Notes under the pieces: model-generated
What the model was told of the DNA's origin: nothing
Databases searched by the model: none
What the model saw: the letters and a program-made list of their open reading frames with translations, nothing else
Made by a program: the position numbers and the translations under genes
Assembly: GCA_963701075.1 (NCBI GenBank)
Contig: OY969559.1
Coordinates: 1,504,001-1,568,000, forward strand
Source: an uncultured Nitrososphaerota archaeon
GTDB lineage: Archaea; Thermoproteota; Nitrososphaeria; Nitrososphaerales; Nitrosopumilaceae
DNA: 64,000 bases
Direction: 5' to 3'
Shown here: piece by piece, positions 1 through 64,000 of the stretch
Numbering within the stretch: position 1 is the first letter of the stretch
How the letters are laid out: every line of letters begins with the position of its first letter

Positions 1-736
1 ATTGTCGCAACTTTTTTGCCTGCTTGATGCACTTGTCGCCCTCATTTTTTCTTCCTAGTTTGAGCAGGAGGCTTCCCTTGTTATACCAAGCATTTGCAAA
101 GCCCGGATCAAGACTTGTTGCTTTATCAAATGATTCCAGTGCTTCATCATATCTTTTCAGATTGTAGAGACAGACGCCATTTAGATTCCAGACTGCTGCA
201 TGTTTGGGATTGAGCGTTATTGCCTTTCCAAAAGACTTCAACGCTTCAGCATATCGTCCCAAGTCAGAGAGACATATACCCTGTAGGTTCCATGCACTCA
301 GTGAATTTGAATCAATTTCCAGTACTTTATCATAGCATACCAGTGCCTCCTCGTATCTTTTCAAATTAGAAAAACAGTCACCCTTCTTGAGCCATGCGTT
401 TGCATATCGTGGTAACTTTGCAGTAGCCTTGTCATAGCATACAATTGCCTCATCATACTTGTGTTTAGCAAAAAGTGCTTCAGCTTGGTCGTACCAGGAA
501 ACAGCATCTTCAGGGTACAGATCGGCAAATTTTTTGTGTGATGTTACCACAGATTTGTGGTGATTTCGCAAGATTTCGTATGCATCTGCGATTAGTTTGA
601 ATTGCTTGTCGTCTTTTTCTGGCGAATTTTTATCAGGATGGTACTTGAGGGCCAATTTTCTATATGCACTTTTTATCTCTTTTAGTGATGAGCCTGGTTC
701 CACACCCAAAATTTCATAGCATTTGGAAACATTCAA
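1..736 (-). CDS. DnaJ (J-domain) plus TPR-repeat protein; stop codon lies just outside the window
   Basis: Manual translation from TTG at 736: [37 protein letters not shown] (HPD motif), then TPR repeats such as [30 protein letters not shown]. Frame is open to position 2. Confidence 0.9.
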
Positions 737-990
737 CTCGTATCGCCTTTCATGAAGAACATCTCATCAACTCTAATTTGCAAAAACCTCTACAAATTAG
801 GCTTTCACAGCATAACATTATTAATTTTATCATGCATAAATGTAAAAACTCTATCTTTATGGCGCATTTATCAACAATCCAAACGATCATTTTGATATCA
901 CAGCATGCAATTTCGTTGAATTTTATTTAATTCAAAGTATCAAAAAATTATTCCCAAGAAATAAATTGAAAAATATTTCAACAGAATTGA

Positions 991-1155
991 ATGGCAAATC
1001 AAACAATAAGTGAACTTGTCAAAATGGCGGACAAGATAGTAATTGACGAAGTGAAGGGAAAGAAGGTGACTTTGAAGATAAGCTGGTTTGATCTCAAGGG
1101 AACAAGAAAATCAAAAAAGTTTTTGTTGACTGAAAAGGAAAAGATCGAGTTTTAG
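991..1155 (+). CDS. small hypothetical protein (54 aa)
   Basis: MANQTISELVKMADKIVIDEVKGKKVTLKISWFDLKGTRKSKKFLLTEKEKIEF*; protein-like composition; below the ORF-track cutoff. Confidence 0.7.
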   Translation: MANQTISELVKMADKIVIDEVKGKKVTLKISWFDLKGTRKSKKFLLTEKEKIEF

Positions 1156-1259
1156 ATCTTGACCTAATCATCTTTTTTGTCACCCATAATCTATTTTTCC
1201 AAGTTTTTTGCTCTCAAACTAGCGAAACGCCCAATATACTTGATGATGCAGATTATGTA

Positions 1260-1361
1260 ATGGGTTTTGTATTCTATAACAAAAGACAGAGTCTTTACAG
1301 AAAATCATTTGTTTTGTATTCCAATGATTATGAAACAATTGATGATGAGGAAGAAGACTAG
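1260..1361 (+). CDS. putative micro-protein (33 aa) with acidic tail
   Basis: MGFVFYNKRQSLYRKSFVLYSNDYETIDDEEED*; AATATA element about 25 nt upstream. Confidence 0.4.
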   Translation: MGFVFYNKRQSLYRKSFVLYSNDYETIDDEEED

Positions 1362-1418
1362 AGAAGTACGTCTAAACATGCACCCATCAATAAACATCAT
1401 AAATAAGCAAGTCTTGGT

Positions 1419-1661
1419 TTGTTCATGAAGAAGCATGAGTTCAACAAATCTCTTCTTGACAAATTTACCCTAAATCAGTTACATGAGCTTTGCAAAATAT
1501 ACAAAAGAGAAATGAATCCAATAGATTACAGAGACAGGGTGATTCTGGGCGAATCAGATCCTGAAATAATAAAGAAGAGGTTCATTCCATACATAGTCGG
1601 TTTCTTTGATCAATCAGAGATCATGGAATTTGCCAGTAAATACAAGATAAAGATAGATTAA
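1419..1661 (+). CDS. hypothetical protein, apparent paralog of 25218..25574
   Basis: ORF track; shared pattern LL.KF....L..LC...FI..I......SEI..(F/Y)A.K.KI..D. Confidence 0.7.
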   Translation: MFMKKHEFNKSLLDKFTLNQLHELCKIYKREMNPIDYRDRVILGESDPEIIKKRFIPYIVGFFDQSEIMEFASKYKIKID

Positions 1662-1677
1662 CTCAAAAATCAATGCC

Positions 1678-2337
1678 TCAAGGACCCGACAACGAATTAT
1701 TTTCAGTCAGGTTTGTTTCATTTGCAGATTCTGTGGCATTATTTCCGCTGGTAATGTCACCAGAATAAAGAAGCCCCACTGCAGACATGCGGGCTTGTAC
1801 AAGTGCCAATTGTTGTCTAACATTGTCATCTACGTAGCTTTGCTTTGACTGACAATCCCATTGACCTTTTCCAAAGATAAGATTTGAGAATGCTGCAAAG
1901 TCATAATTTTTCTCATATGAGTATGGAATCAAGCCCAAAACCTTTGTTTTGATGAGAAGTGTTGAATTAAAATCTGTATTAGACTCGTTGTTCAAGACCC
2001 AATCGATAAATGTCTTCATAGTACTGGAATCGGTAAAACCTAGTGTTCCTTGTAGTTGTTCTTCAGAAAGGGAGGGAACCATGTTTCCCGCAATATCAAG
2101 TGAGCCATAATCACCTGAAGTACCACGCATATCAGATTCTACACTCTCAATAATTACAGGCATAAATGATGGGTTACACACAGCCAAAGTAATATCCATC
2201 CCAGCCGTATTGACTTGCCCTATCCCACCTCCAGCAAACTCTAGACTTTTTGCCGAGTAAGATACGCCGATAAATAGTGCGGATAGTGCAATCGCCATTA
2301 CAACTGCAAGTGTTATTAGAGATCTTTTCAAGACCAC
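1678..2337 (-). CDS. membrane-anchored hypothetical protein (possibly LEA-2-like beta-sandwich)
   Basis: N-terminal TM helix; ITLAVCNPSFMPV motif. Confidence 0.7.
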   Translation of the reverse strand: MVLKRSLITLAVVMAIALSALFIGVSYSAKSLEFAGGGIGQVNTAGMDITLAVCNPSFMPVIIESVESDMRGTSGDYGSLDIAGNMVPSLSEEQLQGTLGFTDSSTMKTFIDWVLNNESNTDFNSTLLIKTKVLGLIPYSYEKNYDFAAFSNLIFGKGQWDCQSKQSYVDDNVRQQLALVQARMSAVGLLYSGDITSGNNATESANETNLTENNSLSGP

Positions 2338-2482
2338 ACTAAATCATACAAATATCCATAAATTTCTTGATAAGAATAGATCTTTTGCAGGACCTCTTGT
2401 AAGCTGATCAATTCCAAAACGGTTACAAATAATGCTCCAGATCTCCGTTTTACTTATTAATCTACATACTATCCGGAACACA

Positions 2483-3073
2483 TTGAAGAACAAACAAAAA
2501 TTTAGCATATCTCTGTCTAATGAAGTGCTCAATAGGTTAAGGATTGACTCAAAAAGAGAGAGTATCTCCGTTAACAATTTGATAAATCATATACTAGAAA
2601 ATTATTCTAATTGGAGCCTTCACAATGCTGAATTCATTCCGATCAGAAAAGCATTGCTTTCGAAGTTACTTGAAAAGTTCACACATGAGGAGATTGACTC
2701 CATTGCAGCGAACATGGCACAAACCAGGAACAAGGATACAGTGCTACGATTTACAACTCAATTCGATGTACTAAATACATTGAAGACAGTAGACGAGTGG
2801 CTCCGGATGACAGGCTTTCCATATTCTTATGAAGTAGAAGGCTCTATACACAGATTCATCGTGCTGCATGATCTTGGAAGCAAGTGGTCACTTTACATGG
2901 CAAAGCTTTTAGTTGGTACTCTGAATCAGTTTGGTCTTATTCCAAAATACGAATACACTGACAAGATACTCTCAATTACAGTAGATCTTGGTCAAATCGA
3001 ATCTGAGAGAAAAAGAACTGCCAAGCAGATAGACATGCTAAATTCTGCAATTAAAGAAATAGAATCTAGATAA
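2483..3073 (+). CDS. ribbon-helix-helix-type regulator with C-terminal domain; paralog of 61611..62168
   Basis: FSISLSNEVLNRLRIDSKRESISVNNLINHIL RHH-like N-terminus; HDLGSKWS motif shared with 61611..62168. TTG start at 2483 chosen. Confidence 0.75.
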   Translation: MKNKQKFSISLSNEVLNRLRIDSKRESISVNNLINHILENYSNWSLHNAEFIPIRKALLSKLLEKFTHEEIDSIAANMAQTRNKDTVLRFTTQFDVLNTLKTVDEWLRMTGFPYSYEVEGSIHRFIVLHDLGSKWSLYMAKLLVGTLNQFGLIPKYEYTDKILSITVDLGQIESERKRTAKQIDMLNSAIKEIESR

Positions 3074-3091
3074 AGGAATCTTTTTTGTTTT

Positions 3092-3448
3092 TTATGCACT
3101 GACTGGACATGGCAGAGACTCGGACAATTTTACAATCAATCTTTGCGCTATTTGGTTGTCTATTTTGCCATCACTTATTGTCGAGAGCGGCAAGAAAGTA
3201 GAGGCAAAGTCCAGGATGGATATGATTGTTTTTGCATCCTGCTCGTCTATCTGCAATCTAGTCTGTAGTGTTTTAGAATCAGTCTTTCGGAGTAGAAACT
3301 GCTTGAGTGTATCGTATGAATATTCTATGCCATGCTCCTCGGAAGAATGGGTCATGAACTTTCCAAGCATGTCTTTTTCCTCGCCTTCAACTTCATATCT
3401 GCACTCAAATCCATAATCGGCGCACGCAAACTTTGCCATAGATTGCAT
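3092..3448 (-). CDS. DUF1059-domain small metal-binding protein with C-terminal extension
   Basis: FACADYGFECRY...HSSEEHG motif (C-x5-C...H-x3-H). Confidence 0.8.
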   Translation of the reverse strand: MQSMAKFACADYGFECRYEVEGEEKDMLGKFMTHSSEEHGIEYSYDTLKQFLLRKTDSKTLQTRLQIDEQDAKTIISILDFASTFLPLSTISDGKIDNQIAQRLIVKLSESLPCPVSA

Positions 3449-3637
3449 GATACCATTTAATCTCTTAAGAAGTAGCTTGATCGAAAATCGCAAATCTTGA
3501 TGAAACAAGCTGAAATCATCACATGCAGGACGAATAATTGTTCTTGTCACAAGCGGGTTTGTGGCTGCCCTTTACAGAATGAAGAGAATCAAACAAGATA
3601 ACGCTGAAAAGTGGAGTCTACATCTCAAATAAGGGCT

Positions 3638-4564
3638 CTAGTTCTCTTGTACAAATACGTTCAATGACTCTTTGAGTCCCTTGTACCTGTTTCGTATCGT
3701 GACCTCGGTTACGCCTGCAGCCATGGCAATTACTTTCTGGGTAGTATTATCTCCATTTACAGTACATGACAGATATAGTGCGGCAGCTGCTAGCCCCATC
3801 GGGTCCTTTCCTGCGGAAAGTTCCATGTCGTTTGCGTCCTTTAAAATCTCAAGCGCTCTTCGCTTTACCTTCTCGCTTAATCCTGCTTGGCTTGCAATTC
3901 GTGACATGCATTTTATTGGATCAAGCACTGGCATTGTCATGTCAAGCTCTTCTAATAACAACCTGTAAGATCGTGATATGTCCTTTCTTTTTATATTAAT
4001 TTGACGCGCAATCTCGTTTAATGTCCTAGGAGTGCTAGATTCTCTGCATGCCATGTATAATGCCGCTGCAATAAGACCTGAGATTGACCTACCTTTTGTG
4101 AGTCCCCTTTCCAATCCCTTTCTGTAAATGTATGCTGTCTTTTCAATTACGGCGTCAGAGAGGGCAAGCTTGTCCCTCAGCCTGTTGAGTTCACTAAAAG
4201 CCTGTCTCAAGTTCTTGTCTGCTGACTCGCTAGCCTTGCTTCTGTTATCCCATGTTCTGAGACGATCCATAGTATGTTTCATTGAGGAAGAAAGCGGTTT
4301 TCCCATTGCATCTGTTCTACCATGCCCGATCATAGTTGCAAGTCCCATATCATGCACTGCAAGTGATGTTGGCATTCCTGTTCTTGCCCTGTCATCATAT
4401 TCTTCCTTTGTAAACGCGCGTGTTTCAGAACCCAAGTCTACAATACGATCTTGGATAACAAAACCGCAACCACTGCAAAATTTTTCTCCAGTAGAACTGT
4501 CTGTTACGAGTGAATCTTTTCCACATCGCATACAACTACCAGCATTATAATTATGTAAGACCAT
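3638..4564 (-). CDS. tfb: transcription initiation factor IIB
   Basis: Zn ribbon CMRC...CSGCG, HDMGLAT B-reader, two cyclin repeats, GKDPMGLAAAALY, VTEVTIRNRY. Confidence 0.97.
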   Translation of the reverse strand: MVLHNYNAGSCMRCGKDSLVTDSSTGEKFCSGCGFVIQDRIVDLGSETRAFTKEEYDDRARTGMPTSLAVHDMGLATMIGHGRTDAMGKPLSSSMKHTMDRLRTWDNRSKASESADKNLRQAFSELNRLRDKLALSDAVIEKTAYIYRKGLERGLTKGRSISGLIAAALYMACRESSTPRTLNEIARQINIKRKDISRSYRLLLEELDMTMPVLDPIKCMSRIASQAGLSEKVKRRALEILKDANDMELSAGKDPMGLAAAALYLSCTVNGDNTTQKVIAMAAGVTEVTIRNRYKGLKESLNVFVQEN

Positions 4565-4743
4565 ACAATTTGTCACCTGCATTGCATGACCTATCAATAA
4601 GAACTCTCGTATTTTGCGATGCATGGTTCAGGTTCTGTTGCGTTTTTTGTTGCTGATGTTCAGAAATCACAGAATTGATCAATCAACAAGGTAACAATGA
4701 CACAATTCAACATGCTTAATAGCGATGCAAGTTCTCAAATAAC

Positions 4744-4806
4744 ATGGCAAAAGCCAAATCAAAAGCAAAGTCGAAATCAAAAACCGCAAAGAAAACAAAA
4801 AGATAA
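4744..4806 (+). CDS. putative Lys/Ala/Ser-rich 20-aa micro-peptide
   Basis: MAKAKSKAKSKSKTAKKTKR*; TTAATA at 4716-4721; small hairpin and T-run downstream. Confidence 0.5.
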   Translation: MAKAKSKAKSKSKTAKKTKR

Positions 4807-4917
4807 AAAATAGTGACCTGAAATGGTCAATCTCATTTTTTCCATAAAAAAATTCTGAAAATATAATAGTCAACGTCACATGGTCACATTTATTATTCAG
4901 CAATGGTGTTACTATCG

Positions 4918-5061
4918 ATGTCTGCAAAACTGCTTGTCATCGGTATTATCATAGCTGTTATCGTAGCTATCATATTTTACTTTAGAACAAAAAAGATAAG
5001 AGATGGTCTACGGTCAGACCTGCCCAAACATGCAGATAGACCAGATACAACTGAGCTATAA
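4918..5061 (+). CDS. small single-TM protein (47 aa)
   Basis: MSAKLLVIGIIIAVIVAIIFYFRTKKIRDG...; TM helix followed by basic residues. Confidence 0.65.
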   Translation: MSAKLLVIGIIIAVIVAIIFYFRTKKIRDGLRSDLPKHADRPDTTEL

Positions 5062-5198
5062 TCAACTCACGTTGGTTTTACAAAAGCATCCTTATTGATT
5101 CGTAAGAATGCAGCCATATTGAGAAGAAAATCACGTATTTGTCATGAATTTATCGAATTATTCTTGCGAATTCCATTAGGTTTACATCTACATTTTGC

Positions 5199-5665
5199 TT
5201 ATTTTTTATTTGCACTAGTTTTTTCCAAATAAACTAGAGTTACGTTATCATTAATTTTTTTCAGTTTTAAATATTTTATATCCAATCTTTTGATAGAGAT
5301 GCATATTTGTCTCACTTTTATTGCCAGTGAATAGTTCAAATCTTTTACATGACTTGAACAAACTTTCTATTTCATTCATTAATTTTTTTCAATACCGTGA
5401 CGTTGCGAGTCAAGATGAACCATGAGTCTCCCCAATATGACGGGCCTCTTTCTGTGCAAATGCCCTAACAGAGTCTCTATTATTTTTTCATCAGATTGAG
5501 ATTTAAGAAATACTTTCCAAATTCATCTTCTTATATATTTTGTAAAGTTTGAATCATTAGATAAGTTGAAGTTATCATAAAGCTTGACTTTACTTTGGTA
5601 TACTAATTTTTGAAGCAAAAGTATTTCTTCGGCATTAGAGACTGTTGTTTTTCTATTATCGTCAT
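5199..5665 (-). pseudogene. GNAT acetyltransferase pseudogene with multiple frameshifts
   Basis: Fragments in different frames: AEEILLLQKLVYQS, SVRAFAQKEARHIGRLMVHLDSQRHGI, LMNEIESLFKSCKRFELFTGNKSETNMHLYQKIGY, INDNVTLVYLEK. Confidence 0.8.
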
Positions 5666-5775
5666 TTGATTATTGATTCAACCCCTTCAAATCTTAAAGT
5701 TTTACAACAGCTATGCGTTCCAATACATAGCATCTATAGCGTATCCTTTAACTAGACATTACATATAGTGAAATT

Positions 5776-6117
5776 ATGGGCCAAAAAGTATCAGGAATTG
5801 AAAAACTTCTTGCACCATCACTAAACAGAATAGAGGAAGAATTGAAAGTAATTCATGATGAAATGAATACAGTAAAGGCAAAGATAGATGAGACTAGCAA
5901 TAGGATTACAAAGATTGAAGATGACAATAGACGCCTTGCAAATAGAATAGATAAGATAGGCAGCGGTCTGCCAACCGAGGTGCAGGTCTCAATTGACAAC
6001 ATAAACGACATGGAACGACATGATAGAGATGAAATCGATGTTCTAAAACGTGGCATTGATGTTGCCCAAAGAAGGTTAGCCATCTTAGAGGCCAAAATGA
6101 AAGAACTAGGCAAATAA
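5776..6117 (+). CDS. coiled-coil hypothetical protein
   Basis: ORF track; heptad-rich 113 aa. Confidence 0.75.
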   Translation: MGQKVSGIEKLLAPSLNRIEEELKVIHDEMNTVKAKIDETSNRITKIEDDNRRLANRIDKIGSGLPTEVQVSIDNINDMERHDRDEIDVLKRGIDVAQRRLAILEAKMKELGK

Positions 6118-6190
6118 ATTACATTCCAAGATAGGTTCCATGTTTGAAAGAATTGCTTTGTCATTTTAGATAATTTGACGATCCTGTGAC

Positions 6191-6235
6191 CTAGAGAGAT
6201 TTTATGTTATGATCTCTTTTTCCTTTTAGGACCAT
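6191..6235 (-). pseudogene. cas1: casposase cas1 5' stub (unit 4)
   Basis: ATG GTC CTA AAA GGA AAA AGA GAT CAT AAC ATA AAA TCT CTC TAG = MVLKGKRDH-NIKSL*, matching MTLKGKQNHYNVKFL at 12065. Confidence 0.5.
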
Positions 6236-6452
6236 TCAATGAGGATTTCTTGTCAGGGTCATTTAGTGATGATTTCTTTTTGTCTAGATGCTTGATTCCA
6301 AAGCCTGCGAAAAAAACTAGCCAGCCGATAATAGTCACATACCCTATGACATTTTTAATCGAGTCCGATACATTATGCGAAACCGTAGAAAATATCCAGT
6401 TTAGGATGATCATAGAAATTCCTAAGATCATGATGATTGTGCCACGTTGCAT
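6207..6452 (-). CDS. two-TM small membrane protein (cargo of unit 4)
   Basis: ORF track; two hydrophobic helices; duplicated KKSSLN(D/G)P tail. Confidence 0.75.
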   Translation of the reverse strand: MQRGTIIMILGISMIILNWIFSTVSHNVSDSIKNVIGYVTIIGWLVFFAGFGIKHLDKKKSSLNDPDKKSSLNGPKRKKRS

Positions 6453-6457
6453 ACAAT

Positions 6458-6574
6458 CATAACTTTCGTACTGATCTTAAAGATTCCCCTCCAAACGAAT
6501 CATGATCGAGAATGCCTAGACAACGCCAGTTTTCACATGTAAAAGTCAGATGTACTATTTGTTTGCTATAAAAA
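6458..6574 (-). repeat. degenerate casposon-end/promoter repeat (unit 4)
   Basis: Aligns by eye with 12538-12656: TGATCTTAAA, AATCAT, CCTAG, CA.TTT.CAC, TAAA, TACTATTT. Confidence 0.55.
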
Positions 6575-6651
6575 GGAGGAACTTGATTTGATGCAAAGGC
6601 GTGACTAGTTGAAACTAAATATTTAAATCAAATTCCGTTTCATATGATGCA

Positions 6652-6909
6652 ATGTCCACAAAAACAATCGCACTAATATGTGCCGCTTTTGCAGGTGGCG
6701 TGATCGCAATAGGAATTGCGATGTCAGCAGGATCTGGATGGGAACCAGCAGGTCAGTATACCGGAATAAGCAATGCCGCGCATACGGTCAATAATTCATC
6801 GAGCTGCTATGCGTTTCAGACAGGATGCAATAGTACAAGCTATGGTTCAACAACTACCAGTTCAGACTATAGTGGCGCAGCTTTAAGCGGCTCCTATGGC
6901 GGACCATAG
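6652..6909 (+). CDS. small secreted or membrane-anchored Ser/Gly/Tyr-rich protein
   Basis: N-terminal hydrophobic helix; TTTAAA box upstream; T-run after stop. Confidence 0.75.
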   Translation: MSTKTIALICAAFAGGVIAIGIAMSAGSGWEPAGQYTGISNAAHTVNNSSSCYAFQTGCNSTSYGSTTTSSDYSGAALSGSYGGP

Positions 6910-7089
6910 ATTTAAAATCTATTATTTTTTTCATTTCATAAAGAAGTACAGCATTAATTTTTTCATCATGTAGGTTTGGGAATTATGAGAGAAAAGACTC
7001 TCTTTTGGCAAGAATATGTTTTTGGCTTTTGAAATTAAAATCAGTTAATGGCAAATCTTAAGTCATTACAGAATAATGTGATAAAAGAA

Positions 7090-7227
7090 ATGAGCGAGGA
7101 ACAATGTCTAGAATGTTTGTCCAAAAACACCTGCGAATACATGAACCCAATTGAGAAGAGCGACGGAATGCACTATTATTTTTTATGTGAAGATTGTAAA
7201 CATGAGTGGGAAATAATAAGAAAATAA
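7090..7227 (+). CDS. small zinc-ribbon protein (45 aa), TFS/RpoM C-terminal-like
   Basis: MSEEQCLECLSKNTCEYMNPIEKSDGMHYYFLCEDCKHEWEIIRK*; two CxxC motifs, the second followed by HEW. Confidence 0.75.
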   Translation: MSEEQCLECLSKNTCEYMNPIEKSDGMHYYFLCEDCKHEWEIIRK

Positions 7228-7394
7228 TGAAATTAGAATCCTAAAGCTTTACGACAATAAGAAATCATTCCATATTGTCAAACCGTTTGGTGAAAAGAAT
7301 AGAAAAATTAAACTTTAATTTCTACTGCAAAACCAAATCTGAGAATCAATCAAATTGTTATATACTAAGATTGTATGATATTATCCGAAAACAT

Positions 7395-7766
7395 ATGGAA
7401 GATACACATGAATCGTGCAAAATGGAAGGCGGTGCAGGATGTGGCTGTGGATCAATGTCGTCTCACGAACACTGCGGGTGTGATCAGATGGCATCTCATG
7501 GACACCATGGTTGTGGCGATGGTCATCATTCACATTCTGTGACAAGGATGTACAAGCGTGCATACATGGATGCGTTATATCAAGCCCAAGTAGAACGCCT
7601 AAGAAAAAGAATCGATGCCAAATTCGGGTCAACGCTTGACAAAATGGCTGATGCGGTAGCAGAGTCGTTCGGGAAGATGTGGGAGTCCAAGATGGCAAAA
7701 ATGGAGGCAAGACAGGAGCTGGAAGCCAAACTTAGGAAGATTCTTTCTGAAACAACTAAAACCTAA
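7395..7766 (+). CDS. protein with His/Cys-rich N-terminus and helical C-terminus (putative metal binding)
   Basis: GCGCGSMSSHEHCGCDQMASHGHHGCGDGHHSH; ATG at 7395 follows a TTATATA box. Confidence 0.8.
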   Translation: MEDTHESCKMEGGAGCGCGSMSSHEHCGCDQMASHGHHGCGDGHHSHSVTRMYKRAYMDALYQAQVERLRKRIDAKFGSTLDKMADAVAESFGKMWESKMAKMEARQELEAKLRKILSETTKT

Positions 7767-7956
7767 AATATTTTTTCCTCGGTCTTTTTTTTAAATAATC
7801 CATCTAGAGAAACCGATTCTAGAGAATGAAGTTTAGACGGATAGAATAGAAGGTAATGATCCTAAAGTTATGAATGGATTAGCCAATTTTTATGAATTAG
7901 CATTGAGAAAGGAAAAATTTGATCATCTTTAAAAATACTGGGAGTAAGTAGTCATA

Positions 7957-8943
7957 TTGAAAAAAACTGCATATCTTCTGATAGCATTAATTTTTGTATC
8001 AAGTATGACAATAAGTTCGTCAACTAACGCGGTTGCACAACAAACACCTACAAATAATTTTAACACAATTAATTATCCTAGCGCCACTAATACATTTGCT
8101 CTTGGAATAAACAATGCTGGTCAGATAGTTGGGTATTATTATAACAGTCAAGAGAACTACCACGGCTTTCTACTCTCATCTGGTAACTATACCTCAATTA
8201 ATTACCCCGGTGCCAGTAGTACGACTGTTCTTGGAATTAACAATGCTGGTCAGATAGTTGGATATTATTATGATAATTCAGGGCACCTCCATGGCTTTCT
8301 ACTATCGTCTGGCAACTATACCTCAATTGATTACCCAGGTGAAAATAGTACATCGGCTTTTGGAATTAACAATGCGGGTCAGATAGTTGGAAATTATATT
8401 GATAGTTCAGAACATTTCCATGGCTTTCTACTCGCGTCTGGCAACTATACCTCAATTGATTACCCCGGTGAAAATAGTACCGCTCCTTATGGAATTAACA
8501 ATGCGGGTCAGATAGTTGGAAATTATATTGATAGTGTGGGACACTACCACGGCTTTCTACTCGCGTCTGGCAACTATACCCCAATTGATTATCCCGGTGA
8601 AAATAGTACCGCTCCTTATGGAATTAACAATGCTGGTCAGATAGTTGGATATTATTATAACAATCTAGAGAATAACCACGGCTTTCTACTCTTGTCTGGC
8701 AACTATACCTCAATTGATTACCCAGGTGCGAATAGTACAGCTGCTTTTGGAATTAATAATGCCGGTCAGATAGTTGGAAGTTATTACGATGATTCAGGAC
8801 ACTACCACGGCTTTCTACTCTCGTCTGGTGAGACTATACAAACTACTCCTGAATTTGGCCCTGTTGCCCCAATCATACTTGGCATTTCAATTCTGTCAAT
8901 AATTATTTTATCGGTCAGAACTAGATTCTTACACAGATCCTAG
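7957..8943 (+). CDS. secreted HAF-like repeat beta-propeller protein with PEFG-CTERM anchor
   Basis: Signal peptide, six GINNAGQIVG...HGFLL repeats, PEFG motif plus TM and basic tail. Confidence 0.9.
   Translation: MKKTAYLLIALIFVSSMTISSSTNAVAQQTPTNNFNTINYPSATNTFALGINNAGQIVGYYYNSQENYHGFLLSSGNYTSINYPGASSTTVLGINNAGQIVGYYYDNSGHLHGFLLSSGNYTSIDYPGENSTSAFGINNAGQIVGNYIDSSEHFHGFLLASGNYTSIDYPGENSTAPYGINNAGQIVGNYIDSVGHYHGFLLASGNYTPIDYPGENSTAPYGINNAGQIVGYYYNNLENNHGFLLLSGNYTSIDYPGANSTAAFGINNAGQIVGSYYDDSGHYHGFLLSSGETIQTTPEFGPVAPIILGISILSIIILSVRTRFLHRS
8068..8830 (+). repeat. six tandem 129-bp (43-aa) coding repeats
   Basis: CA(C/T)GGCTTTCTA recurs at 8161, 8290, 8419 and onward with 129-nt period. Confidence 0.9.
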
Positions 8944-9117
8944 AGGTTCTCCAAACAAATCATATTTCCCGTTACGATGTGAATCACTGAAAACGGAATC
9001 AGGCACACAGGAGCCTGTGTTAGTAGAAGCAAGTTGAATTGCCCTAGGATGAAAAATACGAGAGATTGATCCTAGATTTAGCCCCATCTTAAAATACAAT
9101 TACTGCGTAATTATACT

Positions 9118-9471
9118 ATGCAAGGCTCAAGTGCACTAGATAATTACGATTTAAAAAGAGCACATCAAGCTCTAAAAATGCTGCTTATTGATAGAAGTAA
9201 TGAATTTCGCCTTTTTGCTCGAGGAATTGGGTATCCGACTAACACAAAAGACTGGGAATTAATAGTCCTGAATTTTTGTCTTGATTATATAGAATGTTTC
9301 CATACGTGGACTGCCGATGATCCGCCAGACCATCACCATATCCACAAGTGCATGACACAGATGAGACAGATGGCTAGAGGAAAATCAACCATGACTGAAG
9401 TCACACATCTTCAGAATACCGCATATCTAATTGCAGAGGATTTTAAAGCAATTTACAAGAGAATAGAATAG
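9118..9471 (+). CDS. hypothetical protein
   Basis: ORF track 117 aa; TTAAAA box upstream. Confidence 0.8.
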   Translation: MQGSSALDNYDLKRAHQALKMLLIDRSNEFRLFARGIGYPTNTKDWELIVLNFCLDYIECFHTWTADDPPDHHHIHKCMTQMRQMARGKSTMTEVTHLQNTAYLIAEDFKAIYKRIE

Positions 9472-9474
9472 TAG

Positions 9475-9525
9475 AACCCTTTTAGAAATTCAACGTTGTA
9501 ATGATATGTTTTCTTTTTAGAGCAA
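9475..9525 (-). pseudogene. cas1: casposase cas1 5' stub (unit 3)
   Basis: Reverse complement TTG-CTCTAAAAAGAAAACATATCATTACAACGTTGAATTTCTAAAAGGGTTC (...HYNVEFLKGF) aligns with the stub starting at 12065. Confidence 0.6.
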
Positions 9526-9538
9526 GATTTACTCTTTT

Positions 9539-9721
9539 TTATCTAGTGAGATAGAAACAATTCCATTTCATATGAGGAATAGATTGCATACTAGGCTGCG
9601 CACAATGTAGGATGTAATGCGCTGGCATATGGGGCGTTACAAGTAAATGTACTGTAGCAATTGTGATTCCAATTCCAACTAGTACTGAAATTATTGTTAT
9701 TGCAATAACTGATTTATTCAT
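9539..9721 (-). CDS. single-TM small protein (cargo of unit 3)
   Basis: ORF track; N-terminal TM; starts 20 nt from the repeat-borne TATA box. Confidence 0.7.
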   Translation of the reverse strand: MNKSVIAITIISVLVGIGITIATVHLLVTPHMPAHYILHCAQPSMQSIPHMKWNCFYLTR

Positions 9722-9726
9722 AATAT

Positions 9727-9850
9727 AATTACGTCAGTATTGATCTTAAACTATCTTTAAATCATAACGTGTCTATTACGTGAGTTGAGAACTTTTGTTC
9801 GTAAAGTTGGGGTTTTTATTTTTGCTTGCTGTCTACAAAAAGACAGCCCC
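9727..9850 (-). repeat. casposon-end/promoter repeat (unit 3) with terminal GGGG
   Basis: Reverse complement begins GGGGCTGTCTTTTTGTAGACAGCAAGCAAAAATAAAAACCCC; degenerate direct copy of 12538-12656. Confidence 0.7.
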
Positions 9851-9893
9851 ATCAGGCCTAGAAATTTCCGTATGACTTGCAGTCACGTTGTGG

Positions 9894-10124
9894 TTAATCT
9901 CCTTTTTTTCCTCTGAGCAGTTCTGACATGTCACCTAAAAGGTAAATGAATCCTATTGCAAACATTGTACCTGAAATCATCAGTAATGCAAAACCTAGAA
10001 AATCAACTTGAGAGTAATTTTCAATATTGGCGCCATTTAGATAGTTCCATGATTCGTAAAGCCCAACTATTGATACCGTGGTCAGAATAATTTCAAACAG
10101 CATTGTTTTTCCTGTCATGGTCAA
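9894..10124 (-). CDS. two-TM small membrane protein
   Basis: ORF track; two hydrophobic segments. Confidence 0.7.
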   Translation of the reverse strand: MTMTGKTMLFEIILTTVSIVGLYESWNYLNGANIENYSQVDFLGFALLMISGTMFAIGFIYLLGDMSELLRGKKGD

Positions 10125-10167
10125 AATATTCCTCTTTCTTTTTCTTCCAAGTCCATAATCTGTTCTT

Positions 10168-10350
10168 CTACTGACTTATATTGACATTCTCGTATGACAT
10201 ATTTTTGCCATACCATTCTTCGATCTCAGGTTCTTTGAATGAGTCGGTGGTATTTTTGAGAACAATGTTTGAATCTTTTACGTTTATTGAAAAACCGTAG
10301 CCCTTTAGGAATTTTATATTGTAATAATTTCGTTTTTCTATCTGTGTCAT
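10168..10350 (-). pseudogene. cas1: casposase cas1 N-terminal fragment (unit 2)
   Basis: MTQIEKRNYYNIKFLKGYGFSINVKDSNIVLKNTTDSFKEPEIEEWYGKNMSYE resembles the N-terminus of thaumarchaeal casposon Cas1 as recalled; truncated at 60 aa. Confidence 0.75.
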
Positions 10351-10358
10351 AAATAAAA

Positions 10359-10760
10359 TTATTCCAACAATTTGCCGGTGACGGCACCAACAAAATTAAT
10401 TTGACTACCATGTTCGCTACTTATTGAAAAATAACATTCCCAAGTGACTTCCCAGACATACTCGTTATTCTCGTGATTCTTAAATGGAGAGGCAATAGCC
10501 AAAGACATATCCTTCATAGTTCTTTCATCTACGGCAAACAGAGTATCGTTTTTTACATGAAGTAAGTGTATGCCTACATTACGTAATTCATTAGGACTAT
10601 TGTCTGCACAAAGAGATCTCTGCATGGCAACGTCAAACGCTTTCTGTTTGGATAAAAAATGTGGATTTCCAAGATAGTCAAAGAGAATCAACAGTCCGCT
10701 GATTATGCCGATTGAAAAAATAACAATTGTTGCAACAGTAATTGGTTTTTTTCTCATCAC
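10359..10760 (-). CDS. membrane-anchored PepSY-like small protein (cargo of unit 2)
   Basis: N-terminal TM; LSKQKAFDVA...YVWEVTW...FVGAVTGKLL is a PepSY-like pattern. Confidence 0.75.
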   Translation of the reverse strand: MMRKKPITVATIVIFSIGIISGLLILFDYLGNPHFLSKQKAFDVAMQRSLCADNSPNELRNVGIHLLHVKNDTLFAVDERTMKDMSLAIASPFKNHENNEYVWEVTWECYFSISSEHGSQINFVGAVTGKLLE

Positions 10761-10764
10761 ATGA

Positions 10765-10803
10765 CATTACTTTCGTAATGATTTAACCACTTTCCAACAA
10801 ATC
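10765..10803 (-). repeat. partial casposon-end promoter repeat (unit 2)
   Basis: CATTACTTTCGTAATGATTTAACCACTTTCCAACAAATC versus TATTACTTTTATCATGATCTTAAATCATTTCCAACAAATC at 12538. Confidence 0.7.
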
Positions 10804-10960
10804 CCACGACCATAATGACTCTAGGTATGACGCCTTTTCATGATGTCAGCGGCGGGGATTGCATTTTTGTAGACAAAGTAAAAATGTTTTACCCCTGTTT
10901 TACTCGTAGAAATATGTTATTGTCGCAAAACTTTAGAAGATTAGAAAATAATCAAATTCA

Positions 10961-11884
10961 ATGAATGTCATAATAGTGGTTGGAATCTGTCTGTTGATGG
11001 CATTCTCTTGTTCCAATCTTGTTTTTGCACAAAAAGTTCTCACAAATCCCAATATTACAGCCACGACTGACAAATCATCCTACATCTTTGGTGATACAAT
11101 TGTAATTTCTGGCACTGTTAAAACTGTTCTACAGGGAAATATTATGACCATCCAAATTTTAGATCCCTATAGTAATTTAATTCAGACAGCACAGGGTAGC
11201 GTTGCTCAAGATGGCTCTTATGCAGACGCTGTGGAGATAGCCGGCACTGGGTGGAAATCAAGTGGTGTTTATACAGTTCTAGTTCAATATGGTTCTGAAG
11301 TTCAAACCCAAACAACTTTTGCATTTACGGCAACAACGGCTCCGATCAATGATACATTCCAAGTACAAATTCCAAATAATAGTCAGATCTTTAATGTGCC
11401 ATATACAATATTCGGAGGATCAGTGACGAACATGTCTGTTAATGCCTTGAATCCTTCTCTGACTGTATCCATACTACCAGTTAATTACGGCACAATTACA
11501 CTTTCGCTCCCACGGTCTTTGCTTGATGCAAAGACAAGTAATGGTACGGACGAACCGTTTACCATCTTAATTGATGGTATACAAATTATACCACAAAAAG
11601 AACAAGTGACTTCAAGTGATAGAACTTTGTCAATACAGTTCCTGCGAGGAGATAAAAATATCCAAATTATTGGTACCAGTGTGACACCTCAAAATAATTC
11701 TACTATTAACACGCCAAGCACAAATTTGACCACAAGTCAACAACCATCCGCACAAGTCACTAACATGTCAAAACCTATTTCGGCAGTACCTGAATTTCCT
11801 AATGGAATAATCCCCTTTATAGCTGCATTAATCGTCATGGTTGTACTTACAAGAACTACGTTTAGACAAATAATTAGGACATGA
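10961..11884 (+). CDS. secreted surface protein with PEF-CTERM anchor
   Basis: Signal peptide; TDKSSYIFGDTIVISG; LPRSLLDAK; VPEFP plus TM. Confidence 0.9.
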   Translation: MNVIIVVGICLLMAFSCSNLVFAQKVLTNPNITATTDKSSYIFGDTIVISGTVKTVLQGNIMTIQILDPYSNLIQTAQGSVAQDGSYADAVEIAGTGWKSSGVYTVLVQYGSEVQTQTTFAFTATTAPINDTFQVQIPNNSQIFNVPYTIFGGSVTNMSVNALNPSLTVSILPVNYGTITLSLPRSLLDAKTSNGTDEPFTILIDGIQIIPQKEQVTSSDRTLSIQFLRGDKNIQIIGTSVTPQNNSTINTPSTNLTTSQQPSAQVTNMSKPISAVPEFPNGIIPFIAALIVMVVLTRTTFRQIIRT

Positions 11885-11918
11885 TTCTAAAGTTATGAAC
11901 GAGTCAATGCCGATCTCT

Positions 11919-12065
11919 TTAAATTATTTCGAGAAAACTGAAGTGTGAATTGAATGGGTCAGATGTATTTTTGAGAAATATTTTAGAGTTTTTTACGTTT
12001 ATTGAAAAGCCGTAGCCTTTTAGGAATTTTACGTTGTAGTGATTTTGTTTCCCTTTAAGAGTCAA
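11919..12065 (-). pseudogene. cas1: casposase cas1 N-terminal fragment (unit 1)
   Basis: TTG start overlaps the upstream TGA: MTLKGKQNHYNVKFLKGYGFSINVKNSKIFLKNTSDPFNSHFSFLEII*; close to 10168..10350. Confidence 0.75.
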
Positions 12066-12532
12066 TTTGGATGTAATACGATTGAAACGAATCCATAAGT
12101 TAGAAGACCCATGCCGAGAATTTCAAAAAATACTACTATGATTATCCATTTTGCTTGTTTGAATTCGTCTTCCGTCACTCTCTTTCTGCCAATAGAAATG
12201 TAATACACAAACCAAATCATGTCTATGCAAACTATCATTCCACCAAGCGAATATTTGCCAAGGTCACTAACAGCTACTAATCGAAAAGATGCGATAGTAG
12301 GCACAATTCCAAGAATCAAAACTTCCATGGATTCGATTAGATAATGATTTACCTTTGGGATACGTCTTACAAAAATCAAAAATAAACCAAAGACAGAGAA
12401 GCCAATGACAGTAACAAGATCTTTCCATTCTTGATCTAGTTTCAAATATGCGTCAAAAACAGCACGTAATAGAATGAATAATGCCGTAACCAGCAATATG
12501 GTAATAACTATGGAACGTGGCTTGAGTTTCAC
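12062..12532 (-). CDS. multi-TM membrane protein (cargo of unit 1)
   Basis: ORF track; about five hydrophobic helices. Confidence 0.8.
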   Translation of the reverse strand: MKLKPRSIVITILLVTALFILLRAVFDAYLKLDQEWKDLVTVIGFSVFGLFLIFVRRIPKVNHYLIESMEVLILGIVPTIASFRLVAVSDLGKYSLGGMIVCIDMIWFVYYISIGRKRVTEDEFKQAKWIIIVVFFEILGMGLLTYGFVSIVLHPN

Positions 12533-12638
12533 AGAGTTATTACTTTTATCATGATCTTAAATCATTTCCAACAAATCATACTTTCGTTATTACCTAGTTA
12601 GCTTCAATTTCCACGCCTAAACGGGGGGTTTACTATTT

Positions 12639-14831
12639 TTACTCTTTATCTACAAACTCATCTGCTGTCGGAGGTTCTGGACTGAGACCCTTTCTCTTTC
12701 TAAGATCAGCCACGATGGTTGACAGGATAGAGTTTGGAACTGGCGTCCATGCCTTAAAGTGAGTGTTCCACATTGCTTTTCCTGCAGTCTGCCCACGCAT
12801 TACCTCAGACAAGTCAAATGTTTCAGATGCAGGAATCTCTCCAGTGATAATATTTACAACACCTTTTTGTTCCATGTTTAGAACCTTGCCCCTCTTTCCT
12901 GATATGACACCTGCTACGTTGCCAATGAGTTCTTGCGGAATCCTGACCTCAATTCCAAGTGTTGGCTCTAGCAGTACTGGTTGAGCAAGCAACATTGCAC
13001 CCATGCATGCACGCCTTGATGCAGGTCCTAGTTGTGACAGACCTCGGTGTGCCGGGTCTTCGTGTGGTACAAAATGATGGAATGTAAACTTGCATCCCCT
13101 TACCTGTTCTCGAGTAAGTGGGCCTTCCTTCATGGTATCATCAAATCCTGAAAGTATAGAATCGGTTGATTCCTGAACAAACTGGACACCTTTTGTGCCG
13201 TCAACCATAACATTTCCTCTGGGATCAAACCTCATCACACGTTTTGCGTCGTCTCCGTCCCAGCCGACTTCTTTCAATATCTTTTGTACTTCCTTCTTGT
13301 CTTTGTATTCATTTAGTGTGCCGTTTCTTATCATCTCAGCTACCTTCTCGTCGAGCGGTTCTACTTTCAGAAATATCTTGTTGTGTCTGTTAGGTGATTT
13401 TGCCATGATAGGTCCTGCAGAACCACGAATTGTCTCCCTATAATTTATCAAAGGTTGCGAAGTGACAATATCCACTTTGGCATCTGCAATCAATGCTGTT
13501 GCAATCTCAAGGTGAAGCACACCCATGCCGGCAATCACAGTCTCTCCGCTTTCCTCGTTTATCTTTACGACCAAGTTGGGGTCTTCAATTGTAATTCTGT
13601 TTAGTGCCTCGACAAGTTTTGGCAAGTCTTTTGGATGTTTTGGTTCTACTGCAATTTGCACAACTGGTTCGGACACATACTGGATTCCCTCAAATGTATG
13701 AACGCCTGCTACTGTAGATATTGTCTGGCCTGCCCTTGCATATTCCAATCCCAAAAGTGCCGGAATGTTTCCTGCTGCAAGTTCTCCTACCATCTCTCGC
13801 TGGTTGCCCATGAAAAAGTTGACAGACTGGATTCTTCCCTCTCGTTTTGTATCAATGATATGAATCCTGTCACCATCTTTTATCTTGCCAGAAAATAATC
13901 TCCCTATTGCCACAGGACCAGCGGCCGGGTCAACTGTCATGTTTACAATCATCATTATGGCAGGGCCATTATCGTCACAACTGAGCAGTGCCTTTCCAAT
14001 GTCAGAGTCAAGATCACCTTTCCAAATCTTTGGAATTCTATACCTTTGTGCAACGTCAGGCGGTGGATGATGTTTTACTACCATTCCAAGAACTGCATCA
14101 TATAGCGGAGCCTTTTCTGCAAGATCCTTGACACTTCCGCCCTCAGAATAGGCAGCAAAAATATCTTTGAATGATATTCCTTTTTTCTTCATCACGTCGG
14201 CATTAAATCCCCACTTGTCCTTGGCAGAACCAAATGAGACGCTACCGTCCTGAATGCTTACTTTCCACTTTTCCTTGTATTCAGGTTCTGCATAAATGTC
14301 AATTAGCCTGTTAAAGTTGGTCACAATCTCAAGCAGCCATTCCTGCATCTTGTCAGGTGTTAATCTTAATTCCTTTATGAGACGGTCAATCTTGTTGATA
14401 TAAAGTACTGGTCGCACCCTCTCTTCTAGCGCTTGGCGGGTTACTGTCTCGGTCTGGGTCATGATACCCTCTACAGAGTCAGATACCACAACTGCCCCAT
14501 CAATTGCCCTAAGGCTTCTAGTCACACGGCCAGTAAAGTCAATGTGACCTGGAGTATCAATCATGTTGATGACATATTCTTGATCATCTTTTTCATAGAG
14601 TAGAGTAACATTTGCCTGCACGATGGTCATCTGCCTGTCTTGCTCCAATTTCATCGAGTCAAGTGCAAGCGCCTGTCCTGCCACAGATGGACTGATGATA
14701 CCGCTTGATGCAAGAAGACTATCACTCATTGTAGTTTTGCCGTGATCTACATGAGCTATCACACCAAAATTTCTGATGTGGCTCTTGTCTCCAATAATTT
14801 TGAGAATCTGCTCAGTCGCCTTAAATTTCAT
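12639..14831 (-). CDS. fusA: translation elongation factor aEF-2
   Basis: AHVDHGKTT, DTPGH, NKID GTPase motifs; HEDPAHRG diphthamide loop; 730 aa. Confidence 0.99.
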   Translation of the reverse strand: MKFKATEQILKIIGDKSHIRNFGVIAHVDHGKTTMSDSLLASSGIISPSVAGQALALDSMKLEQDRQMTIVQANVTLLYEKDDQEYVINMIDTPGHIDFTGRVTRSLRAIDGAVVVSDSVEGIMTQTETVTRQALEERVRPVLYINKIDRLIKELRLTPDKMQEWLLEIVTNFNRLIDIYAEPEYKEKWKVSIQDGSVSFGSAKDKWGFNADVMKKKGISFKDIFAAYSEGGSVKDLAEKAPLYDAVLGMVVKHHPPPDVAQRYRIPKIWKGDLDSDIGKALLSCDDNGPAIMMIVNMTVDPAAGPVAIGRLFSGKIKDGDRIHIIDTKREGRIQSVNFFMGNQREMVGELAAGNIPALLGLEYARAGQTISTVAGVHTFEGIQYVSEPVVQIAVEPKHPKDLPKLVEALNRITIEDPNLVVKINEESGETVIAGMGVLHLEIATALIADAKVDIVTSQPLINYRETIRGSAGPIMAKSPNRHNKIFLKVEPLDEKVAEMIRNGTLNEYKDKKEVQKILKEVGWDGDDAKRVMRFDPRGNVMVDGTKGVQFVQESTDSILSGFDDTMKEGPLTREQVRGCKFTFHHFVPHEDPAHRGLSQLGPASRRACMGAMLLAQPVLLEPTLGIEVRIPQELIGNVAGVISGKRGKVLNMEQKGVVNIITGEIPASETFDLSEVMRGQTAGKAMWNTHFKAWTPVPNSILSTIVADLRKRKGLSPEPPTADEFVDKE

Positions 14832-14889
14832 GTTTTAGCTAAATCCTTTTCTAGCCGCTATTAAACGTTTACAAGAATTATACAATAAA

Positions 14890-15798
14890 TCAATAGATCA
14901 TGGAAGAACTGGTGTTTCGCAATCTTTTTTCTTCAATAAAGAAACAGTCTTTCCTATTTTTCTTTTTTGCTGCATACAATGCAATCAATTCTGAAACAAA
15001 TATGAAAAACAAAATCTGCTCCTGAAGATTTCTAGTTTTAGGACAAGGTCTTTTTGTTACCAATCCGTAATTTTTCAGAGCCTTCAAGAGTTTTTCATTG
15101 TACGGATCTTTTGCATCAAACAAGATGACCGTATCGCCTTTTCTTGCTGAAAACAATCCCATGTGTGAGAACTGCTCTATTCTCTCATAGTGAGCGTCTG
15201 CACCAACTGTCTCGTATAATTTGGCTGCACAAAACATGGCAATTGGCATAGTATGGAGATTGCCCAACACGTAGATCTTGCCACCAAGAGATATCTTCCT
15301 TGCCGCATTCTTGGCCGCACGATATATCCCAGATACGTTTCTTATTTCATACCTAGATACAAGCGACAGACATGCAAGTGCGCTTGCTAGAAAACTTATG
15401 CTTCCGGAGGTCTGGATACCAGTAGAATCAAACTTTAACAAGACGGTTTTCTTACACGCTCTTGCAAGTTTGCTACTACCATTTGCCGTAATAGCAACCG
15501 TTCTTTTGGCAAGTTTTCCAAGTCTGATATTTGATACAGTATTTCCAGAGATAGATATCAAGTAAAGGTCATGCCCCTGCAATATCTTGCTATTCTTGAT
15601 TAGATCTAGCGGATCATGGGCTTTGGCTCTAAATTGTGAGAAAACTTCTGCCAGTTGTGCCGATGCAAAAGAGTCGCCCGTTCCACAAAAGATTGCTTTT
15701 TTCTGTTTGCTAATAGCTAGTCTTCTTTGCGGCACAAATTGTTCCAAAAAATCAAGCTGCATCTTGATTTCTTTTTCAAGTGCAGCAATAGTTGACAT
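14890..15798 (-). CDS. SIS-domain sugar isomerase-like protein
   Basis: FCGTGDS, ISISGNT, TANGSSKLA, EQFSHMG motifs; start at MSTIAALE chosen. Confidence 0.85.
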   Translation of the reverse strand: MSTIAALEKEIKMQLDFLEQFVPQRRLAISKQKKAIFCGTGDSFASAQLAEVFSQFRAKAHDPLDLIKNSKILQGHDLYLISISGNTVSNIRLGKLAKRTVAITANGSSKLARACKKTVLLKFDSTGIQTSGSISFLASALACLSLVSRYEIRNVSGIYRAAKNAARKISLGGKIYVLGNLHTMPIAMFCAAKLYETVGADAHYERIEQFSHMGLFSARKGDTVILFDAKDPYNEKLLKALKNYGLVTKRPCPKTRNLQEQILFFIFVSELIALYAAKKKNRKDCFFIEEKRLRNTSSSMIY

Positions 15799-15835
15799 AA
15801 CTTGGATATTTATAATAGGGGTAAAAATCCTACTT

Positions 15836-16657
15836 ATGGAAATAACGGTTGGCCACACGCCAGATTCTGATGACGCTTTCATGTTTTATGCAATGTTGAC
15901 TGGCAAGGTTACATCCCCCCACTTTAAGGTCAATCATGTTGTAGAAGATATCGAGACTTTAAACAAGCGCGCCTTAAACCATGAGCTTGATGTCACAGCA
16001 GTTTCTGCACATGCTTGTGCATACATTAGAGATTATACCATACTAAGAAGTGGTGGAAGTTTTGGCAAGGGCTATGGTCCAATTGTAATTTCAAAACAAA
16101 GTCTTTCTCCTGACCAATTACGTCGCTCCAAGATAGCAATTCCCGGAAAGATGACTTCGGCATTTCTTTTGCTGCAGTTAATGATTGGCAAATTTGATTA
16201 CGTTGAGATGAAATTTAGCGATATACCAGATGCTGTTTTAAGAGGCGATGTAGATGCAGGGCTTGTCATACATGAGACCCAGATAACGTACGAACAAAAC
16301 AAATTCGTAAAGATAATGGATGCAGGCGAGTGGTGGCGCAATAACACAGGCGGTCTTCCAGTTCCTCTTGGAGTAAACGTAATGAGTAATCATTTTGGTC
16401 TTGATACAATAAAACAGTTTGATGCATTTTTCAAAGAGTCGATTGTTTATGGAATGGCCCGTATTGGAGATGCACTTGATTATGCAATGCAGTACAGCAG
16501 AGGGCAGCCAAGAGATCTCATTGAGAGATTTGTGCGCATGTATGTAAACGATATCACTATCGAGATGGGCATACTTGGAGAGCATGCCACACGAAGCCTG
16601 TTTCAGTTAGGAATAGAAAAGGGATTCATTCCAGAATTTGATCTAAGATTTGCATAA
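15836..16657 (+). CDS. mqnD: 1,4-dihydroxy-6-naphthoate synthase (futalosine pathway)
   Basis: GHTPDSDDAFMFYA, DIETLN, SFGKGYGP, AIPGKMTSA, VIHE, LPVPLG. Confidence 0.92.
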   Translation: MEITVGHTPDSDDAFMFYAMLTGKVTSPHFKVNHVVEDIETLNKRALNHELDVTAVSAHACAYIRDYTILRSGGSFGKGYGPIVISKQSLSPDQLRRSKIAIPGKMTSAFLLLQLMIGKFDYVEMKFSDIPDAVLRGDVDAGLVIHETQITYEQNKFVKIMDAGEWWRNNTGGLPVPLGVNVMSNHFGLDTIKQFDAFFKESIVYGMARIGDALDYAMQYSRGQPRDLIERFVRMYVNDITIEMGILGEHATRSLFQLGIEKGFIPEFDLRFA

Positions 16658-16717
16658 GACAAAAAAACCAAAATTGACAATCAATGGTTAATTAGGAGAC
16701 ATGTCAATCACGGTATT

Positions 16718-16996
16718 GTGGATAAGCGAGTCTTCCTCCTTGGCGTTGCAATGTTAGTGTCAGGTGGATTATCATGGTTCTACTTCAATAGCATCATGCC
16801 CATGGGGACGCCTAACATGACTGAAGATGAGACAAGTGCTTTCAACGAAGCCCAAGCAGTAAACACTGGCCTGACAAACATCTCTCAGATGGTGGCAGGA
16901 TTAGGATTCTTCATAGCCTTGATTAGTGTTGGCCTAAGGCGCAGAAAGAAAGGTGGGGTTGGAAAACCCGTTACACAAAAGCCTGCTGAAATCTAG
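16718..16996 (+). CDS. two-TM membrane protein
   Basis: ORF track; hydrophobic helices with basic tail. Confidence 0.8.
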   Translation: MDKRVFLLGVAMLVSGGLSWFYFNSIMPMGTPNMTEDETSAFNEAQAVNTGLTNISQMVAGLGFFIALISVGLRRRKKGGVGKPVTQKPAEI

Positions 16997-18090
16997 AACG
17001 TTTTTAAAATATTGAAAAATGTGTCTCGCTGGGCTGCATCTCTTCCAATTTCTTTTATCATGTTTGCAAGTTCCTGAATAGAAGAGTTTGTTCCCCTACC
17101 AGCAGCACGGTAAATCTCTTCTGAGAAAGCAGTGCCAACCAGATCGTTTCCACCATATGTGAGAGCCACCTGCGCCAGTTTCTTTCCTAGTGCCACCCAG
17201 TAAACAGATATGTTGTCAAGTTGTTTTGCCAACATCAGCCTTGAAACAGCAATAACTCTCAGATCATATGTAGAGGGACTTTCAGACTTTACTAGGCCTG
17301 CTTTTTCAAGTTCTGTATTTTCCAAGCTAAATTTGAGAGGAATCAAAGTGATAAAGCCCTTGGTTCTTTTCTGGACCTCTCTTAATTTTACCAAATGATC
17401 CACAATGTGTTCTGGTTTCTCTATATGGCCAAAAAGCATGGTTGCATTACTCTTGATGCCCAGATTATGGACCTGCTCTATAGTATCAAGCCATTCTTGC
17501 CCGGAACACTTGCCTCTAACTATCTTATTTCGTATCTCCGGATGAAACAGCTCTGCGCCGCCACCGGGCATGGTGTCAAGGCCAGATGCCTTGAGCCTTG
17601 TGAGAACCTCTTTTACTGAATTTTTTGTCAATTTTGATAAAAAGAATATCTCCGCAGCAGTCAGAGCTTTTATGTTCATTTCAGGATGACTCTTTTTTAT
17701 TGTCCTGAACATTTCTTCGTAATACTCTAAAGGTAGCTCAGGATGAAATCCCCCAACTATATGTACCTCAGTTGCCCCCAGTTCTTTTGCCTTGCCCACT
17801 CTGGCTTCAATATCCTGTGGAGTTAGTGTATAGGCATCACTTTCGTTTCCCTTCCTATAAAATGCACACATCTGGCAACTTGCGGCACAAACATTTGTGT
17901 AATTTAGATAATAAGATGCGGCAAAGGTTACAGTGTTTCCTGATTGTTTCTGTCTTATCAAATCGGCTGCGGCGCCTAACATGTAAAGATTATCGTAAGA
18001 CATTAGCTCAAGGCCGTCATCATACGAGAGTTCCTCTCCAGAAATGGCCTTCTCAAGTGCTTTGGAGTCTCTGACTAGCTTCTCTAACAT
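16993..18090 (-). CDS. mqnE: CofH/MqnE-family radical SAM enzyme (aminofutalosine synthase-like)
   Basis: NYTNVCAASCQMCAF, EVHIVGG, MPGGGAE, NATMLFGHIE; near mqnD. Confidence 0.85.
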   Translation of the reverse strand: MLEKLVRDSKALEKAISGEELSYDDGLELMSYDNLYMLGAAADLIRQKQSGNTVTFAASYYLNYTNVCAASCQMCAFYRKGNESDAYTLTPQDIEARVGKAKELGATEVHIVGGFHPELPLEYYEEMFRTIKKSHPEMNIKALTAAEIFFLSKLTKNSVKEVLTRLKASGLDTMPGGGAELFHPEIRNKIVRGKCSGQEWLDTIEQVHNLGIKSNATMLFGHIEKPEHIVDHLVKLREVQKRTKGFITLIPLKFSLENTELEKAGLVKSESPSTYDLRVIAVSRLMLAKQLDNISVYWVALGKKLAQVALTYGGNDLVGTAFSEEIYRAAGRGTNSSIQELANMIKEIGRDAAQRDTFFNILKTF

Positions 18091-18137
18091 GCCTTTGGTG
18101 ATTCTAATATCAATATAAAAGTAAACAGGGTATTTTA

Positions 18138-18296
18138 CTATCGAAACAACGCATTCCGGGTTATCTCTCTTGAACATTTGTTATTTTTGCTGCAATAGTC
18201 TTCGCATTCGTGGGCAGTGTTAGGTGCCTGATATCCAAATCCGCACTTTTCACAGAAATAATACTTTTTTCCTTTCCTATATTGTTCCTGAACCAT
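18138..18296 (-). CDS. small Cys-rich zinc-finger protein (52 aa)
   Basis: MVQEQYRKGKKYYFCEKCGFGYQAPNTAHECEDYCSKNNKCSREITRNALFR*. Confidence 0.8.
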   Translation of the reverse strand: MVQEQYRKGKKYYFCEKCGFGYQAPNTAHECEDYCSKNNKCSREITRNALFR

Positions 18297-18416
18297 ATGT
18301 GAGATCAATCAGTTCCCAAAATTTAGTATTTCGAAAAAATAGATGCATTTTTGTATAATAATACCATTCAGATCGTATGTCGCTATCTTATTTTATTCCT
18401 CATACTTGAGTAGATC

Positions 18417-18824
18417 ATGAAATTACATCATATCGGAGTTGTTGTACCTAACATACAAGATTCCATAGGAGAATTGAAAAAATATATGAGTTTTCAGAGT
18501 ACTAGTTTGCCTACGCCAGTTGGAAGCCAAAAGGTAAATGTTTGCTTGTTAAAAATTGGCGAGCCATTTTTGGAGTTGATAGAACCCACATCACGTGATT
18601 CTCCCATAACAGAATTTGCCTCAAGTGGGGGAGGGATTCACCACCTATGTTTTGAAGTAGATGACATACAAAAGGAATTAGACGACATGGCAATGAAAGG
18701 TGCAACGGTACTGGTAAAACCTGTGAAAGGTTTCGATGAGAGGCGCATTGCTTTTGTTGATCTAAATATGAAAAACACAAAGTGTGGACTCGTCGAGTTA
18801 CTTGAGACCAAGAAATTAGTTTAG
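18417..18824 (+). CDS. VOC/glyoxalase-family protein (methylmalonyl-CoA epimerase-like)
   Basis: LHHIGVVV, LELIEP, GGIHHLCFEVDDI, LVELLE. Confidence 0.9.
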   Translation: MKLHHIGVVVPNIQDSIGELKKYMSFQSTSLPTPVGSQKVNVCLLKIGEPFLELIEPTSRDSPITEFASSGGGIHHLCFEVDDIQKELDDMAMKGATVLVKPVKGFDERRIAFVDLNMKNTKCGLVELLETKKLV

Positions 18825-20254
18825 ACTCGAGTTTTTAGAATTGATTTCTGAGATATAGCAATTATGGATAAAATAGAAAGTACAAGTATTAGAGGTGCTA
18901 TAGCACCAAACTCGGGAACAAATGTAGTGCTTTTTGAGAACATGATGCCATTGCTCCCATTGTTAGCTTGTTGCCATGCAAGATATACAGTGTTTGATGA
19001 CGACGCCATTGTGTTATACCACGAACCATATGTGCCGTTGGTTACATCTACAGGAGATTCAAAACTATTGCCATCGTCCGCACTTTTAGCTATGTAGACG
19101 TCATAGTGGCCTGGTGTGTTGTCAACCCAACTTGTGTATACATTACCACTATCAACAGATATTTGCGGCCAGCCAGATGCACCAGGAGTGTTACTGACGT
19201 TTAAAGGCGTACCAAATGTTTGTCCACCGTCACTGCTTTTTGCAAAAAGAATATCATAATTTGTGTCTGTTATAGCATTAGTCCATGCCACGTAAACGTT
19301 GTTTCCTACTACAGCAAATTGTGGATATCCTGAATCTTGCAAGTTTACACTCACATTAACTGGTTTTGCAAATGTTACCCCTCCATCAATGCTCTTTGAA
19401 AATAAAATGTCAAAGTTGCCAGGAGTGTCATCCATCCATACCGCATAGATGGTATTGCCATCCACTATCATTTGAGGAGCCCCTGAATCTCCAACATCAT
19501 TACTGATATTTGTTGGAATACTGCCAAAGGTGTTCCCAGAATCATTACTACTACTTAGGAAGACATCAAAATTTTTTGCGCCATTGTCTTCCCACATTAA
19601 ATAAACATTATTTCCATAGGCAGAGATTTTTGGAATTCCAGAGTTGCCACTAACATGAGTGGTAATGGCAACAGGTGTGCCAAATGTAGTACCCCCGTCA
19701 TCGCTTTTCGTAAAAACGATGTTGGTAATGTCGCCTGCCGTTCTTTCTAGCCATGCAACATAAACATGATTATCAGATACCGCAAGTTGTGGAAAAGAGG
19801 AATCTTTAGAATTATCGTTGATTTCAATTGCTGAGATGAAGGTGGTTCCATTGTCATTACTTTTTGCAAATGCAATACTTGATTTGTTTGCTAAAAAAGA
19901 CTGCCAGACAGCATATATTTTGCCTTGAGATTCTACAATTTTCATGTTATCAGGCGCTCCAGAGTCTATATTTCCAAGGTTAATTTCCTTGCCAAAAGAA
20001 GAACCGCCGTCACTGCTTTTTGCAAACATCACCCCAAATTTACCGACAGCATTGTCTACCCATCCAATGTACACGTTATTTCCTGAAACTATCAATTGAG
20101 GAAGAGTGGAATTACTACTAGGAGAGCTAACACCTATAGCATTTGTGAATCCTGTAGAATCAGGATCTGCAAAAACACTTGATATTGATACAGTAAAAAC
20201 TAAAATCAAAAGTACAGGAATGAGTTTTTCCACACACAAAGCTTTAGTCAGCAT
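18821..20254 (-). CDS. BNR/Asp-box repeat sialidase-like surface protein with PEFG-CTERM
   Basis: Repeated F.KS.DGG.TF and VY..W motifs; VPEFG plus TM. Confidence 0.9.
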   Translation of the reverse strand: MLTKALCVEKLIPVLLILVFTVSISSVFADPDSTGFTNAIGVSSPSSNSTLPQLIVSGNNVYIGWVDNAVGKFGVMFAKSSDGGSSFGKEINLGNIDSGAPDNMKIVESQGKIYAVWQSFLANKSSIAFAKSNDNGTTFISAIEINDNSKDSSFPQLAVSDNHVYVAWLERTAGDITNIVFTKSDDGGTTFGTPVAITTHVSGNSGIPKISAYGNNVYLMWEDNGAKNFDVFLSSSNDSGNTFGSIPTNISNDVGDSGAPQMIVDGNTIYAVWMDDTPGNFDILFSKSIDGGVTFAKPVNVSVNLQDSGYPQFAVVGNNVYVAWTNAITDTNYDILFAKSSDGGQTFGTPLNVSNTPGASGWPQISVDSGNVYTSWVDNTPGHYDVYIAKSADDGNSFESPVDVTNGTYGSWYNTMASSSNTVYLAWQQANNGSNGIMFSKSTTFVPEFGAIAPLILVLSILSIIAISQKSILKTRV

Positions 20255-20282
20255 TATAAGATAGTTTTGGTCCAGGAAATAA

Positions 20283-20675
20283 TCACAGATTAATTTCGTC
20301 TACTATGAGATTTAGTTCTACTCTAGTTTTTGTATTTACAGTGTTTGCCACATGTGAGACAAGAACAACGTCTTTGTTTTCATTGTCAAACAGCAAACTG
20401 GTCTTTACTTTAACAGGTTTGAATTCGGTATTCGGCCCAAGCATAATCTTTGGTAAGAGAGAGAGTATTGACATGTCACCAGTAGTAGCTCTTATCTTGT
20501 AAGCAGTTGTATCAGTAAAGTACACTCCTCCCCTTGTGGTAGGCTTTCGTACTGGAATTTTTGATTTAGATATGGAAACATTCTCTAGATCAAAGATCTT
20601 TTCATCGATGTATAGAGCATATTTAAGATTAGAAGTTTGAATTATTTTTGACATTATTTCCTCGTTAATTTCCAT
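20283..20675 (-). CDS. hypothetical protein
   Basis: PVRKPTTRGGVYF motif; start trimmed to ATG 20675 to avoid overlap with the opposite-strand gene. Confidence 0.8.
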   Translation of the reverse strand: MEINEEIMSKIIQTSNLKYALYIDEKIFDLENVSISKSKIPVRKPTTRGGVYFTDTTAYKIRATTGDMSILSLLPKIMLGPNTEFKPVKVKTSLLFDNENKDVVLVSHVANTVNTKTRVELNLIVDEINL

Positions 20676-20762
20676 AAGGCGTACACTTGCTCTAACACGT
20701 AATAATCTTCCTTTTGAAGAAATGTTTAAGATGGTTTTAGAGTCATCTTCATAGATCTTTAT

Positions 20763-22265
20763 TTGAAAAATTACGAGATTGAAGCCACTTGGCAATATCA
20801 TGATGGGACAAAACATCCAAACGGAATACTTCTTAACAGAACCCACACGTACCATCCTGCAAACAGGCCTATGCCATACAAGACATACAAAAACGCTGTA
20901 CAGATTAAACTCCCACTGGATAAACAATCAAGTGCAATTTCCGCTCTTGATGCAATCTCAGTTAACACTAAAAGCGGATATGCAAACATTACTCCAGACA
21001 TCAATGTGCTTTCAAGGATGCTCTTCTTCTCAGGAGGCATTACAAAGACACTCAAATTTCCATCTCTTGGCAAGATAGAGTTTCGGGCAGCATCGTGTAC
21101 TGGAGCCCTGTACCACATAGAGATCTACATAGTATGCGCTAACATTTCTGGACTTGAGGCAGGAGTTTATCATTTCAATCCACAGAATCTTTCATTGACA
21201 GTATTAAGAAAGGGAGATTACCGTAAAATTCTTGCAAATGCAACGGCAAATGAGCCTTTTACATCATCTGCACCCATCATGCTGGTTTTCACTGATATGT
21301 TTTCAAGAAATGCAGTCAAGTATCAAGCAAGAGAATACAGACATGCATTTTGGGATTGTGGAACAATTCTTTCAAATGCCCTTGCAATGTCAAATACACA
21401 GAGAATGCCATGCAAGTTGATATTGGGTTTTGTTGACTCTGAGATAAATTCTCTTCTTGGCCTTGATGTAAAAAAAGAGGCCACACTAGCAATATTATCA
21501 CTTGGTCACTCAAGTCAGGAACTTCCAATCCCTCCCCCACTGTCCGATATTGCCAAGGCAGAGCCAGAGCAGGACATGAGTCTTTGTGCCATAAATGAGA
21601 TTCACGAGTCATCTTCTCTGACAGGCCATCAAGAAGTTTCATCTTGGCGAAAACAGAACACTAAAGACACACATCAAAAACGCGTGAAAACAATTGAAAG
21701 TATGGAAAGTATCTTTCCGGAAGACAGTCTAGAAACGGTCATTCTCAGACGCGGATCTACACGTAAATTTTCTCATAGTTCTATTTCACTTGAACAATTA
21801 TCCACCATACTGAAAAGATCCACAGGTGGAATCACTTCAGATTTTGAAGAAGAAAGTATCAACGACATTTACTTGATTGTAAATGCAGTAGATGGACTAG
21901 AACAGGGTGCATATTTTTATAACAAGGAACACAGCTCGTTGGAGATTTTACAAAAAGGAGACTTTAGAGATGTATCAGGACATCTGGGCCTTGACCAAAG
22001 TTTACCACGTGATGCATCAGTTACAATATTTTTCATGGTAAACCTTCAGAAAATTCTAGAATATTTTGGCAATCGCGGATACAGAGTTGCACAGTTAGAT
22101 GCAAGCATCATTGGAGGACGGATGTATCTTGCATCATGTGCATTGCATATTGGAGTTACAGGACTTACATTTTATGACGATGAGGTAACAGAATTTTTCT
22201 CTCCTCATGCCAGCAATAAAAGCACCATGTTCATGATTGCAATAGGCAAGAAGGCCAAATCATAG
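20763..22265 (+). CDS. SagB/ThcOx-family double nitroreductase-domain dehydrogenase
   Basis: YHDGTKH, RAASCTGALYHIEIY, RRGSTRKF, GLTFYDDEV. Confidence 0.9.
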   Translation: MKNYEIEATWQYHDGTKHPNGILLNRTHTYHPANRPMPYKTYKNAVQIKLPLDKQSSAISALDAISVNTKSGYANITPDINVLSRMLFFSGGITKTLKFPSLGKIEFRAASCTGALYHIEIYIVCANISGLEAGVYHFNPQNLSLTVLRKGDYRKILANATANEPFTSSAPIMLVFTDMFSRNAVKYQAREYRHAFWDCGTILSNALAMSNTQRMPCKLILGFVDSEINSLLGLDVKKEATLAILSLGHSSQELPIPPPLSDIAKAEPEQDMSLCAINEIHESSSLTGHQEVSSWRKQNTKDTHQKRVKTIESMESIFPEDSLETVILRRGSTRKFSHSSISLEQLSTILKRSTGGITSDFEEESINDIYLIVNAVDGLEQGAYFYNKEHSSLEILQKGDFRDVSGHLGLDQSLPRDASVTIFFMVNLQKILEYFGNRGYRVAQLDASIIGGRMYLASCALHIGVTGLTFYDDEVTEFFSPHASNKSTMFMIAIGKKAKS

Positions 22266-22337
22266 AGGCCATACTGTAAGTTTGACATTCATACATCTCT
22301 CAATCCTTATATCTTTACTATCAAATTCATCAGGAAT

Positions 22338-22538
22338 ATGCGTATCAAGAAAATTCATGTGATACTTGCATTACTCATTCTGATTCCGTCATTTGTTAAT
22401 CTCGGAGTTCCAATCTATAACAGAGATTCACCAGAATTATTAGGAATACCATTTTTTTACTGGTTCCAAACTTTCTGGTTATTTGCATCAGCAGGATTCT
22501 ACATTGTTTTTGCTCGCCTAAAGGGGAATCAGGGATGA
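22338..22538 (+). CDS. DUF3311 small membrane protein
   Basis: [18 protein letters not shown]; overlaps the symporter start. Confidence 0.88.
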
Positions 22539-24034
22539 TTAGTTCCGATATAACTATCGCATTTGTTTCTCTTTTCATTGTGTTTATTGCTTTAGGATTT
22601 TACGGAAAATATTGGAGAAGAGGGGATCTCAATCATGTACACGAGTGGGCTCTTGCTGGAAGAAGGCTTGGTACTACACTAGTTTTCTTTCTCATAGGGG
22701 CCGACCTTTATACTGCATACAGCTTTGTTGCAGTTCCCTCTGGAGTTTTTGCCAAAGGTTCTCTCTATTTTTTTGCCATTCCCTACGTCATGCTAACTTT
22801 TGGAGTAGCACTTGTAACCATGCCAAGATTATGGACTTTGGCAAGAGAAAAAGGATACATTACAGCTTCAGATTTTGTCAAGGACAGGTTTGGTAGCACC
22901 ACACTTGCAATAATGATAGCCATTACAGGCATAGTTGCTGAACTACCATACATAGCACTTCAGATAGTAGGCATGCAAGCAGTTTTGACCGTCATGCTTG
23001 CCGGTTCCGCCAATGCCCAAATTGTAGAGGAAATTTCACTTTTAATTTCCTTCATAGTCTTGGCTGCATTTACGTACACAAGTGGGTTACGCGGAACTAC
23101 ACTTACTGCAATATTCAAAGATATCATCATCTGGATTACAGTTTTTGCAGTAATCATAGTAGTTCCACTTAGCATAGGTGGATTTCAACACGCTTTCAGT
23201 CAAGTGAAGGCAAATTATGTCACATTACCTTCTGCTCTGATGCCTGCTTATGCTACACTGATTCTTGGCAGTGCATTGGCTCTCTATCTTTATCCTCATG
23301 CAATAAATGGTGTGCTAAGTTCTGAGAGTGCCCAAAAGCTTCGAACGAGTACAGCACTGCTCCCCCTCTATGGTGTGGGGCTTGCAATACTTGCGTTAAT
23401 GGGTGTACTAGTATATGCAGTTCCCAATGCGATGAATTTTCTTTCAGGATTTCCAGAAAGTTCTCGAGGAATACTTGTGGTTCCATCGCTGATAATGTAT
23501 ACAATGCCCGGATGGTTTTCAGGAATTGCATTACTTGGCATTTTTGTTGGCGGTCTTGTACCTGCAGCCATCATGGCCATGGCACAGGCAAATTTGCTTA
23601 CAAGAAACATAATAAAGGAATTAAAACCAAACATTACAAACAGTTCAGAGATTCGAATTACCAAAATTTCATCAACAGTTTTTAAATTCATTGCACTAGG
23701 TTTTGTTTTTGTAGTCCCTGCAACATATGCAATATCCTTACAATTACTTGGCGGAATATTGATTGCTCAAATATTGCCCGCCGTTATTTGTGGTTTGTAT
23801 GTCAAGTCCTTGAGAAAAACTCCGTTGATAATAGGCTTGCTTGTTGGCATAGGCTCTGGGATTTACATGCTAGAAGCTGCAAATAATTTTGGAGCGCTAA
23901 CAATATCACTTTTCAATACAAGTTTTGGCTCAATTTACATTGCCGTGATATCACTTGCCATCAATCTAGCAATATCATTTGGTGGAAGCTATGCAATAAA
24001 TAAGACACAGACATCAAAAATGGAAAAAAATTAA
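22535..24034 (+). CDS. sodium:solute symporter (MctP monocarboxylate-permease-like)
   Basis: [41 protein letters not shown]. Confidence 0.92.
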
Positions 24035-24100
24035 GATGTAGTATTAACCCATAGTCTAAAGATTAAAAATGCAATAAAATAAAAACTATTTTTTTAGAGT

Positions 24101-24661
24101 CTACTCGTATTCCATTAGTTTCTTCTCTTCTAGAAGAGTATGCAGATTGTGAACTGCTCTATATACCTCAGTTTCTTTCTTTGTACCAGTACATACTAGC
24201 TTTCCAGATGCAAAGATTAGAACGACAGATCTTGGATCAAGCATTCTATGAATTAACCCTGGGAATTGCTCGGGTTCATACATGCTTCTTGGGAGACTTC
24301 GTGCTGCTTTTTCAAGGTGTACTTTTCCACCAAGGCTCACTGAGGCAACTATGTTTTGAATGGTTATCTCAGGGTCATTTTTGATCTTTATCTTCCCCTT
24401 TCGAAGTTTCTGAACTACGGTATTCACTGCGTTAATAGCTGCCTCTTCAGATTTAGAACCAGTGCATACCATTTTACCTGAGCTGAAGATTAGTGTTGCA
24501 GTCTTTGGAGATTTTAATCTAAAGACCAGTCCAGGGAACTGTTCTGGGTGATATTCTACATCTGGAAATGTTTTTGTTATTTCAACAAGGTCAATTTTTT
24601 GATCGACTGAAGCAGAGGCAACAACGTTTACGATATCTACGATCGGTTTTGTTTGCGGCAT
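24101..24661 (-). CDS. tbp: TATA-box binding protein
   Basis: Two repeats of N(V/I)VAS...Y.PEQFPGL...LIF.SGK.VCTG. Confidence 0.98.
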   Translation of the reverse strand: MPQTKPIVDIVNVVASASVDQKIDLVEITKTFPDVEYHPEQFPGLVFRLKSPKTATLIFSSGKMVCTGSKSEEAAINAVNTVVQKLRKGKIKIKNDPEITIQNIVASVSLGGKVHLEKAARSLPRSMYEPEQFPGLIHRMLDPRSVVLIFASGKLVCTGTKKETEVYRAVHNLHTLLEEKKLMEYE

Positions 24662-24775
24662 TTATAAGGGTACAATTTAGTACCATATATACCAATTACA
24701 TCCTCTACGCAGGAAAAATTGAAAAAAAATGCCTCACAGAATACAATAGAGATCAAACTACAACATCCCAAATCT

Positions 24776-25101
24776 CTAGTATGAGGCACATGAGATCGTT
24801 CCACTGATCTTTTCTACATCCACATCTTCGGATATTTCAGAAATGGTTTAAGGGTCATCCCCCCAACAACTCTTAACTTATGATCTTCTTCTGCCATTCC
24901 AATGCCATATTTTTGGCCAAGCCCAAATCTCTTTTTGTCCAAATCCGTTCCACGATGTTGTTCAACAACGATTTCTGCATGAAATTCAACATCAGTTAAT
25001 TTTCTTCCATAGTACATCGCTTGCATGACAAGTTCAGGTTTAATTTTTTACAGCCTGCTCTTTATGTCATCTAGGAACTTTGCCTCAATTAGTTGAGACA
25101 T
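24776..25101 (-). pseudogene. hypothetical protein pseudogene (nonsense plus frameshift)
   Basis: MSQLIEAKFLDDIKSRL*KIKPELVMQAMYY... with in-frame TAA at 25048-25050; a frameshift near 24850 restores TISEISEDVDVEKISGTISCASY*. Confidence 0.7.
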
Positions 25102-25217
25102 GATTCAATATGTCAAAACCTTATTTAAGTTTGCCAGTAATACGCAAAAACACACATGGTGCAATCTAGAACGATCTTATTGAATTATATTCTGCGAGAA
25201 AAAAGCTCTCAAAATAA

Positions 25218-25574
25218 ATGAATTTTGGAAAAATATTTGACCGCAAAAAAGCTGATAGTTCTAGTAAAAATCTAGAAGAGATTTCCAAAATAAAAGAAGA
25301 AATCGAGAAAGAAGACAAGATATTCGAAAAGGAATTGCCTGCAAAATATGCTTTATTGCAAAAATTTGACATGTCAGACATGAAAGCATTGTGTAATGAA
25401 TTGCTAGGAAGCGAGCCAGTAGTCGAGGAATACGATGATCCTAAAAGTGGAGATAAAAAAATACTTCCTCAATACAAGGAAGATTTCATACATTTCATCA
25501 TAGATGAATTAAGACTGTCTGAGATAAAGGACTATGCGATAAAAAATAAGATTGCGTCTGATGAACTTAAATAA
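25218..25574 (+). CDS. hypothetical protein
   Basis: ORF track; similar to 1419..1661. Confidence 0.8.
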   Translation: MNFGKIFDRKKADSSSKNLEEISKIKEEIEKEDKIFEKELPAKYALLQKFDMSDMKALCNELLGSEPVVEEYDDPKSGDKKILPQYKEDFIHFIIDELRLSEIKDYAIKNKIASDELK

Positions 25575-25600
25575 TAGTAATAAACACCATTTGCAGAATT

Positions 25601-27070
25601 TCAGCTGTTTGGAATAATAAGATCAAGAAAGATTGTTTTTGTTACAATTCCATTAGATACGCTAACCCCTAGTGTATAGTTACCTGGAGGAGAAGAATAA
25701 TTCCGCAATAGCAGTTGCACGTCATGACTAGAAGAAAGATCAAGAGTGTCTGGAGATAATCGCACATCGAGATTTCCAAAACCTGCAGCTGGAACCAGCG
25801 AACTTGAAGCATTCAAAAACACATGATTTGCGCTATAGGGACTCTGGCCATCAATTTTTAGATTTACAGATATTTCTTTTGAAGCATCAGAGCTTAGTAC
25901 AACCTTGTTTGTATCTGAAGATATGGAAAAAGGCAGCTGTACATGGCCATCAATTTTTGCTAATTTGTTAGTGTTCCATTCTGAAAACCACAGTATCATG
26001 TTGTCATTAGGATCTGTGGCGATGTTAAGAGGATATGTGAGATAACCATCTGCTGGCCTAGATGGAATGTCGTACTCTACCATAGTTTTGTTCACTGTAT
26101 CAAAGTATGCAAGCTTGTTTCCCTCATGTTCATTGAACCACAAGTCTTTACCATCATTAATTCCTCGTATCCAAAATGGAAGTGTTGTTGCATGATACAC
26201 ATTTTGCGAGGTTGGATACCGTACAACCTGATCATTTCCAAGATTGTATTTGGTAAGAAAACTTGTGCCGTGTTCTGTCAGCCATATAGAATCATTATCG
26301 ACAAGAAGATCAGTAGGAGATGAAAGTTGGGTCTGGTTATCTATTGGAATTTCTTTTACTTTTGTGATTCCAGTTACAGTGCCATTTTCACGGTCTATGT
26401 TAAATTCAACAATCTTTTGAGTGGTTATTTCTGTGACCCATACCGAGTTGTTTTGCAAGTACAATCCAGCTGGGGCGGTATCATTGCCAAGGTCAAATGC
26501 AGATATTTTGTAGCCAGTTTGTGAATCAGCATTTTTTTCTACAACACACAAGGCATCACCGCTAAGTGTAGTAAACCACACATCTCCAGTGTTTGCATCT
26601 GTCTTCATCTGAAACGCAGATCCTGCCTCTGATAAAATAGAGTGAAAAGTATCGTTTGTAGGATCAAAATACCATATAGATTTAGTTCCAAGCGGGGAAA
26701 ACCATATGATTCCGTCTTTATCTTGAACTACAGTCCAGACCATAGTTGTGTTCTGACCAGGATTAAAATACTGCGAATTATTGTCTGTTATCTCATAATT
26801 TTTTAGTTGCCCTGATTTTTGATCAAAGCTGTAAAGTAAGTCTGACTTGGATGATGTAGCCCACACTGTTCCTGTTTTATCTACAATTAGACCGTTAGGT
26901 CCAGAATTATCAGGTAGTGAGTATTCTTGTAGATAGGGATTTTGACTCGGGGTTGGGTTCAAGATATACTCTGAGGGTTCAGATGCGGTCGGTTTTTGGG
27001 ATACAAACCAAGCTACTGCAAAGCCAACTAGTATTACCCCTATAACAACGCCCATCTTTTTAGATATCAA
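25601..27070 (-). CDS. membrane-anchored Vgb (virginiamycin B lyase)-like beta-propeller protein
   Basis: PNGL.VD..G.VW, WFNEHEGNKLA, WFSEWNTNKLA blade motifs. Confidence 0.88.
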   Translation of the reverse strand: MISKKMGVVIGVILVGFAVAWFVSQKPTASEPSEYILNPTPSQNPYLQEYSLPDNSGPNGLIVDKTGTVWATSSKSDLLYSFDQKSGQLKNYEITDNNSQYFNPGQNTTMVWTVVQDKDGIIWFSPLGTKSIWYFDPTNDTFHSILSEAGSAFQMKTDANTGDVWFTTLSGDALCVVEKNADSQTGYKISAFDLGNDTAPAGLYLQNNSVWVTEITTQKIVEFNIDRENGTVTGITKVKEIPIDNQTQLSSPTDLLVDNDSIWLTEHGTSFLTKYNLGNDQVVRYPTSQNVYHATTLPFWIRGINDGKDLWFNEHEGNKLAYFDTVNKTMVEYDIPSRPADGYLTYPLNIATDPNDNMILWFSEWNTNKLAKIDGHVQLPFSISSDTNKVVLSSDASKEISVNLKIDGQSPYSANHVFLNASSSLVPAAGFGNLDVRLSPDTLDLSSSHDVQLLLRNYSSPPGNYTLGVSVSNGIVTKTIFLDLIIPNS

Positions 27071-27242
27071 ATATGCTCTCCCTGAAATTCATGTCTAGTT
27101 TCTTTATTAGTGTCGCGAAGATTCTTGCCTAATTTAGAACTATTCCAAATCACAAATAGACCAGATAACACACTGTATTGCTTGAAAACAAGATATGAGA
27201 CCATGACCAAATATAATATACCAAAACTGTCTAACCCACACA

Positions 27243-27758
27243 ATGCAAAAAAAGTACCTGCTTTTAGTGGTTTATTTCAGTTTCTTTGCTGGTCTTGTGA
27301 CTTATGAAATAATGCATCCATCGTTTAGCACTGATGCCGCAAAAGTCGGTAACTATGAAGTCCAAGTGTCTACAACACCTTCAGTACCTAATGTAGGTGG
27401 TGACACGAAGATTCACTTCCTAGTGTTAGACCAGAATGGCAACCAAGTTGACAAAATCAGGATGGGTTTAGAAATTTATTATAACGATAATTTAATGAAA
27501 GAATTTCCTCCAAACGATTACCCAGGAGCATTTGACATAGATTACACATTCCAAGAACCTGGAAATCATGTATTTAGAACCGAGATTTTTGATCCAAGTA
27601 CTGGAAATATAGAATTATATGAATTCAATATAACGACGCTTAGTCTATACGCATCAATTTTTGTAGTTCTAGTAATTGCAGGAGTTGGCGGCGCAGGAGG
27701 CATAGTCATAGCAATATTGATCTTTGCCAAACGAACACGTCCGAGCTCTAGATATTGA
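27243..27758 (+). CDS. membrane protein with Ig-like (YtkA/FixH-like) domain
   Basis: N- and C-terminal TM; DYTFQEPGNH motif. Confidence 0.75.
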   Translation: MQKKYLLLVVYFSFFAGLVTYEIMHPSFSTDAAKVGNYEVQVSTTPSVPNVGGDTKIHFLVLDQNGNQVDKIRMGLEIYYNDNLMKEFPPNDYPGAFDIDYTFQEPGNHVFRTEIFDPSTGNIELYEFNITTLSLYASIFVVLVIAGVGGAGGIVIAILIFAKRTRPSSRY

Positions 27759-27765
27759 GATAAAG

Positions 27766-27858
27766 GCGTGGCCCGCAAATGCAGGACACTTGGAGATTAC
27801 CTCCCTTTGAACAGCGCCTTTGCGCTTGGTTCGCATAATAGTTCCTGCAGGGCCACGC
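27766..27858 (-). ncRNA. candidate structured non-coding RNA (three-way junction)
   Basis: GC-rich island with terminal stem GCGTGGCCC/GGGCCACGC, stem TGCAGGA/TCCTGCA and two internal hairpins. Strand inferred from an upstream TATA-like element. Confidence 0.6.
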
Positions 27859-28098
27859 TATGTCAAGCCATTTTTTGTGGCTTTATGAACATGTGGTATA
27901 ATGAATTCCATAATATTTAAGAATTCATTTAAAAAATTTTGAATTAAATTTTAATTCATCGATTTATTATTAATATAATACCATTTTTATCTACAATGTA
28001 GAAGACACTGAGAATTGGCACATAATTCTAGTCGTCCTGTTTGAGCTGTATACCATCATCTTGCAATGCCGAGATTTTCTGGATATATGTAATTTCAT

Positions 28099-28629
28099 TC
28101 ATTGAGATGGTTGAGTTGTTGACGCCGAGGCTGGTACGCTTCTAAAGTATGCTTTAACATTTGGCCTGAATAGATAGAATATGATAATTCCGTTAATTAT
28201 TAAATTTATAACCTCGACAATATGAAACAGTGCAGCCACTATTGCAAAGATTCCTATGCCAACACTTGCAAAAACCACCATGGTGATCCTTGCCCACTGG
28301 TATCCTTTCAGTAATCCATATGCTACAAAGAAAGAAGACATCCCTATGATGAACATTATGACGGCAATTACGAAATGGTTCGGATGAAATAACCAAATAA
28401 AGAAAGAAAATATCCCTACGACAAACATTATGACCCCGGGACCATAAATGAACTGGGCACCTAAATGCCAAGGCATTTGCAATTGCATTCCCACGATACC
28501 AAACTCTGGCATTTTTTGGAGTGGTGCAAATAAAGCAGATATGGAGTTATTTATTATCATAAGTATGGCGGCAACTATAGACATTGCACTTAGAACCGTT
28601 ACACCAGAAGGACGTCTTTGCATCATCAT
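28099..28629 (-). CDS. multi-TM membrane protein
   Basis: RPSGVTVL...YGLLKG..WAR...YLFRPNVKAYF archaeal membrane family pattern. Confidence 0.85.
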   Translation of the reverse strand: MMMQRRPSGVTVLSAMSIVAAILMIINNSISALFAPLQKMPEFGIVGMQLQMPWHLGAQFIYGPGVIMFVVGIFSFFIWLFHPNHFVIAVIMFIIGMSSFFVAYGLLKGYQWARITMVVFASVGIGIFAIVAALFHIVEVINLIINGIIIFYLFRPNVKAYFRSVPASASTTQPSQ

Positions 28630-28705
28630 TAGTATGGAAATTTTGCCTTATTAGGATGTACTAGAATATTATCCATAAGAGGCATTGTAGAAAACATTGG
28701 AATTT

Positions 28706-28918
28706 TTATTCCAACATTGTCCAGAATCTAGAATATCTGAAAAGACCAACCCATCCAGATATGAAGAATACTAGCGACAACACAAATAGAAAATAGAGAT
28801 CTCTTTTACGATGTGCAAGATCCATATTGAGAAAGATGAACGCACCCATACCAATCAATCCAAAAAACAGGAGTAACCTCCCAAGTCGCTTCCAATTCAA
28901 GTATAGAACAAATAGCAA
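28706..28918 (-). CDS. small two-TM protein
   Basis: ORF track; hydrophobic; start uncertain. Confidence 0.55.
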   Translation of the reverse strand: MLFVLYLNWKRLGRLLLFFGLIGMGAFIFLNMDLAHRKRDLYFLFVLSLVFFISGWVGLFRYSRFWTMLE

Positions 28919-28998
28919 CTGAGATATAAAATAGATATGGCTTTAGATTTAAGGCAATCACTATAAAATCTATTTAGAAAATAACTTTTTAACGACGG

Positions 28999-29454
28999 TT
29001 ATACGATTCCACATTTTGCATAGTATTGTTGATGATATTCTTCTGCCTTGTAGAACTCTGGCGCATGTAGTATCTCAGTTACAATTTTTTTCCCTGATTT
29101 TTCTGAGTTTTGGAGTTGCTCCTTTGATTGTTTGGCTGCCTTTTCTTGATCTTGGTCATGACAGAAGATCACTGACCTATACTGAGCACCCACGTCTGGA
29201 CCTTGTCGGTTCAACGATGTCGGATCATGACAATGCCAAAACACATTCAGGATCTCAGCATACGATATAACAGACGGGTCAAACTCAACTTGAACTACTT
29301 CTGCATGTCCGGTTTGGTCTGAACAGACATCTTCATATGTTGGGTTACTTAGGTTGCCTCCCATATATCCCACCGCTGTCGATGTCACACCCTTTATCTT
29401 TCTGAATTCGTGCTCAACACACCAAAAACATCCAGCTCCAAAAGTAGCCTTCAT
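28999..29454 (-). CDS. msrA: peptide methionine sulfoxide reductase A
   Basis: GCFWC, TGHAEVV, RQGPDVGAQYRS, AEEYHQQY. Confidence 0.97.
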   Translation of the reverse strand: MKATFGAGCFWCVEHEFRKIKGVTSTAVGYMGGNLSNPTYEDVCSDQTGHAEVVQVEFDPSVISYAEILNVFWHCHDPTSLNRQGPDVGAQYRSVIFCHDQDQEKAAKQSKEQLQNSEKSGKKIVTEILHAPEFYKAEEYHQQYYAKCGIV

Positions 29455-29485
29455 TGATAGATGTTCACGAGTGCAGAATTAAATC

Positions 29486-30802
29486 CTATCGGAGGAGCGG
29501 ATAAAATAATTTTGCAACCTCATCGTCAGTGATTTTTCCTTCAGCCCACGAACAAATATCTGATTTATCAATTGATGAGCTTTGGTTTTGTGATTGAGGT
29601 ATAGAGATCATTTTATTTGAATTAAGGAATTGAATTGCGGCCTCAAAGTCACTGTCTTGTATACTTCCACTACACCAAAAGCCTGCCAGGTTTTTTACCC
29701 AAGAAGGTATAAAATTACTTTCTTGACTTACTGTCACAGAAAATGATTTTAGAACAGAGTTACCCTCCTGGTTTATTGCAGAACAGGTAACTGTTGTCGT
29801 ACCAATAGGAAAGAGAGAACCAGACGATGGATAGCAAACAGGATTTACTAATCCTTGAAGCACCGCAGAGTTGAGAAAGTCTACACTAGTTCCAGATGTG
29901 CTTGTAGTTTGAACAGTGATACTGTTAGACACAGGGACACTTGGTGCTCCCGGTGCAGTGTTTTGATAGTGTGTGCCAATTGTCACATATATGCTAGATT
30001 CAGATGGGATTGGTTCTGAATTATCTTCAAATGTAAATTCCAGAGTAGAGCCAATCTCAACTGGAAAACCATCAATTGCTCGCGGTATCTTAAAGGTGGC
30101 CGCAAAAGTGTTAGTGTTTGGACCCGTCTCTCTTAGAGTACCAGTACTTGTCTCAAATGCAGGATCTGCAAGAGTAGTGCTAACCCCAGCCATGTTGACT
30201 TGAACCAAGCTTAGTGGTATATCATCTGGAACTTCGGAATCCAAATTATAATTCGGGGCATAAACCTGAAGTGTAAAATATTGTCCAATGTTTACGCTTT
30301 GTTCTGATGGCTGTCCTACTGGATTTAATGGCACGGTTGATGGAGTGGAGGATGGTGCGGCAGATGGCATGGGTGATTGAATGGTTGATGGGGTGGAGCT
30401 TAGAACTACGGATTGTGTGATTGTTTGCGGATTCCCAGAATAATCTGCAGGTTCATGATATGTCATGAGTACCACGTCACCGTTTTGTAGTGGTTGTCCA
30501 TTGACAGAAGAGGGCAGAGTGAGTTGAAGTACGAATTGACCTGTATCAATGCCAGTTTCTACCATGCTAGATGGACCTGGTATTGGGGTTCCGTTAATAG
30601 TGAAATCAACCAAACCGGCTGTTGAAAGAGTCATAACGCCCTTATGGTCTGTAACCAAATTCTCATCATTGATATAGAAAGTGATAACTGTGCCGGGAGT
30701 AGCGGATTGTGCATAACAAATTGAGATTGGCAGTAAAAGCAAAACTATTGCAAGATATTTCATCATACTGTTTACAGCAACACATGTATAATTATATCTC
30801 AT
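29486..30802 (-). CDS. secreted protein with HYR domain and thaumarchaeal IPSWVKN-type C-terminal domain
   Basis: Signal peptide; SGSLFPIGTTTVTCSA; IPSWVKNLAGFW. Confidence 0.85.
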   Translation of the reverse strand: MRYNYTCVAVNSMMKYLAIVLLLLPISICYAQSATPGTVITFYINDENLVTDHKGVMTLSTAGLVDFTINGTPIPGPSSMVETGIDTGQFVLQLTLPSSVNGQPLQNGDVVLMTYHEPADYSGNPQTITQSVVLSSTPSTIQSPMPSAAPSSTPSTVPLNPVGQPSEQSVNIGQYFTLQVYAPNYNLDSEVPDDIPLSLVQVNMAGVSTTLADPAFETSTGTLRETGPNTNTFAATFKIPRAIDGFPVEIGSTLEFTFEDNSEPIPSESSIYVTIGTHYQNTAPGAPSVPVSNSITVQTTSTSGTSVDFLNSAVLQGLVNPVCYPSSGSLFPIGTTTVTCSAINQEGNSVLKSFSVTVSQESNFIPSWVKNLAGFWCSGSIQDSDFEAAIQFLNSNKMISIPQSQNQSSSIDKSDICSWAEGKITDDEVAKLFYPLLR

Positions 30803-31263
30803 GATGACTCGGATTTAGAGGCACTCAGGAATTTGTCTGCGTTGTCAACTATCTTCTTCAAACGGGGGCGCATTAATTCTAGATCGTCCTTTGACAATCC
30901 CTTGTAGAGCATCTTTCTTAATTGAAGAACTATCTCTATGATAGAATCAACAATAGATTCAGATTTTTTCGTAAGATATAGTCGGTTGTTCCTCCTATCT
31001 TTTGGATCGGGCTTTCGTTCAAGCAATCCATTTTTTTCCATCTTGTCTATTACAGGCACGAGAGTACTGCCATCAACATAGATTTTATCAGCAAGCTCTC
31101 TTTGGCTAAGTCCATCAAACAAATTTAGCGCTAAAATAACCTTCCATTGGCTAGATGTCAGTCCTAGTTTACTTTTGATCTCGTACTCTGTTACTCCCTC
31201 CATCGATTTCGATGTAAGAAAGATCAATGTTCCAATGCTATCGTTTAGATCTAATTTGCGCAT
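30799..31263 (-). CDS. MarR-family transcriptional regulator
   Basis: GLTSSQW, SQRELAD, DPKDRR, LYLT. Confidence 0.95.
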   Translation of the reverse strand: MRKLDLNDSIGTLIFLTSKSMEGVTEYEIKSKLGLTSSQWKVILALNLFDGLSQRELADKIYVDGSTLVPVIDKMEKNGLLERKPDPKDRRNNRLYLTKKSESIVDSIIEIVLQLRKMLYKGLSKDDLELMRPRLKKIVDNADKFLSASKSESS

Positions 31264-31281
31264 GTTTTATGTTGTATTAGG

Positions 31282-31306
31282 TGGTATACAAATCATTTGG
31301 ATACCA
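31282..31306. promoter_or_regulatory. palindromic operator candidate for MarR
   Basis: TGGTATACAAAT-C-ATTTGGATACCA near-perfect inverted repeat between divergent marR and SRPBCC genes. Confidence 0.6.
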
Positions 31307-31463
31307 ATAAGTTATATACCATAAAGCGAAATATAAGTCATGATAGAACCAAAAAACCTAAGTCGTCTCATCATTGCAACAGGTACATTAATTGCTTTGT
31401 TAGATGTCAATATGCAATGTATTGCACATGCAGGTTACACGATACAGGCAGATGAAGTAGGCT

Positions 31464-32009
31464 ATGCCACAACTTAGATCTGTCTATAGATCAAGAAATT
31501 TCATTTTCGGTTTGATAGCAATTATCGTACTAGTTCCAAGCATGCCATTATCATATGCTGATCGCATAATTGATGTACAAACAGTGGCAAATGTGAAAGA
31601 ACAATCATTACTCGCAGCTATATCTGACGTACAAAATTATCCACAAATCTTTCCTGATAATGTCAAATATGTCAAGATATTAAATAACCAAACAAATTTG
31701 GTGGATATGAACGCAGGCATAAATGGTATTTTCTTTGACACACAGGCAGTATACCAGCAATCACCAAATGGCACATACACAGTACAAGTGATATCAGGAG
31801 ATCTCAATGGAACCACATTGACAACAGAGTTGAACAAAACATGGGGCTTTAATGGGACACCAGGAATGGGAACTATAGCAAACATTAGTTTGGATTTGAA
31901 GACGTCTGGGTTTCTTTCGTGGATGCTGAGTTTTGTTCCCAATAGTTCGCTTAACTATGCGCTTCAAGACGGAATTAGCAAGTTTGTGGAATATGCAGAG
32001 CAGAACTAA
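31464..32009 (+). CDS. secreted SRPBCC/START-fold protein
   Basis: Signal/TM; ISDVQNYPQIFPDNVKYVKIL. Confidence 0.8.
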   Translation: MPQLRSVYRSRNFIFGLIAIIVLVPSMPLSYADRIIDVQTVANVKEQSLLAAISDVQNYPQIFPDNVKYVKILNNQTNLVDMNAGINGIFFDTQAVYQQSPNGTYTVQVISGDLNGTTLTTELNKTWGFNGTPGMGTIANISLDLKTSGFLSWMLSFVPNSSLNYALQDGISKFVEYAEQN

Positions 32010-32036
32010 ATTTAGAGAACCTTGCCTTTATTGACA

Positions 32037-32537
32037 TCAATTGGTTTTGTGTAGTTTTGGTTTTAACTTGGAGTTTTTTTTCAATAATTCCAAAGCAAGC
32101 GCTTTGTTGTTTAGAGCAATGTCATATTTTTTATCAATTTTGAGGGCAGAGTTAAAACACTTGATGGCGTCCTTTAACAGACCAAGCTCCCCAAGTGACA
32201 ATCCCTTGTATGCTATTGCCATAGCATATCTTGGTTGAACCTTAAGAACCCTATCATAACAATCAACTGCATCGTGATACTTACCTAGAGTATGGAGTGC
32301 AGCGCCCTTGTTTACAAGCGCATCCACATTATTGGCATCTATTTCAAGGGCAGCATCGTAGCACTTGACTGATTGTTTGACTTTGCCCAAGTTTTGAAGT
32401 GTAACACCTTTATTTATCAAGGCAGCCACATTGTGCGGCTCCTTGTATAAAACAAGATCATAATATTCCAAGGCAAGCGTGTACTCACCTTCTTCACACA
32501 ATTCATAGGCCTCATTTAGAAGAGAGGAATTTCTCAT
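32037..32537 (-). CDS. TPR-repeat protein
   Basis: Repeated AL.NKG..L..LG....A..CYD..L motifs. Confidence 0.92.
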   Translation of the reverse strand: MRNSSLLNEAYELCEEGEYTLALEYYDLVLYKEPHNVAALINKGVTLQNLGKVKQSVKCYDAALEIDANNVDALVNKGAALHTLGKYHDAVDCYDRVLKVQPRYAMAIAYKGLSLGELGLLKDAIKCFNSALKIDKKYDIALNNKALALELLKKNSKLKPKLHKTN

Positions 32538-32809
32538 CTTTTCGTACTATAAAACATCAAGATATTATTCTTTTAGTAGATAGCATGTTCGTTCCCAGTC
32601 AACAATTAGTTTCTTGTCCAAACTAGAAAAACATCCACTGCAATGTCACTTGTGTTAATTTACTTGCATACTACCTATTCATGCTTTAATACGATTTTCA
32701 CACACATGTTGGATCGAATCATTCGTAAAATGAGTCAATTTAACAAACTAATGAATGGAAGGTTCTAAATTCACAACAGTCTTTAAGGGATTTTTAGTGC
32801 GAGAGTCTG

Positions 32810-33439
32810 ATGCCTACAATAGTCTTCGACTTTGACGGTACCATAGCAGATACCCTATCTGTCGTGATAAAAATAGCCAACAAATTCGCTGACCATTACG
32901 GATATCGTAAGATACCTCTAAGCGATCTTCCAAAACTTCGAGAAAAAAAGCCCAGCGAGGTGCTAAAGCATTTGGGAATTTCAATCTTCAAGTTACCTAT
33001 TGTTGTAAGAAAAATAAGATTTGAGATGAACAAAGAGATAGCCCACCTACAAGCTGCCGTAGAGATTAGAGACGCACTTGTAAAGCTAAGAGAGAATGGA
33101 TGTGTGCTTGGCATACTAACTACGAATTCAAGAGAAAACGTTATGGAATTTTTAAAAAATAATGATTTGCAATTGTTTGATTTTGTATATACTGGAAGGG
33201 CGATGTATGGCAAAAGTAGGTTACTCAAAAAATTGATGAAAGAGAAAACAATACCCCATAATGATCCAATTTACGTCGGAGACGAGATAAGAGATATCGA
33301 GGCTGCAAAAAAAGCAGGTATCAGAGTCATTGGCGTTTCATGGGGATACAATACAAGGACCGCACTTCAAAAGGCAAATCCTGATTACATTGTAGAAAAA
33401 CCAGAAGAGCTTCAAGTGATTATTCTAAGTAATAACTAA
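32810..33439 (+). CDS. HAD-superfamily hydrolase
   Basis: FDFDGTIADT, YVGDEIRDIEAA, VSWGYN. Confidence 0.93.
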   Translation: MPTIVFDFDGTIADTLSVVIKIANKFADHYGYRKIPLSDLPKLREKKPSEVLKHLGISIFKLPIVVRKIRFEMNKEIAHLQAAVEIRDALVKLRENGCVLGILTTNSRENVMEFLKNNDLQLFDFVYTGRAMYGKSRLLKKLMKEKTIPHNDPIYVGDEIRDIEAAKKAGIRVIGVSWGYNTRTALQKANPDYIVEKPEELQVIILSNN

Positions 33440-33494
33440 TTGCAGATCATAGTACTAAGGTTTTTAGAGACATTGAGGGTACCACGTAATTAAA

Positions 33495-33698
33495 TTGAGT
33501 GCAGACGTTACAGAAGAAGAAAAGAAGGCACTTACTCCAGACTCTGGATTTAACCTATGTGGTATTGACTACTTTGAATCATTGGGCAGAAGGCTTTACC
33601 TAATAGAACACTACGAACGGTATCAAGACGCACTCAAGGCTAAAAAAGAAAGAGAAAATTCCAATGAATATCTCATTCTCTACAAAGGTTCTTCATAA
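33495..33698 (+). CDS. hypothetical protein
   Basis: ORF track; GFNLCGIDYFE motif. Confidence 0.75.
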   Translation: MSADVTEEEKKALTPDSGFNLCGIDYFESLGRRLYLIEHYERYQDALKAKKERENSNEYLILYKGSS

Positions 33699-33770
33699 TT
33701 GGAAGGACAGTACTTTGATCATGAATGGTAATGAGTTCATTTAATACCAAATAATTCAGATTGTGGTTCC

Positions 33771-34061
33771 ATGTCTCTGAATCTCGAATTTAAAAAATAT
33801 TTAGAAGAAACAATTCATGGCATAATAATTGGAATCCCAACACTGAAGAAAGAATATCCAAAATTCAAAAATGATTGGAAGTTCAGTAGTGAGTTTGATT
33901 TCCTGTACGGTTGCATAGTAGGTCAGATACTTGGGACAAGCCTTACTGCCTTCAAAATGATACATGATAGGGAAGCAAAACCTGATGAAATTTTATCAAT
34001 TGGCGAACTAATAGAATCATATTTTCCTCTAATTCGCGATGAGATACAAAATGCATCTTAA
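33771..34061 (+). CDS. hypothetical protein
   Basis: ORF track; DFLYGCIVGQI motif. Confidence 0.8.
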   Translation: MSLNLEFKKYLEETIHGIIIGIPTLKKEYPKFKNDWKFSSEFDFLYGCIVGQILGTSLTAFKMIHDREAKPDEILSIGELIESYFPLIRDEIQNAS

Positions 34062-34161
34062 CTTGTGTTTATAATTTTGAATTTCAAAAGAATTATCTTT
34101 ACTGTAAATTCTCGCCAGGAGGTCATTTCTTTCTACAATCTTTTATACCACGATTATAATC

Positions 34162-34425
34162 TCATTTTCCTTTGACAGGTTTTGATTTTTCATACATTTT
34201 TTTGAAGATTCTAACTGCTTCAAGATGAGAACAATTTGCCTTCAAGCCTTTACCATGATGAAATTTGTAAAAATTCTTGAATCCCTCACACTCGCAAGTT
34301 TCTGAGGTTACAAAATAAGACTTTGCCAGATCACTAGAAGATTTGACCTGATAGAGATCTTCCTCTATCTTTACTACACCATCTTTAGCCAAAGCCTTTG
34401 CCTTTTTGATCGTATTTGCACTCAT
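34162..34425 (-). CDS. SWIM-type zinc-finger protein
   Basis: YQVKSSSD..KSYFV...TCECEGF...CSHLEAV. Confidence 0.85.
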   Translation of the reverse strand: MSANTIKKAKALAKDGVVKIEEDLYQVKSSSDLAKSYFVTSETCECEGFKNFYKFHHGKGLKANCSHLEAVRIFKKMYEKSKPVKGK

Positions 34426-34542
34426 GGTTTAGCAATTAGCACCGCTTGTTAAAAAGTACTTGAAAGCAAGGTTGCCATTAGAGACCATGTTTGAATTCAC
34501 ACATTCAAAAAATATTATATCATATGAAATTGCATATCATAC

Positions 34543-34890
34543 ATGATTAGTGAAAGAATACTAAACATGGTAAACAAAGGAAAAATTACAATAAGCATAG
34601 ACGGCAAGCCCATCATGTCACTTGACAGAAATTCCAAATCACTTGATCTTGAGATATCAGGGGTTGAGAAAACTAACTTGAAATTATCCAATCTATTTGA
34701 GGCAAAAACAATCAAGGGAAGAATGTTTTTGGAAGCCTCTCAGCTAGTGAAAAAATTTACTAAAGACGGATGGATGTTTTCATTATATGACAGGGGCGAG
34801 CGCCTTCTTACTACTAGTACTCCTTCCAGATTTGGCCTGCATCTTCGCTTCAACCCCCTAAAGTTGAGACGAATATTGAGTGTCCTCTAG
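34543..34890 (+). CDS. hypothetical protein
   Basis: ORF track 115 aa. Confidence 0.75.
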   Translation: MISERILNMVNKGKITISIDGKPIMSLDRNSKSLDLEISGVEKTNLKLSNLFEAKTIKGRMFLEASQLVKKFTKDGWMFSLYDRGERLLTTSTPSRFGLHLRFNPLKLRRILSVL

Positions 34891-35129
34891 CTTTTAGGTG
34901 TCAGTAGCACTACATTTTTCTTAGATGACGCCTTCTTTTCTTCTTCGGTTAATTCCCTTACATGTATAGACAGCGTTACAAGTCCATCTATTTCCAAAGT
35001 TTTTTCAATTCCTGGTAGTTTTATGTTTGTCTTTTGGAAGTTAATGTCTAGTTGCGAGTGCTTGTCAGCAAGTGATTCTATGAGACCCTCAAAGAAGCCT
35101 GCATCCATTCCTGAATCTTGTTTGCTCAT
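34887..35129 (-). CDS. hypothetical protein
   Basis: ORF track; start trimmed to MSKQDSG. Confidence 0.75.
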   Translation of the reverse strand: MSKQDSGMDAGFFEGLIESLADKHSQLDINFQKTNIKLPGIEKTLEIDGLVTLSIHVRELTEEEKKASSKKNVVLLTPKS

Positions 35130-35172
35130 GGCAGATATTATATGATTCAAAGTATTTACGCATTTAGTGACA

Positions 35173-35403
35173 TCAACACTGTGCAAGAAGTATCAATGTA
35201 GAACGAACGCCATCTATCCTTCGGATCTTTTCAGAAACGGTAGTGTTAATTTCATCGATTGTCTTTGATTCTATTTCCGCTACTATGTCATAATGACCTT
35301 CAGTACCTCGCGCTTCCTTTACTCTAGATATTGTCTTCAATTCTTCTAGTACTTGTTCCTCTTGTCCATAGTCACATGCGATCATGACATATGCAGTTGG
35401 CAT
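35173..35403 (-). CDS. stand-alone Lrp/AsnC ligand-binding (RAM) domain protein
   Basis: MPTAYVMIAC...GHYDIVAEIE...IRRIDGVRSTL. Confidence 0.92.
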   Translation of the reverse strand: MPTAYVMIACDYGQEEQVLEELKTISRVKEARGTEGHYDIVAEIESKTIDEINTTVSEKIRRIDGVRSTLILLAQC

Positions 35404-35527
35404 AAGAAACATACGGCATCATAATATTTCAAGGAATCTACACAAATAGAAGTAATACAGAAAAATATTGCATCAAATGTAATTTTCTGATTCACAACAT
35501 TTAATCTTATGACAAGGATTATCATTA

Positions 35528-35734
35528 TTGGAGACTATTATGGAACATGACGATGATGAATCTGAAATTCTAAAGGGAATGTTTGAAGAGATAATGAAAA
35601 TTATTCGTCAAAAACAGATCAAAATGGAATCCATTGTGCAAAGAGCTACAGAACAAGACATGATTTCTCAGGACTCATTTAACAGGATTTACAAGATACT
35701 CAGCGAATACGGCAAGAAAAAGCAGTGGATGTAA
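35528..35734 (+). CDS. hypothetical protein
   Basis: ORF track 68 aa. Confidence 0.65.
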   Translation: METIMEHDDDESEILKGMFEEIMKIIRQKQIKMESIVQRATEQDMISQDSFNRIYKILSEYGKKKQWM

Positions 35735-35748
35735 ATCAAATACAGGAA

Positions 35749-36201
35749 TTATGATTCCGGCCAATTAGCGCCGCATGCGTAACATATGCTTCTTACTCCA
35801 TTGTATCTCTCATCATAATATACACCACAATTCAGAGATTCACATCCCAGGCAGCTAACAAGGTTGTCAGAATCAAAAACTATGGTCTGTGATGGAAATT
35901 TGTGATTTAAAAGCACCATTATTGGGTGTGCCTTGCTCTTGTAAACAGCATATTTTCTTCCTTCAACTATAACAGAGGTATAGACCTGAATAAGATCACA
36001 TTTCTTTAGATTTTTGATCTTCTTGTATGCCAATGCTAACGAGATCTTACATTCTTTGCTTATGTCAAGGGTTGATTTTGGTGAATCAGTCAAAGATTCC
36101 AATATTTTTCTAGAATATTTATCGCCAAGAATCTTAAAGATGGTATTAACAGTGGACTCATCTTCTACTGTCTTTCCTCTGAGTATCAATTTCATATTCA
36201 T
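35749..36201 (-). CDS. ArsR-like wHTH regulator with C-terminal zinc ribbon
   Basis: LGDKYSRKIL...ISKECKISLALAYKKI; CLGC...CYAC. Confidence 0.85.
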   Translation of the reverse strand: MNMKLILRGKTVEDESTVNTIFKILGDKYSRKILESLTDSPKSTLDISKECKISLALAYKKIKNLKKCDLIQVYTSVIVEGRKYAVYKSKAHPIMVLLNHKFPSQTIVFDSDNLVSCLGCESLNCGVYYDERYNGVRSICYACGANWPES

Positions 36202-36388
36202 GATGTATCACGTTTCAGCAAAGTTGCTGTTAGATTATGGTTTTAAGACTCTGAAATAAAAAGAAATCTGTAACGGCATAACTTTTCATAGATACACTAT
36301 GGGCATTTTTTGCCCTTGAGCATAAACTATCTGTCGATCACGATAGTCACACCAGTACAAAAGAAGAGATTTTGATGACAAACTAGGC

Positions 36389-36516
36389 AAAAAAATCTTG
36401 GAGAGGCACCTTTGGTAGGGACCCCCTCCAATGTGAAGGTCGCTTGCCTGCCAAACGATTGACTAAGAGATATTATTCCAATGCAAAAAAAAGGATCGTT
36501 TGGGCAAACCTTCGAT
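36389..36516 (-). ncRNA. candidate two-hairpin non-coding RNA
   Basis: Stems GAAGGT/ACCTTC, TTGCC/GGCAA, CAAACGAT/ATCGTTTG and TTGGAG/CTCCAA; TATA-like CTATATG upstream and T7 run downstream on the minus strand. Confidence 0.55.
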
Positions 36517-36682
36517 ATAATGTCCACAAATTAGCATATAGAAGTCCCTCACAACCAAAGCTTAATTTTCATAACCCTAGCTGATTTGTCAGAAGATTCA
36601 GCTTTTTGTCGGAGTGTTTTTTGCAATAATTTCGGGCGTTATTAGATGACTCATCTACAGCATGTGTGTACCAAATATACAG

Positions 36683-37063
36683 TTATAATTTCATGTTAAG
36701 ACTTTTTATCTTCTGTATAATCGCATCATGATTTGAATTTGGTTCTGTGGACAGTATGAGTAAGCCATCGTCTAAAAAGAGAGTAATCAATTTCACTTTT
36801 TCCTTGGAGGTTATCATCCAGTTAGTCTTGCCAAGTGCTTCGTTAAACATGTCTTCCCATGAAGCTTTTATGGATGCTTGATAATGGGCCATACTGCTCA
36901 GTTCTTCATCAAGCAGAGATGCAGTATTTGGGCGTCTGGCAAAAGATATCAGTTTTCTGTCTTTTATTCTGCCTACAAAGCGAACAGAGTTATCCAGCCC
37001 TAAGATCTGTACACATGAATCCATCTGCTTAAAACTTTGTGTCAATTTCAATATGACAGGCAT
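36683..37063 (-). CDS. DUF6659/roadblock-like protein
   Basis: ILGLDNSVRFVGRI...LGKTNWMITSKEKVKLIT. Confidence 0.8.
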   Translation of the reverse strand: MPVILKLTQSFKQMDSCVQILGLDNSVRFVGRIKDRKLISFARRPNTASLLDEELSSMAHYQASIKASWEDMFNEALGKTNWMITSKEKVKLITLFLDDGLLILSTEPNSNHDAIIQKIKSLNMKL

Positions 37064-37260
37064 CGAAAAGGAAATTTAATTCTATGGATGTATTATGGTT
37101 ATATAGACATGATCGCGGTAGATTCGAAAATGCCATTTATTCAAATATAAAAAATTACCACGGCCTAGGAAGATAATTAAGATGATGATCTAATTTAACG
37201 AGTATATACAATAGACAAATTCAAGATGAGATTGTTAGCCTCTTGATGTGTTTTTCAAAT

Positions 37261-37467
37261 TCATGTCCATGATTTTGGATCTTTTTTCCAGATGCGAACC
37301 CCGTCAACAAAAACCTGTTTTTCCTCTTCAAATACAGTATGCCACCTGCCATCGTGAGGAAACATAGTATTCATCTCCCGCACTTTCTCATTAGTAGGTG
37401 CCGTATTCATGAGGGCACCCCATCTCATGTTTTGGATTTTCGGCATTATTTCATTGATGTCACGCAT
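37261..37467 (-). CDS. small hypothetical protein
   Basis: MRWGALMN...FPHDGRWHTV motif. Confidence 0.8.
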   Translation of the reverse strand: MRDINEIMPKIQNMRWGALMNTAPTNEKVREMNTMFPHDGRWHTVFEEEKQVFVDGVRIWKKDPKSWT

Positions 37468-37553
37468 GACTTTTCTATTATCAGGTTTCTTTTATTTGCT
37501 TTTTTTAAAAATTATGAGCTGTTTTAAGATTAAAACAGTGTAAGGCAGATTTC

Positions 37554-37799
37554 TTACTCTTCATTGATTAACATCGTAATGGTAGAGACAATCTTGTTTA
37601 CTTTTCTTATTTTACCAAGCGCATTTCTTATATCATCCATACTTGCACATTCAACTTTGACAATTATATCATACACCCCATAAACTCCTTGGATCTCACA
37701 CTTGACAGACGGGCTATCTTTTATGATTTCCTTTATTTTTGATATTATCTCAACTTCCGAATTGGGTTGACTATTTAGTAAGATGTATGCAGTTGGCAT
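37554..37799 (-). CDS. stand-alone Lrp/AsnC RAM-domain protein
   Basis: MPTAYILLN...GVYGVYDIIVKV...STITML. Confidence 0.92.
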   Translation of the reverse strand: MPTAYILLNSQPNSEVEIISKIKEIIKDSPSVKCEIQGVYGVYDIIVKVECASMDDIRNALGKIRKVNKIVSTITMLINEE

Positions 37800-38087
37800 A
37801 CCATATTTAGGAATCCATACTATTTCAGTGTGGGCATATTACAAATTCATATACAATTGCATAAATTTCACACATAACAAGATAGCAATCATCGAACCAG
37901 ACAGTTAATCGCCTAACAAGATGTTCACTGGTTATGAGCATACACACCAATGTTTCTTCCTTTGGTTGCTATCTAGTATATGATACACATCCGCGAAATA
38001 AAAGACTATGGAACATACCAAGTAATCTATTTGTAATTTCAATTTCCACACAGCGAGCTTTATTACTTTGATTAACGAATAATATAC

Positions 38088-38219
38088 ATGAGAAAAGAAT
38101 TTTGCCACGTTTGTAAAGAAGGCGGCAAACAATGCGTTGATGTTGATACCAAGGGTGAAGTTTACCTCAAAATGTTTGAGGTAAAATGCTCAAAATGCGG
38201 AGCCCCCTTGGCGGTCTGA
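38088..38219 (+). CDS. small zinc-ribbon protein (43 aa)
   Basis: MRKEFCHVCKEGGKQCVDVDTKGEVYLKMFEVKCSKCGAPLAV*; TTTATTA box upstream. Confidence 0.75.
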   Translation: MRKEFCHVCKEGGKQCVDVDTKGEVYLKMFEVKCSKCGAPLAV

Positions 38220-38294
38220 CACTGCACATCCACATTTTTGTGACTAGATTAGAAGATTACTAGTCAATTAATTCCCTACTGCAGTATATAGTCC

Positions 38295-38870
38295 ATGACA
38301 ACAATCGTAGGAATCAAGACAAGAAATGGAATAGTCCTAGGCTCAGACAAAAGAGCAAGCAAGGGATTCTTCATAGGATCAAAGATAGTCCAAAAGATTG
38401 CAAAGATAGATGAAACGCTGGCAGTGGCAATCGCAGGTCAGCTCTCTGATGCAGAATACATAATCAAGGTAGCAAAAGCAGAGAGAAGACTCATGGAACT
38501 TAGAAGAGGATTCCCTCTAACTGTAAAAGAGTCTACTAGATTGATTGCAAATCTGGCCTACTCTGGCTTGAGAAACTATCAGCCATACTATATTGAGTTA
38601 CTTGTGGCAGGAGTAGACCAACATGGTGCACATGTATATGCAGCCGATATGAGTGGTGCCATAACATCAGAAGACTTTGCCTCGTCAGGTTCTGGTTCTC
38701 CCATTGCATATGGAGTACTCGAAAGTCTATACAACAAGGAGATCAAAAATGAGCAAGCAAAGGAAATTGCTACGCGAGCAGTTGCTGCTGCAATGGAACG
38801 AGATCCAGGCTCAGGTAACGGAATAGATGTGCTAGCAATACCAATGATAACAAGGGAGGTTGCAGCATAA
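38295..38870 (+). CDS. psmB: proteasome beta subunit without propeptide
   Basis: MTTIVGIK...GSDKRAS...KI...SSGSGSPIAYGVLE...RDPGSGNGID. Confidence 0.93.
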   Translation: MTTIVGIKTRNGIVLGSDKRASKGFFIGSKIVQKIAKIDETLAVAIAGQLSDAEYIIKVAKAERRLMELRRGFPLTVKESTRLIANLAYSGLRNYQPYYIELLVAGVDQHGAHVYAADMSGAITSEDFASSGSGSPIAYGVLESLYNKEIKNEQAKEIATRAVAAAMERDPGSGNGIDVLAIPMITREVAA

Positions 38871-39536
38871 ATGTCAGAATCTTCAAATGCTGGAAGGTTT
38901 CCTTTCTATGGACCTCAAGGCAGACTTGTTCTAGTAGACAGCGCACTAGAAGCAGTAAGTCGCGGGTCAACCACAATAGGAATCAAGACTCCAAAATTTG
39001 CCATACTTTCAAGCCAGATAAAACCTACACACCCATTGATAGAACCATCTGAGAAAATATTCTCGATTGATTACCACGTAGGTGCTACGGGTTCAGGATA
39101 CATTGGAGATATCTTGCAGTGAATTGATACCCTGAGACTGGAAGCTCAGAAACACAAATTGACATATGAAAGCCCAATAGATACAGATTCTCTGGCAAAA
39201 CATCTCAGCACTTACCTACACAACTATACAACATATGCTGTAAGACCACAGGCGGCTTCAATAATAATAGCTGGCTCAGATGAGACAGGAGTACAGCTAT
39301 ATCAGGTGGACCCAAGTGGTACTTTCTTTAGGGGTTCCGGCTTTGTCATAGGTCAGGCATCAGACATAGCACTCGATGTGGTAACAAAGGAGTATAGCGC
39401 AGACTTGACCCAGCAACAGGCCATAGATCTATCAAAAAAGGCAATAGAGAAAGCACTTGGTGAAAAACCAATTGTTGAGACAGGCATTGTTCTTGCAAGC
39501 GAAAATACGTTCCACAAGCTTCCCTTAGACAAGTAA
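38871..39536 (+). pseudogene. psmA: divergent proteasome alpha subunit interrupted by an in-frame TGA at 39120-39122
   Basis: GPQGRLVLVDSALEAVSRGSTTIGI...EKIF.ID.H...GDILQ*IDTLRLEAQKHKLTYE...VRP...LYQVDPSG; both halves are in the same frame. Confidence 0.85.
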
Positions 39537-39632
39537 GATTCTCCCTACCTTCATTTTTTTTTTGCAGATATAGTCATGTATTCAGATCTATGCCAAACGT
39601 GTTATTTTACCAGATTATGATTGATAAAAAAA

Positions 39633-39680
39633 GAGATGCGATGAGAAATTCCAATGCAAGTGACTTCTCATCGTATTCTC
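39633..39680 (-). ncRNA. candidate hairpin small RNA
   Basis: GAGA..CGATGAGAA/TTCTCATCG..TCTC stem followed by T7; TATA-like element and TGGTAC-N11-GTACCA palindrome upstream. Confidence 0.4.
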
Positions 39681-39715
39681 GTTTTATTAACTGATAAAGA
39701 TATATTTTAAAAAAT

Positions 39716-39738
39716 TGGTACATTTGTAGATTGTACCA
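39716..39738. promoter_or_regulatory. TGGTAC-N11-GTACCA operator
   Basis: Perfect palindrome TGGTAC ATTTGTAGATT GTACCA. Confidence 0.7.
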
Positions 39739-39981
39739 TCTTGTAATCTACAAGACATAGAACGTGGACAGTAGAACTGTGTCAGATAAGCGTTCAACAC
39801 ATAGATGTCATGTATTTTTTTTGATGATTTGTACCTATAAGAGATCAATACAGCAACAATAGTAATGATATGCGTTAATGAGTAGTGATAAATAAAAAAG
39901 ACGATAACCACGTAATGAACGCCTGTTCTGACGTGGTTTTGTCGTCCTTACAAACTATCGTTCGATCATTATAAAGAATTA

Positions 39982-40004
39982 TAGTACAATCGAGGAATGT
40001 ACCA
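39982..40004 (+). promoter_or_regulatory. TGGTAC-N11-GTACCA-like operator
   Basis: TAGTAC AATCGAGGAAT GTACCA followed by TTATAAAA. Confidence 0.6.
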
Positions 40005-40038
40005 CCAATATTATAAAAATCTCAAGCCATCATAATAC

Positions 40039-40116
40039 GTGAACGAAGAAAAAGCCATTCCAAAAGAATCTGAACAGAAGAAAAGAAAATGGTATCGGTT
40101 TTGGACCAAACAATAA
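40039..40116 (+). CDS. putative 25-aa micro-peptide with KKRKWYRFW tail
   Basis: GTG start: MNEEKAIPKESEQKKRKWYRFWTKQ*; TATA 28 nt upstream. Confidence 0.5.
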   Translation: MNEEKAIPKESEQKKRKWYRFWTKQ

Positions 40117-40183
40117 TAAAATTGAAAAATCATTACGCAAGATCTTATCATTCTTAACAGATCAGTCACAGTAGGATTTTTTG

Positions 40184-40912
40184 TTAATTATATTGACTGA
40201 AAGAATTCAGTCTCTTCCCGCTAGACTTGTTCTGGAATACTTTGGTTATTTGCTCAAATATACGATATGCACTTACCATGGCTTCTGCCTTACTTTTGTC
40301 CCCTACAGCGTTACTCTCTACAATTGCATATCTCGATACTATCTTGAGGTTGACTTGGAACTTGTCACCATTAGTCCATTGTAACACATATCCTCCGTCT
40401 CCATCTATCAACCCTATCCAGCGTAAATTACCAAACCATTTTCCAACAAGCTTGTTTACAATTTCTTCAACCTCCACTGTATTAGGGATGTATAACTGAA
40501 GCACCTGAACAAACTGGTGTTGTTTAGATACTTTTCTAGACAAGTTCTCAAGGTCCAGTTTTGACCTCTTGACTAGAATTGACCTAAGATTCTTGCTTGG
40601 CCTATAACCTACTGCGCTTTTCTCTACGAGACCAGAATTTTCTAACCTATGCAAAGATCTTGAGAGGCTTTGTTGATGCATTCCCAGTTTTCTTGCAAGA
40701 CCATTGAAGGTATATTGGTTATCAGATAAATCATTGTCTTGGTTTAATATTGACAAAACTTTCTTGTCATTTACCTGAAAGTCATCAAGTGATATCCCAG
40801 AAGCGTCATCAATTATGAGTTGCACTATCTTGTCGTTTACCGTTATCTCTTTTTCTTCTGTTTTGTCCTCTATTTCAGTCCTGATTTCTTTGTTTTCCAT
40901 TTTTTCTATCAC
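40184..40912 (-). CDS. winged-helix DNA-binding protein
   Basis: YTFNGLARKLGMHQQSLSRSLHRLENSGLVEK. Confidence 0.85.
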   Translation of the reverse strand: MIEKMENKEIRTEIEDKTEEKEITVNDKIVQLIIDDASGISLDDFQVNDKKVLSILNQDNDLSDNQYTFNGLARKLGMHQQSLSRSLHRLENSGLVEKSAVGYRPSKNLRSILVKRSKLDLENLSRKVSKQHQFVQVLQLYIPNTVEVEEIVNKLVGKWFGNLRWIGLIDGDGGYVLQWTNGDKFQVNLKIVSRYAIVESNAVGDKSKAEAMVSAYRIFEQITKVFQNKSSGKRLNSFSQYN

Positions 40913-40928
40913 ATAGTGAGCTTCTTAC

Positions 40929-41204
40929 TTATTTAAGGATAGGCAACATTATAGCGCTATCTTCCTGTCTTGTTACTATTTTTGTTAAAGATTTGTACAG
41001 TATGTTTAGTTTATTTTTTCTTGATCTTGTATTTCTTGAGCTTAGCCTTAATTTATTATTGCAACACGGACAGCGATGCAAAGGATATGAGTTTACGTCG
41101 ATGAAAACACTGCATACAGAGCACGGCCTTTGTCCTGCCACAAATCTAAACCCACCAGATGGCCTCTTTGCTGCAAACCTATTGCAAATTCCTTTACATC
41201 TCAA
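40929..41204 (-). CDS. Cys-rich zinc-finger protein
   Basis: CKGIC...CSVC...CPCCNNKLR pattern typical of thaumarchaeal small proteins. Confidence 0.8.
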   Translation of the reverse strand: MRCKGICNRFAAKRPSGGFRFVAGQRPCSVCSVFIDVNSYPLHRCPCCNNKLRLSSRNTRSRKNKLNILYKSLTKIVTRQEDSAIMLPILK

Positions 41205-41393
41205 AAATTATCATCTTCTTTTTGACACATGTAAAAATGCACATAATTTGGTTGGATGTGACATTGATAAAGTGACTAATAGTCAATGAACCTAGTCACA
41301 TATACCGCAGATAAAGGCATCAGCGTAATGAAATCACTATGAGTTAAGAACTACTGGAACTCTTGTTTTTCTAATTTTATTCGAATTAGGAAG

Positions 41394-41507
41394 TCATTTG
41401 CATTTGCATTCAACGCAAGTACAACCGCTTCCACAAGTACATTTGCCTCCCTTATCGCATCCGCAAGTAGTTTTGTGTTGTGCACCGCATCCGCATTGTT
41501 TTACCAT
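41394..41507 (-). CDS. metallothionein-like peptide 1 (37 aa, 10 Cys)
   Basis: MVKQCGCGAQHKTTCGCDKGGKCTCGSGCTCVECKCK*; five CxC pairs. Confidence 0.88.
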   Translation of the reverse strand: MVKQCGCGAQHKTTCGCDKGGKCTCGSGCTCVECKCK

Positions 41508-41547
41508 GTGTGATTAATGAGTGAAGTGTTATATTCGAATATAGCAG

Positions 41548-41565
41548 ATTATCATTTTTGATAAT
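41548..41565. promoter_or_regulatory. ATTATCA-N4-TGATAAT operator upstream of metallothionein 1
   Basis: Perfect palindrome 41 nt from the ATG; variants at 44303 and 45216. Confidence 0.7.
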
Positions 41566-41699
41566 GACTTTTATGATTGTACACATATAAATAAAAAAAA
41601 TAAATATTTTTCAATAACCATAAAAACAAAGTTATTTTTATTTTCAAACACGATATTGTACCATGATGTTTATAGCCTGCCTTGTGACGTATTAATCAC

Positions 41700-42002
41700 A
41701 TGGCAAAAACTAGAAGCCTTGCAAGTCATGATAAGCTAAAACGTGAACACCTTCGATTGAGACAACAACATGAAAAATTAAACAGAGAACATCAAAAATT
41801 ACGCAAAGAGCATGAAAAATTTCATTTGGCTTTGTTAAAACATCACAAAGAACATGAAAAACTACGCAAGGAACATCAACAACTTTTGAAACTTCATGAA
41901 AAACACCATAAAATGCATGAACAGCATCATGAATCTCATGAGATTCACCACAGAAAACATGATGCCCATAAAAAAGGACATGCTAGATTTCATAGAAGAT
42001 AA
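41700..42002 (+). CDS. histidine-zipper coiled-coil protein (23 His in 100 aa)
   Basis: His at residues 10, 17, 24, 31, 38, 52, 59, 66, 73, 80, 87, 94. Confidence 0.85.
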   Translation: MAKTRSLASHDKLKREHLRLRQQHEKLNREHQKLRKEHEKFHLALLKHHKEHEKLRKEHQQLLKLHEKHHKMHEQHHESHEIHHRKHDAHKKGHARFHRR

Positions 42003-42007
42003 GTAGT

Positions 42008-44098
42008 TTAGATTCGCATTGGTTTGTATCTATTCAATAGTAGAGAATTGCTGATAACAGTTACAGAACTTGTTGCCATTGCACCAGCTGCAAGAAATGG
42101 CAAGATCATGTACACATGAGGGCCAAATATTGGAACAAGGGCACCAGCAGCAACTGGAATCAGAGCAGAGTTGTATACAAAGGATAAAAAGAGATTTTGT
42201 TTTATTTTTGATACTGTTTTTTTGCTCAATTCCATTGCCGTTACAACATCACGAAGATCATTTTTAACAAGTATGATGCCCCCTGTTTCTTTTGCAATAT
42301 CCGTTCCGCTTCCAAACGAAATTCCGATATCTGCCGCAGCAAGTGCGGGAGCATCATTTATTCCATCGCCCACCATGGCAACAATTTTTCCCTCTTCCTT
42401 TATTTTTCTAATGGTATTTTCCTTTTCTTGAGGCGATACTTCAGCAAGTACTCTATCTATACCAAGTTTGTTTGCAATTGTATTAGCTGTTCTTTTATTG
42501 TCACCAGTAAGCATTACTACCTGAATTCCATTTTTTTTGAGTCTTTGTATGGCTTCTTGCGCATAATCACTGATTGTATCCATCATTACAATTATTCCAG
42601 ATAATTTTTTATCTATGGAAACAATGACTGGCGTTTTCCCTTCTCCTTCAAACTCCTCCATCTTTTTATCAAGTGTTTCATCAATAGTAATTCCATTACC
42701 AATTATGAATTTTCTATTTCCAATCAATATCTGATGATCTCCGTATTGAGAGAATATGCCGCTGCCAGCAAATACTTTGAAAGAATCAGGTTCAGAGATA
42801 GGAATTCCTAATTTTTTTGCGTGTCTAACTATAGATTGTGCAAGCGGATGTTCGGAATTTTTTTCCGAGATTGCTGCTAGGCGCAAGATCTCGTTGTCAT
42901 CCATTCCATTTACTGAAAATACATCAGTAACTGAAGGAATTCCTTTTGTCAGAGTACCTGTCTTATCCAATACTACGACCTGAACCTTTCGTGCAATCTC
43001 AAGATTCTCTCCTCCCTTTATCAAAATTCCATTCTCTGCTGCTTTTCCAGCTCCGACCATCAAGGCAGCAGGTGTAGCAATTCCTAATGCGCATGGGCAA
43101 GAAATTATCACCACTGATACAAAAGCAAGAAGTGAGAATGTAATCCCAATTCCACCAAAAAAGAACCACCCTAGTGCAGAAATTAATCCAATTATGATGA
43201 TTGCTGGTACAAAATATGACGATATCTTGTCAGCAAGTTTTTGAATTGGGACCTTGCTTGATTTTGCTTCTTCTACAAGTTTTACTATCTGTGATAAAAC
43301 AGAGTCGTCTCCAATCTTGGTTGTTTTGAATTTAAAGGCTCCTTCTTTGTTGATTGTACCGCCAATCACTTCATCACCAGATTCTTTCTCAACTGGTATG
43401 CTCTCTCCTGTTATTGCAGACTGGTCTACAGAGGAGCTTCCATCAATTATGATTCCGTCAACTGGAATTTTTTCTCCAGGACGAACTAGAACGATATCAT
43501 TTAGCTGTACATTTTCAACTGGTTCATCTGTTTCTTTGCTATCTTTGATGACATGAGCTATGGTCGGTTTGAGATCTAGTAATTTTTTGACAGCTTTTGA
43601 TGCTCTTGTCTTTGTTCTGCTTTCTAGTAATCTTCCAATTAGCAAAAGCGTAATTATTATTGAAGAAGTTTCAAAGTACAGATCCCCCATTGGTAAAACA
43701 TTGTGCGCAAATGCTACAACAGTACTGTAACCCCATGCTGTTGAGGTTCCTATAGCAATCAAGACATCCATGTTAGTCATCTTGTGTTTGAACGCATCAA
43801 ATGTTCCCTGATAGAATCTCCACCCCAACCAGAACTGAACGGGCGTAGCTAAAGCAAAAAGTACGTATCCGTTAATCTGACGAGGTAATACGGAAATATA
43901 TGTTAACAAAACTATAGGAATTGTGAGTGCGATACCTAGAACGACATATCGCTTTAGTTTTTTAAGCTCTTTTTCTGGTGCAGCAAATTCATCAAGACAA
44001 CTCTTGCAACAAAAATAGTGTTTGGTTCCTTCTGTTTCATAGTTAAGGGATTGATCTTTTTCCTCAACAAACATTCCACAAATAGGATCTCTCGCCAT
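42008..44098 (-). CDS. copA: Cu(+)-exporting P1B-type ATPase with N-terminal YHS/TRASH domain
   Basis: DPICGM...YFCC..C, TGES, CPCALG, DKTGT, SEHP, GDGIND, YN and MATSS motifs. Confidence 0.96.
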
Positions 44099-44133
44099 TT
44101 TTGATCAACTATAAAGAAAAAATGAAGAGAGAT

Positions 44134-44262
44134 CTAACCGTGTTTTCCATGCTTGGGATCCCTACAATCCACACATGTACAATTACTTCCACAATCACAT
44201 TTGCCAGTTGTTTCACATTTGCAATGTGATTTATGTTGTGCGCCACAGCCACAGTTTGCCAT
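44134..44262 (-). CDS. metallothionein-like peptide 2 (42 aa, 9 Cys, 4 His)
   Basis: MANCGCGAQHKSHCKCETTGKCDCGSNCTCVDCRDPKHGKHG*; 35 nt upstream of copA. Confidence 0.88.
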   Translation of the reverse strand: MANCGCGAQHKSHCKCETTGKCDCGSNCTCVDCRDPKHGKHG

Positions 44263-44302
44263 GATTATCTTAGAAATCACTGGTTAATTAGGCTGTTCCT
44301 AG

Positions 44303-44320
44303 ATTTTCAAGTTTGATAAT
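44303..44320. promoter_or_regulatory. ATTATCA-N4-TGATAAT-like operator upstream of metallothionein 2 and copA
   Basis: ATTTTCA AGTT TGATAAT, 41 nt from the ATG. Confidence 0.65.
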
Positions 44321-44373
44321 TAATTCTGGAGTTGTACCAATGACGTTAAGATTACCCATGTAGAATCAATGAT

Positions 44374-44799
44374 ATGCAAAATGTGAGTTCCAGTATAGGA
44401 AAGAAGCCATTAGTCTATGCATACTTTATCCTATTCTCAATCATTTTTTTAGGAATAGTGTTTGTATTAATTTCACAATTGAACATGGCAACTGTTGACC
44501 AATCCTATTCCGAATCATCAGGTAAAATGATATCAAACGAAACAATGCCTGAGATGTCTGCCAATATGTCAGGTATGCATGGCATGTCTGGGATGTCTGC
44601 CAATATGTCAGGTATGCATGGCATGTCTGGGATGTCTGCCAATATGTCAGGTATGCATGGCATGTCTGGGATGTTAGGAATATCTTCAAATGAAAAAATG
44701 TCGATTTTTTTAGAATGGATGTTTATAATCACAGCAGGTTTGATAGGCATACCTTTTGCATGGGTTATCATAAGTGAAAGAAGAAAAAATTCCCGTTGA
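44374..44799 (+). CDS. two-TM protein with Met/His-rich loop (three 39-bp repeats)
   Basis: (MSANMSGMHGMSG)x3 between TM helices. Confidence 0.85.
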   Translation: MQNVSSSIGKKPLVYAYFILFSIIFLGIVFVLISQLNMATVDQSYSESSGKMISNETMPEMSANMSGMHGMSGMSANMSGMHGMSGMSANMSGMHGMSGMLGISSNEKMSIFLEWMFIITAGLIGIPFAWVIISERRKNSR

Positions 44800-44859
44800 C
44801 GGAATCATAATTGATGGAAGCTCCTCTGTAGACCAGTCTGCAATAACAGGAGAAAGCAT
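44782..44859 (+). repeat. 78-bp inverted copy of an internal copA segment (43398-43475)
   Basis: 76 of 78 nt identical to the reverse complement of 43398-43475. Confidence 0.9.
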
Positions 44860-44914
44860 CAGGGTCTAAAATCTGATTCATGACATAGATGGGCCTACCA
44901 GAACCGAACTTACA

Positions 44915-45172
44915 TCATGCTTTGACAGATTGTTTTGGATTGCTTTCAAATGGCCTTTCGCAATGGGGACATTGGGTGCTAGAATTAGTTCCACACATAC
45001 ATCTAGCAGACTGGAATGAATAAAAGACCGTTGCTACCGCCGTAAGTACCCCGGATAGAACTAAGAGTGCGAAAGCCCAATAGACTCCCATAATCAACAT
45101 TGATATGACCATGGTAAGCATTGCAACAGACATAACCAGCATCATTAGATTATCAGCAATGCCGTGAGCCAT
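44915..45172 (-). CDS. two-TM Met-rich protein with C-terminal Cys cluster
   Basis: CMCG...CPHC tail; operator-like GATATCA-TATT-TGAAATT at 45216-45233. Confidence 0.75.
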   Translation of the reverse strand: MAHGIADNLMMLVMSVAMLTMVISMLIMGVYWAFALLVLSGVLTAVATVFYSFQSARCMCGTNSSTQCPHCERPFESNPKQSVKA

Positions 45173-45374
45173 CTAACCCATACTTCGCATAACTCATATA
45201 AAAATATCATAGAAGGATATCATATTTGAAATTGAAATGAAATCAAACCATGAGATTTGCTGTAAAATTATCATTTTAAGCATGAAAATTTAGTCTTAAC
45301 AGATTCAGGTTTGATACATTTGATTGGTTTTACCATTTGAGTTCAAAACTAGGTGTTTAAGCAGAATATCTGGA

Positions 45375-45650
45375 ATGAGTGACATGTCTTCCACGACTCA
45401 AGAAAATCCTGCGATTCCTTTGGAATCAATTCCGATAATCATAGCTATTTTAATAGGATCGCCTTTTGCTTGGTATTCTATTCATGAAAGAAGGAAAAAG
45501 GAGGTGAATGTAGTGAAAGATCTAGTGTGCGGCATGGAAGTAAGTGAAGGAAAATATTCAACAACGTACAATGGTAAGAATTACCTCTTTTGCTGTGCCC
45601 ATTGCAAAACGACATTTGAAGGCAATCCAAAACAGTTTGTCAAAGAATAG
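45375..45650 (+). CDS. TM-anchored YHS/TRASH-domain protein
   Basis: KDLVCGMEV...YNGKNYLFCCAHCKTTFEGNP. Confidence 0.85.
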   Translation: MSDMSSTTQENPAIPLESIPIIIAILIGSPFAWYSIHERRKKEVNVVKDLVCGMEVSEGKYSTTYNGKNYLFCCAHCKTTFEGNPKQFVKE

Positions 45651-45976
45651 AGTAGACTCAGAATCCTGAGTCCACTTTAGAAACAGAGGCTCTACTAGGC
45701 ATGCTGCTAAATCATAGTACTTCTTCTAAAACCAACACCTATGATCTGAAAACATGGCAGACAGCAAATAGTGCTGAATTGATAAATAGACAGAAACTGT
45801 AGAACGGTGACCAAGAAACAGAGTTAGGGTACTGTCATCAATATAACTCGCCTACAGTTTCTAAATGAAAATGTATCTGATGATTAAATACATTTTTGGT
45901 ACAATTCCCAAAGAGAGTATAATAATTTAGATTAGAAATTAGTTTTCAATAGTGAGAATCACTTCGATGTTTTTTA

Positions 45977-46125
45977 TGCAGAATTTTTCCAACCCGTATC
46001 CTTGTTGCACGAGACGATGCTCCATGCAACAAAGAGCGGATCAGTGATGAAGTCAACGATACGTCGTTAAATCTTATTGCCATCTTTGTCAGATAAATGA
46101 ATTGGTACAGTTACAGAATAAACCA
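45977..46125 (-). ncRNA. duplicated structured RNA candidate with promoter, copy 1
   Basis: About 150-nt direct repeat of 47281-47433; long G.U-containing stem on the minus strand. Confidence 0.6.
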
Positions 46126-46254
46126 TAAGTGCTTGAGTAGGATATTTTGTTCTTAAAAAAATATATTTTTTAGTTTCACATCATAGAGACCCTATAGCTC
46201 TTATCATGCTGAATGAAAAAATAAATTTATTTTAAAAAATTTGTATTTGGGGTT

Positions 46255-47073
46255 TTAGCCCATGCTGTTAAACCCTTCTGCGATGGAGAATGTTGATGTG
46301 TATCTTTGATCATTTCCATCAAGGTATAGATCATGGTTGCTGACATTAACTAATGCAAAGTCAGTTACTCCATCGGGATTTGCTCCTCCTGTACCATCTG
46401 CACCCACATTAAAGTGGTATACACATATGCCATCTTTTGTATCCGATAATTGCTGAAGATATTGTACAGGTGGCGCTTCCAGTGTTAGTACACCGCCATC
46501 AATTATGCCCTCATAGAGTCTCAAATCTGGAGTTCCATTTGGTTCACATGGAAGAACCATTGCCATATGCCCCATTGTCGTATACCATGGAGTGGTGTCA
46601 GCCACATCCAGAAATTGTCCTGGTTTGAGATGTACGCTACCAAAATGGAACCATTCTTCAGTTGGGATGTTTGGAGGAGCATCAGCAGTTTGATTATATC
46701 CCGGTGAGAACGCTTCGCAGCGACCATAATATGCTATTCCTTGATAGACATAGCACGGATTAGCTGCTGATGAAGCAGAGCTGTCTGCAACACACCAACC
46801 AGTGAATGTCCACGGATTACCTAAAAATGAGGTAGTATCAGTGAAGGTTGGTATTGGCGGCCCTCCCAGATATGTGGCAGGATATGTCGTCTGCTGACAA
46901 GTTCCTTCAGATGTTGTGAACGCCGGTACATACACCCAAGGAGTGGAGGTATACATTTTTGGGGTCACAAGTGCGTACGCAGAAGGTACTATGTGAGTCG
47001 GACCTAGTCCAAACCCAACAGTAGCAACAATTGTCAGTACTAGGATTGTAGTTAGAAGCGATTGTTTTTGCAC
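46255..47073 (-). CDS. secreted Cys/His-containing hypothetical protein
   Basis: Signal peptide; DTTPWYTTMGHMAMVLPC and CVYH motifs. Confidence 0.85.
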   Translation of the reverse strand: MQKQSLLTTILVLTIVATVGFGLGPTHIVPSAYALVTPKMYTSTPWVYVPAFTTSEGTCQQTTYPATYLGGPPIPTFTDTTSFLGNPWTFTGWCVADSSASSAANPCYVYQGIAYYGRCEAFSPGYNQTADAPPNIPTEEWFHFGSVHLKPGQFLDVADTTPWYTTMGHMAMVLPCEPNGTPDLRLYEGIIDGGVLTLEAPPVQYLQQLSDTKDGICVYHFNVGADGTGGANPDGVTDFALVNVSNHDLYLDGNDQRYTSTFSIAEGFNSMG

Positions 47074-47109
47074 TATTGAACTTGAACAAATTGATTTATT
47101 TTAAGAGTC

Positions 47110-47132
47110 TGGTTCATTCTACAAATGTACCA
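47110..47132. promoter_or_regulatory. TGGTAC-N11-GTACCA-like operator
   Basis: TGGTTC ATTCTACAAAT GTACCA, 5 nt from the TATA box of 46255..47073. Confidence 0.65.
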
Positions 47133-47280
47133 GTAGTGTTTTGAGATAAATCAACATGTTTTGTTTCTAAAGATCGTAAGTTTCTAAATCAGAATTTCTC
47201 AGGATCAAATACAATTTCGATACAATTTACAAATAGTTGGAATCTATTTGTAATGCGAAATATTGTGGAGTGGCATTTGG

Positions 47281-47433
47281 ATGTAAAATTTTTCCAACCC
47301 GATCCCCGTTGCACGGCATGACATGCCATACAACAAAGGATGGATCAGTGATGAAGTCAAAACGATACGCGTCTTGTTTATTGATTAAACATTTTACAAG
47401 ATAAAGCAATAGATACATTTGCAGAATAAACCA
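47281..47433 (-). ncRNA. duplicated structured RNA candidate with promoter, copy 2
   Basis: Paralog of 45977-46125 with pairing-preserving changes and non-triplet indels. Confidence 0.6.
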
Positions 47434-47473
47434 CTGAAAAAATTATGAAAAAATAGATTCAGAATATACAGAG

Positions 47474-48892
47474 TCAGTTGCAGACAGGATTGTTTAGACA
47501 ATGAAGACTTGCGCCAGTAAGAGTTGCACCGCCCAAGTCTACGCTCCTTAAATCAGCACCGTCAAAATTAGCTCCTGTTAGGTCTGCATAAGCAAATCCA
47601 GTACCTTGCAAGCTTGCACCCCTGAAATCAGCACCTCTAAGGTCAGAATTCATGAGAAGTGCACCGTCTAGATCCGCGCCATTAAATGAGACACGTTCCA
47701 TAGTTGCCCACCTCATCTGACTCCCCTGCAAATTAGCACCAGTCATGTTTGCACCATTAAGAGTCACATAGTCAAAATCAGAAGTTCCCAAGTCGGTGCC
47801 AATCATTTGCGTGCCACTCATATTTGCGCTAGAAAGATCACTGTTTTCCATATTAGCATTGGTAAAGTTAGCAAAGTCAATGTTTGCTTCCACCAAGTCT
47901 GATTTGTAAAGGTTCGCACCAGCAAAATTTGCGCCAACAAGATTGGCTGACGATAGATTAACATGGCTTAGATTATTTCCAGATTTATCGCAGAACGCCC
48001 AATCCACACTAGGAAGGTTTTCTGTCTGACAATAACCCGCGTGACGTACCACATCTACATTTACTTGATATGGAGGCCTTGCGGGAGAACTGAAGTATTT
48101 TATATAATCAGCTGATGTCAAGTTGCCTGATGATAACACTCCTGCCAAATCTGCTAGCGCATTAGGCGTGGATAGCATATTAGATTGTGGTGTTCCTGCC
48201 ATACTATTCATCATACCTTGCGCGTAATAATCAAATGAAAATATTCCTGACATGCCAATCATGTTATTCTCAATCTTATCAAAGAAAGAAGGGATAATAA
48301 TGCACTGCGATGTCTGTCCTGGCAAGCTTTGCGTGTTAACACAATTTGGTTTTGAATATGACATGCTGCTACCAGAGGTCGACATGCCTGACATGCCGTT
48401 CATGCCTGACATGCCGTTCATGCCTGACATGCCGTTCATGCCTGACATGCCGTTCATGCCTGACATTCCTGACATGCCTTGCGTATTACAATTTGTCATT
48501 TCCGACATGGCTTGCGGATTATATGCCATGCTTTGAACGTCATTACAGTATATCGTTTGCCCCATCGCTGTTAGCAAACCATCAGATGTACTGCTTATTC
48601 CTGACATGCTACTCATACCTGACATATTGGCAGACATCCCAGACATACCTTGCATGTTATTTGAAGATGAGTTAGCAAAGTTTTGACCTGAAACAAGAGT
48701 CTGTATCGAATTAATAAAATCTTGGTCACTGATTTGCCCATTGGCCCACAGTAATGCCTTGTAATGAAACCATGCCGGTATGGTGGTTGGCATGACTTGG
48801 GCGCTAGCATGATTTTGTGACAATCCCATGCTGAGAATCAATACAGAGAAGAGTAGCGTTACTGCTGTTAATGTTATTCTTGTTGTTTGCAT
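47474..48892 (-). CDS. secreted pentapeptide-repeat protein with Met-rich tracts
   Basis: Signal peptide, IPAWF...W domain, (MSGMNG)n 18-bp repeats, A(D/N)L..-type pentapeptide repeats. Confidence 0.92.
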   Translation of the reverse strand: MQTTRITLTAVTLLFSVLILSMGLSQNHASAQVMPTTIPAWFHYKALLWANGQISDQDFINSIQTLVSGQNFANSSSNNMQGMSGMSANMSGMSSMSGISSTSDGLLTAMGQTIYCNDVQSMAYNPQAMSEMTNCNTQGMSGMSGMNGMSGMNGMSGMNGMSGMNGMSGMSTSGSSMSYSKPNCVNTQSLPGQTSQCIIIPSFFDKIENNMIGMSGIFSFDYYAQGMMNSMAGTPQSNMLSTPNALADLAGVLSSGNLTSADYIKYFSSPARPPYQVNVDVVRHAGYCQTENLPSVDWAFCDKSGNNLSHVNLSSANLVGANFAGANLYKSDLVEANIDFANFTNANMENSDLSSANMSGTQMIGTDLGTSDFDYVTLNGANMTGANLQGSQMRWATMERVSFNGADLDGALLMNSDLRGADFRGASLQGTGFAYADLTGANFDGADLRSVDLGGATLTGASLHCLNNPVCN

Positions 48893-48936
48893 TTATCTTC
48901 TAAGAATCTAGAATTGCTGCGAGATAATAAATAACA

Positions 48937-48959
48937 TGGTACATTCGATAATTGTACCA
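48937..48959. promoter_or_regulatory. TGGTAC-N11-GTACCA operator
   Basis: Perfect palindrome TGGTAC ATTCGATAATT GTACCA adjacent to the TATA box. Confidence 0.75.
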
Positions 48960-49074
48960 ATATTCAGATTTTAAAACTAGAAATTAATTTTGCATTTTAA
49001 TAAATGAATTTAGAAATATGTTGTAATTATATTAAAGTGTAAATATTTTTTATCATTGTTCCTTAGCGTTTAAT

Positions 49075-49968
49075 TTATTTTCTTGGAATCACTCTAGACA
49101 TAACTATTATACCAACAAATGATATCATCACAAGTAGTATTGGCATAGGAAACTCCGGTACGGCAGTTATATTGAATGCAGATATCAGGTTAGGATGAAT
49201 TTGCATGTGCACCACCATCATGACATCATTACCAGATCCCTGGGCATCTATTTTTTGTTTGAGTTCAGGGAGCGCAGTTCCAACTTTGTCAAGGTATACG
49301 GATGTACTTGACGGTGCAATTGATTGCAAATTATTAAACATGGTTTGAGCCGCATCAGTCATAGCCTGTGCACTTTGATATGCCGCCATATTGACAATTG
49401 GCGTGCTAGATGCAGTACTAGATGATGACATTCCGGACATGCTGCCCATGTTCATATTATTCATGTTGGTAAGATCTACCTTGGACCCTATAGCATTACC
49501 ATAGTCCTTCAACACTTCATTTAAGACATAAACCGTTGCAAGTGCCTGTACCGTAGCGTTATTTTGTGAAGCGCTGCTGACTTCTTCTGATTCTGCTTGG
49601 TCCAAGAGTTGGCCTATCTCATCTGCAGTTTGGTTTGCTGCGGCAGGATTTGCGTTTGGTTGTCCTGCCATAGAATACAAGTCATCTATAGATGTAGATA
49701 ACTGAGTAGCAAGACTCGAGTTTGTTTGAGAAAGAATGCCCATCTCGTTGCTTCCCCAATATTCCTGACTTTGCGATATGTGCCACTGGGCCAAGGTACT
49801 ATTAGAAATATTATTTGCTATCAATTTTGATTCTACCTTGAACTCTTGAACTTTTGCTATCAAACTTGCATCTGAATTTTGAACAAAGTTATGGGCAAAC
49901 GCTGGATGAGCAACCAACATGCCACTGAACACAATAACCATTATTGATACCGCCAGCGCCCTTTTCAT
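49075..49968 (-). CDS. helical Met-rich surface protein with PEF-CTERM anchor
   Basis: AFA|HNF predicted cleavage, MNNMNMGSMSGM, VMMVVHMQIHP, VPEFP. Confidence 0.88.
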   Translation of the reverse strand: MKRALAVSIMVIVFSGMLVAHPAFAHNFVQNSDASLIAKVQEFKVESKLIANNISNSTLAQWHISQSQEYWGSNEMGILSQTNSSLATQLSTSIDDLYSMAGQPNANPAAANQTADEIGQLLDQAESEEVSSASQNNATVQALATVYVLNEVLKDYGNAIGSKVDLTNMNNMNMGSMSGMSSSSTASSTPIVNMAAYQSAQAMTDAAQTMFNNLQSIAPSSTSVYLDKVGTALPELKQKIDAQGSGNDVMMVVHMQIHPNLISAFNITAVPEFPMPILLVMISFVGIIVMSRVIPRK

Positions 49969-50024
49969 ACCAGTGGGTGCGCTGGCAACATTTTAAAATA
50001 TTTTGGTACACACATCAAGTAAAA

Positions 50025-50333
50025 TTAATCTGGGTTTTTTCGCGTTATGGCTACAACTGCTATCACTACACCGGCTGCACCAATTCCTATACCAGCCATG
50101 CTTATGACGTATAATGTATCAGTTGTGTCCTTTACTTCTTGAAAAGACTGGGCAACTTTTGCATAACTTTGAGCTGCATTATCTGCAGTATTCTTTGCGT
50201 CGGTGATATCATTGGTTAGCTGATTGATGACATTTTGAGACACTTGTGCTGATACAGGATGTATAACATGTGGCGACATTGCAATAACCGTCACAGCAAG
50301 AATCGCCGCAAGTATCAATTGTCTGGATTTCAT
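50025..50333 (-). CDS. secreted coiled-coil protein with C-terminal TM
   Basis: ORF track; signal peptide and TM. Confidence 0.8.
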   Translation of the reverse strand: MKSRQLILAAILAVTVIAMSPHVIHPVSAQVSQNVINQLTNDITDAKNTADNAAQSYAKVAQSFQEVKDTTDTLYVISMAGIGIGAAGVVIAVVAITRKNPD

Positions 50334-50403
50334 TTCGTTATATCAACAAGTGTCGAATTTTCATAAATATGTTATGGTACAAATTCAAAGATTGTGAAAT
50401 GGT

Positions 50404-51018
50404 TTAGAATTTAAGAAATCCTCTTGTTCTTCCAGTGACTACAACAACACTGATTATTGCAATCACAAGAACCAGAGAAGCTACAGGACCAAATTCTGGC
50501 ACAGTTTGATTGCCTGACATGGTGCTGTTCCCAGTCATGTTCATGCCTGACATACTAGTCATGGCTGGAAAGTAATACGCGTCCTTGGCTTCAACATCTT
50601 GCAGAGGATATGTGGTAGAAGGTATTGTTGTTCCGCCTATTGTACCCTGGATTATCATGTTATAGGTTCCAATCTGAGTTGGATTCACAGCGGCATCATA
50701 CTCTCCAGGCGTATCATCGCTTGGGTCAAAGCTTACTACCTTTGTCTGTCCACCATACTGGATGGTTGTGGTCATGTTGTCAAGACCAGTATCTGCGATA
50801 GGCGGTGCGTTGTCACTTGTTCCGTTGTATATGAATATCTGGACTGCATTTGCGTCACCTACAAGCGGTGGCTCATTTACCCAGCCGATCTTTATCGTGA
50901 CGTTGTTAAATGTTTTTGTGATGTGTGCTTCAGCTGGATGAAGTGCAAATGGTGTAACCAAAATAGCAACTAGAGCAAAAACTACGGGAACTAAAAATTT
51001 TCTAAGATTCACCCACAT
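50404..51018 (-). CDS. surface protein with predicted N-terminal His, Met-rich linker and PEFG-CTERM
   Basis: AEA|HITK; IGWVNEPPLVG; MTSMSGMNM; VPEFG. Confidence 0.88.
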   Translation of the reverse strand: MWVNLRKFLVPVVFALVAILVTPFALHPAEAHITKTFNNVTIKIGWVNEPPLVGDANAVQIFIYNGTSDNAPPIADTGLDNMTTTIQYGGQTKVVSFDPSDDTPGEYDAAVNPTQIGTYNMIIQGTIGGTTIPSTTYPLQDVEAKDAYYFPAMTSMSGMNMTGNSTMSGNQTVPEFGPVASLVLVIAIISVVVVTGRTRGFLKF

Positions 51019-51029
51019 TCACTCCACTA

Positions 51030-51479
51030 TCAAGGAAAGTTATACTTGTCCTTGGCTTCAACATCTTGCAGAGGATATGTGGTAGAAGGTATTGTTGTTC
51101 CGTCTATTGTACCCTGGATTATCATGTTATAGGTTCCAATCTGAGTCGGAATCACAGCAGCATCATATTCTCCAGGCGTATCATCGCTTGGGTCAAAGCT
51201 TACTACCTTTGTCTGTCCACCATACTGGATGGTTGTGGTCATGTTGTCAAGACCAGTATCTGCGATAGGCGGTGCGTTGTCACTTGTTCCGTTGTATATG
51301 AATATCTGGACTGCATTTGCGTCACCTACAAGCGGTGGCTCATTTACCCAGCCGATCTTTATCGTGACGTTGTTAAATGTTTTTGTGATGTGTGCTTCAG
51401 CTGGATGAAGTGCAAGTGGAACCATAATAACTGCTGCCAAAGCTAGAATTACTGTGACTACAAATTTTCTAGATTTCAT
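51030..51479 (-). CDS. secreted unanchored duplicate of 50404..51018
   Basis: Mature domain nearly identical to the neighbouring gene; stops before linker and anchor. Confidence 0.88.
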   Translation of the reverse strand: MKSRKFVVTVILALAAVIMVPLALHPAEAHITKTFNNVTIKIGWVNEPPLVGDANAVQIFIYNGTSDNAPPIADTGLDNMTTTIQYGGQTKVVSFDPSDDTPGEYDAAVIPTQIGTYNMIIQGTIDGTTIPSTTYPLQDVEAKDKYNFP

Positions 51480-51619
51480 GTCTCTCCTGTGATTATCATC
51501 AAATTATTTTCTTATATACGTTATGGTACAAAATCAAAACAAGAATTGTTGTTCTATTTTACAACTGTACCACTATTGTATTAAATTATAAGTGTTCATG
51601 AAACGTATAGATTGTATTT

Positions 51620-54600
51620 ATGACAGAAAGAACGAGAGGGCCAAAATCAACAATCAAAATAATTTTGCTAGTCGTTGTAGCTGTATCGGTCTTGGTCGTG
51701 GTGCCAAACATACCCAAGTCTTATGCGCATGCATTTGTTATTGGTAGTGATCCTGCACCATTTGCGTCATTGAATACTCCACCAACACAAGTTGAAGTAG
51801 ATTTTGTTGATCCCATAGACATGCGATATAGTCAGATAAAGGTCTTGGATTCTAACGGTAAAGAAGTCAATAACAACGACTGGCATTTCATCACTGCTGA
51901 TCATGAAAAATCAGTTGTTACTTTACCTTCCATTCCGAATGGAATTTACACTGTGTATACCAAAGTTCTTGATGCCACTGATGGCCATACCACTACAAAC
52001 GCATTTGTTTTTGCCGTTGGCCAACCTATACCACAGAATCTCTTAAACCAAAAAGAGAGTGTTTCCTTTACAGATATCGTATCCATTCAAGATACAATAG
52101 CAAGGTATCCATCACTTGTTGGACAAATCATTGTAGTTGGTGCTATCTTCTCAACTTTCTGGTTATGGAAACCACTATCTAGAATCTCTGCATTAAAAGA
52201 CGTCTTTGGACAGACTCGCGTCATGATAGACAAGAGTATGACCAAGTTGGTGCTAATTGGCTCAATAATTATTCTGGGTGGAGATGCGGCAATGATTTCA
52301 TCTGAGATGTATTCAATAAATTCAGGACTCCTAGATGCAATTAGCACGAATTTTGGACAAATGTGGATTGTACGTATGTCACTTTCTGCAGCCCTATTTG
52401 GAGTGGCATTTGTTGCATACCGTAAACAAAAGCAGTCAAATGGGGTCTTGCCCAAAGGCCTAGTCGCAACTCTGTTTGGACTGGGGATAGCGGTACTTAC
52501 GACAACTACACTGATAAGCCATGGTGCAGCAAGCGGAAAATTTTTGGCACTAGTTTTTGATTTCGTACACAACGTTGTTGCTTCACTCTGGATTGGAGGT
52601 GTGATATATCTGGCGTTTGTTGTGGCACCGCTATTGAAACGTATGCCTGATGATCGTGCCAGCGTTGCCATCATGTCTGTGATAATACCAAGATTCTCCA
52701 CGGTAGTTGTTGCACTACTTGGCATAGTTGCAATGACAGGTCCCTCTCTTCTTTACGAACTTGAAAACAACCTCTCCCTCACTCTAGCATCCATATACGG
52801 AGATATACTTATCATAAAACTCTCATTGGCCGGTGCCATGATTGGAGTTGGCGCTTTCCATCAGTTCATAATTTTTCGACAAGCGCGAAGCGCCATTGCT
52901 GTCTCGCCTCAGCAAGAGCATCATGTTGCCATGCCAATCGATCTAAAAATTCCTATCAAGAGGGGAAGCGAGGGCAAATCAGTCATCTCACATTTTGGCC
53001 GATTCATAAAAATTGAGGCAATAATAGGATTTTTGCTGATTGCTTCAATAGCAGTTCTTGTCGATTCCGGTCTGCCCGCAATTCAATATCAAAATGAATT
53101 GTCGCAACAGAAAAACCAGATTCCGCCTGTCTACGCCTTTGCAACGCCACTTGTAACGCAGAACCAATTTACAGAAACGCGATTTACAGACACGGGGGAC
53201 AAAATTGTCTTATCCATCAGTCCGTTCTATTCCGGAAAGAATAATGTAACGCTCTCGTTTTTTGATTCAAATGGTAACCCACTGAACAGCATAAACTCCA
53301 CAACGATAACGCTTAACCAAGTAGACAAGGGCATAGGTCCGTTAGTGGTAGGGTACAACCCACTCGAACCACAGTTCAATAGCAGCAACTCTAAAGAGAT
53401 ATCACCGGGGGTATTTTCCATTAGCACAAGTGCCTTTGCAATACCGGGTCACTGGGAAGCACAGATAGAGGGAACAACCACACAGGCTGGTGCACTTAAC
53501 GAGGTTACAACTTTTGATGATCTATATGTCAAGCCTAACTTGGCCCAGCTGCAGGCAAACATAACAGAATACAAAATGCCAGATAACGCCCAGCCGTTGT
53601 ATCCTCTTTATGATCCCATCAGAAATATAGTCTGGGTTGGAGACTCGGCCATTGGGAGTGGGAGGTTATGGGAGTTTGATCTAGACTCCAAACAGTTTAC
53701 AGAACATAAGATCAATGGAACCAACATCATCATGTATACAATAATGGACTTTCAAAACAACATTTGGTATTCTGACCCCCTAACAAAGATCTTGGGTAAT
53801 TACGAACCAGACACGGGCAAAGAGCAGAATTACAATCTTCCTGCCAATGAGACCATTTCAGGTCTTGCCATAGACAACACAGGCAATCTTTGGATGACCT
53901 CTGCGTCAAGTAACCAACTGCTAGAATTTGACATGCAGAAAAAAACATTCCATTCATTGGACCTGCCAGCAAACTCTTCACCACTTGGAATTTCCATAGA
54001 TCAATCAACCAACCAGATATGGGTAGCAGAAAGTAGTTCTGGAAAGATAGCAGAGGTAGATCCTTCCCAAAACTACAAAGTGACAGAATATGGTCCATCC
54101 AATGGCACCCTTGCAAGTCCCACGACGATTCTATTTGACCCTGTAACTGGCAAAGTTTTTGTCTCAGAGCATGATGGCAAGGCAGTATCAGTTTTTGATC
54201 CCCTGACCAAGTCATTCGAAAGATATCAGACAGATCCTGATCCTCAGGATCTGCCCTTTGGAATGGCATTTGATGCAAACCATGATCTATGGCTTGCTCA
54301 ACACACCTTTGATAAGATTGCAGTTATAGATCCTAGAACTGGCAAAACAAACGAATTTCCCATCCCTACGAAATCATCTTTTACCCAATGGGTCACAGCG
54401 GATTCAAAGGGAGATATAATACTGGCAGAACAACGCGCAAATGCACTTGGTCTTCTTACTACTAGCACAACTCCAGGATTTATCGAAAACGCCGAACAAA
54501 CAGGTTCAGTCTTGGGCATACCACTGCCATTTAGTTATGCAGATGTGGTAGGACCCTCGATTGCAGGTTGCCTCGTAGCAGTGGCATTTCTCTACTCTAA

Positions 54601-54658
54601 AACCGTAATAGAGTTAAGTGACAGTTTGAGACATATAAAGAAAAACTACGGCCAGTGA
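51620..54658 (+). CDS. CopC-CopD-Ig-like-Vgb propeller fusion (putative copper acquisition protein)
   Basis: SYA|HAFVIGSDP...DGHTT (CopC); SHGAA...HNVVASLWIGG...RFS (CopD); C-terminal Vgb-like blades. Confidence 0.92.
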   Translation: MTERTRGPKSTIKIILLVVVAVSVLVVVPNIPKSYAHAFVIGSDPAPFASLNTPPTQVEVDFVDPIDMRYSQIKVLDSNGKEVNNNDWHFITADHEKSVVTLPSIPNGIYTVYTKVLDATDGHTTTNAFVFAVGQPIPQNLLNQKESVSFTDIVSIQDTIARYPSLVGQIIVVGAIFSTFWLWKPLSRISALKDVFGQTRVMIDKSMTKLVLIGSIIILGGDAAMISSEMYSINSGLLDAISTNFGQMWIVRMSLSAALFGVAFVAYRKQKQSNGVLPKGLVATLFGLGIAVLTTTTLISHGAASGKFLALVFDFVHNVVASLWIGGVIYLAFVVAPLLKRMPDDRASVAIMSVIIPRFSTVVVALLGIVAMTGPSLLYELENNLSLTLASIYGDILIIKLSLAGAMIGVGAFHQFIIFRQARSAIAVSPQQEHHVAMPIDLKIPIKRGSEGKSVISHFGRFIKIEAIIGFLLIASIAVLVDSGLPAIQYQNELSQQKNQIPPVYAFATPLVTQNQFTETRFTDTGDKIVLSISPFYSGKNNVTLSFFDSNGNPLNSINSTTITLNQVDKGIGPLVVGYNPLEPQFNSSNSKEISPGVFSISTSAFAIPGHWEAQIEGTTTQAGALNEVTTFDDLYVKPNLAQLQANITEYKMPDNAQPLYPLYDPIRNIVWVGDSAIGSGRLWEFDLDSKQFTEHKINGTNIIMYTIMDFQNNIWYSDPLTKILGNYEPDTGKEQNYNLPANETISGLAIDNTGNLWMTSASSNQLLEFDMQKKTFHSLDLPANSSPLGISIDQSTNQIWVAESSSGKIAEVDPSQNYKVTEYGPSNGTLASPTTILFDPVTGKVFVSEHDGKAVSVFDPLTKSFERYQTDPDPQDLPFGMAFDANHDLWLAQHTFDKIAVIDPRTGKTNEFPIPTKSSFTQWVTADSKGDIILAEQRANALGLLTTSTTPGFIENAEQTGSVLGIPLPFSYADVVGPSIAGCLVAVAFLYSKTVIELSDSLRHIKKNYGQ

Positions 54659-54761
54659 TGCCACACCGCATAGGCAGTCACAGATAGCATCATCAGACTA
54701 TATCAGGCACGTTCGTTCGTTGTACCACTTGGTTTAAATTTCATTTTGACCAATTTCCATT

Positions 54762-55154
54762 GTGTTCAGGCCCCAAACTCTGATTGAGACTAAGTCTACA
54801 CTGTTAAGTGTAATAATATTTGCACTTGTTGCAGCGTTATCAATTCCTGTCATCCTACCCCACATATTTCAACAATACGAGCTTTTCCACATACTTTTAC
54901 ACATTAGCGGAATAGGTTTTGCGTCTTTTCTTACAATAGTAGCTGCAATGGCATATCACAAGGTCAAGACCCGCAGACTTCTTTTCACTACCATTGCGTT
55001 TGGCACTTTTATTTTGTCTGAAGTATTTGATCTAATTGATGCAGCATGGCAGTCAAAATATTATTTTTGGAGTTTTTCATCATCTGAGATAGCTCATCTT
55101 ATCATGTTCTTCACATTACTGATGTTTGCACTAAGTGTGTTTAGGAGAGATTGA
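54762..55154 (+). CDS. His-containing four-TM membrane protein
   Basis: PHIF...FHILLH...IAHL; overlaps the start of the downstream regulator gene. Confidence 0.85.
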   Translation: MFRPQTLIETKSTLLSVIIFALVAALSIPVILPHIFQQYELFHILLHISGIGFASFLTIVAAMAYHKVKTRRLLFTTIAFGTFILSEVFDLIDAAWQSKYYFWSFSSSEIAHLIMFFTLLMFALSVFRRD

Positions 55155-55654
55155 AAATGGATAGAGTTACACAGTTAATTGAGGTTATTGAAAAAAACCC
55201 TGGAATAAAATTTCGCGAGATAATGCGAGAGACTGGAATGAAAAACGGCGTTCTAGGATATTATGCAGGCAAGCTAGAAAGAGAGGGATCTGTAAAGGTT
55301 GATAGAAGTCCTGGGCAGACTAGATTTTATCCTCCAGGAATATCAGATGATGACACATTACTGATAAAGAATCTAAGACAGGAGACACCAAGGCAGATTC
55401 TTGCATCTTTATTGCAATATGGAATGCTATCATTCAATGAGCTAGTTGAGAAGACACGAAAATCTCCGGCTACAGTTTCCCTCTATCTCTCACAAGTAAC
55501 AAGAGACAATATCATTGAAAGTAAACTAGTCGATTTCAAAAAGAGATACCATGTTAAAGACATAGAAAAATTACAAAAAATTATTGATAAATATCATCCA
55601 AGCTTGATTGAAAGTTCAGCGGATCATCTTGCCGATACTTTCTCATCACTTTAA
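55151..55654 (+). CDS. double winged-helix (ArsR-like) transcription regulator
   Basis: NPGIKFREIMRETGMKNGVL...LSFNELVEKTRKSPATVSLYL. Confidence 0.9.
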   Translation: MKMDRVTQLIEVIEKNPGIKFREIMRETGMKNGVLGYYAGKLEREGSVKVDRSPGQTRFYPPGISDDDTLLIKNLRQETPRQILASLLQYGMLSFNELVEKTRKSPATVSLYLSQVTRDNIIESKLVDFKKRYHVKDIEKLQKIIDKYHPSLIESSADHLADTFSSL

Positions 55655-55768
55655 AAACATCACAGATATTATTTTCACAATATTTGAGTTAAAAAGCAGA
55701 CAGCCGAGAACGAAGATCAGCGTTTATTTAGAGTTCAGATAAATGCATACGATAAGATGGCACATGTC

Positions 55769-57206
55769 ATGAGATCTGCATATTTTTTCAGCTATTTTCA
55801 TCATTGTTGTTTCCCTTTTCCTTGTTTCAAAAGCACACGGTGACGGTTTAGTTAGTGAGATTCTTCCACCGTCTCTGATAGGAAACACTAATGTTACTTT
55901 GTCTATTGGTTCTGTCCCATTTTTAATTAACGATACTCACGTAGGGACACAGTTGAATCTCGTACTGATGGATGCCGACACCCAGCAGCCAATTCAGGAT
56001 GCAACACTTGCAATTTCAGCATTCAAGGGTCAGAATGCAGTTTTTGGCCACATATTCAAGAGTGATAGCGGAAATTTTATTTTGAGTTTTTATCCACAAC
56101 AATCTGGCAACACGACATTTGACGAACAGGGCGGGCTTCTTTCAGACTTGTTCGGTCAAGATAGTGGAAATTACGACGTAAAAGGCCCAATCTTTAACAC
56201 AGCAGGATTGTATAGATTCAAAATCGAGGTTATTACGATGGGTGCATATGATAATCAAGTAAGCAGGTCGTATACTGCCGGTATATCAATACCAGAATAT
56301 GACAACCTTACAATTAACGATCCAGGTTACGGAACTCAACAGATGCAGATCATAGCATATTATGATAGGTTGCAGAACATCACATATGATCCAGTCAAAA
56401 AATTTGTTAATTTCACCATGCCATTTGACTGGTCAAATCAGACCATAAGCCAACTGAGTGTAGTACATCAAGAGATCAGAATTCCAAGAACTCTGGGAGA
56501 TCTGGTGGTAACAAAATATGATGCCTATGTGAACAACATCAAGATACCTGACAAGCTGATATCAATAGATGATTACTCCATGGATGCATATAGAATAGTG
56601 CATCTCATTTTATACAAGCCCGATGTACAAAATCTTTTTTCAGAACAAAAAGATCCGGGTCAAGTGATGAATTTTGCAATGAGGCCAAGCAATGATAACG
56701 CTTTCCCAATTGTACAGTTTACTAGAAATGCACAGTATAAAATAGCACTAAGTTGGAATCCACCAAAGATCCTAACTGGTTCCACTGTACAGTTTAACTT
56801 TAAGGTTCTAGATCCATTTGCCATGAATACAACAGTGAGTCCAATTTCTTATGATTTTTCTGTACTTGAAGGAGAAAATGGAGTGATATACCACCAGATA
56901 GGAAAAACAACTGATACAAGCTACGGAGACAACATCAATGTCGCATTTCCATCTAATTACACAGGATCAATCACAATAGCATTTGAGAACCTAAATGGAA
57001 GTAGTTTTTCTGCTACAGAATTTCCAGCTACAGTTAGCAACCCAGCAATGACAACCAATCAATCAGCAGTCAACAGCCAAGCTATTGCAGCTAATCAATC
57101 TACAGTGCCAGAGTTTCCGTTAACTACATTTGTAGTACTTGCAACCGTATTTGGATTAGTTGTGTCATTTTCAAAGATGAGTTTGCTCAAATCAATGCGG
57201 ATTTGA
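55769..57206 (+). pseudogene. PEF-CTERM surface protein with a frameshift in the signal-peptide region
   Basis: Main frame is open from about 55773 (SAIFIIVVSLFLVSKAHGDGLVSE) but lacks a start; ATG 55769 is one base out of frame across T6 at 55783-55788; VPEFP anchor. Confidence 0.7.
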
Positions 57207-57207
57207 T

Positions 57208-58156
57208 TTATCCTTTCATACCATATCCGACTAGTACTGAATAACACCCAAGACCACAATCTTCACAAATAGGTTTCATGGATTTGTCCTCAGCACTGCC
57301 AATACAGCAAGGCCTTTTTTCCCTTCCAAGATGATCTACAGAGAGTATAGCCCATGTAGGACAATCTACGGGCGTTGTGCCCTTGCCACCCCAATTCTTT
57401 TTCATTCAGCTCAAGTTGACTATCAGGATTTATGATATAATCAGGATATTTTTCTCTCATTGCCATTATTTCATCAACAACCCGTGTTCTTTCTTCTCCA
57501 AACGGAAGCCACAAAGGATCATTTTTCATAAATGGAGTATGGAATTGAAATCCAATTTTATTTGAATAATTGCGCCATTCTTCTATGACATTTTTTATAG
57601 TTTTATAGTTGAGTGAGTTTATAGTCATTGTAATCCACATGTCCTTGTAAGCCAATTTGCCATTTTTTTCTACATAATCAATAACGTTGTTTCTTGTTTT
57701 ATCCCATGCACCATTACCACGAATCTTGTCATGAATGTCTTTTGTTCCATCTATTGATATCCAATAGAAATACAGATTATCGTATTTCTTCAGCGGGAGT
57801 GTCCCATTGGACACTATACAAATTCTTTTTGGAAATTCTTTTATGAATAATTCAATCACATCTGGCCTCATAGTAGGCTCACCCCCAACAAGTGTGATTA
57901 TGAAAACATGGTTTTTCTTAAATTTCTCATCTATTACATTTTTCCATTGCTCTACAGTTAGCTCTTCATTTTCTTTTCTATTGAGCCACCAGTAACAATG
58001 CGTACAGTGAAGATTGCACACATTGATTATATCTGCCGAGCCATATACCGGACTGCGTTTGTTAAATAACTTGTATCCGGCAAATTTGGTAAATATGTGC
58101 ACATAACTTGGAGCCTCTTGAATTATTTGCCTTACTCCTCTTCCCATTATTTCCAT
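57208..58156 (-). pseudogene. radical SAM protein with a frameshift near 57406
   Basis: CNLHCTHC, GGEP, SIDG; the Cys-rich C-terminus (DCPTW...PCCIG...CEDCGLGC) is in a different frame; removing one A at CTG-A-ATG joins them. Confidence 0.8.
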
Positions 58157-58262
58157 TATGTTCTAGATATGCCATAGCGCCTTATAAGATCTTTTTATTT
58201 TTTTCAATTACGATGTTTTAGAAATCTTGCGATGACTGTCTTTGTAAGATCTGTGCACGCAT

Positions 58263-58493
58263 TCAGTTAGCACATATCAATGTAGTAGTGCATCGGATTT
58301 TATCAAGACTACGAATTCTTGTGGTTATGGTTTGCTTAATCTCGTCAACTTTTGCAGATTCAATCTTGACAAGCACGTCATAGTTACCAAATACTCCTGT
58401 TACCTCCTTGACACATTCTATTGGTTTTAATTTGTCTATGACAGAACTTTCTGACCCCATCTCACAGTTAATCATCACATAGGCAGTTTCCAA
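58263..58493 (-). CDS. stand-alone Lrp/AsnC RAM-domain protein
   Basis: TAYVMINCEMG...GVFGNYDVLVKIE...CTTTLI. Confidence 0.92.
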   Translation of the reverse strand: METAYVMINCEMGSESSVIDKLKPIECVKEVTGVFGNYDVLVKIESAKVDEIKQTITTRIRSLDKIRCTTTLICAN

Positions 58494-58568
58494 CCCATGA
58501 ATATTACGTAGTTATAGTATATGAGATTTACACATCGTCAAAATATCATGAAAATAAAAAAGTAGGAG

Positions 58569-59366
58569 TTACTGTGCCCCAATTAAGAAAATGACGTTGA
58601 CCGTTGCTGTGATGTCTTGATTTGATGCAAGTATTGGCGTTTGTGCCATCTGAGGTGCAGGAGCACTCATCGCTGTCATACCATAGGTTTGAACTGGCGA
58701 AGGCATGTTGAACTCAGATAGGTTTACCGTTTTTACACCTATGATTTTCTGGCCAAGTGGAGCTAATGCCTTTTCAGCTTTTGATTGTGCATCCAAGACT
58801 GCCAAACTAATTAGATCGTTTTGAACACTCTGTTGTTTTGCCGGTGAAAGTAAGAACGATACACTATCCACCCTATTTGCTCCTGCGCCAACTGCTGCAT
58901 CAAGTATTCTACCTGTTAGGTGTAGTTGAGTTGTTTTGATGAGTAATGTATTGGAAACTTGGTATCCGACAAGATCATTTTTGTATTCGTTATATGGAGG
59001 ATACGGACCCGTCTGATTATAGACTGGATCTATTGTAAAGCTGTTAGTGCCGGTTTCATTGTTGGCAATGCCAAGATTTTGTATCGCAGTAATTGTGGCA
59101 TTTGTCGCTTGAGCGTTTTCACTCATTGCATCTTGCGCTGTTTTTGCTTGTGTGTCAACACCTAACTGTATGGCTACAAGATCTGGAGAGACTGACAAGG
59201 TTGCAGTTCCAGTCACAGAGGTGGTGTTCTGCTGCGGTAGGAAATAATATGATGCTTGTTGTGCATATGCTTTATTGCCATAGGTTTGCATATCAGCAGA
59301 GATCGTTGTCGACACAATTGCAATTGCTGCAAGTGCGGCCAGAATTATTGTGGTTTTATTTGTCAT
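58569..59366 (-). CDS. SIMPL (DUF541) domain protein
   Basis: SVTGTATLSVSPD, GYQVSN, AGANRVDSVSF, ITATVNVIF. Confidence 0.92.
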   Translation of the reverse strand: MTNKTTIILAALAAIAIVSTTISADMQTYGNKAYAQQASYYFLPQQNTTSVTGTATLSVSPDLVAIQLGVDTQAKTAQDAMSENAQATNATITAIQNLGIANNETGTNSFTIDPVYNQTGPYPPYNEYKNDLVGYQVSNTLLIKTTQLHLTGRILDAAVGAGANRVDSVSFLLSPAKQQSVQNDLISLAVLDAQSKAEKALAPLGQKIIGVKTVNLSEFNMPSPVQTYGMTAMSAPAPQMAQTPILASNQDITATVNVIFLIGAQ

Positions 59367-59723
59367 TAATACGTATTAAATGTAATCTCATATAGGCTTT
59401 GATTAAAATTTGTTTTAACTTAATTGTATACGAGAAAGTTATGTTAAACGATCATATACTTGAAATTTTTTATTTTTAACCTTATATCGAAGAATGAGTT
59501 GTTTTGACTTTTATAATTTTCAATGATTTTGTCAATTTGCCCAATTCATAGAGAGAGTCGATCTTGCAATTATCTCGTGAAATTACTTCACATTTAGATG
59601 TTCGAGCTAGTAATTATATGATATAAGTAAAATGATCATTGATTTAAGACAACATTCCAATTTGGAATCAGAAAATACGATATTCTTCCACATCTTTTTA
59701 GTATTTTATTAATAAGCACAAGT

Positions 59724-60008
59724 ATGGTCAGCAATCATGGAATAGAAAAGGGGTTAGTGGGGTTGGCCATAGAACATACTCTTTTGCAGATGGGTAAACC
59801 TATCTTCGATAAAGTTGAAAATCAGTTTCGCGAGAAATACCAGTGCTCTATAATAGATTGCTATGATCATCCACAGTACCTAAATGAGGTCTTAAGTGAA
59901 GTTTTTGGAAGATCCCATTCAGACATAACCAGATCTATTGAAGAGTTCCTCAAAGAATTCAGATACGAATATCACATAGAGACGTTCATCGAGAAAATAA
60001 AACAATAA
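59724..60008 (+). CDS. Nitrosopumilaceae output-domain-like protein
   Basis: KYQCSIIDCYDHPQYLNEVLSEVFG motif. Confidence 0.75.
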   Translation: MVSNHGIEKGLVGLAIEHTLLQMGKPIFDKVENQFREKYQCSIIDCYDHPQYLNEVLSEVFGRSHSDITRSIEEFLKEFRYEYHIETFIEKIKQ

Positions 60009-60068
60009 GCAGGTTACAAAAATCTAAAAATACGTCCAATCTTCAGACAGGCAAATTTCAAGGCGGTT

Positions 60069-60230
60069 CTACCTATCAGACATGCTCCACTTTTCTTCTT
60101 GATTCATCTTTAATATTTTTTCAATTGGGATATCGCTGTGGTCTTTGCTTAGATGTGTTGTATATTCAAGAAGACTAGTGAATCGTTTCTTGCAGATAGG
60201 ACAATCTTTCTCAAATCCAGCCATTGTCAT
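60069..60230 (-). CDS. C2H2 zinc-finger small protein (53 aa)
   Basis: MTMAGFEKDCPICKKRFTSLLEYTTHLSKDHSDIPIEKILKMNQEEKWSMSDR*. Confidence 0.8.
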   Translation of the reverse strand: MTMAGFEKDCPICKKRFTSLLEYTTHLSKDHSDIPIEKILKMNQEEKWSMSDR

Positions 60231-60376
60231 TTTAAAAATAGGGATTTTTCTATTTTAATGTATGCTAGATTATCACATCTATAATTTTCTAAACTTTTCT
60301 TCCATATGATTTTGCCCAATAATTTTCATTGGTACTCAAAGATAACAACTAGACAAGCAAATCACTTGAATGCTAG

Positions 60377-61546
60377 CTATTTGAGGCGTAATTTTGAAAT
60401 TGCAGTTATGATATTTTTCTGAATTCTCTTGTCATACATGCTTGGTATGATGTGGTCATAGTGAAGTTCCCTATTTGAGACCGTTTTTGCTATTGCCACT
60501 GCAGTAACAAGTAATAATTTCATCGTTATTTTGTTTATTCTTTTATCCAGTATTGCCCGCATAAGGTGAGGAAATACTAGGGCATTGTTGACTTTGTTAG
60601 GATAAAGATAACTCCCAGTTGCTACAATTTTTGCACCAGCTGCTTTTGCTATCTCAGGTTTTATCTCAGGATCGGGGTTGGTAAGTGCAAAAACTATTGG
60701 ATCTTGGTTCATCGTTTTTATAATTTTAAAAGTGAGCAGATTTTTCTTTCCTGATACACCGATGAAAACATCAGCATTTTTCAGTGCGTCACACAGCGAG
60801 CCTTTTTCTTTTTTTGGGTTTGTCATATCTCCGAGTTCTTTTTTGTATTTGTTCATATTTGCAGTTCGTCCCTTGTAAATTATGCCATCAGAATCTGTAA
60901 CAAGTATATTTTTGCAGCCAGATGCAGCAAGTAATTTGCATATACCATACCCTGCAGAGCCAGCTCCTGCCACTACCACCCTGATTGTAGAGAGTTGTTT
61001 TTTGGTGAGTTTTAACGAGTTTAGCAATGCGGAAAGCACTACCACTGAAGTTCCATGCCTATCATCATGAAAGATTGGAATAGGCAGTGACTTTTCCAAC
61101 TCGTCAGATATTTCCATCACTTTTGGAGATTCAATATCTTCCAGGTTTATGGCGCCAAATACAGGTTCAATTGCCTTGATTGTAGCAATGATTTCATCTT
61201 TCTTTGTGGTATCAAGACAGATAGGAAAAGCGCTTACACCACCAAATTCTTGGTAAAGAACTGCCTTTCCTTCCATAACTGGCAATGCAGCATACGGGCC
61301 TATGTTTCCCAATCCAAGTATTCTTGTACCATCAGTCACTATAGCTACATTATTTCCTTTGGAGGTAAGAGTATATTTTTTTTCAGGATGATGATAGATT
61401 TCTTTGCATACTGCCGCAACCCCTGGAGTATAGATTAGTTTTATCTCGTTTGATCTCAAATTCTTGATTTTTCCTGTAACAATTATCTTTCCTTTTAATT
61501 TCTTGTGTAATGCAAGTGCCTTCTTTGAGTTCTGATCAGAAATCAT
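60377..61546 (-). CDS. NAD(P)-dependent malic enzyme
   Basis: YTPGVA, TDGTRILGLGNIG, MEGKA, INLEDI, FHDDRHGT, GAGSAG, NPDPEI. Confidence 0.95.
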   Translation of the reverse strand: MISDQNSKKALALHKKLKGKIIVTGKIKNLRSNEIKLIYTPGVAAVCKEIYHHPEKKYTLTSKGNNVAIVTDGTRILGLGNIGPYAALPVMEGKAVLYQEFGGVSAFPICLDTTKKDEIIATIKAIEPVFGAINLEDIESPKVMEISDELEKSLPIPIFHDDRHGTSVVVLSALLNSLKLTKKQLSTIRVVVAGAGSAGYGICKLLAASGCKNILVTDSDGIIYKGRTANMNKYKKELGDMTNPKKEKGSLCDALKNADVFIGVSGKKNLLTFKIIKTMNQDPIVFALTNPDPEIKPEIAKAAGAKIVATGSYLYPNKVNNALVFPHLMRAILDKRINKITMKLLLVTAVAIAKTVSNRELHYDHIIPSMYDKRIQKNIITAISKLRLK

Positions 61547-61610
61547 ACATTATCACTCTAATAGCTGCTTTGTAAGTCTTTTAGTCATTCTTGCAAAATA
61601 ATCCTAACTC

Positions 61611-62168
61611 TTACCGGTCGTTATCGCATGCATATTTTTTATCAAGTCTATATATGATAGTATTTTCTGTTAAATCAAATTTTACATTGCACCCAAGCTC
61701 CTTGAATGCTGCTTCATAAAATGCCTTGAAATGTTTGGACCATTTAATTCCCATGTCATGTCTCATGATGAACTTGATTTCGTTTTTACCTTCGATCTGG
61801 GTGAAACTAAAGCCGGCAGCCTTTGCCCTGCCACGTAAAACAGATATCCATTCCCAGACATCAGACGTTCCTTTCATTGCAAACAACATATCTCTTGAAA
61901 CATGTTTTCCTTTTTCCTCTGCAATGCTCAGAATTACCTTATCATCGAGTTTATCAAACCAAGACATGAGAAGCGCTTTTGGCACAGGCACCCACCCAGA
62001 TTTTGATGCCACAATATCCCAATCTACCGCATGTGCAAGGAGTTGGTTCACCAGTGCGTTAAGGGTGATTCTCTCAAATGTGGCATGAGATTTGATCTTG
62101 TCTAGAACTTCCTTGTCTATCCTAAATGTTACTGTCTTATTCTTCTCAATTGTGGATTCGTCATTCAT
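61611..62168 (-). CDS. RHH-type regulator, paralog of 2483..3073
   Basis: TVTFRIDKEVLDKI...TLNALVNQLL; HDMGIKWS. Confidence 0.8.
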   Translation of the reverse strand: MNDESTIEKNKTVTFRIDKEVLDKIKSHATFERITLNALVNQLLAHAVDWDIVASKSGWVPVPKALLMSWFDKLDDKVILSIAEEKGKHVSRDMLFAMKGTSDVWEWISVLRGRAKAAGFSFTQIEGKNEIKFIMRHDMGIKWSKHFKAFYEAAFKELGCNVKFDLTENTIIYRLDKKYACDNDR

Positions 62169-62358
62169 GACATTGTTTTTGTTGATTGCGTACTGATTAA
62201 TATTGCGAAACAGAGTTCACTTGCACTCATTTGTGACATAACCAAATACGTCATTGTATAGAGACACCCGACGTTCTAGTAGCACCTACAGCTTCTGGCA
62301 TTATGTGTATTTGTGGCATCTCTGGCTAGTTCAAGCGGCTGTACTAGCACACTACAGA

Positions 62359-62802
62359 TTAGTTGTTTCTAATTCCAGGAGTAACAATATTGTATTTGTC
62401 TAGTTGATTTTTTATGATAGCAAGGAATTGTTTAGAATTAATCTTTTGAATCAAAGAAGTAGGATCTACACCCTTCTTTGCTATGACAATCATTATGTTT
62501 GAAAAGATCGGTATTGTTATGAATTTTAATTTGCTTCTTTCTGTTGTGATATAGTTAACAGATCCTAATTCTTCATCAAAATCGGCATGCATCGAGTGTT
62601 GCAATCTTATGCCCATACACAGCATCTCCATCTTTTCTCTGCTCAAAGTGAGATTTTTTGGTGCTTGCTCTAGCATTCTGCCTTGAGCATTTATTATTCC
62701 AACATATTCCAAGTTATATTTTAACAACGAATCAAGATGATCTGCTAAATCTTTCTCTTCCACATAATCATATGTCACTCTTATGCTAAAAAATGAGAGC
62801 AA
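62359..62802 (-). CDS. DUF6659/roadblock-like protein
   Basis: YVGIINAQGRM...DFDEELGSVNYITTERSKLKFITIP; start uncertain. Confidence 0.8.
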   Translation of the reverse strand: MLSFFSIRVTYDYVEEKDLADHLDSLLKYNLEYVGIINAQGRMLEQAPKNLTLSREKMEMLCMGIRLQHSMHADFDEELGSVNYITTERSKLKFITIPIFSNIMIVIAKKGVDPTSLIQKINSKQFLAIIKNQLDKYNIVTPGIRNN

Positions 62803-62867
62803 TATTATGCACTAGCTTGCAAGACTGGAAATGCTAGACAACAAAACTGTATGTCAAAATATCAAGA

Positions 62868-64000
62868 TCATTCAACATGATGTTGTACTATCAGCTGGTC
62901 GTAGAATCTTACTGACTTGATATTGACAAACTCTAACATGCCATATCTTGAGAGTTCTCTTCCAAAGCCACTTTGTTTTACTCCACCAAAAGGTATTCTT
63001 GGATCAGAGACAACAACGTTGTTTACTGCAACAAGCCCAGATTCGACCAATCTTGACAGCTTGTCAGCTTTATCCAGATCCTGAGTCCAAATACTCCCAC
63101 CAAGGCCATATTGTGACCCGTTAGCAAGGCGTATTGCCTCCATTTCATCTTCTACGATAGTTATTGGTGCAACGGGTCCAAATGCCTCCTCATTAGCCAT
63201 ACGCATGTTGGTGGTAACATTACCAAGTATTGTTGGACTGTAAAAGTATCCCTTGCTGTTCATCCTCTTACCACCAGTTAGTACTTCAGCACCTTTGTCT
63301 ACGGCATCTTTTACAAGTTCTTCTATTTTTTCAAGACCTTCTGAATTTACCATAGGTCCTATGTCAGTATCTTCAGATGTTGGGTCTCCCACTCTGAGTT
63401 TCTCCGTTTTTTGAACAAACTTTTCAATAAATTCTTTGGCAAGATTTTTTGTTACAAAAAATCTTTTTGATGCAATACAGCTTTGTCCACAGTTGATAAA
63501 ACGCCCTTTGACTGCACCTGTGGATGCCTTTTCAGCATCTGCGTCCGAGCACACTATGAAAGGATCGCTGCCGCCAAGTTCTAGGACGCATTTCTTTATT
63601 TTGGAGGTAGCCCGTTGTGCCACTTTTGCGCCAGCCATGTTACTGCCAGTAAATGTCACAGCGTTAACAGAATCTATGAGCTGCTCTGCCATGGAAGAAT
63701 CAGCAATCGCGGTTTGGAAGACACCTTCAGGCAATCCTGCTTTCTTGAACATATTTTCAATTTCTATACCGCACTGCATTGTGGCACTAGCCGGCTTTAG
63801 AACAACAGTATTCCCAGCCATCAACGAAGGAGCAGCAAATCTCAAAGCTTGCCAGTATGGAAAATTCCATGGCATTATACTTCCAATTACCCCTATTGGC
63901 TCAAACGCAATGAAGCTCTTTCTAGCATCAGTGTTTACGGATTCATCATGAAGAAAGGTTCCACTGTTATCGGCATAAAACTCCATAACCCAAGCACACT
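62868..64000 (-). CDS. aldehyde dehydrogenase (succinate-semialdehyde dehydrogenase-like), 5' end outside the window
   Basis: IMPWNFP, FTGS, LELGGSD, GQSCIA, EEAFGP, PFGGVKQSGFGRE; frame open to the window edge. Confidence 0.95.
   Translation of the reverse strand, partial: CAWVMEFYADNSGTFLHDESVNTDARKSFIAFEPIGVIGSIMPWNFPYWQALRFAAPSLMAGNTVVLKPASATMQCGIEIENMFKKAGLPEGVFQTAIADSSMAEQLIDSVNAVTFTGSNMAGAKVAQRATSKIKKCVLELGGSDPFIVCSDADAEKASTGAVKGRFINCGQSCIASKRFFVTKNLAKEFIEKFVQKTEKLRVGDPTSEDTDIGPMVNSEGLEKIEELVKDAVDKGAEVLTGGKRMNSKGYFYSPTILGNVTTNMRMANEEAFGPVAPITIVEDEMEAIRLANGSQYGLGGSIWTQDLDKADKLSRLVESGLVAVNNVVVSDPRIPFGGVKQSGFGRELSRYGMLEFVNIKSVRFYDQLIVQHHVE

What the first reader, a model, noticed from the sequence alone, without database searches (positions are those of the whole stretch)
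6191..12668. Tandem casposon-end array at the aEF-2 3' end behaving like a gene-cassette archive
Seen: four minus-strand units with the same order, end-repeat/promoter, then a different small membrane gene, then a cas1 5' stub. Units are 12538-12656/12062-12532/11919-12065; 10765-10803/10359-10760/10168-10350; 9727-9850/9539-9721/9475-9525; 6458-6574/6207-6452/6191-6235. The promoter core TGATCTTAAA lies exactly 20 nt from the cargo start in three units (6472, 9741, 12552). The two units farthest from aEF-2 have the shortest, most degraded stubs. Established: thaumarchaeal family-1 casposons insert in the 3' end of aEF-2. Inference: serial insertion followed by loss of most of each element leaves promoter plus one variable cargo gene, giving a roughly chronological, integron- or CRISPR-like array of captured membrane genes. 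No intact cas1 or polB is in the window.
Basis: partly seen in the sequence, partly recalled or inferred. Interest (0 to 1): 0.92.

Follow-up and report, generated by a model that had tools for sequence, protein, structure and literature searches.

The report
Casposon left-end graveyard behind aEF-2
Downstream of an essential translation gene, this ammonia-oxidising archaeon keeps a stack of broken self-replicating transposons, each reduced to its end repeat, a promoter, one ever-different small gene and a scrap of its integrase gene, and at least some of those small genes appear to have been kept by selection.

Summary
Window 12653-6166 (minus strand), directly after the aEF-2 stop codon, carries four co-directional modules. 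Each has a family-1 casposon terminal repeat, a TATA-like box about 29 nt before a start codon, a different small membrane ORF (156, 133, 60, 81 aa), and the 5' end of a casposase (cas1) gene (about 40, 59, 19, 12 codons).

- two inward-facing terminal repeats (10880, 9837) and 11/13-nt target-site copies between elements;
- at least one inverted module (repeat, 307-aa surface-protein gene, 5-codon cas1 stub);
- that the pattern is family-wide.

The genome has no family-1 casposase or casposon polymerase, so the array is a fossil.

In relatives:
- a casposon end abuts the aEF-2 stop in 25 of 25 usable loci;
- cas1 5' stubs outnumber intact casposases about 3 to 1;
- the gene between end repeat and cas1 is hypervariable (4 homologous pairs among 29 units);
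- three archived genes have dN/dS of 0.06-0.38.

Serial site-specific insertion followed by decay is well supported. Strict chronology and an integron-like active system are not. This is a new variant of known tandem casposon arrays.

The parts
12639..14831 (-). aEF-2 gene (730 aa). Its last codons plus stop form the casposon target.
   Evidence: ORF. 97.7% aa identity to the aEF-2 of L006.
12641..12653 (-). 13-nt target / target-site duplication copy GTAGATAAAGAGT, preceded by the leader GAGTTT
   Evidence: Sequence. Matches the 13-bp TSD ATTGATAAAGAGT plus TTT leader defined in vitro (PMC8464041 passages).
12533..12640 (-). Left end 1: terminal repeat AAAAATAGTAAACCCCCC..., the conserved block ATGATTTGTTGGAAA, and a TATA-like box TTTAAGATCA (12561-12552)
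   Evidence: nhmmer E 3e-22 genome-wide. 94% identical to the left end in G033 and 90% to that in L015..
12062..12532 (-). Slot gene U1, 156 aa, about 5 hydrophobic segments
   Evidence: Its only 3 homologues found in 61 genus genomes all lie directly upstream of a cas1 gene.
11946..12065 (-). cas1 stub 1 (aa 1-40 of about 356)
   Evidence: E 1.3e-17; E 7e-18. Homology to the L006 cas1 ends at window 11950, and the next match is to L006 6973-7032.
10880..10944 (+). Terminal repeat facing the other way: the end of the inverted unit that carries the 307-aa gene
   Evidence: Regex match. nhmmer E 2.2e-5 genome-wide.
10961..11884 (+). Inverted slot gene g307: secreted protein with a C-terminal anchor. 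Its TGA stop overlaps the ATG of a 5-codon cas1 stub.
   Evidence: The homologue in G033 is followed by a cas1 5' hit (E 8.6e-10). dN/dS 0.35-0.38.
11881..11898 (+). 5-codon cas1 mini-stub (reads MILKL*) behind g307. A second copy of the motif lies at 7851-7874.
   Evidence: Sequence. Direct repeat D9. Inference supported by the G033 arrangement.
10869..10879 (.). 11-nt spacer between two back-to-back terminal repeats. It is a copy of the target, oriented with the g307 unit and so inverted relative to aEF-2.
   Evidence: plus-strand GTAGACAAAGT against the aEF-2 end GTAGATAAAGAGT.
10761..10868 (-). Left end 2 (AAAAATGCAATCCCCGCC...GGGATTTGTTGGAAA...TTAAATCA)
   Evidence: nhmmer E 7.2e-5 genome-wide..
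10359..10760 (-). Slot gene U2, 133 aa, N-terminal anchor
   Evidence: 22 other matches in 17 of 60 other genus genomes. The two best (70%; 68-69%; G038, G059) have no casposon end or stub beside them.
10174..10350 (-). cas1 stub 2 (aa 1-59)
   Evidence: E 4.9e-23; E 2.4e-12.
9894..10124 (-). 76-aa membrane ORF between stub 2 and the next repeat
   Evidence: 55% identical homologue in L011.
9837..9880 (+). Opposite-facing terminal repeat closing element B (AAAAAGACAGCCCC...). Extent approximate.
   Evidence: Regex match. 21-nt inverted repeat with left end 2, 81% complementary (I8). Not found by the left-end profile in the locus scan at E<0.05 nor listed in the genome-wide scan at E<=10.
9824..9836 (-). 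13-nt spacer GTAGACAGCAAGC, a direct copy of the target
9722..9823 (-). Left end 3 with TTTAAGATCA at 9750-9741
   Evidence: nhmmer E 0.011 genome-wide..
9539..9721 (-). Slot gene U3, 60 aa, one hydrophobic segment
   Evidence: Homologue in the G014 array with the same promoter and a similar short stub, dN/dS 0.26.
9462..9522 (-). cas1 stub 3 (about aa 4-22)
   Evidence: searches (E 3.8e-4 genome-wide; E 0.053), alignment A3.
9118..9471 (+). 117-aa ORF converging on stub 3. Candidate inverted slot gene, with a TATA-like box at -29 and a 15-nt match to the unit 3 promoter.
   Evidence: I24. Weak evidence: no end-profile hit.
8922..8982 (-). Fragment of a further left end (ATGATTTGTTTGGAG block) with no gene behind it
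   Evidence: nhmmer E 0.6 genome-wide and 0.03 in the locus..
6453..6574 (-). Left end 4. The terminal repeat has decayed. The promoter block with TTTAAGATCA (6481-6472) is intact.
   Evidence: nhmmer E 0.9 genome-wide. 84% identical over 87 nt to the aEF-2-proximal unit of G022..
6207..6452 (-). Slot gene U4, 81 aa, two hydrophobic segments. Its C-terminal tail reads through the cas1 stub in another frame.
   Evidence: Syntenic orthologue in G031 with 81 of 81 codons aligned, dN/dS 0.18. CDS 82% identical with 1 gap, against flanks at 71-73% with 9-17 gaps.
6166..6236 (-). cas1 stub 4 (about 12 codons, LKGKRDH-NIKSL*)
   Evidence: Alignment A3. nhmmer E 2.1, rank 6 genome-wide. Position supported by G022.
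5776..6117 (+). 113-aa coiled-coil gene: the conserved host flank that closes the landing pad
   Evidence: Follows the last casposon-derived sequence (stub unit or end repeat) in G047, G058 and G005, and the U4 unit in G000 and G031.

Best explanation
The stretch from the aEF-2 stop codon (12641) to about 6166 is the landing pad of family-1 casposons, filled with their wrecks.

Shown:
- The 13-nt target plus TTT leader sits at the end of aEF-2, and a casposon terminal repeat begins at the stop codon.
- At least five terminal repeats, two internal target copies and four to five cas1 5' stubs lie downstream.
- Each co-directional module has the same layout: terminal repeat, conserved subterminal block, an A/T box 26-32 nt before the start codon, one gene, then the cas1 start, which in intact elements of relatives overlaps or closely follows that gene's stop.
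- The gene in that slot is different in almost every element, even between elements whose left ends are 90-94% identical.
- The genome has no family-1 casposase and no casposon polymerase.

Inferred mechanism:
1. A casposon integrates at the aEF-2 target, duplicates it, and so regenerates a target next to aEF-2.
2. Later arrivals, in either orientation, push earlier ones away from aEF-2. They may also use internal target copies, because every terminal repeat ends in TTTTT and supplies the TTT leader.
3. Deletions then remove casposase, polymerase and the rest of the element. Recombination between inverted terminal repeats flips segments.
4. What persists is the part that is still useful or harmless to the host: a self-contained, probably leaderless, promoter-plus-gene module.
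5. The cas1 stub is the eroding margin of the deletion, because the slot gene's stop abuts the cas1 start.
6. For U3, U4 and the 307-aa gene, purifying selection indicates domestication. For U1 and U2 this is untested.
For: Stub identity.

Terminal repeats and spacers. Independent left-end profile.

Target: matches the published TSD and leader (PMC8464041 passages).

Intact elements with the same layout:
- L006: aEF-2, repeat, 94-aa gene, 356-aa cas1.
- L007: 8.4-kb casposon with perfect 57-nt repeats abutting the aEF-2 stop, followed by a second left end with a 95-aa gene and a stub.
- G058: full casposon plus one stub unit.

No casposase or polymerase in G000.

Site always occupied: of 26 published aEF-2 loci examined (30 returned, 4 unpublished left out), 1 had only 3 nt downstream. 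Of the other 25, 24 have a left-end profile hit starting at the stop. 5 of these are training sequences. The 25th (G035) has a repeat-like sequence by eye plus a cas1 5' hit.

Stubs dominate:
- Genus: 34 N-terminal-only matches in 26 of 56 published genomes, against 9 full-length (my count).
- Family: about 50 N-terminal-only matches, against 18 full-length and about 7 C-terminal-only, in 149 published genomes (my count).
- 30 stubs in fetched loci end at aa 13-88.

Slot hypervariability:
- 29 units give only 4 homologous pairs.
- One left-end lineage (90-94% identical) carries a 156-aa (G000), 85-aa (G033) or 187-aa (L015) gene. In G031 the same lineage (homologous to window 12564) carries a 252-aa gene.

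Promoter: an A/T box starts at -26 to -32 in 16 of the 28 left ends listed. L006 joins them if its start is moved to the downstream ATG.

Selection (NG86):
- U4: 0.18 against syntenic G031, and 0.06-0.30 against G033 and G022.
- U3: 0.26.
- g307: 0.35-0.38.
- U4 CDS has 1 gap, against 9-17 gaps in its relic flanks.

Turnover: G031 shares window 7235-2008 and the aEF-2 side down to 12564. It has 1.9 kb of other sequence in place of 12564-7235.
Against: - No expression data: no RNA run was listed, so the promoters are inferred from conservation and spacing only.
- Stub 4 and left end 4 are not significant genome-wide on their own (E 2.1 and 0.9).
- dN/dS below 1 could partly date from when the genes still rode active casposons. 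This is least likely for U4 against G031, which are syntenic and in the same relic state.
- U1 and U2 have no orthologue pair to test.
- U2 belongs to a family with many chromosomal copies, so being an ordinary host-type gene is not the same as being kept for a casposon-related reason.
- The order of units does not fit simple proximal insertion.
- Inversions are inferred from orientation differences between G000 and G033 and from one inverted spacer. They were not observed directly.
- The many alignments ending at aa 31-37 may be an artefact, because conservation drops after about aa 35. Exact stub lengths in distant genomes are therefore uncertain.
Confidence: 0.75

Rival explanations
1. Neutral debris. 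The modules are leftovers of recent insertions. Left end, gene and stub survive only because of where deletions happen to start and stop, helped by the protection an essential neighbour gives, and the small ORFs do nothing for the host.
For: - Unit 1 abuts the essential aEF-2, so large deletions removing it would often be lethal.
- U1 has no detectable function.
- Proximal units turn over fast between close relatives.
- Some slots in relatives have decayed (L035 unit at 6961: a 56-aa ORF in a 722-nt slot).
Against: - Units 2-4 are not next to aEF-2, yet keep open reading frames.
- U4 is collinear over 81 codons with dN/dS 0.18 and 1 gap, while its flanks carry 9-17 gaps.
- U3 and g307 also show dN/dS of 0.26-0.38.
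- cas1 is lost in every unit while the adjacent gene is intact in every unit of the window.
Confidence: 0.15
2. Non-autonomous mini-casposons. The 1-1.8-kb pieces bounded by terminal repeats on both sides (12640-10880 and 10868-9837) were internally deleted before they arrived. A casposase supplied by another element inserted them as such, as happens with MITE or Ds elements.
For: - Both pieces have inverted terminal repeats, with 11-13-nt target copies between them.
- The family-1 casposase integrates a roughly 1-kb mini-casposon carrying only 20-bp repeats in vitro and tolerates many substrates (PMC8464041 passages).
- Comparable repeat pairs flank short stub-bearing pieces in G056 (L017).
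Against: - Piece A is better read as two convergent left-end modules, each with its own cas1 stub.
- No near-identical copy of either piece was found in the loci examined.
- Stub lengths differ from unit to unit.
- This genome has no casposase.
- L006 shows an intermediate in place: intact cas1 but no polymerase, with the same downstream junction block.
Confidence: 0.15
3. An active cassette system. The locus works like a chromosomal integron or proto-CRISPR that acquires, orders and perhaps exchanges promoter-gene cassettes, with the left end and the cas1 stub serving as recombination arms.
For: - Precise, conserved slot boundaries.
- One left-end lineage carries four unrelated genes.
- The site is occupied in all 25 usable loci.
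- The integrase is a Cas1 homologue using a leader plus a 13-nt repeat.
Against: - No resident integrase, no attC-like sites, and each module has its own promoter.
- Exchange by homologous recombination is not shown.
- The differing slot genes can equally come from separate insertions of related casposons. G000's close relative L006 has a left end only 76% identical, while aEF-2 is 93% identical.
Confidence: 0.08

Closest known systems
Tandem family-1 casposons NitNF5-C1/C2 in the ef-2 gene of Ca. Nitrosopumilus adriaticus NF5 (Krupovic et al. 2019, PMC6563490; passages read)
   Same: Same casposon family, same target gene end, repeated use of one site, and terminal repeats separated by a shared target duplication.
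   Different: Those are two complete elements. Here no element is complete. There are at least six relic modules in both orientations, each reduced to end, promoter, one gene and a cas1 5' stub.
Tandem casposons, inactivated copies and solo-TIRs in Methanosarcina (Krupovic et al. 2016, PMC4779613; passages read) and deteriorating second casposons (Krupovic et al. 2014, PMC4046053; passages read)
   Same: Site-specific re-insertion gives arrays. Old copies decay. Remnants outnumber complete elements.
   Different: Those belong to family 2 with tRNA or intergenic targets, and the remnants described are bare terminal repeats. Here the characteristic remnant keeps an intact, apparently selected gene with its promoter.
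Tn7 islands at attTn7 downstream of glmS (a comparison drawn in PMC4046053 and PMC4779613)
   Same: The transposon recognises the 3' end of an essential conserved gene, inserts just downstream, and piles up, leaving inactivated copies and cargo.
   Different: Unrelated transposition machinery. No comparable fixed one-gene slot next to the transposase gene is known to me (recalled, not searched).
Chromosomal integron cassette arrays
   Same: A fixed chromosomal site accumulates many small, unrelated, often membrane or unknown-function genes delivered by site-specific recombination.
   Different: Integrons have a resident tyrosine integrase, attI/attC sites and promoterless cassettes read from one promoter. 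Here there is no integrase, each module has its own promoter, and each is the stump of a whole transposon.
CRISPR arrays (leader, repeat, spacer)
   Same: A Cas1-family integrase, a leader-adjacent insertion site and duplication of a short repeat at each insertion. The window holds three recognisable copies of the 13-nt repeat.
   Different: The inserts are 1-1.8 kb gene-bearing relics, not spacers of about 30 nt. One repeat is inverted. There is no processing or interference machinery linked to it. The genome's real CRISPR-cas locus is elsewhere (L001).

Membership tests
Family-1 casposon (autonomous element) | Cas1-family casposase of the family-1 clade (about 350 aa, no HTH) | tested here: not met
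   Only 5' pieces of about 12-59 codons are present. The single intact Cas1 in the genome is CRISPR-linked.
Family-1 casposon (autonomous element) | [quoted passage not shown] | tested here: not met
   PF03175 gives only a sub-threshold hit elsewhere in the genome. ORFs of 5 complete casposons from relatives find no polymerase in G000.
Family-1 casposon (autonomous element) | Terminal inverted repeats | tested here: met
   Five terminal repeats match the consensus seen in 10 other loci. Profile hits. Inverted pair I8.
Family-1 casposon (autonomous element) | Insertion at the 3' end of aEF-2 with a 13-bp target duplication | tested here: met
   The repeat starts at the stop codon. The 13-nt target is at 12653-12641, with copies at 9836-9824 and, as 11 nt inverted, at 10879-10869. 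Published TSD.
Casposon-derived relic (remnant of a family-1 casposon) | Sequence homology of ends and cas1 fragment to intact elements at the same site in relatives | tested here: met
Non-autonomous mini-casposon (MITE-like) | Both terminal repeats, no casposase, flanked by a direct target duplication | tested here: inconclusive
   Repeats are present on both sides of 12640-10880 and 10868-9837, but one spacer is inverted, and piece A looks like two convergent left ends.
Non-autonomous mini-casposon (MITE-like) | Evidence of mobilisation: same short element at several sites or in several genomes | tested here: not met
   No copy of pieces A or B was found in the fetched loci. This was a limited sample, not a dedicated search.
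Integron | intI tyrosine integrase with attI, and promoterless attC cassettes read from one promoter | tested here: not met
   No integrase among the ORFs scanned in the array. Each module carries its own TATA-like box. The repeats are casposon ends.
CRISPR array | Regular short direct repeats separated by short spacers of similar length | tested here: not met
   The only regular tandem repeat in the region is the 129-nt coding repeat of the 328-aa gene. Target copies are 1-1.8 kb apart.

The most novel reading that the evidence does not exclude
Family-1 casposons are delivery vehicles for a single promoter-equipped, hypervariable gene cassette held between the left end and cas1. Nitrosopumilaceae hosts systematically strip the transposon and keep the cassette. 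The aEF-2 flank is therefore a casposon-fed accessory-gene archive, functionally comparable to a chromosomal integron. The conserved left end and the cas1 5' stub may also act as homology arms that let resident relics swap cassettes with incoming elements. The resulting leader, 13-nt repeat, short insert, repeat arrays would be natural intermediates of the kind the casposon-origin hypothesis for CRISPR requires.
Probability: 0.25. Interest if true: 0.85.

Novelty: new variant of a known kind. Interest (0 to 1): 0.62.

Why it matters
Casposons are studied mainly as the ancestors of CRISPR adaptation. Little is known about what they do to their hosts. These results suggest four things.

1. In ammonia-oxidising archaea, the aEF-2 flank was occupied by a casposon end in every locus examined.
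2. The commonest trace of a casposon is not a bare repeat but a module of promoter, gene and cas1 stub.
3. The gene in that module is drawn from a very diverse pool. It includes AbiV-type HEPN, HNH, cupredoxin, TPR and many small membrane proteins.
4. Hosts keep some of these genes under purifying selection after the transposon is gone.

That would make casposons a route of gene gain in streamlined archaeal genomes. It also gives natural examples of repeated Cas1-family integration building repeat-separated arrays beside a leader. If the slot genes prove to act in exclusion or defence, the locus would be an archaeal counterpart of transposon-fed defence islands.

Tried and rejected
- RNA evidence: the look-up of sequencing runs could not be reached twice. 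It then listed no RNA holder.
- Function of U1-U4, g76, g117, g307 and g163: nothing reached a curated cut-off in Pfam, and there were no matches in PADLOC or NCBIfam. The closest Pfam match was U4 to DUF2627, 21.7 bits against a cut-off of 22.4. The protein atlas gave only unnamed clusters scoring below 0.9 for U1.
- Right end of element A: I first read the repeat at 10880 this way. I dropped it when the 307-aa gene proved to end in a cas1 mini-stub and to sit in a slot in G033.
- Deletion hot spot at cas1 codon 33-38: I considered this because many matches end there. I rejected it as unproven, because conservation of the protein falls after about aa 35, so local alignments would stop there anyway.
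- U4 next to aEF-2 in G022 as proof of chronological order: rejected. It may be an independent insertion of a related casposon (54-61% aa identity, dS saturated).
- L006 and G000 unit 1 as orthologous left ends with a swapped gene: rejected. The left ends are only 76% identical, against 93% for aEF-2.
- The bacterial promoter/terminator scanner was not used because it does not model archaeal promoters.
- The dN/dS run for the TFB gene failed on a coordinate slip and was not repeated.
- Literature: four searches and passages of four papers turned up no description of left-end, gene and stub arrays or of a variable slot. Supplements are closed. Supporting Table S2 and data file 1 of PMC6563490, and the additional files of PMC4046053, might list such remnants.

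Full report
**What is there**

The window lies in a 1.92-Mb single-contig genome. Its closest named relatives are Nitrosotalea MAGs. aEF-2 occupies 14831-12639 on the minus strand. All coordinates below are read in that direction.

The gene ends ...GAGTTT GTAGATAAAGAGT. The T of the TAA stop is the last base of that 13-mer. The sequence AAAAATAGTAAACCCCCCGTTTAGG... begins at 12640. The same arrangement recurs at 21 places in 10 other loci: a 13-nt block ending in GAGT or a close variant, then AAAAA[T/G]-N3-8-CCCC. In L007 it forms the perfect 57-nt terminal inverted repeats of a complete 8.4-kb casposon that abuts the aEF-2 stop.

The 13-mer and the preceding TTT match the target defined biochemically for the family-1 casposase of Ca. 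Nitrosopumilus koreensis: a 13-bp TSD ATTGATAAAGAGT with a minimal TTT leader (passages of PMC8464041).

*Unit 1*
- Left end 12640-12533, 156-aa ORF 12532-12062, cas1 stub 12065-11946.

*Unit 2*
- Left end 10868-10761, 133-aa ORF 10760-10359, stub 10350-10174.

*Unit 3*
- Left end 9823-9722, 60-aa ORF 9721-9539, stub 9522-9462.

*Unit 4*
- Left end 6574-6453, 81-aa ORF 6452-6207, stub about 6236-6166.

*Evidence that the stubs are Cas1*
- Stub 2 finds 23 of 71 longer candidates, all PF01867. The full-length ones are about 340-358 aa, at 57-78% identity over 82-98% of the query.
- A profile of seven intact casposases from other genomes matches aa 1-40, 1-59 and 4-22 (E 1.3e-17, 4.9e-23, 0.053).
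- A DNA profile of the first 75 nt of cas1 from 27 foreign sequences, run against the whole genome, returns only six hits at E<=10. Four are the four stubs, at E 7e-18, 2.4e-12, 3.8e-4 and 2.1.
- Stub 4 is thus not significant alone. It lies exactly behind a gene whose promoter and coding sequence are 76-84% identical to the aEF-2-proximal unit of G022, where a 30-codon stub follows.

*Evidence for the left ends and the cargo*
- The left-end profile (25 foreign sequences) gives E 3e-22, 7e-5, 0.011 and 0.9 genome-wide for the four ends.
- The 10-mer TTTAAGATCA occurs three times in the window. All copies are on the minus strand, each 20 nt from the start codon of U1, U3 or U4.
- All four proteins have hydrophobic segments.

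*Opposite-facing repeats and spacers*
- Two further terminal repeats face the other way, at 10880 and 9837.
- Back-to-back repeats are separated by 11 nt (10869-10879) and 13 nt (9824-9836). Both spacers are copies of the target.
- The first spacer is inverted relative to aEF-2.

*An inverted unit*
- The repeat at 10880 leads into the plus-strand 307-aa gene (10961-11884).
- Its TGA stop overlaps the ATG of ATGATTCTAAAGTTATGA, a five-codon relic of the cas1 start.
- In G033 the homologous gene is co-directional with aEF-2 and is followed by a cas1 5' hit (E 8.6e-10).
- The 307-aa gene is therefore another slot gene in an inverted unit.

*Weaker additional pieces*
- The 117-aa gene (9118-9471) converges on stub 3 and has a U3-like promoter (I24).
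- A gene-less left-end fragment lies at 8982-8922.
- A second copy of the mini-stub motif lies at 7851-7874 (D9).

*The far boundary*
- The 113-aa coiled-coil gene (5776-6117) follows the last casposon-derived sequence in G047, G058 and G005, and the U4 unit in G000 and G031.
- It marks the far edge of the landing pad.

**The genome has no autonomous casposon**

- PF01867 finds one Cas1, inside a cas3-cas6-cas1-cas2-cas4 cluster.
- PF03175 gives only a sub-threshold hit in an 854-aa ORF.
- ORFs of five complete casposons from relatives find nothing in G000 beyond the two long stubs, TPR noise and one HNH fragment elsewhere.

**How general it is**

*Occupancy of the aEF-2 site*
- Among the 30 best aEF-2 loci of the genus, I analysed the 26 from published genomes. 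One had only 3 nt of downstream sequence.
- Of the other 25, 24 have a left-end profile hit starting at the stop codon. Five of these are training sequences.
- The 25th (G035) has a repeat-like sequence by eye and a cas1 5' hit.
- No empty site was seen.

*Stubs against intact genes*
- With the casposase P0003 as query, I count 34 N-terminal-only matches in 26 of 56 published genus genomes, against 9 full-length genes.
- At family level I count about 50 N-terminal-only matches, 18 full-length and about 7 C-terminal-only in 149 published genomes from 25 genera.
- Thirty stubs in fetched loci end between aa 13 and 88.
- Multi-stub arrays occur in G004, G056, G016 and L011.

**The slot**

*Layout*
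- In 29 units, the ORF between terminal repeat and cas1 starts 62-177 nt from the repeat's outer end. In the common left-end type this is mostly 103-121 nt.
- The ORF ends overlapping the cas1 start or within 17 nt of it in most units.
- An A/T box starts 26-32 nt before the start codon in 16 of the 28 listed left ends. L006 joins them if its start is moved to the downstream ATG.
- This is the spacing expected for an archaeal TATA box driving a leaderless transcript. That expectation is established knowledge and was not tested here.

*Variability*
- Only 4 homologous pairs exist among the 29 proteins.
- Left ends that are 90-94% identical (G000 unit 1, G033, L015) carry unrelated genes of 156, 85 and 187 aa. 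G031, whose left end is homologous to the window down to 12564, carries a fourth gene of 252 aa.
- Left-end similarity does not follow host relatedness. L006 is 93% identical to G000 in aEF-2 but only 76% in the left end. The proximal units are therefore separate acquisitions.

*Contents*
- Pfam matches over cut-off: HEPN_AbiV, cupredoxin, HNH (two) and TPR.
- Sub-threshold or weak matches: DUF922-like (two), Mrr-like and PepSY.
- One integrase-like protein in a Nitrososphaera element.
- 10 of 20 had no match.
- 18 of 29 have a hydrophobic segment.
- U1's three homologues in the genus all sit directly upstream of a cas1 gene or cas1 remnant of a second casposase clade.
- U2 belongs to a family with 22 other copies in 17 genomes. 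The two closest have no casposon end or stub beside them.

**Are the archived genes kept?**

*U4*
- It is syntenic in G031, between the 85-aa gene and the 113-aa gene.
- 81 of 81 codons align, with dN 0.126, dS 0.687 and ratio 0.18.
- Its coding sequence is 82% identical with 1 gap. The relic left end and stub beside it are 71-73% identical with 17 and 9 gaps.

*Other genes*
- Against G033 and G022, U4 gives ratios of 0.06-0.30.
- The 307-aa gene gives 0.35-0.38 in three genomes.
- U3 gives 0.26 against a G014 copy that has the same promoter and a similarly short stub.

*Limits*
- These are short genes and simple NG86 estimates.
- Part of the divergence may predate the loss of cas1.
- U1 and U2 could not be tested.

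**Order and dynamics**

*For polarity*
- Decay increases with distance from aEF-2 (scores).
- Close relative G031 shares window 7235-2008 and the aEF-2 side down to 12564. It has 1.9 kb of other sequence in place of 12564-7235.
- Three of the four genomes with an aEF-2 C-terminal 200 aa listed at 100% identity to G000's (G031, G032, G006) show three different terminal repeats at the stop codon.

*Against strict chronology*
- The 307-aa unit is shared with G033 and, as a 3' remnant, with L006. It lies nearer aEF-2 than units 2 and 3.
- Unit 3 recurs in more distant G014.
- Several genes are flipped between G000 and G033.
- Every terminal repeat ends in TTTTT, so each internal spacer is also preceded by the minimal TTT leader. 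Insertion at internal copies is therefore conceivable. This is an inference.

**Literature**

I read passages only, not whole papers, and supplements are closed.
- Tandem complete family-1 casposons at ef-2 are reported for one Nitrosopumilus, and two casposons for Ca. Nitrosotalea devanaterra (PMC6563490).
- Tandem and inactivated family-2 casposons and solo-TIRs are reported in Methanosarcina (PMC4779613).
- A deteriorating second casposon and the Tn7 analogy are in PMC4046053.
- My four searches found no description of left-end, gene and stub modules, of their arrays, or of a hypervariable slot.

**Verdict**

The locus is best described as a casposon landing pad filled with domesticated or decaying left-end modules. 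It is not an integron or a CRISPR-like device. It is a new variant of a known phenomenon, and of moderate to good interest to people who study archaeal mobile elements and the origin of CRISPR.

Claims that rest partly on unpublished genomes: only the tool-printed tallies. My own counts exclude them.

Noticed in passing
L005:1501-2255 (G000:C1:583898-584652, outside the window): A fifth module at another target. A host gene ends ...ATTGAGCCTCAATAA and is followed at once by a terminal repeat (AAATAGAACACCCC), then a gene with an HEQGHFD motif like the DUF922-type slot genes of L015 and L025, then a cas1 stub (aa 14-38). Relatives show intact casposons of a second casposase clade (about 35% identical) beside the flank ATTGAGCCACAAT or ATCGAGCCACAAT.
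   Followed up: partly
G000:C1:196515-196984 and 1648601-1648663 (outside the window): Further left-end profile hits. Two opposed copies of the promoter block lie near 196.5-197.0 kb (E 2e-9 and 6e-4). A terminal-repeat match lies at 1,648,601 (E 6e-8), 2.2 kb from a fragment resembling the HNH slot gene of L030 (1,646,189-1,646,404).
   Followed up: partly
window 6207-6240: The U4 reading frame runs on through the cas1 stub in a different frame, giving a basic tail (...PKRKKRS). The tail is conserved in G031 (...SKRKKRS), so stub DNA seems to have been recruited as coding sequence.
   Followed up: partly
window 7957-8943: A 328-aa secreted protein made of 129-nt tandem coding repeats (five in-register 300-nt copies spaced 129 nt apart, 75-82% identical to the first). 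NCBIfam HAF repeat (102.8 bits) and a sub-cutoff PEFG-CTERM sorting signal. It lies inside the casposon landing pad and was not found at the aEF-2 loci of G031, G033 or L006.
   Followed up: partly
window 3638-4624: A TFIIB-like gene just beyond the landing pad, 97% identical in protein to that of G031. TFIIB is listed among genes common in thaumarchaeal integrated elements (PMC6563490). I did not test whether this copy is host or mobile.
   Followed up: no
L020, L022, L030: Intact family-1 casposons (cas1 about 72% identical to P0003) at a third target, flanked by TTTACGCCAAGTA. L022 has repeats 7.9 kb apart.
   Followed up: no
G163:C19:25184-25348: cas1 aa 3-33 lies directly next to aa 324-350 on the same strand. 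This is an internal deletion of the casposase gene that keeps both of its ends.
   Followed up: no
aEF-2 loci of the genus: Many contigs break within a few hundred bases downstream of aEF-2 (for example G029, G042, G052, G056, G004, G045). This fits repeated casposon ends hindering assembly, so short-read MAGs probably under-report these arrays.
   Followed up: no
L001 (G000:C1:1911908-1915765): The genome's own CRISPR-cas adaptation genes (cas3 fragment, cas6, cas1, cas2, cas4) lie about 400 kb from the window. This Cas1 is only 28% identical to the casposase (aa 54-266), and the match does not cover the N-terminus held by the stubs.
   Followed up: partly

Follow-up and report, generated by a model that had tools for sequence, protein, structure and literature searches.

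What lies behind the aEF-2 gene of this uncultured Nitrososphaerota archaeon: a single non-autonomous mini-casposon at 10854..12668, as the original prediction had it, or the remains of several elements? In the window (the whole 64,000-nucleotide stretch analysed), positions 9456-12653 very probably represent at least three decayed family 1 casposons, stacked where such elements canonically insert, at the 3' end of aEF-2. In each of these tandem relics an end repeat survives together with a small membrane-protein ORF and the 5' stub of a cas1 gene, and the relics are set apart by copies of a 13-bp target (Table 1). The predicted element, here called unit 1 (10880-12640), is indeed casposon-derived and without an integrase or polymerase of its own, but it is one of at least three relics rather than a lone insertion. 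The choice of aEF-2 as insertion target agrees with the site given for thaumarchaeal family 1 casposons in the available text of two published accounts (PMC4046053, PMC6563490). The gene is unharmed, its 730-aa ORF being intact and the first end repeat beginning at base 2 of the stop codon, and no tRNA genes were found in the 64-kb window. On the far side of the array, synteny with genomes G313 and G228 returns only near 7240.

Table 1. Features of aEF-2 and the relic array, in order of distance from the gene
Feature	Position	Strand	Evidence or remark
aEF-2, casposon target gene	12639..14831	-	Pfam GTP_EFTU, EFG_IV, EFG_C, EFG_III and others
Target copy A (GTAGATAAAGAGT)	12641..12653	-	Last four aEF-2 codons and T of stop codon
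Unit 1 left end (class I end repeat)	12566..12640	-	nhmmer E 2.7e-17 (window), 8.1e-16 (genome)
156-aa ORF, 5 hydrophobic stretches	12062..12532	-	No family match
cas1 5' stub 2, ~first 40 casposase codons	11919..12065	-	Alignment with casposase N-termini
PolB relic, last 21 codons and stop	11886..11951	+	tblastn E 5e-6
307-aa ORF, putative secreted protein with PEF-type C-terminal tail	10961..11884	+	No model match
Unit 1 right end (class II end repeat; left arm of the predicted element)	10880..10936	+	nhmmer E 4.6e-9 (whole genome)
Target copy C (GTAGACAAAGT)	10869..10879	+	11 nt, inverted relative to aEF-2
Unit 2 left end (class I end repeat)	10791..10868	-	nhmmer E 1.9e-6 (window), 5.7e-5 (genome)
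133-aa ORF, one N-terminal hydrophobic stretch	10359..10760	-	No family match
cas1 5' stub 1, ~first 57 codons	10168..10350	-	72% identical to N-terminus of 356-aa G268 Cas1
76-aa ORF, one hydrophobic stretch	9894..10124	-	With cas1 stub tail, matches relatives
Right end of unit 2	9837..9880	+	nhmmer E 0.37; weak support past first 14 nt
Target copy B (GTAGACAGCAAGC)	9824..9836	-	Direct orientation
End repeat, left end of unit 3	9759..9823	-	nhmmer E 0.0073 (window; match 9820-9759)
60-aa ORF, one hydrophobic stretch	9539..9721	-	Homologues downstream of aEF-2 in L045, L049
cas1 stub 3, ~19 recognisable codons, no start codon	9456..9533	-	Alignment with casposase N-termini

The inverted repeat on which the prediction was built is real. 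Local alignment of 12580-12700 with the reverse complement of 10820-10950 recovered exactly the proposed arms, 12607-12656 and 10866-10913, with 37 of 50 columns identical, and the score observed over 80 nt was reached by 0 of 300 shuffles. With the 61-mer 12600-12660 as query, no other non-self match on either strand of the 64-kb window outscored the inverted copy, whose score of 34 compares with a 99th percentile of 24 over 1276 chunks; in the 1.9-Mb genome it ranked third, the two better matches being casposon end repeats elsewhere. The proposed direct copy ending at 9850 is also present, at 9809-9850 (score 27). Each of the 42-nt words starting at 9809 and 10854 is a near-palindrome and begins with GGGG as described, although at 10854 the GGGG is part of the neighbouring unit's end. 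In both words a target copy stands between a right end and a left end. G010 has an intact element at aEF-2 with perfect 13-bp target copies and a junction built in the same way. The pattern GGGG-N5-12-TTTTT-N11-13-AAAAA-N5-12-CCCC occurs genome-wide only at 9809 and 10854, and across 10 shuffled genomes it has 0 occurrences. Logan contigs of X1, X3 and X4 (all from one study, X1 being possibly the source sample) span 10854-10895 unchanged, indicating that the arrangement is not peculiar to this assembly; those of X5 end at 10819 and leave 10873-11235 uncovered.

Both arms match the end profiles of intact casposons from the same genus. The nhmmer profiles were made from 20 ends from relatives only (class I) and from 13 ends from relatives (class II), and in intact casposons of the genus the end repeats are 81-87 nt long (G188, G058). 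The terminal repeats had been expected to open with a G run; they begin instead with an A run, and a run of C's lies around positions 13-18. The left end of unit 1 and its counterpart in the G268 element are collinear. When the left ends of units 3 and 1 are compared, their score is reached by 0 of 300 shuffles; that of the unit 2 right end and its left partner is reached by 62 of 300 and so is not above shuffles, and the terminus of this right end forms part of the palindromic junction. We note that lone casposon ends are also found elsewhere in the genome, at the guaA stop and in two or three other places.

Target copy A is identical at 11 of 13 letters to the experimental target-site duplication (TSD), 13 bp long, of the Ca. 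N. koreensis casposase, given in the available text of its description as ATTGATAAAGAGT with a TTT leader (PMC8464041), and the preceding TTT is the same. Copy B is nearer to the VDSE-type aEF-2 ends of more distant members of the genus. The prediction identified no target-site duplication, but copies B and C exist, and it read the last aEF-2 codons as part of the right terminal repeat, but these codons are the target site itself and lie outside the end repeat, which starts at 12640 and contributes only the two A's that complete the stop codon. They fall inside the inverted match only because copy C is in reverse orientation and lacks 2 nt. The pair formed by units 1 and 2 is canonically flanked, copies A and B being direct. 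Unit 1 by itself has no direct TSD (13 nt in copy A against 11 nt, inverted, in copy C), and such an inverted 11-nt copy would not be expected from simple insertion of unit 1.

Sequence resembling the end repeat directly follows the aEF-2 stop codon in all 28 genus relatives in which the stop was placed (31 genus loci were examined; two had no recognisable gene end and one is the window itself). The genus loci examined thus include no empty site. This would suit a non-mobile origin, in which the repeats are the native terminator or 3' region of aEF-2 spread by local duplication. We regard that origin as extremely improbable: the same sequence stands at both ends of intact elements with Cas1 and PolB, some of them at purD, far from aEF-2; it is absent after aEF-2 in four of the five genomes examined from other genera that have no cas1 stubs; and each copy in the array is followed by a cas1 stub.

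The two convergent cargo genes and the cas1 stub predicted for unit 1 were all found. The 156-aa ORF is positioned like the small gene found ahead of cas1 in intact elements (compared with G268, G010 and G212). The 307-aa ORF has a hydrophobic stretch at each end, its tail of PEF, hydrophobic and basic parts being recognised by eye only, and DNA homologous to it is present in at least 16 of 62 other genus genomes. A PEFG-CTERM model matches another protein, at 7957-8943, just below the cut-off. Pfam and NCBIfam searches with the small ORFs and stubs gave no family above cut-off; the full-length relatives of the stubs are Cas1 by both (Pfam E 2.8e-48). Matches to stub 1 occur in 108 of 301 family genomes, and the adjoining interval 9889-10245, which comprises the 76-aa ORF and the tail of the stub, matches G121 at 85% (9891-10192 matches G169 and 9891-10190 matches G206, at 82-83%). 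The PolB relic is identical at 20 of 32 positions to residues 564-595 of the 595-residue PolB of the purD-site casposon of G010. No casposase is encoded in the genome, which has only the stubs of about 57, 40 and 19 codons; its sole Cas1 adjoins Cas6b, Cas4 and a CRISPR array. Four casposon PolB queries found no PolB in the genome except the 21-codon relic. With neither enzyme encoded, the units are now unable to move by themselves.

Unit 1 is a patchwork of a class I end with the five-TM ORF and a cas1 stub, the PolB relic, and the PEF-tailed ORF with a class II end. Its two ends are of different types and alike over only ~34 nt, the PolB relic is of the purD-site type and antisense to the cas1 stub, and the unit is collinear with no single intact element compared, so that more than a simple internal deletion is needed to explain it. 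Its content is chimeric. The prediction had seen in it a MITE-like derivative that could once be moved in trans; its ends do match autonomous elements of other genus genomes, but no evidence of movement was found. Movement of the units in trans is possible. The narrower reading, that 10880-12640 was excised and inserted at aEF-2 as one MITE-like unit by a casposase supplied in trans, seems to us unlikely. Both ends match real casposon ends, and according to the available part of its description the N. koreensis casposase can insert artificial mini-casposons whose ends measure 20 bp, and likewise many substrates from 7 nt to ~4000 bp (PMC8464041). Casposase integration yields direct target copies, however, and the far copy here is inverted and 2 nt short; the stretch of likeness between the ends is brief; no second copy of unit 1 was found in the genome; and the whole unit is absent from all 62 genus genomes, where matches are piecewise only. 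The junctions are also old, the joint between the unit 2 cas1 stub and the 76-aa ORF being the one shared with G121; unit 2 and its flanks (9800-10900) gave piecewise matches only in 300 family genomes. In favour of the one-unit reading, G303 has a 1.06-kb unit in which the same PEF ORF is bounded on both sides by class II ends; this unit is 92% identical to window positions 10872-11894 and sits in a different genomic context. Only one of its sides bears a target-like word, it lies against a transposase relic in an assembly that is fragmented, and its relocation, which need not be the work of a casposase, is suggestive only.

The flipped copy C is an odd feature of the chain. In G121, the closest relative examined, an 11-nt copy (GTAGACAGAGT) lies at the matching place in direct orientation. 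One large inversion, in which the outer inverted repeats (12566-12640 and 9837-9880) recombined and the interior was flipped, would mean that all three target copies were direct beforehand; flipping 9881-12565 on paper appears to restore a fully canonical chain with all targets direct and all junctions regular, and block inversions between genomes do occur in this island (10892-11799 is inverted when compared with G212 and G294, and 6727-6930 when compared with G212). Yet in G121 the PolB relic is close to aEF-2 and the 76-aa ORF close to the distal flank, with order and orientation as in the window, and its 11-nt copy is nevertheless direct; this is why the large inversion was rejected as first choice. 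The outer repeats are, moreover, barely alike now (their score is reached by 23 of 300 shuffles), and we consider such an event quite improbable. Inversion of 10869-11894 alone (target copy, class II end and PEF ORF) was also considered and is not preferred because it leaves two junctions without ends. G294, G303 and G315 carry the 10869-11894 block in the same internal order. We propose instead that copy C alone may have been flipped, by a minute inversion of the loop of a hairpin formed by two abutting end repeats. The proposal is by analogy with minute inversions at hairpins, which are described in the chloroplast DNA literature. G286 has two junctions 760 bp apart whose targets are oppositely oriented. 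Contigs from the sequencing runs, which drop rare variants, contain no alternative orientation or joints at the junctions.

From the anatomy of the locus and published biochemistry, the stack of family 1 relics could have arisen as follows. A casposase would recognise GTAGATAAAGAGT and the preceding TTT, cut at both ends of this word and join the casposon ends there, and repair would duplicate the 13 bp. Reuse of the same site would produce a chain of target copy, element, target copy, element, at whose inner junctions the right end of one element would face the left end of the next across a target copy, giving the 42-nt near-palindrome. Internal deletions and recombination would later have taken away most of each element. 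The end repeats, the ORF for a small membrane protein and 20-57 codons from the start of cas1 would have been spared, as would, in unit 1, the final 21 codons of PolB.

The closest known systems, to go by the available portions of their descriptions, are the thaumarchaeal family 1 casposons at ef-2, namely NitAR1-C1, NitAR2-C1, NitNF5-C1/C2 and the Ca. Nitrosotalea devanaterra element (PMC4046053, PMC6563490, PMC8464041). The relics share with these the target gene, the 13-bp position (last four codons and T), the TTT leader, the build of the end repeats, and cas1 beside one end behind a small ORF; unlike them they lack both a complete cas1 and a PolB, have one target copy in inverted orientation, show G rather than A at target position 1, and form units of 1.0-1.8 kb as against about 8-14 kb. 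Both aEF-2 and purD are family 1 targets, and tandem insertion at ef-2 has been reported (PMC6563490, as excerpted). The N. koreensis repeat is described as carrying a 5'-TTCTA-3' motif at its 3' end (PMC8464041, in the text available). The N. koreensis-type target word was found in 5 genomes; runs of A and of C and a GTATGATTTGTTGG box likewise follow it in genomes of three other genera, and at a fourth such locus, ended by a contig edge, only the A run does. As in the tandem arrays with shared TSDs of Methanosarcina spp. (PMC4779613) and NitNF5-C1/C2 (PMC6563490), so far as the accessible text describes them, one target was reused, only a target copy lies between elements and some copies are inactivated; unlike in those arrays, all of the at least three copies are gutted and the chain is rearranged. 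Casposon ends persist after loss of the element and occur singly in the genome, as do the solo-TIRs of Methanosarcina mazei (PMC4779613, available part), from which the present units differ in retaining both ends and some genes. Among the features of autonomous family 1 elements, unit 1 has terminal inverted repeats and the aEF-2 3' insertion and lacks a full-length casposase without HTH domain, a PolB and a direct TSD. MITEs are non-autonomous derivatives of IS elements with autonomous-element ends around non-transposase content. Unit 1 is like them in that organisation and unlike them in being single-copy, larger than typical, without direct target duplication and with two end types. The locus illustrates a known pattern well and has one odd target copy, which is flipped.

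The CRISPR adaptation machinery is believed to derive from casposons. The path from casposon ends and target copies to repeat arrays has been argued mostly from the solo ends of Methanosarcina (PMC4779613, in the part available). The present locus is a family 1 example, with at least three gutted units whose recognisable ends and target copies stand in one chain; it also offers two end-repeat types in one genus and a flipped target copy (here and in G286), and its ends, target and junctions are concrete substrates for casposase assays. In a non-exhaustive survey of the available text of the literature on non-autonomous or mini-casposons and thaumarchaeal remnants, only artificial mini-casposons, remnants and solo ends were met. 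A more far-reaching idea, which is tentative and on balance doubtful, is that natural mini-casposons exist and are moved in trans by the casposases of co-resident or incoming elements, and that repeated landing at one 13-bp site, followed by shrinkage, builds chains of 42-nt junctions. The G303 unit, with its PEF-tailed gene between two class II ends and its counterpart in half of unit 1, would then be a possible natural mini-casposon. If this were true, mini-casposon chains of 42-nt junctions and short inserts would be a living intermediate on the proposed route leading from casposon ends with their target copies to the repeat-spacer arrays of CRISPR.

Local alignment recovers exactly the inverted copy described in the original prediction (12607-12656 against 10866-10913, with identity in 37 of 50 columns). 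In a search with the 61-mer 12600-12660, it is the top non-self match on either strand of the window (score 34; 99th percentile of 1276 window chunks, 24) and ranks third across the 1.9-Mb genome (G000), where the two matches that outscore it are casposon ends at other loci. The predicted direct copy is also present, at 9809-9850 (score 27). The words beginning GGGG at 9809 and 10854 are near-palindromes of 42 nt each, and they are the sole occurrences in the genome of the pattern GGGG-N5-12-TTTTT-N11-13-AAAAA-N5-12-CCCC, which did not occur in 10 shuffled genomes. Junction 10854-10895 is bridged unchanged by Logan contigs of sequencing runs X1 (possibly the source sample), X3 and X4, all of one study, and junction 9809-9850 by contigs of X1 and X3; no joints are reported at the junctions in these contigs, which do not reveal rare variants. 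Contigs of X5, from a second study, end at 10819, with loose ends at 9430 and 9470.

Intact elements at the 3' end of purD in two members of the same genus (G188 and G058) carry end repeats 81 and 87 nt long (95% identity) that typify what we call class I, with an A run, a C run covering about positions 13-18 and, innermost, a GATTTGTTGGAA box. Class II ends, as in the relative G010, are shorter (about 55 nt) and have only the first ~34 nt in common with class I. A class I profile (20 ends from relatives, the window left out) and a class II profile (13 ends) match the window as listed in the table, so the inverted repeat has a class I end as its right arm and a class II end as its left, in agreement with the prediction that both are casposon ends. 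G010 carries an intact Cas1-plus-PolB element at aEF-2 with perfect 13-bp target copies (GTCGACAGCGAGT), and its right junction runs from the right end through a 13-bp target copy to a further left end and a cas1 stub (the truncated 5' part of a casposase gene), which is the form of the window's two 42-nt words. In the relative G268, syntenic aEF-2 is followed by a terminal sequence and then by a small membrane ORF and cas1, collinear with the window from 12640 down to 11919.

Casposon ends are also found in G000 outside the window. At G000:C1:584590-584647, a class II end (E 4.9e-6) begins with the second stop-codon base of a gene for GMP synthase (Pfam GATase plus GMP_synt_C), which would add a third protein-gene 3' end to the landing sites at aEF-2 and purD. 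The genome's best class II end (E 1.2e-11) follows a detached pseudo aEF-2 end (…GAGTTCATTGATAAAGAGC) at G000:C1:1648588-1648668, where the target word is of the N. koreensis type, unlike G000's own; detached units of similar kind (ACGAGTTT plus target plus end) occur in G315 and at loci L112, L113 and L114. Partial ends lie at G000:C1:196500-197500, 1691434-1691473 and 1141753-1141807 (class I fragments, E 1.2e-5 and 0.041, and a class II fragment, E 2.1e-5).

The use of aEF-2 as a casposon target has been published (PMC4046053, PMC6563490), and sequenced integration products of the N. koreensis casposase show duplication of 13 bp, ATTGATAAAGAGT, behind a TTT leader (PMC8464041). Target copy A in the window consists of the last four aEF-2 codons and the T of TAA, and the end repeat that begins at 12640 provides both A's of the stop codon. 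The aEF-2 codons (FVDKE) that were predicted within the inverted match are indeed there, but solely because the middle target copy, C, is flipped; canonical insertion leaves direct copies, which would contribute nothing to an inverted match. Copy B resembles the VDSE-type aEF-2 ends found in more distant members of the genus more closely than it does G000's own VDKE end, which hints that this unit may be old or imported.

Features at the 3' end of aEF-2 (window positions; the array is read in the aEF-2 direction, starting from target copy A)
Feature	Position	Strand or orientation	Remarks
aEF-2 gene	12639-14831	minus	
Target copy A	12641-12653	minus	GTAGATAAAGAGT; same position as N. koreensis target, TTT before
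Target copy B	9824-9836	as copy A	GTAGACAGCAAGC
Target copy C	10869-10879	opposite to copy A	GTAGACAAAGT; 11 nt
Class I profile match	12640-12566		E 2.7e-17
Class I profile match	10868-10791		E 1.9e-6
Class I profile match	9820-9759		E 0.0073
Class I profile match, weak	9837-9880		E 0.37
Class I profile match, weak	10880-10913		E 7.9
Class II profile match	10880-10936		E 4.6e-9, searched against whole genome
Array: unit 1	10880-12640		class I end; 156-aa ORF with 5 hydrophobic stretches; cas1 stub of ~40 codons; last 21 PolB codons, antisense; 307-aa PEF-tailed ORF, antisense; class II end
Array: between units 1 and 2			flipped target copy C
Array: unit 2			class I end; 133-aa ORF; cas1 stub of ~57 codons; 76-aa ORF; weak right end
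Array: between units 2 and 3			target copy B
Array: unit 3			end repeat; 60-aa ORF; cas1 stub of ~19 codons

The gene relics of the array are of casposon type. The 60-aa ORF at 10168-10350 matches the N-termini of ~330-390-aa ORFs in many relatives, and its full-length relative in G268 is a Cas1 by Pfam (E 2.8e-48) and NCBIfam. This stub is matched in 108 of 301 family genomes, many of the matches being short stubs themselves (open frames of <100 aa that extend over no more than the first 25-45 residues). The PolB relic is identical at 20 of 32 positions to the C-terminal end of PolB from the purD-site element in G010 and is the only PolB-like sequence found in the genome. The sole Cas1 in the genome adjoins Cas6b, Cas4 and a CRISPR array whose repeats are 37 nt long (L001, G000:C1:1911908-1915765; at least 6 repeats, near the contig end), and the units at aEF-2 are at present immobile by this genome's own enzymes. 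Window 7957-8943 encodes a protein of 328 aa that contains six HAF repeats and ends in a PEFG-CTERM-like tail scoring 22.3 bits, below the cut-off of 25; its DNA contains 129-nt tandem units. A 26-nt inverted repeat (9153-9178/9514-9539, 85%) brackets a 117-aa ORF at 9118-9471.

G121, the nearest relative examined (flanks ~85-89% identical), has in order aEF-2, a target copy, a class I end, a 213-aa ORF, an antisense PolB relic, a 16-nt right-end remnant, a direct 11-nt target copy (GTAGACAGAGT), a class I end, a 264-aa ORF, a cas1-stub tail and the 76-aa ORF, from which it passes straight to the equivalent of window 9471, with no counterpart of 9472-9888. Since G121 has the 76-aa ORF joined to a cas1 stub in the same way, places it in the same order relative to the PolB relic, and also has an 11-nt copy, the joint and the order are older than the split of the two genomes, and the 11-nt copy is probably older as well; the flip of copy C arose in the lineage of the window alone. 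Inverting the whole stretch between the outer ends in one step leaves a canonical chain on paper but conflicts with G121. The simplest reading would be an inversion limited to the junction centre, where two abutting end repeats make up the stem of a hairpin and the target copy its loop. Minute inversions at hairpins occur in chloroplast DNA and offer an analogy. A second case of a flipped copy is found in G286 (L077, G286:C8 5284-6190), in which two end-target-end junctions, 760 bp apart around a 175-aa ORF, have oppositely oriented target copies. Two G121 contigs, C37 and C14 (L088/L089), both reach the aEF-2 3' end and a class I end and then diverge, either because the assembly broke at the repeat or because the sample contained two variants.

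The original prediction took unit 1 for a MITE-like derivative that could once be moved in trans. The N. koreensis enzyme can integrate artificial mini-casposons whose ends are 20 bp long (PMC8464041), and such movement is possible in principle, but we consider it improbable here: unit 1 has no second copy in the genome and no whole-unit match in 62 genus genomes, it has two types of end and chimeric content, and its flanking target copies are not direct. The PEF ORF (10961-11884) does recur in other settings. It has aEF-2's own orientation in G212 and G294, and in G315 it follows a pseudo aEF-2 end and a class II end on a contig other than that of aEF-2. In G303 (L094, G303:C121 1452-2526) it lies between two class II ends in a 1.06-kb unit that is 92% identical to window 10872-11894 in another genomic context; this unit abuts the 3' relic of a transposase-like ORF, is bordered by a target-like word on just one side, and has flanks whose counterparts in G000 are 23 kb apart. 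Repeated use of one site in tandem (PMC4779613, PMC6563490) and inactivated copies and solo ends (PMC4779613) are already published, and in the portions of the literature consulted we found no natural non-autonomous or mini-casposons, only artificial constructs, remnants and solo ends.

The sequence beyond aEF-2 could be either mobile DNA or a native tail of the gene. The stop codon could be placed in 29 of 31 loci (30 plus L036), including the window itself, and in all 28 genus relatives among these an end-repeat-like sequence lies directly 3' of it (16 assigned to class I; 12 to class II, of which two are doubtful), so that no unoccupied site came to light within the genus. Where counts take in G228, G258, G206 and G077 they depend in part on unpublished genomes, and no claim is made on those alone. 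Of five genomes from other genera that lack cas1 stubs, four have unrelated sequence after the stop with no profile match, and in the fifth the likeness is confined to 13 nt. The lack of this sequence in four of the five, together with the purD-site elements, shows that the terminal sequence after aEF-2 is casposon-derived.

Follow-up and report, generated by a model that had tools for sequence, protein, structure and literature searches.

Among the described copper-buffering systems, MymT of Mycobacterium tuberculosis is a Cys-rich protein of about 5 kDa encoded by a previously unannotated open reading frame; the accessible sections of the source state that copper resistance needs MymT and predict a capacity of up to six Cu(I) ions (PMC7558416). 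For Nitrososphaera, the accessible portion of a transcriptome study names CopZ, CopT and Csps, places copA2, copZ and copT of Nitrososphaera viennensis in a single cluster, and proposes the Csps as stores (PMC7785015). Thermococcus gammatolerans, according to the part of the source at hand, encodes no metallothionein (PMC3407056). The first-pass annotation of the locus described below had considered archaeal metallothioneins barely characterised, and our literature search yielded no paper on them; neither did the available portions of that literature contain an explicit statement of their absence from Archaea. To our knowledge, reviews call metallothioneins absent from this domain.

Few archaea on Earth are as abundant as Nitrosopumilaceae, which make heavy use of copper enzymes. 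We analysed a stretch of 64,000 nucleotides (hereafter the window; contig OY969559.1, positions 1,504,001 to 1,568,000, assembly GCA_963701075.1) from an uncultured, ammonia-oxidising member of this family living in soil; the stretch contains two small genes, MT1 and MT2, and the copper exporter gene copA. These are real genes belonging to a wide family, with a metallothionein-like Cys pattern, a recurrent linkage to metal-transporter genes, and a common promoter site. In addition, we infer metal binding with a preference for Cu(I) and its hand-over to CopA, as well as co-transcription and the direction of regulation. The reading that we favour, and hold to be probable, is that MT1 and MT2 are cytosolic metallothioneins binding several Cu(I) ions via thiolate clusters, MT2 being co-transcribed with CopA as a buffer or donor under general stress control.

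Two small Cys-rich genes and the copA locus

MT1 occupies positions 41394..41507 on the minus strand and encodes 37 amino acids, with 10 Cys, 1 His, and no Phe, Tyr or Trp, while MT2, at 44134..44262 on the same strand (ATG at 44262), encodes 42 amino acids, with 9 Cys and 4 His, and is likewise aromatic-free, exactly as first described. The MT2 frame is open further, to a GTG at 44280, and the residues preceding the ATG vary among orthologues. With 5 CxC motifs in MT1 and 4 in MT2, and Cys contents of 10/37 and 9/42 (21-27%), both proteins have the size (under about 10 kDa) and the composition (rich in Cys arranged as CxC/CxxC, few or no aromatic residues) of metallothioneins, so that the signature initially ascribed to them holds. 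The divergent codons noticed in the pair are also real, since 13.8 of the 18.7 synonymous sites are changed between MT1 and MT2, which amounts to saturation. Comparison of MT2 with its nearest orthologue disclosed 11 synonymous and 1 non-synonymous differences (omega about 0.013); for two further orthologues, the corresponding figures were 15 and 2 (omega 0.012), and 14 and 7 (omega 0.05). Strong purifying selection acts on both MT1 and MT2, which are genuine genes, and spans the full gene length, solo copies included. On one metagenome contig, the locus orthologous to MT1 is interrupted by an in-frame TGA. The closest database relatives of the small genes are nameless or labelled "hypothetical protein". 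No signal peptide was seen in either translation, no modifying-enzyme gene was seen nearby, and no Rfam family reached its gathering score between positions 40800 and 45800. Fourteen DNA sequencing runs were listed with the stretch, 4 of which contained at least half of its words, and no RNA sequencing run was listed.

The copA gene (42008..44098, minus strand) encodes a 696-aa P1B-1-type Cu(I) ATPase, in which a YHS/TRASH-like N-terminal domain replaces HMA. The protein scored 604 bits against TIGR01511 (cut-off 397), and its Pfam domains are E1-E2_ATPase, Hydrolase and YHS. According to Arguello's classification, P1B-1 ATPases reportedly display CPC, N-x6-YN-x4-P, and M-x2-SS motifs in TM4-6; all three are present in CopA, where C334-P335-C336, N635, Y642-N643, P648, M674, and S677-S678 are invariant across 9 orthologues, and together with the TIGR01511 score they place it among the P1B-1 Cu(I) ATPases. 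A spacer of 35 nt (44099..44133) separates the MT2 stop from the copA ATG, as previously counted. Judging from the sequence, co-transcription of MT2 and copA is likely; the spacer contains a T6 run that could function as an archaeal transcription terminator, which would count against this model. Of the two small genes, which had been said to flank copA, MT2 alone is functionally paired with it; MT1 is a solo paralogue lying downstream of copA, with no transporter gene downstream of it.

Divergent from MT2 lies a gene for a DsbD_TM-YHS membrane protein (named from the Pfam domains of its intact form), which is broken in this genome and intact in another one, G121. Using the intact G121 protein as a tblastn query, we recovered an N-terminal remnant of 46 aa (44374..44511, plus strand; 74% identity, residues 1-46) and a C-terminal remnant of 84 aa that retains the YHS domain (45396..45647, plus strand; 88% identity, residues 292-375; YHS 50.3 bits).

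Cys register, family spread, and linkage to metal transporters

A profile built from 26 family members, which matches MT1 with an E value of 2.8e-13, was compared with 177,635 distinct PDB sequences. It produced 5 matches at E<=10, all metallothioneins (four vertebrate beta-domains and one fish metallothionein), with borderline E values (0.013 to 0.61) and the Cys in register. The register of the vertebrate beta-domain (PDB 1DFT, 2MRT, 2MRB; PF00131), C-x-C-x5-C-x-C-x3-C-x-C-x2-C, is identical, and MT1 extends it by -x-C (C-x-C-x5-C-x-C-x3-C-x-C-x2-C-x-C). Like this domain, the archaeal proteins are devoid of aromatic residues and of similar length; unlike vertebrate metallothioneins, they consist of a single domain, have an added N-terminal C-G-C and, in the MT1/MT2 clade, contain His. 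In a Pfam scan of the 26 members, only Metallothio (PF00131; E 0.027, 1/26 members) and Metallothio_Euk (PF12749; E 0.11, 12.9 bits against a cut-off of 22) were touched, both below the gathering cut-off, while the bacterial SmtA/BmtA family (PF02069) gave no match at E<=1 among these members. As these scores lie below the Pfam cut-offs, homology to vertebrate metallothioneins is not established, and the likeness, which depends on low-complexity Cys spacing, can be due to convergence. AlphaFold2, run on MT2 with 26 aligned relatives, returned no confident fold (mean pLDDT 53.9, pTM 0.23), and the best ESM Atlas scores, 0.88 for an unnamed cluster and 0.87 for a Metallothio_5 cluster, are leads only, both being under the 0.9 level.

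A search for homologues across archaea had been proposed. The family profile matched 220 of the 223 sampled Nitrosopumilaceae genomes and none of the 177 genomes sampled elsewhere in the class (0/78 in the family f3). Hence MT1 and MT2 are not isolated oddities; they represent an accessory offshoot of a family that almost all Nitrosopumilaceae possess. Their clade is separate, long-branched and rare (support 97/95), and occurs in a few genomes of a single genus, probably Nitrosotalea. A cultured Nitrosotalea carries at least the core and the short types of the family. Cys are invariant at 8 positions across the 26 family members. The core member of the family, which has nine Cys and occurs in nearly all Nitrosopumilaceae, is acidic (in this genome, C1:806794-806934), whereas MT1 and MT2 differ from it by their basic charge, their His residues, their own promoter site, and their transporter linkage. 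In other genera, the domain closes long proteins that start with a hydrophobic segment; this form may be located outside the cell, a point against the cytosolic reading. The spread of the family became visible only with a widened alignment (A3), single-sequence searches greatly under-counting it: MT2 as a single query retrieved 1 protein from a set of 5.8 billion sequences and matched 3 of 200 other genomes of the family, two of them true (both from the same genus) and one false, situated inside, and antisense to, a large methylase gene, while a profile of six sequences (A2) recovered a single representative from 1.84 billion proteins.

With regard to gene context, of 12 distinct informative loci, 9 have a member of the MT1/MT2 clade immediately ahead of a P1B ATPase gene. 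More precisely, (i) an MT2-type gene lies 31-71 nt upstream in all 4 loci encoding a YHS-type CopA of at least 82% identity, and is absent from all 11 more distant YHS-CopA loci, (ii) the MT2-copA pair recurs in G121 (twice), in a second genome (G495), and on three metagenome contigs (L145, L146 and L150), being found in 3 of 4 distinct informative metagenome contigs, (iii) in two genomes (G188 and G496), a clade gene precedes an HMA-type CopA gene, (iv) a second G496 paralogue lies 36 nt ahead of a CDF gene, (v) paralogues in two further genomes (G475 and G469) come after a CopD-domain gene, and (vi) MT1, which has no transporter partner, and a gene in one other genome (G335) are solo copies. 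Both this gene context and the residues of the Cu(I) signature in CopA support a copper link of the MT1/MT2 clade.

A promoter palindrome common to stress genes

The palindrome ATTATCA-N4-TGATAAT is perfect ahead of MT1 (41548..41565) and has 1 mismatch ahead of MT2 (44303..44320), lying in both cases 40 nt ahead of the ATG. It was found at a gap of 38-41 nt in 12 of the 14 genes of the MT1/MT2 clade. Genome-wide, 16 occurrences were counted at <=1 mismatch, six shuffled half-sites giving 0 to 4 each, and 19 ORF starts lie 49-50 nt from a palindrome centre, while no other 1-nt bin in the range of 20 to 120 nt holds more than 5. The first-pass annotation had described a common operator 41 nt from the start of both genes; the palindrome is real and the offset right, with 40 nt between, but the site is specific neither to these genes nor to copper. 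About 20 promoters, forming a stress gene set, carry it at the matching distance, among them those of 4 Usp, 3 CBS, HSP20, PAC2, FMN reductase, Zn-ADH, Nramp, and two cupredoxin genes, and a function as a copper operator was therefore rejected. Candidate regulators acting on the palindrome are an HTH_20 gene (C1:490365 of this genome), whose own start is preceded by the site, and a wHTH gene at positions 40184-40912 of the window. This fixed-distance palindrome delimits a stress regulon through which promoter logic can be read in uncultured Nitrosotalea.

The intergenic region upstream of MT2 also contains a TGTACCA box (44333..44339, plus strand), located at -77 of MT2 and at -41..-35 of the divergent dsbD-YHS start (44374). 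A box at -75..-77 of the MT gene was seen in 9 of the 14 copA-type genes. The box fits the copper-limitation motif described for Nitrososphaera viennensis at its core, TTGWACYA, as given in the accessible portion of that study (PMC7785015). Ahead of MT1, a degenerate copy, TGTACAC (41578..41584, plus strand), lies 71-77 nt from the ATG, at a distance equal to that of the MT2 box.

Given that the palindrome regulon comprises general stress genes, the promoter is as compatible with a redox or thiol-protective role as with copper. MT1 and MT2 might accordingly be thiol-rich scavengers or Zn/Cd buffers, induced by stress and giving protection in acid soil from oxidants or mixed metals, without any special tie to Cu(I) or CopA. 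The His residues of the clade and the G496 paralogue ahead of the CDF gene, an exporter of the Zn/Cd/Co type, would also suit such a role. On the other hand, the linked transporters are mostly Cu(I)-type P1B ATPases or CopD, the copper-limitation box is present in the same intergenic region, and the regulon itself includes the two cupredoxin genes, so that we regard a role of this kind as unlikely, though deserving of serious attention.

Proposed function and comparison with known copper carriers

The HMA domain (PF00403) was found neither in this genome nor in MT1 and MT2, the control search being positive in 14/14 genomes; DUF326/Csp (PF03860) was likewise absent from this genome and gave no match at E<=1 in MT1, MT2, or the 26 family members. 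By these searches, MT1 and MT2 are neither CopZ-type nor Csp proteins. Within the class, Csp was present in 1 of 114 Nitrosopumilaceae, as compared with 7 of 14 members of family f3. Among the matches listed, those to HMA in Nitrosopumilaceae all fall within frames of 784-864 aa (CopA N-termini), while small stand-alone HMA frames occur only in other families. Overall, Nitrosopumilaceae are largely devoid of the CopZ, CopT and Csps named for Nitrososphaera, and the distribution of the metallothionein-like family is complementary to that of Csp and stand-alone HMA across the class, although the comparison of Nitrosopumilaceae with Nitrososphaeraceae is effectively one phylogenetic contrast.

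In a genome with no HMA domain, and in a family where the listed HMA matches are confined to CopA-sized frames, the tight and recurrent MT2-copA pair could also be explained if MT2 were a CopZ substitute, delivering one Cu(I) ion to CopA, at its YHS domain or its membrane entry site, instead of acting as a multi-metal store. We consider this quite improbable, for 9-10 Cys in metallothionein-like spacing far exceed the need of one site, and copies are found alone (MT1 and its solo counterpart) or beside CDF or CopD genes; furthermore, a stand-alone YHS frame of 52 aa exists in the genome and could be the copper chaperone in place of MT2. Despite the small size of the proteins, the position of MT2 immediately ahead of copA, and the low-confidence AlphaFold2 model, it is most improbable that they are not metal proteins but disulfide-rich peptides, precursors of modified peptides, or a leader tuning copA translation, given the lack of any visible modifying-enzyme gene nearby or signal peptide, the full-length purifying selection that extends to solo copies, and the occurrence of relatives in unrelated contexts across 220 of 223 genomes, which is unexpected for a copA leader and led us to reject the leader reading.

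According to the favoured metallothionein reading, MT1 and MT2 would be small cytosolic Cys-rich proteins, each most likely holding several Cu(I) ions in thiolate clusters. MT2 and the Cu(I) exporter CopA would most likely be on one transcript, issued from a leaderless promoter and set by the palindrome centred about 50 nt ahead of the start codon. Since about 20 stress-gene promoters share this palindrome, activation of the module would accompany the general stress programme instead of depending on a dedicated copper sensor. MT2 would then bind Cu(I) in the cytosol, either as a buffer or for transfer to the CopA pump.

A broader proposal, which we put forward tentatively and as somewhat short of probable, is that, for dealing with cytosolic copper, Nitrosopumilaceae rely on their own metallothionein family, the first of Archaea, instead of CopZ and Csp. 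This family would exist in three forms, namely a universal acidic core member, a domain fused to long surface-type proteins at their C-terminus, and mobile basic paralogues that join efflux modules (CopA, CDF, CopD) and come under the stress regulon via the fixed -50 palindrome. The near-universal occurrence of this Cys-rich family, some paralogues of which are linked to copper pumps, supplies a concrete and cheaply testable candidate for the missing copper buffer of Nitrosopumilaceae; if the proposal is true, Archaea would join the domains known to have metallothioneins.

As regards the known systems, the job proposed for MT2, holding cytosolic Cu(I) beside a P1B exporter, would be that performed elsewhere by CopZ (HMA) or Csp3 (DUF326), both of which are missing from this genome; fold and Cys pattern differ between these proteins and MT1/MT2. 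The accessible text on MymT does not describe it as paired with copA (PMC7558416), unlike MT2, and the CsoR family, the regulator class of MymT, has no gene in this genome. By its description, MymT is the closest analogue of the archaeal proteins in size, discovery history, and proposed role.

Two cysteine-rich genes beside copA

Two small genes flank copA on the reverse strand: MT2 (44262..44134; 42 aa, 9 Cys, 4 His) lies upstream and MT1 (41507..41394; 37 aa, 10 Cys, 1 His) downstream, and neither peptide contains a single aromatic residue. The first-pass annotation had counted 10 Cys in one peptide and 9 Cys plus 4 His in the other, and had placed the second gene 35 nt before copA; our measurements agree on each point. 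A T6 run in the 35 nt spacer may act as a stop for some transcripts. The product of copA (44098..42008; 696 aa) scored 604 bits with the copper-translocating P-type ATPase model TIGR01511 (cut-off 397), and comprises E1-E2_ATPase, HAD and N-terminal YHS/TRASH-like domains. Its CPC, N-x6-YN-x4-P and M-x2-SS motifs, which we take to be the P1B-1 Cu(I) signature, are invariant across nine orthologues.

Neither MT1 nor MT2 reached a Pfam or NCBIfam cut-off. Codon comparison of MT2 with its two orthologues in genome G121 revealed 11 and 15 synonymous differences against 1 and 2 non-synonymous ones (omega 0.013 and 0.012), while 14 synonymous and 7 non-synonymous differences separate it from the G188 orthologue (omega 0.05). 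Between MT1 and MT2 synonymous sites are saturated (13.8 of 18.7) with the cysteine frame kept, which bears out the divergent codons noted earlier for the two peptides. This pattern of substitution shows that MT1 and MT2 are indeed genes.

Comparison of the surrounding loci showed that the small gene precedes a P1B ATPase gene at 9 of 12 distinct informative loci, a count that leaves aside 3 further contigs too short to judge. The gap to the ATPase gene, 35 nt in the source genome (G000), is 34 and 31 nt at the two G121 loci and 71 nt in G495; on metagenome contigs L145 and L146 and on the L150 type the small gene also lies directly before the ATPase gene. In G188 it is followed by an ABM-domain gene and then an HMA-type CopA, and in G496 it stands 322 nt before an HMA-type CopA reading in two frames. 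The ATPase partner is absent at MT1, G335 and the L147 type. For loci with a YHS-type CopA, the small gene is directly upstream in 4/4 at 82% identity or more and in 0/11 at 66% or less, the G335 and G077 loci among these 11 resting on unpublished genomes. Of the other accessory paralogues, one precedes a CDF gene by 36 nt in G496, and those of G475 and G469 follow a CopD-domain gene at a distance of 80 nt. On their other side, MT2 orthologues face a divergent gene in which a DsbD_TM membrane domain is fused to a YHS domain. In G000 this gene (44374-45650) is broken, and what remains of it is 46 codons from the start and 84 from the end. The interval between the remnants contains Met-rich 39-bp repeats in tandem (44545-44674) and an inverted 78-bp copy of part of copA (44782-44859, corresponding to 43398-43475 at 97%).

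Several other frames were observed nearby. A convergent 100-aa, His/Lys/Glu-rich, coiled-coil-like ORF (41700..42002, forward strand) has copA on one side and MT1 on the other; it recurs in only 1 other genome among 62 of the genus (G496, 84%) and on contig L154, and G496 also has a fragment of it a few kb from its own MT/CDF/CopA locus. Its product may be a metal-binding accessory protein. Downstream of MT1 (40184-41204, reverse strand) are a 91-aa Cys-rich, zinc-ribbon-like ORF with a weak Spt4 match and a 242-aa winged-helix (MarR/ArsR-like) regulator devoid of cysteine.

The palindrome and its regulon

MT1 and MT2 are each preceded by the palindrome ATTATCA-N4-TGATAAT (41548-41565 and 44303-44320, respectively). 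With at most one mismatch it occurs 16 times in the genome, versus 0-4 times for six shuffled half-sites, and with at most two mismatches 74 times. Distances from site centre to an ATG opening a frame of 35 codons or more peak sharply in 1-nt bins between 20 and 120 nt, with 19 cases at 49-50 nt versus at most 5 in any other bin. The palindrome sits immediately 5' of the TATA region, a position at which binding of archaeal activators is common. An A/T-rich, TATA-like stretch is present about 22-36 nt before the ATG of both MT1 and MT2, and its recurrence at the other promoters of the palindrome regulon fits leaderless transcripts. The site is kept, at a gap of 38-41 nt, in 12 of the 14 genes of the MT1/MT2 clade, and is absent from the core gene, the acidic nine-cysteine form of the family. 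It is also gone from an MT1 orthologue on a metagenome contig (L154:1290-1440), where an in-frame TGA replaces the Gly of the first C-G-C; a pseudogene and a sequencing error are among the possible explanations for this copy. Judged from its distribution, the palindrome is real and functional-looking, and the common operator proposed for the two genes is upheld in that both belong to its regulon.

Genes behind the sites include 4 Usp, 3 CBS-pair, HSP20, PAC2, PNPOx-like, 2 cupredoxin, Nramp and HTH_20 regulator genes, as well as Zn-ADH and FMN reductase genes, for which the distance to the site is 59 and 63 nt. Many are grouped at 1.109-1.145 Mb; the sites outside the window fall at G000:C1:1109000-1146000, 485787, 490365, 928351, 1174581, 1650362 and 1703400-1705300. 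The HTH_20 gene product may be the autoregulated factor. The site marks a general stress gene set rather than acting as a copper switch. A distinct box, TGTACCA, is found in the MT2 intergenic region, where it occupies -41..-35 relative to the start of the divergent dsbD-YHS gene, and matches the TTGWACYA core of the Nitrososphaera viennensis copper-limitation motif. According to Reyes et al. (PMC7785015), that motif precedes copper limitation-induced genes, among them a dsbD operon; the word metallothionein has 0 occurrences in that paper.

Family breadth and other copper carriers

Used as a single query, MT2 retrieved one 41-aa protein from a large protein set. In 200 other genomes of the family its true matches were confined to G121 (two) and G188 (one), and one further match was false. 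Searching with a profile of six sequences brought in G335, together with weak matches that proved to be genuine small ORFs of other subtypes. The profile enlarged with these ORFs (A3) matched, within the genus, 59 of 63 genomes (33/33 of the high-quality ones) and, across the family, 220 of 223 sampled Nitrosopumilaceae genomes, and none of 177 genomes from the 19 other families of the class. These tallies take in five unpublished genomes (G335, G491, G404, G370 and G077), the first of which supplies the G335 gene of the accessory clade.

The usual form is acidic, 44-52 aa long, with nine Cys, and lies between a gene of about 294 aa and one of about 490 aa starting with a hydrophobic segment, neither of which has a Pfam family. 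G000 carries it at G000:C1:806794-806934, with a paralogue at 830830. The nine-Cys domain is also found in other genera, as the C-terminal end of proteins 455-527 aa long (L071:2349-3716, L080:1888-3255 and L082:1984-3567), whose hydrophobic start and Thr/Pro linker suggest that the domain may also act outside the cytoplasm. A tree, based on 47 columns only, set the accessory clade apart from the core and fused forms on a long branch (support 97/95), without resolving the order inside it. This clade comprises MT1 and MT2 with the genes related to them, and a short type of 35-37 aa. As a 37-aa peptide with ten Cys, the short type is conserved in 12 genomes of the genus (L021, L127-L133, L135-L137 and L139), with a variant in 2 more (L022 and L134). 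In 10 of the 12 it adjoins an HxlR regulator gene and a gene whose product, 111-112 aa long, is Cys-rich at its N-terminus; a ThyX-like gene (9/12) and a DoxX gene are also in its surroundings. Around both copies of the variant the gene content differs from this.

Searches of G000 for other copper carriers and sensors yielded no HMA domain (control positive in 14/14 genomes), no DUF326/Csp and no CsoR-family gene. Three YHS domains are present; one of them makes up a stand-alone 52-aa frame (G000:C1:1082628-1082753, reverse strand), which is an alternative candidate small copper carrier. Csp occurs in 1 of 114 Nitrosopumilaceae genomes versus 7 of 14 genomes of another family of the class (f3). 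HMA was detected in 28 of 114 Nitrosopumilaceae genomes; among the matches listed, all of these are in 784-864 aa frames and small stand-alone HMA frames belong to other families only (12 matches lie beyond those listed). The Csp/HMA distribution is the reverse of that of the metallothionein-like family, as a single clade contrast rather than many independent ones.

Proposed role and likeness to metallothioneins

Overall, the best-supported account of these sequence data is that MT1 and MT2 would be thioneins binding Cu(I), that MT2 would serve the CopA pump, and that the two genes would be switched on together with the stress programme. Among its main weaknesses are the borderline sequence similarity to metallothioneins, the T6 run in the MT2-copA spacer, and MT1, which stands alone and whose L154 orthologue is interrupted.

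Among the top-ranked literature matches, judged by title and abstract, we found no report of an archaeal metallothionein; SmtA, MymT and Csps are described in the excerpted part of a review (PMC7558416). The metallothionein signature initially assigned to the peptides stands as regards composition, by which MT1 and MT2 fit the definition, but their similarity to known metallothioneins stays under Pfam cut-offs. At E<=1, Pfam matched one of 26 members to Metallothio (E 0.027) and two to Metallothio_Euk (E 0.11), all under cut-off and with no other family involved. In the ESM Atlas a Metallothio_5 cluster scored 0.87, taken as a lead only, and AlphaFold produced no confident model, as expected if the fold needs metal. 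The likeness is borderline and does not establish homology to any known metallothionein family.

A profile of the 26 members, run against all 177,635 distinct PDB sequences (E<=10), returned five matches in total: a human MT-1A fusion (E 0.013), the mouse MT-1 beta-domain (E 0.015), the rat MT-2 beta-domain (E 0.037), a fish MT (E 0.084) and the rabbit MT-2A beta-domain (E 0.61). In the alignments of the best three of these five, the cysteines are in register column for column. MT1 shares with the vertebrate beta-domain the spacing C-x-C-x5-C-x-C-x3-C-x-C-x2-C-x-C, and differs from it in having an additional C-G-C at its N-terminus.
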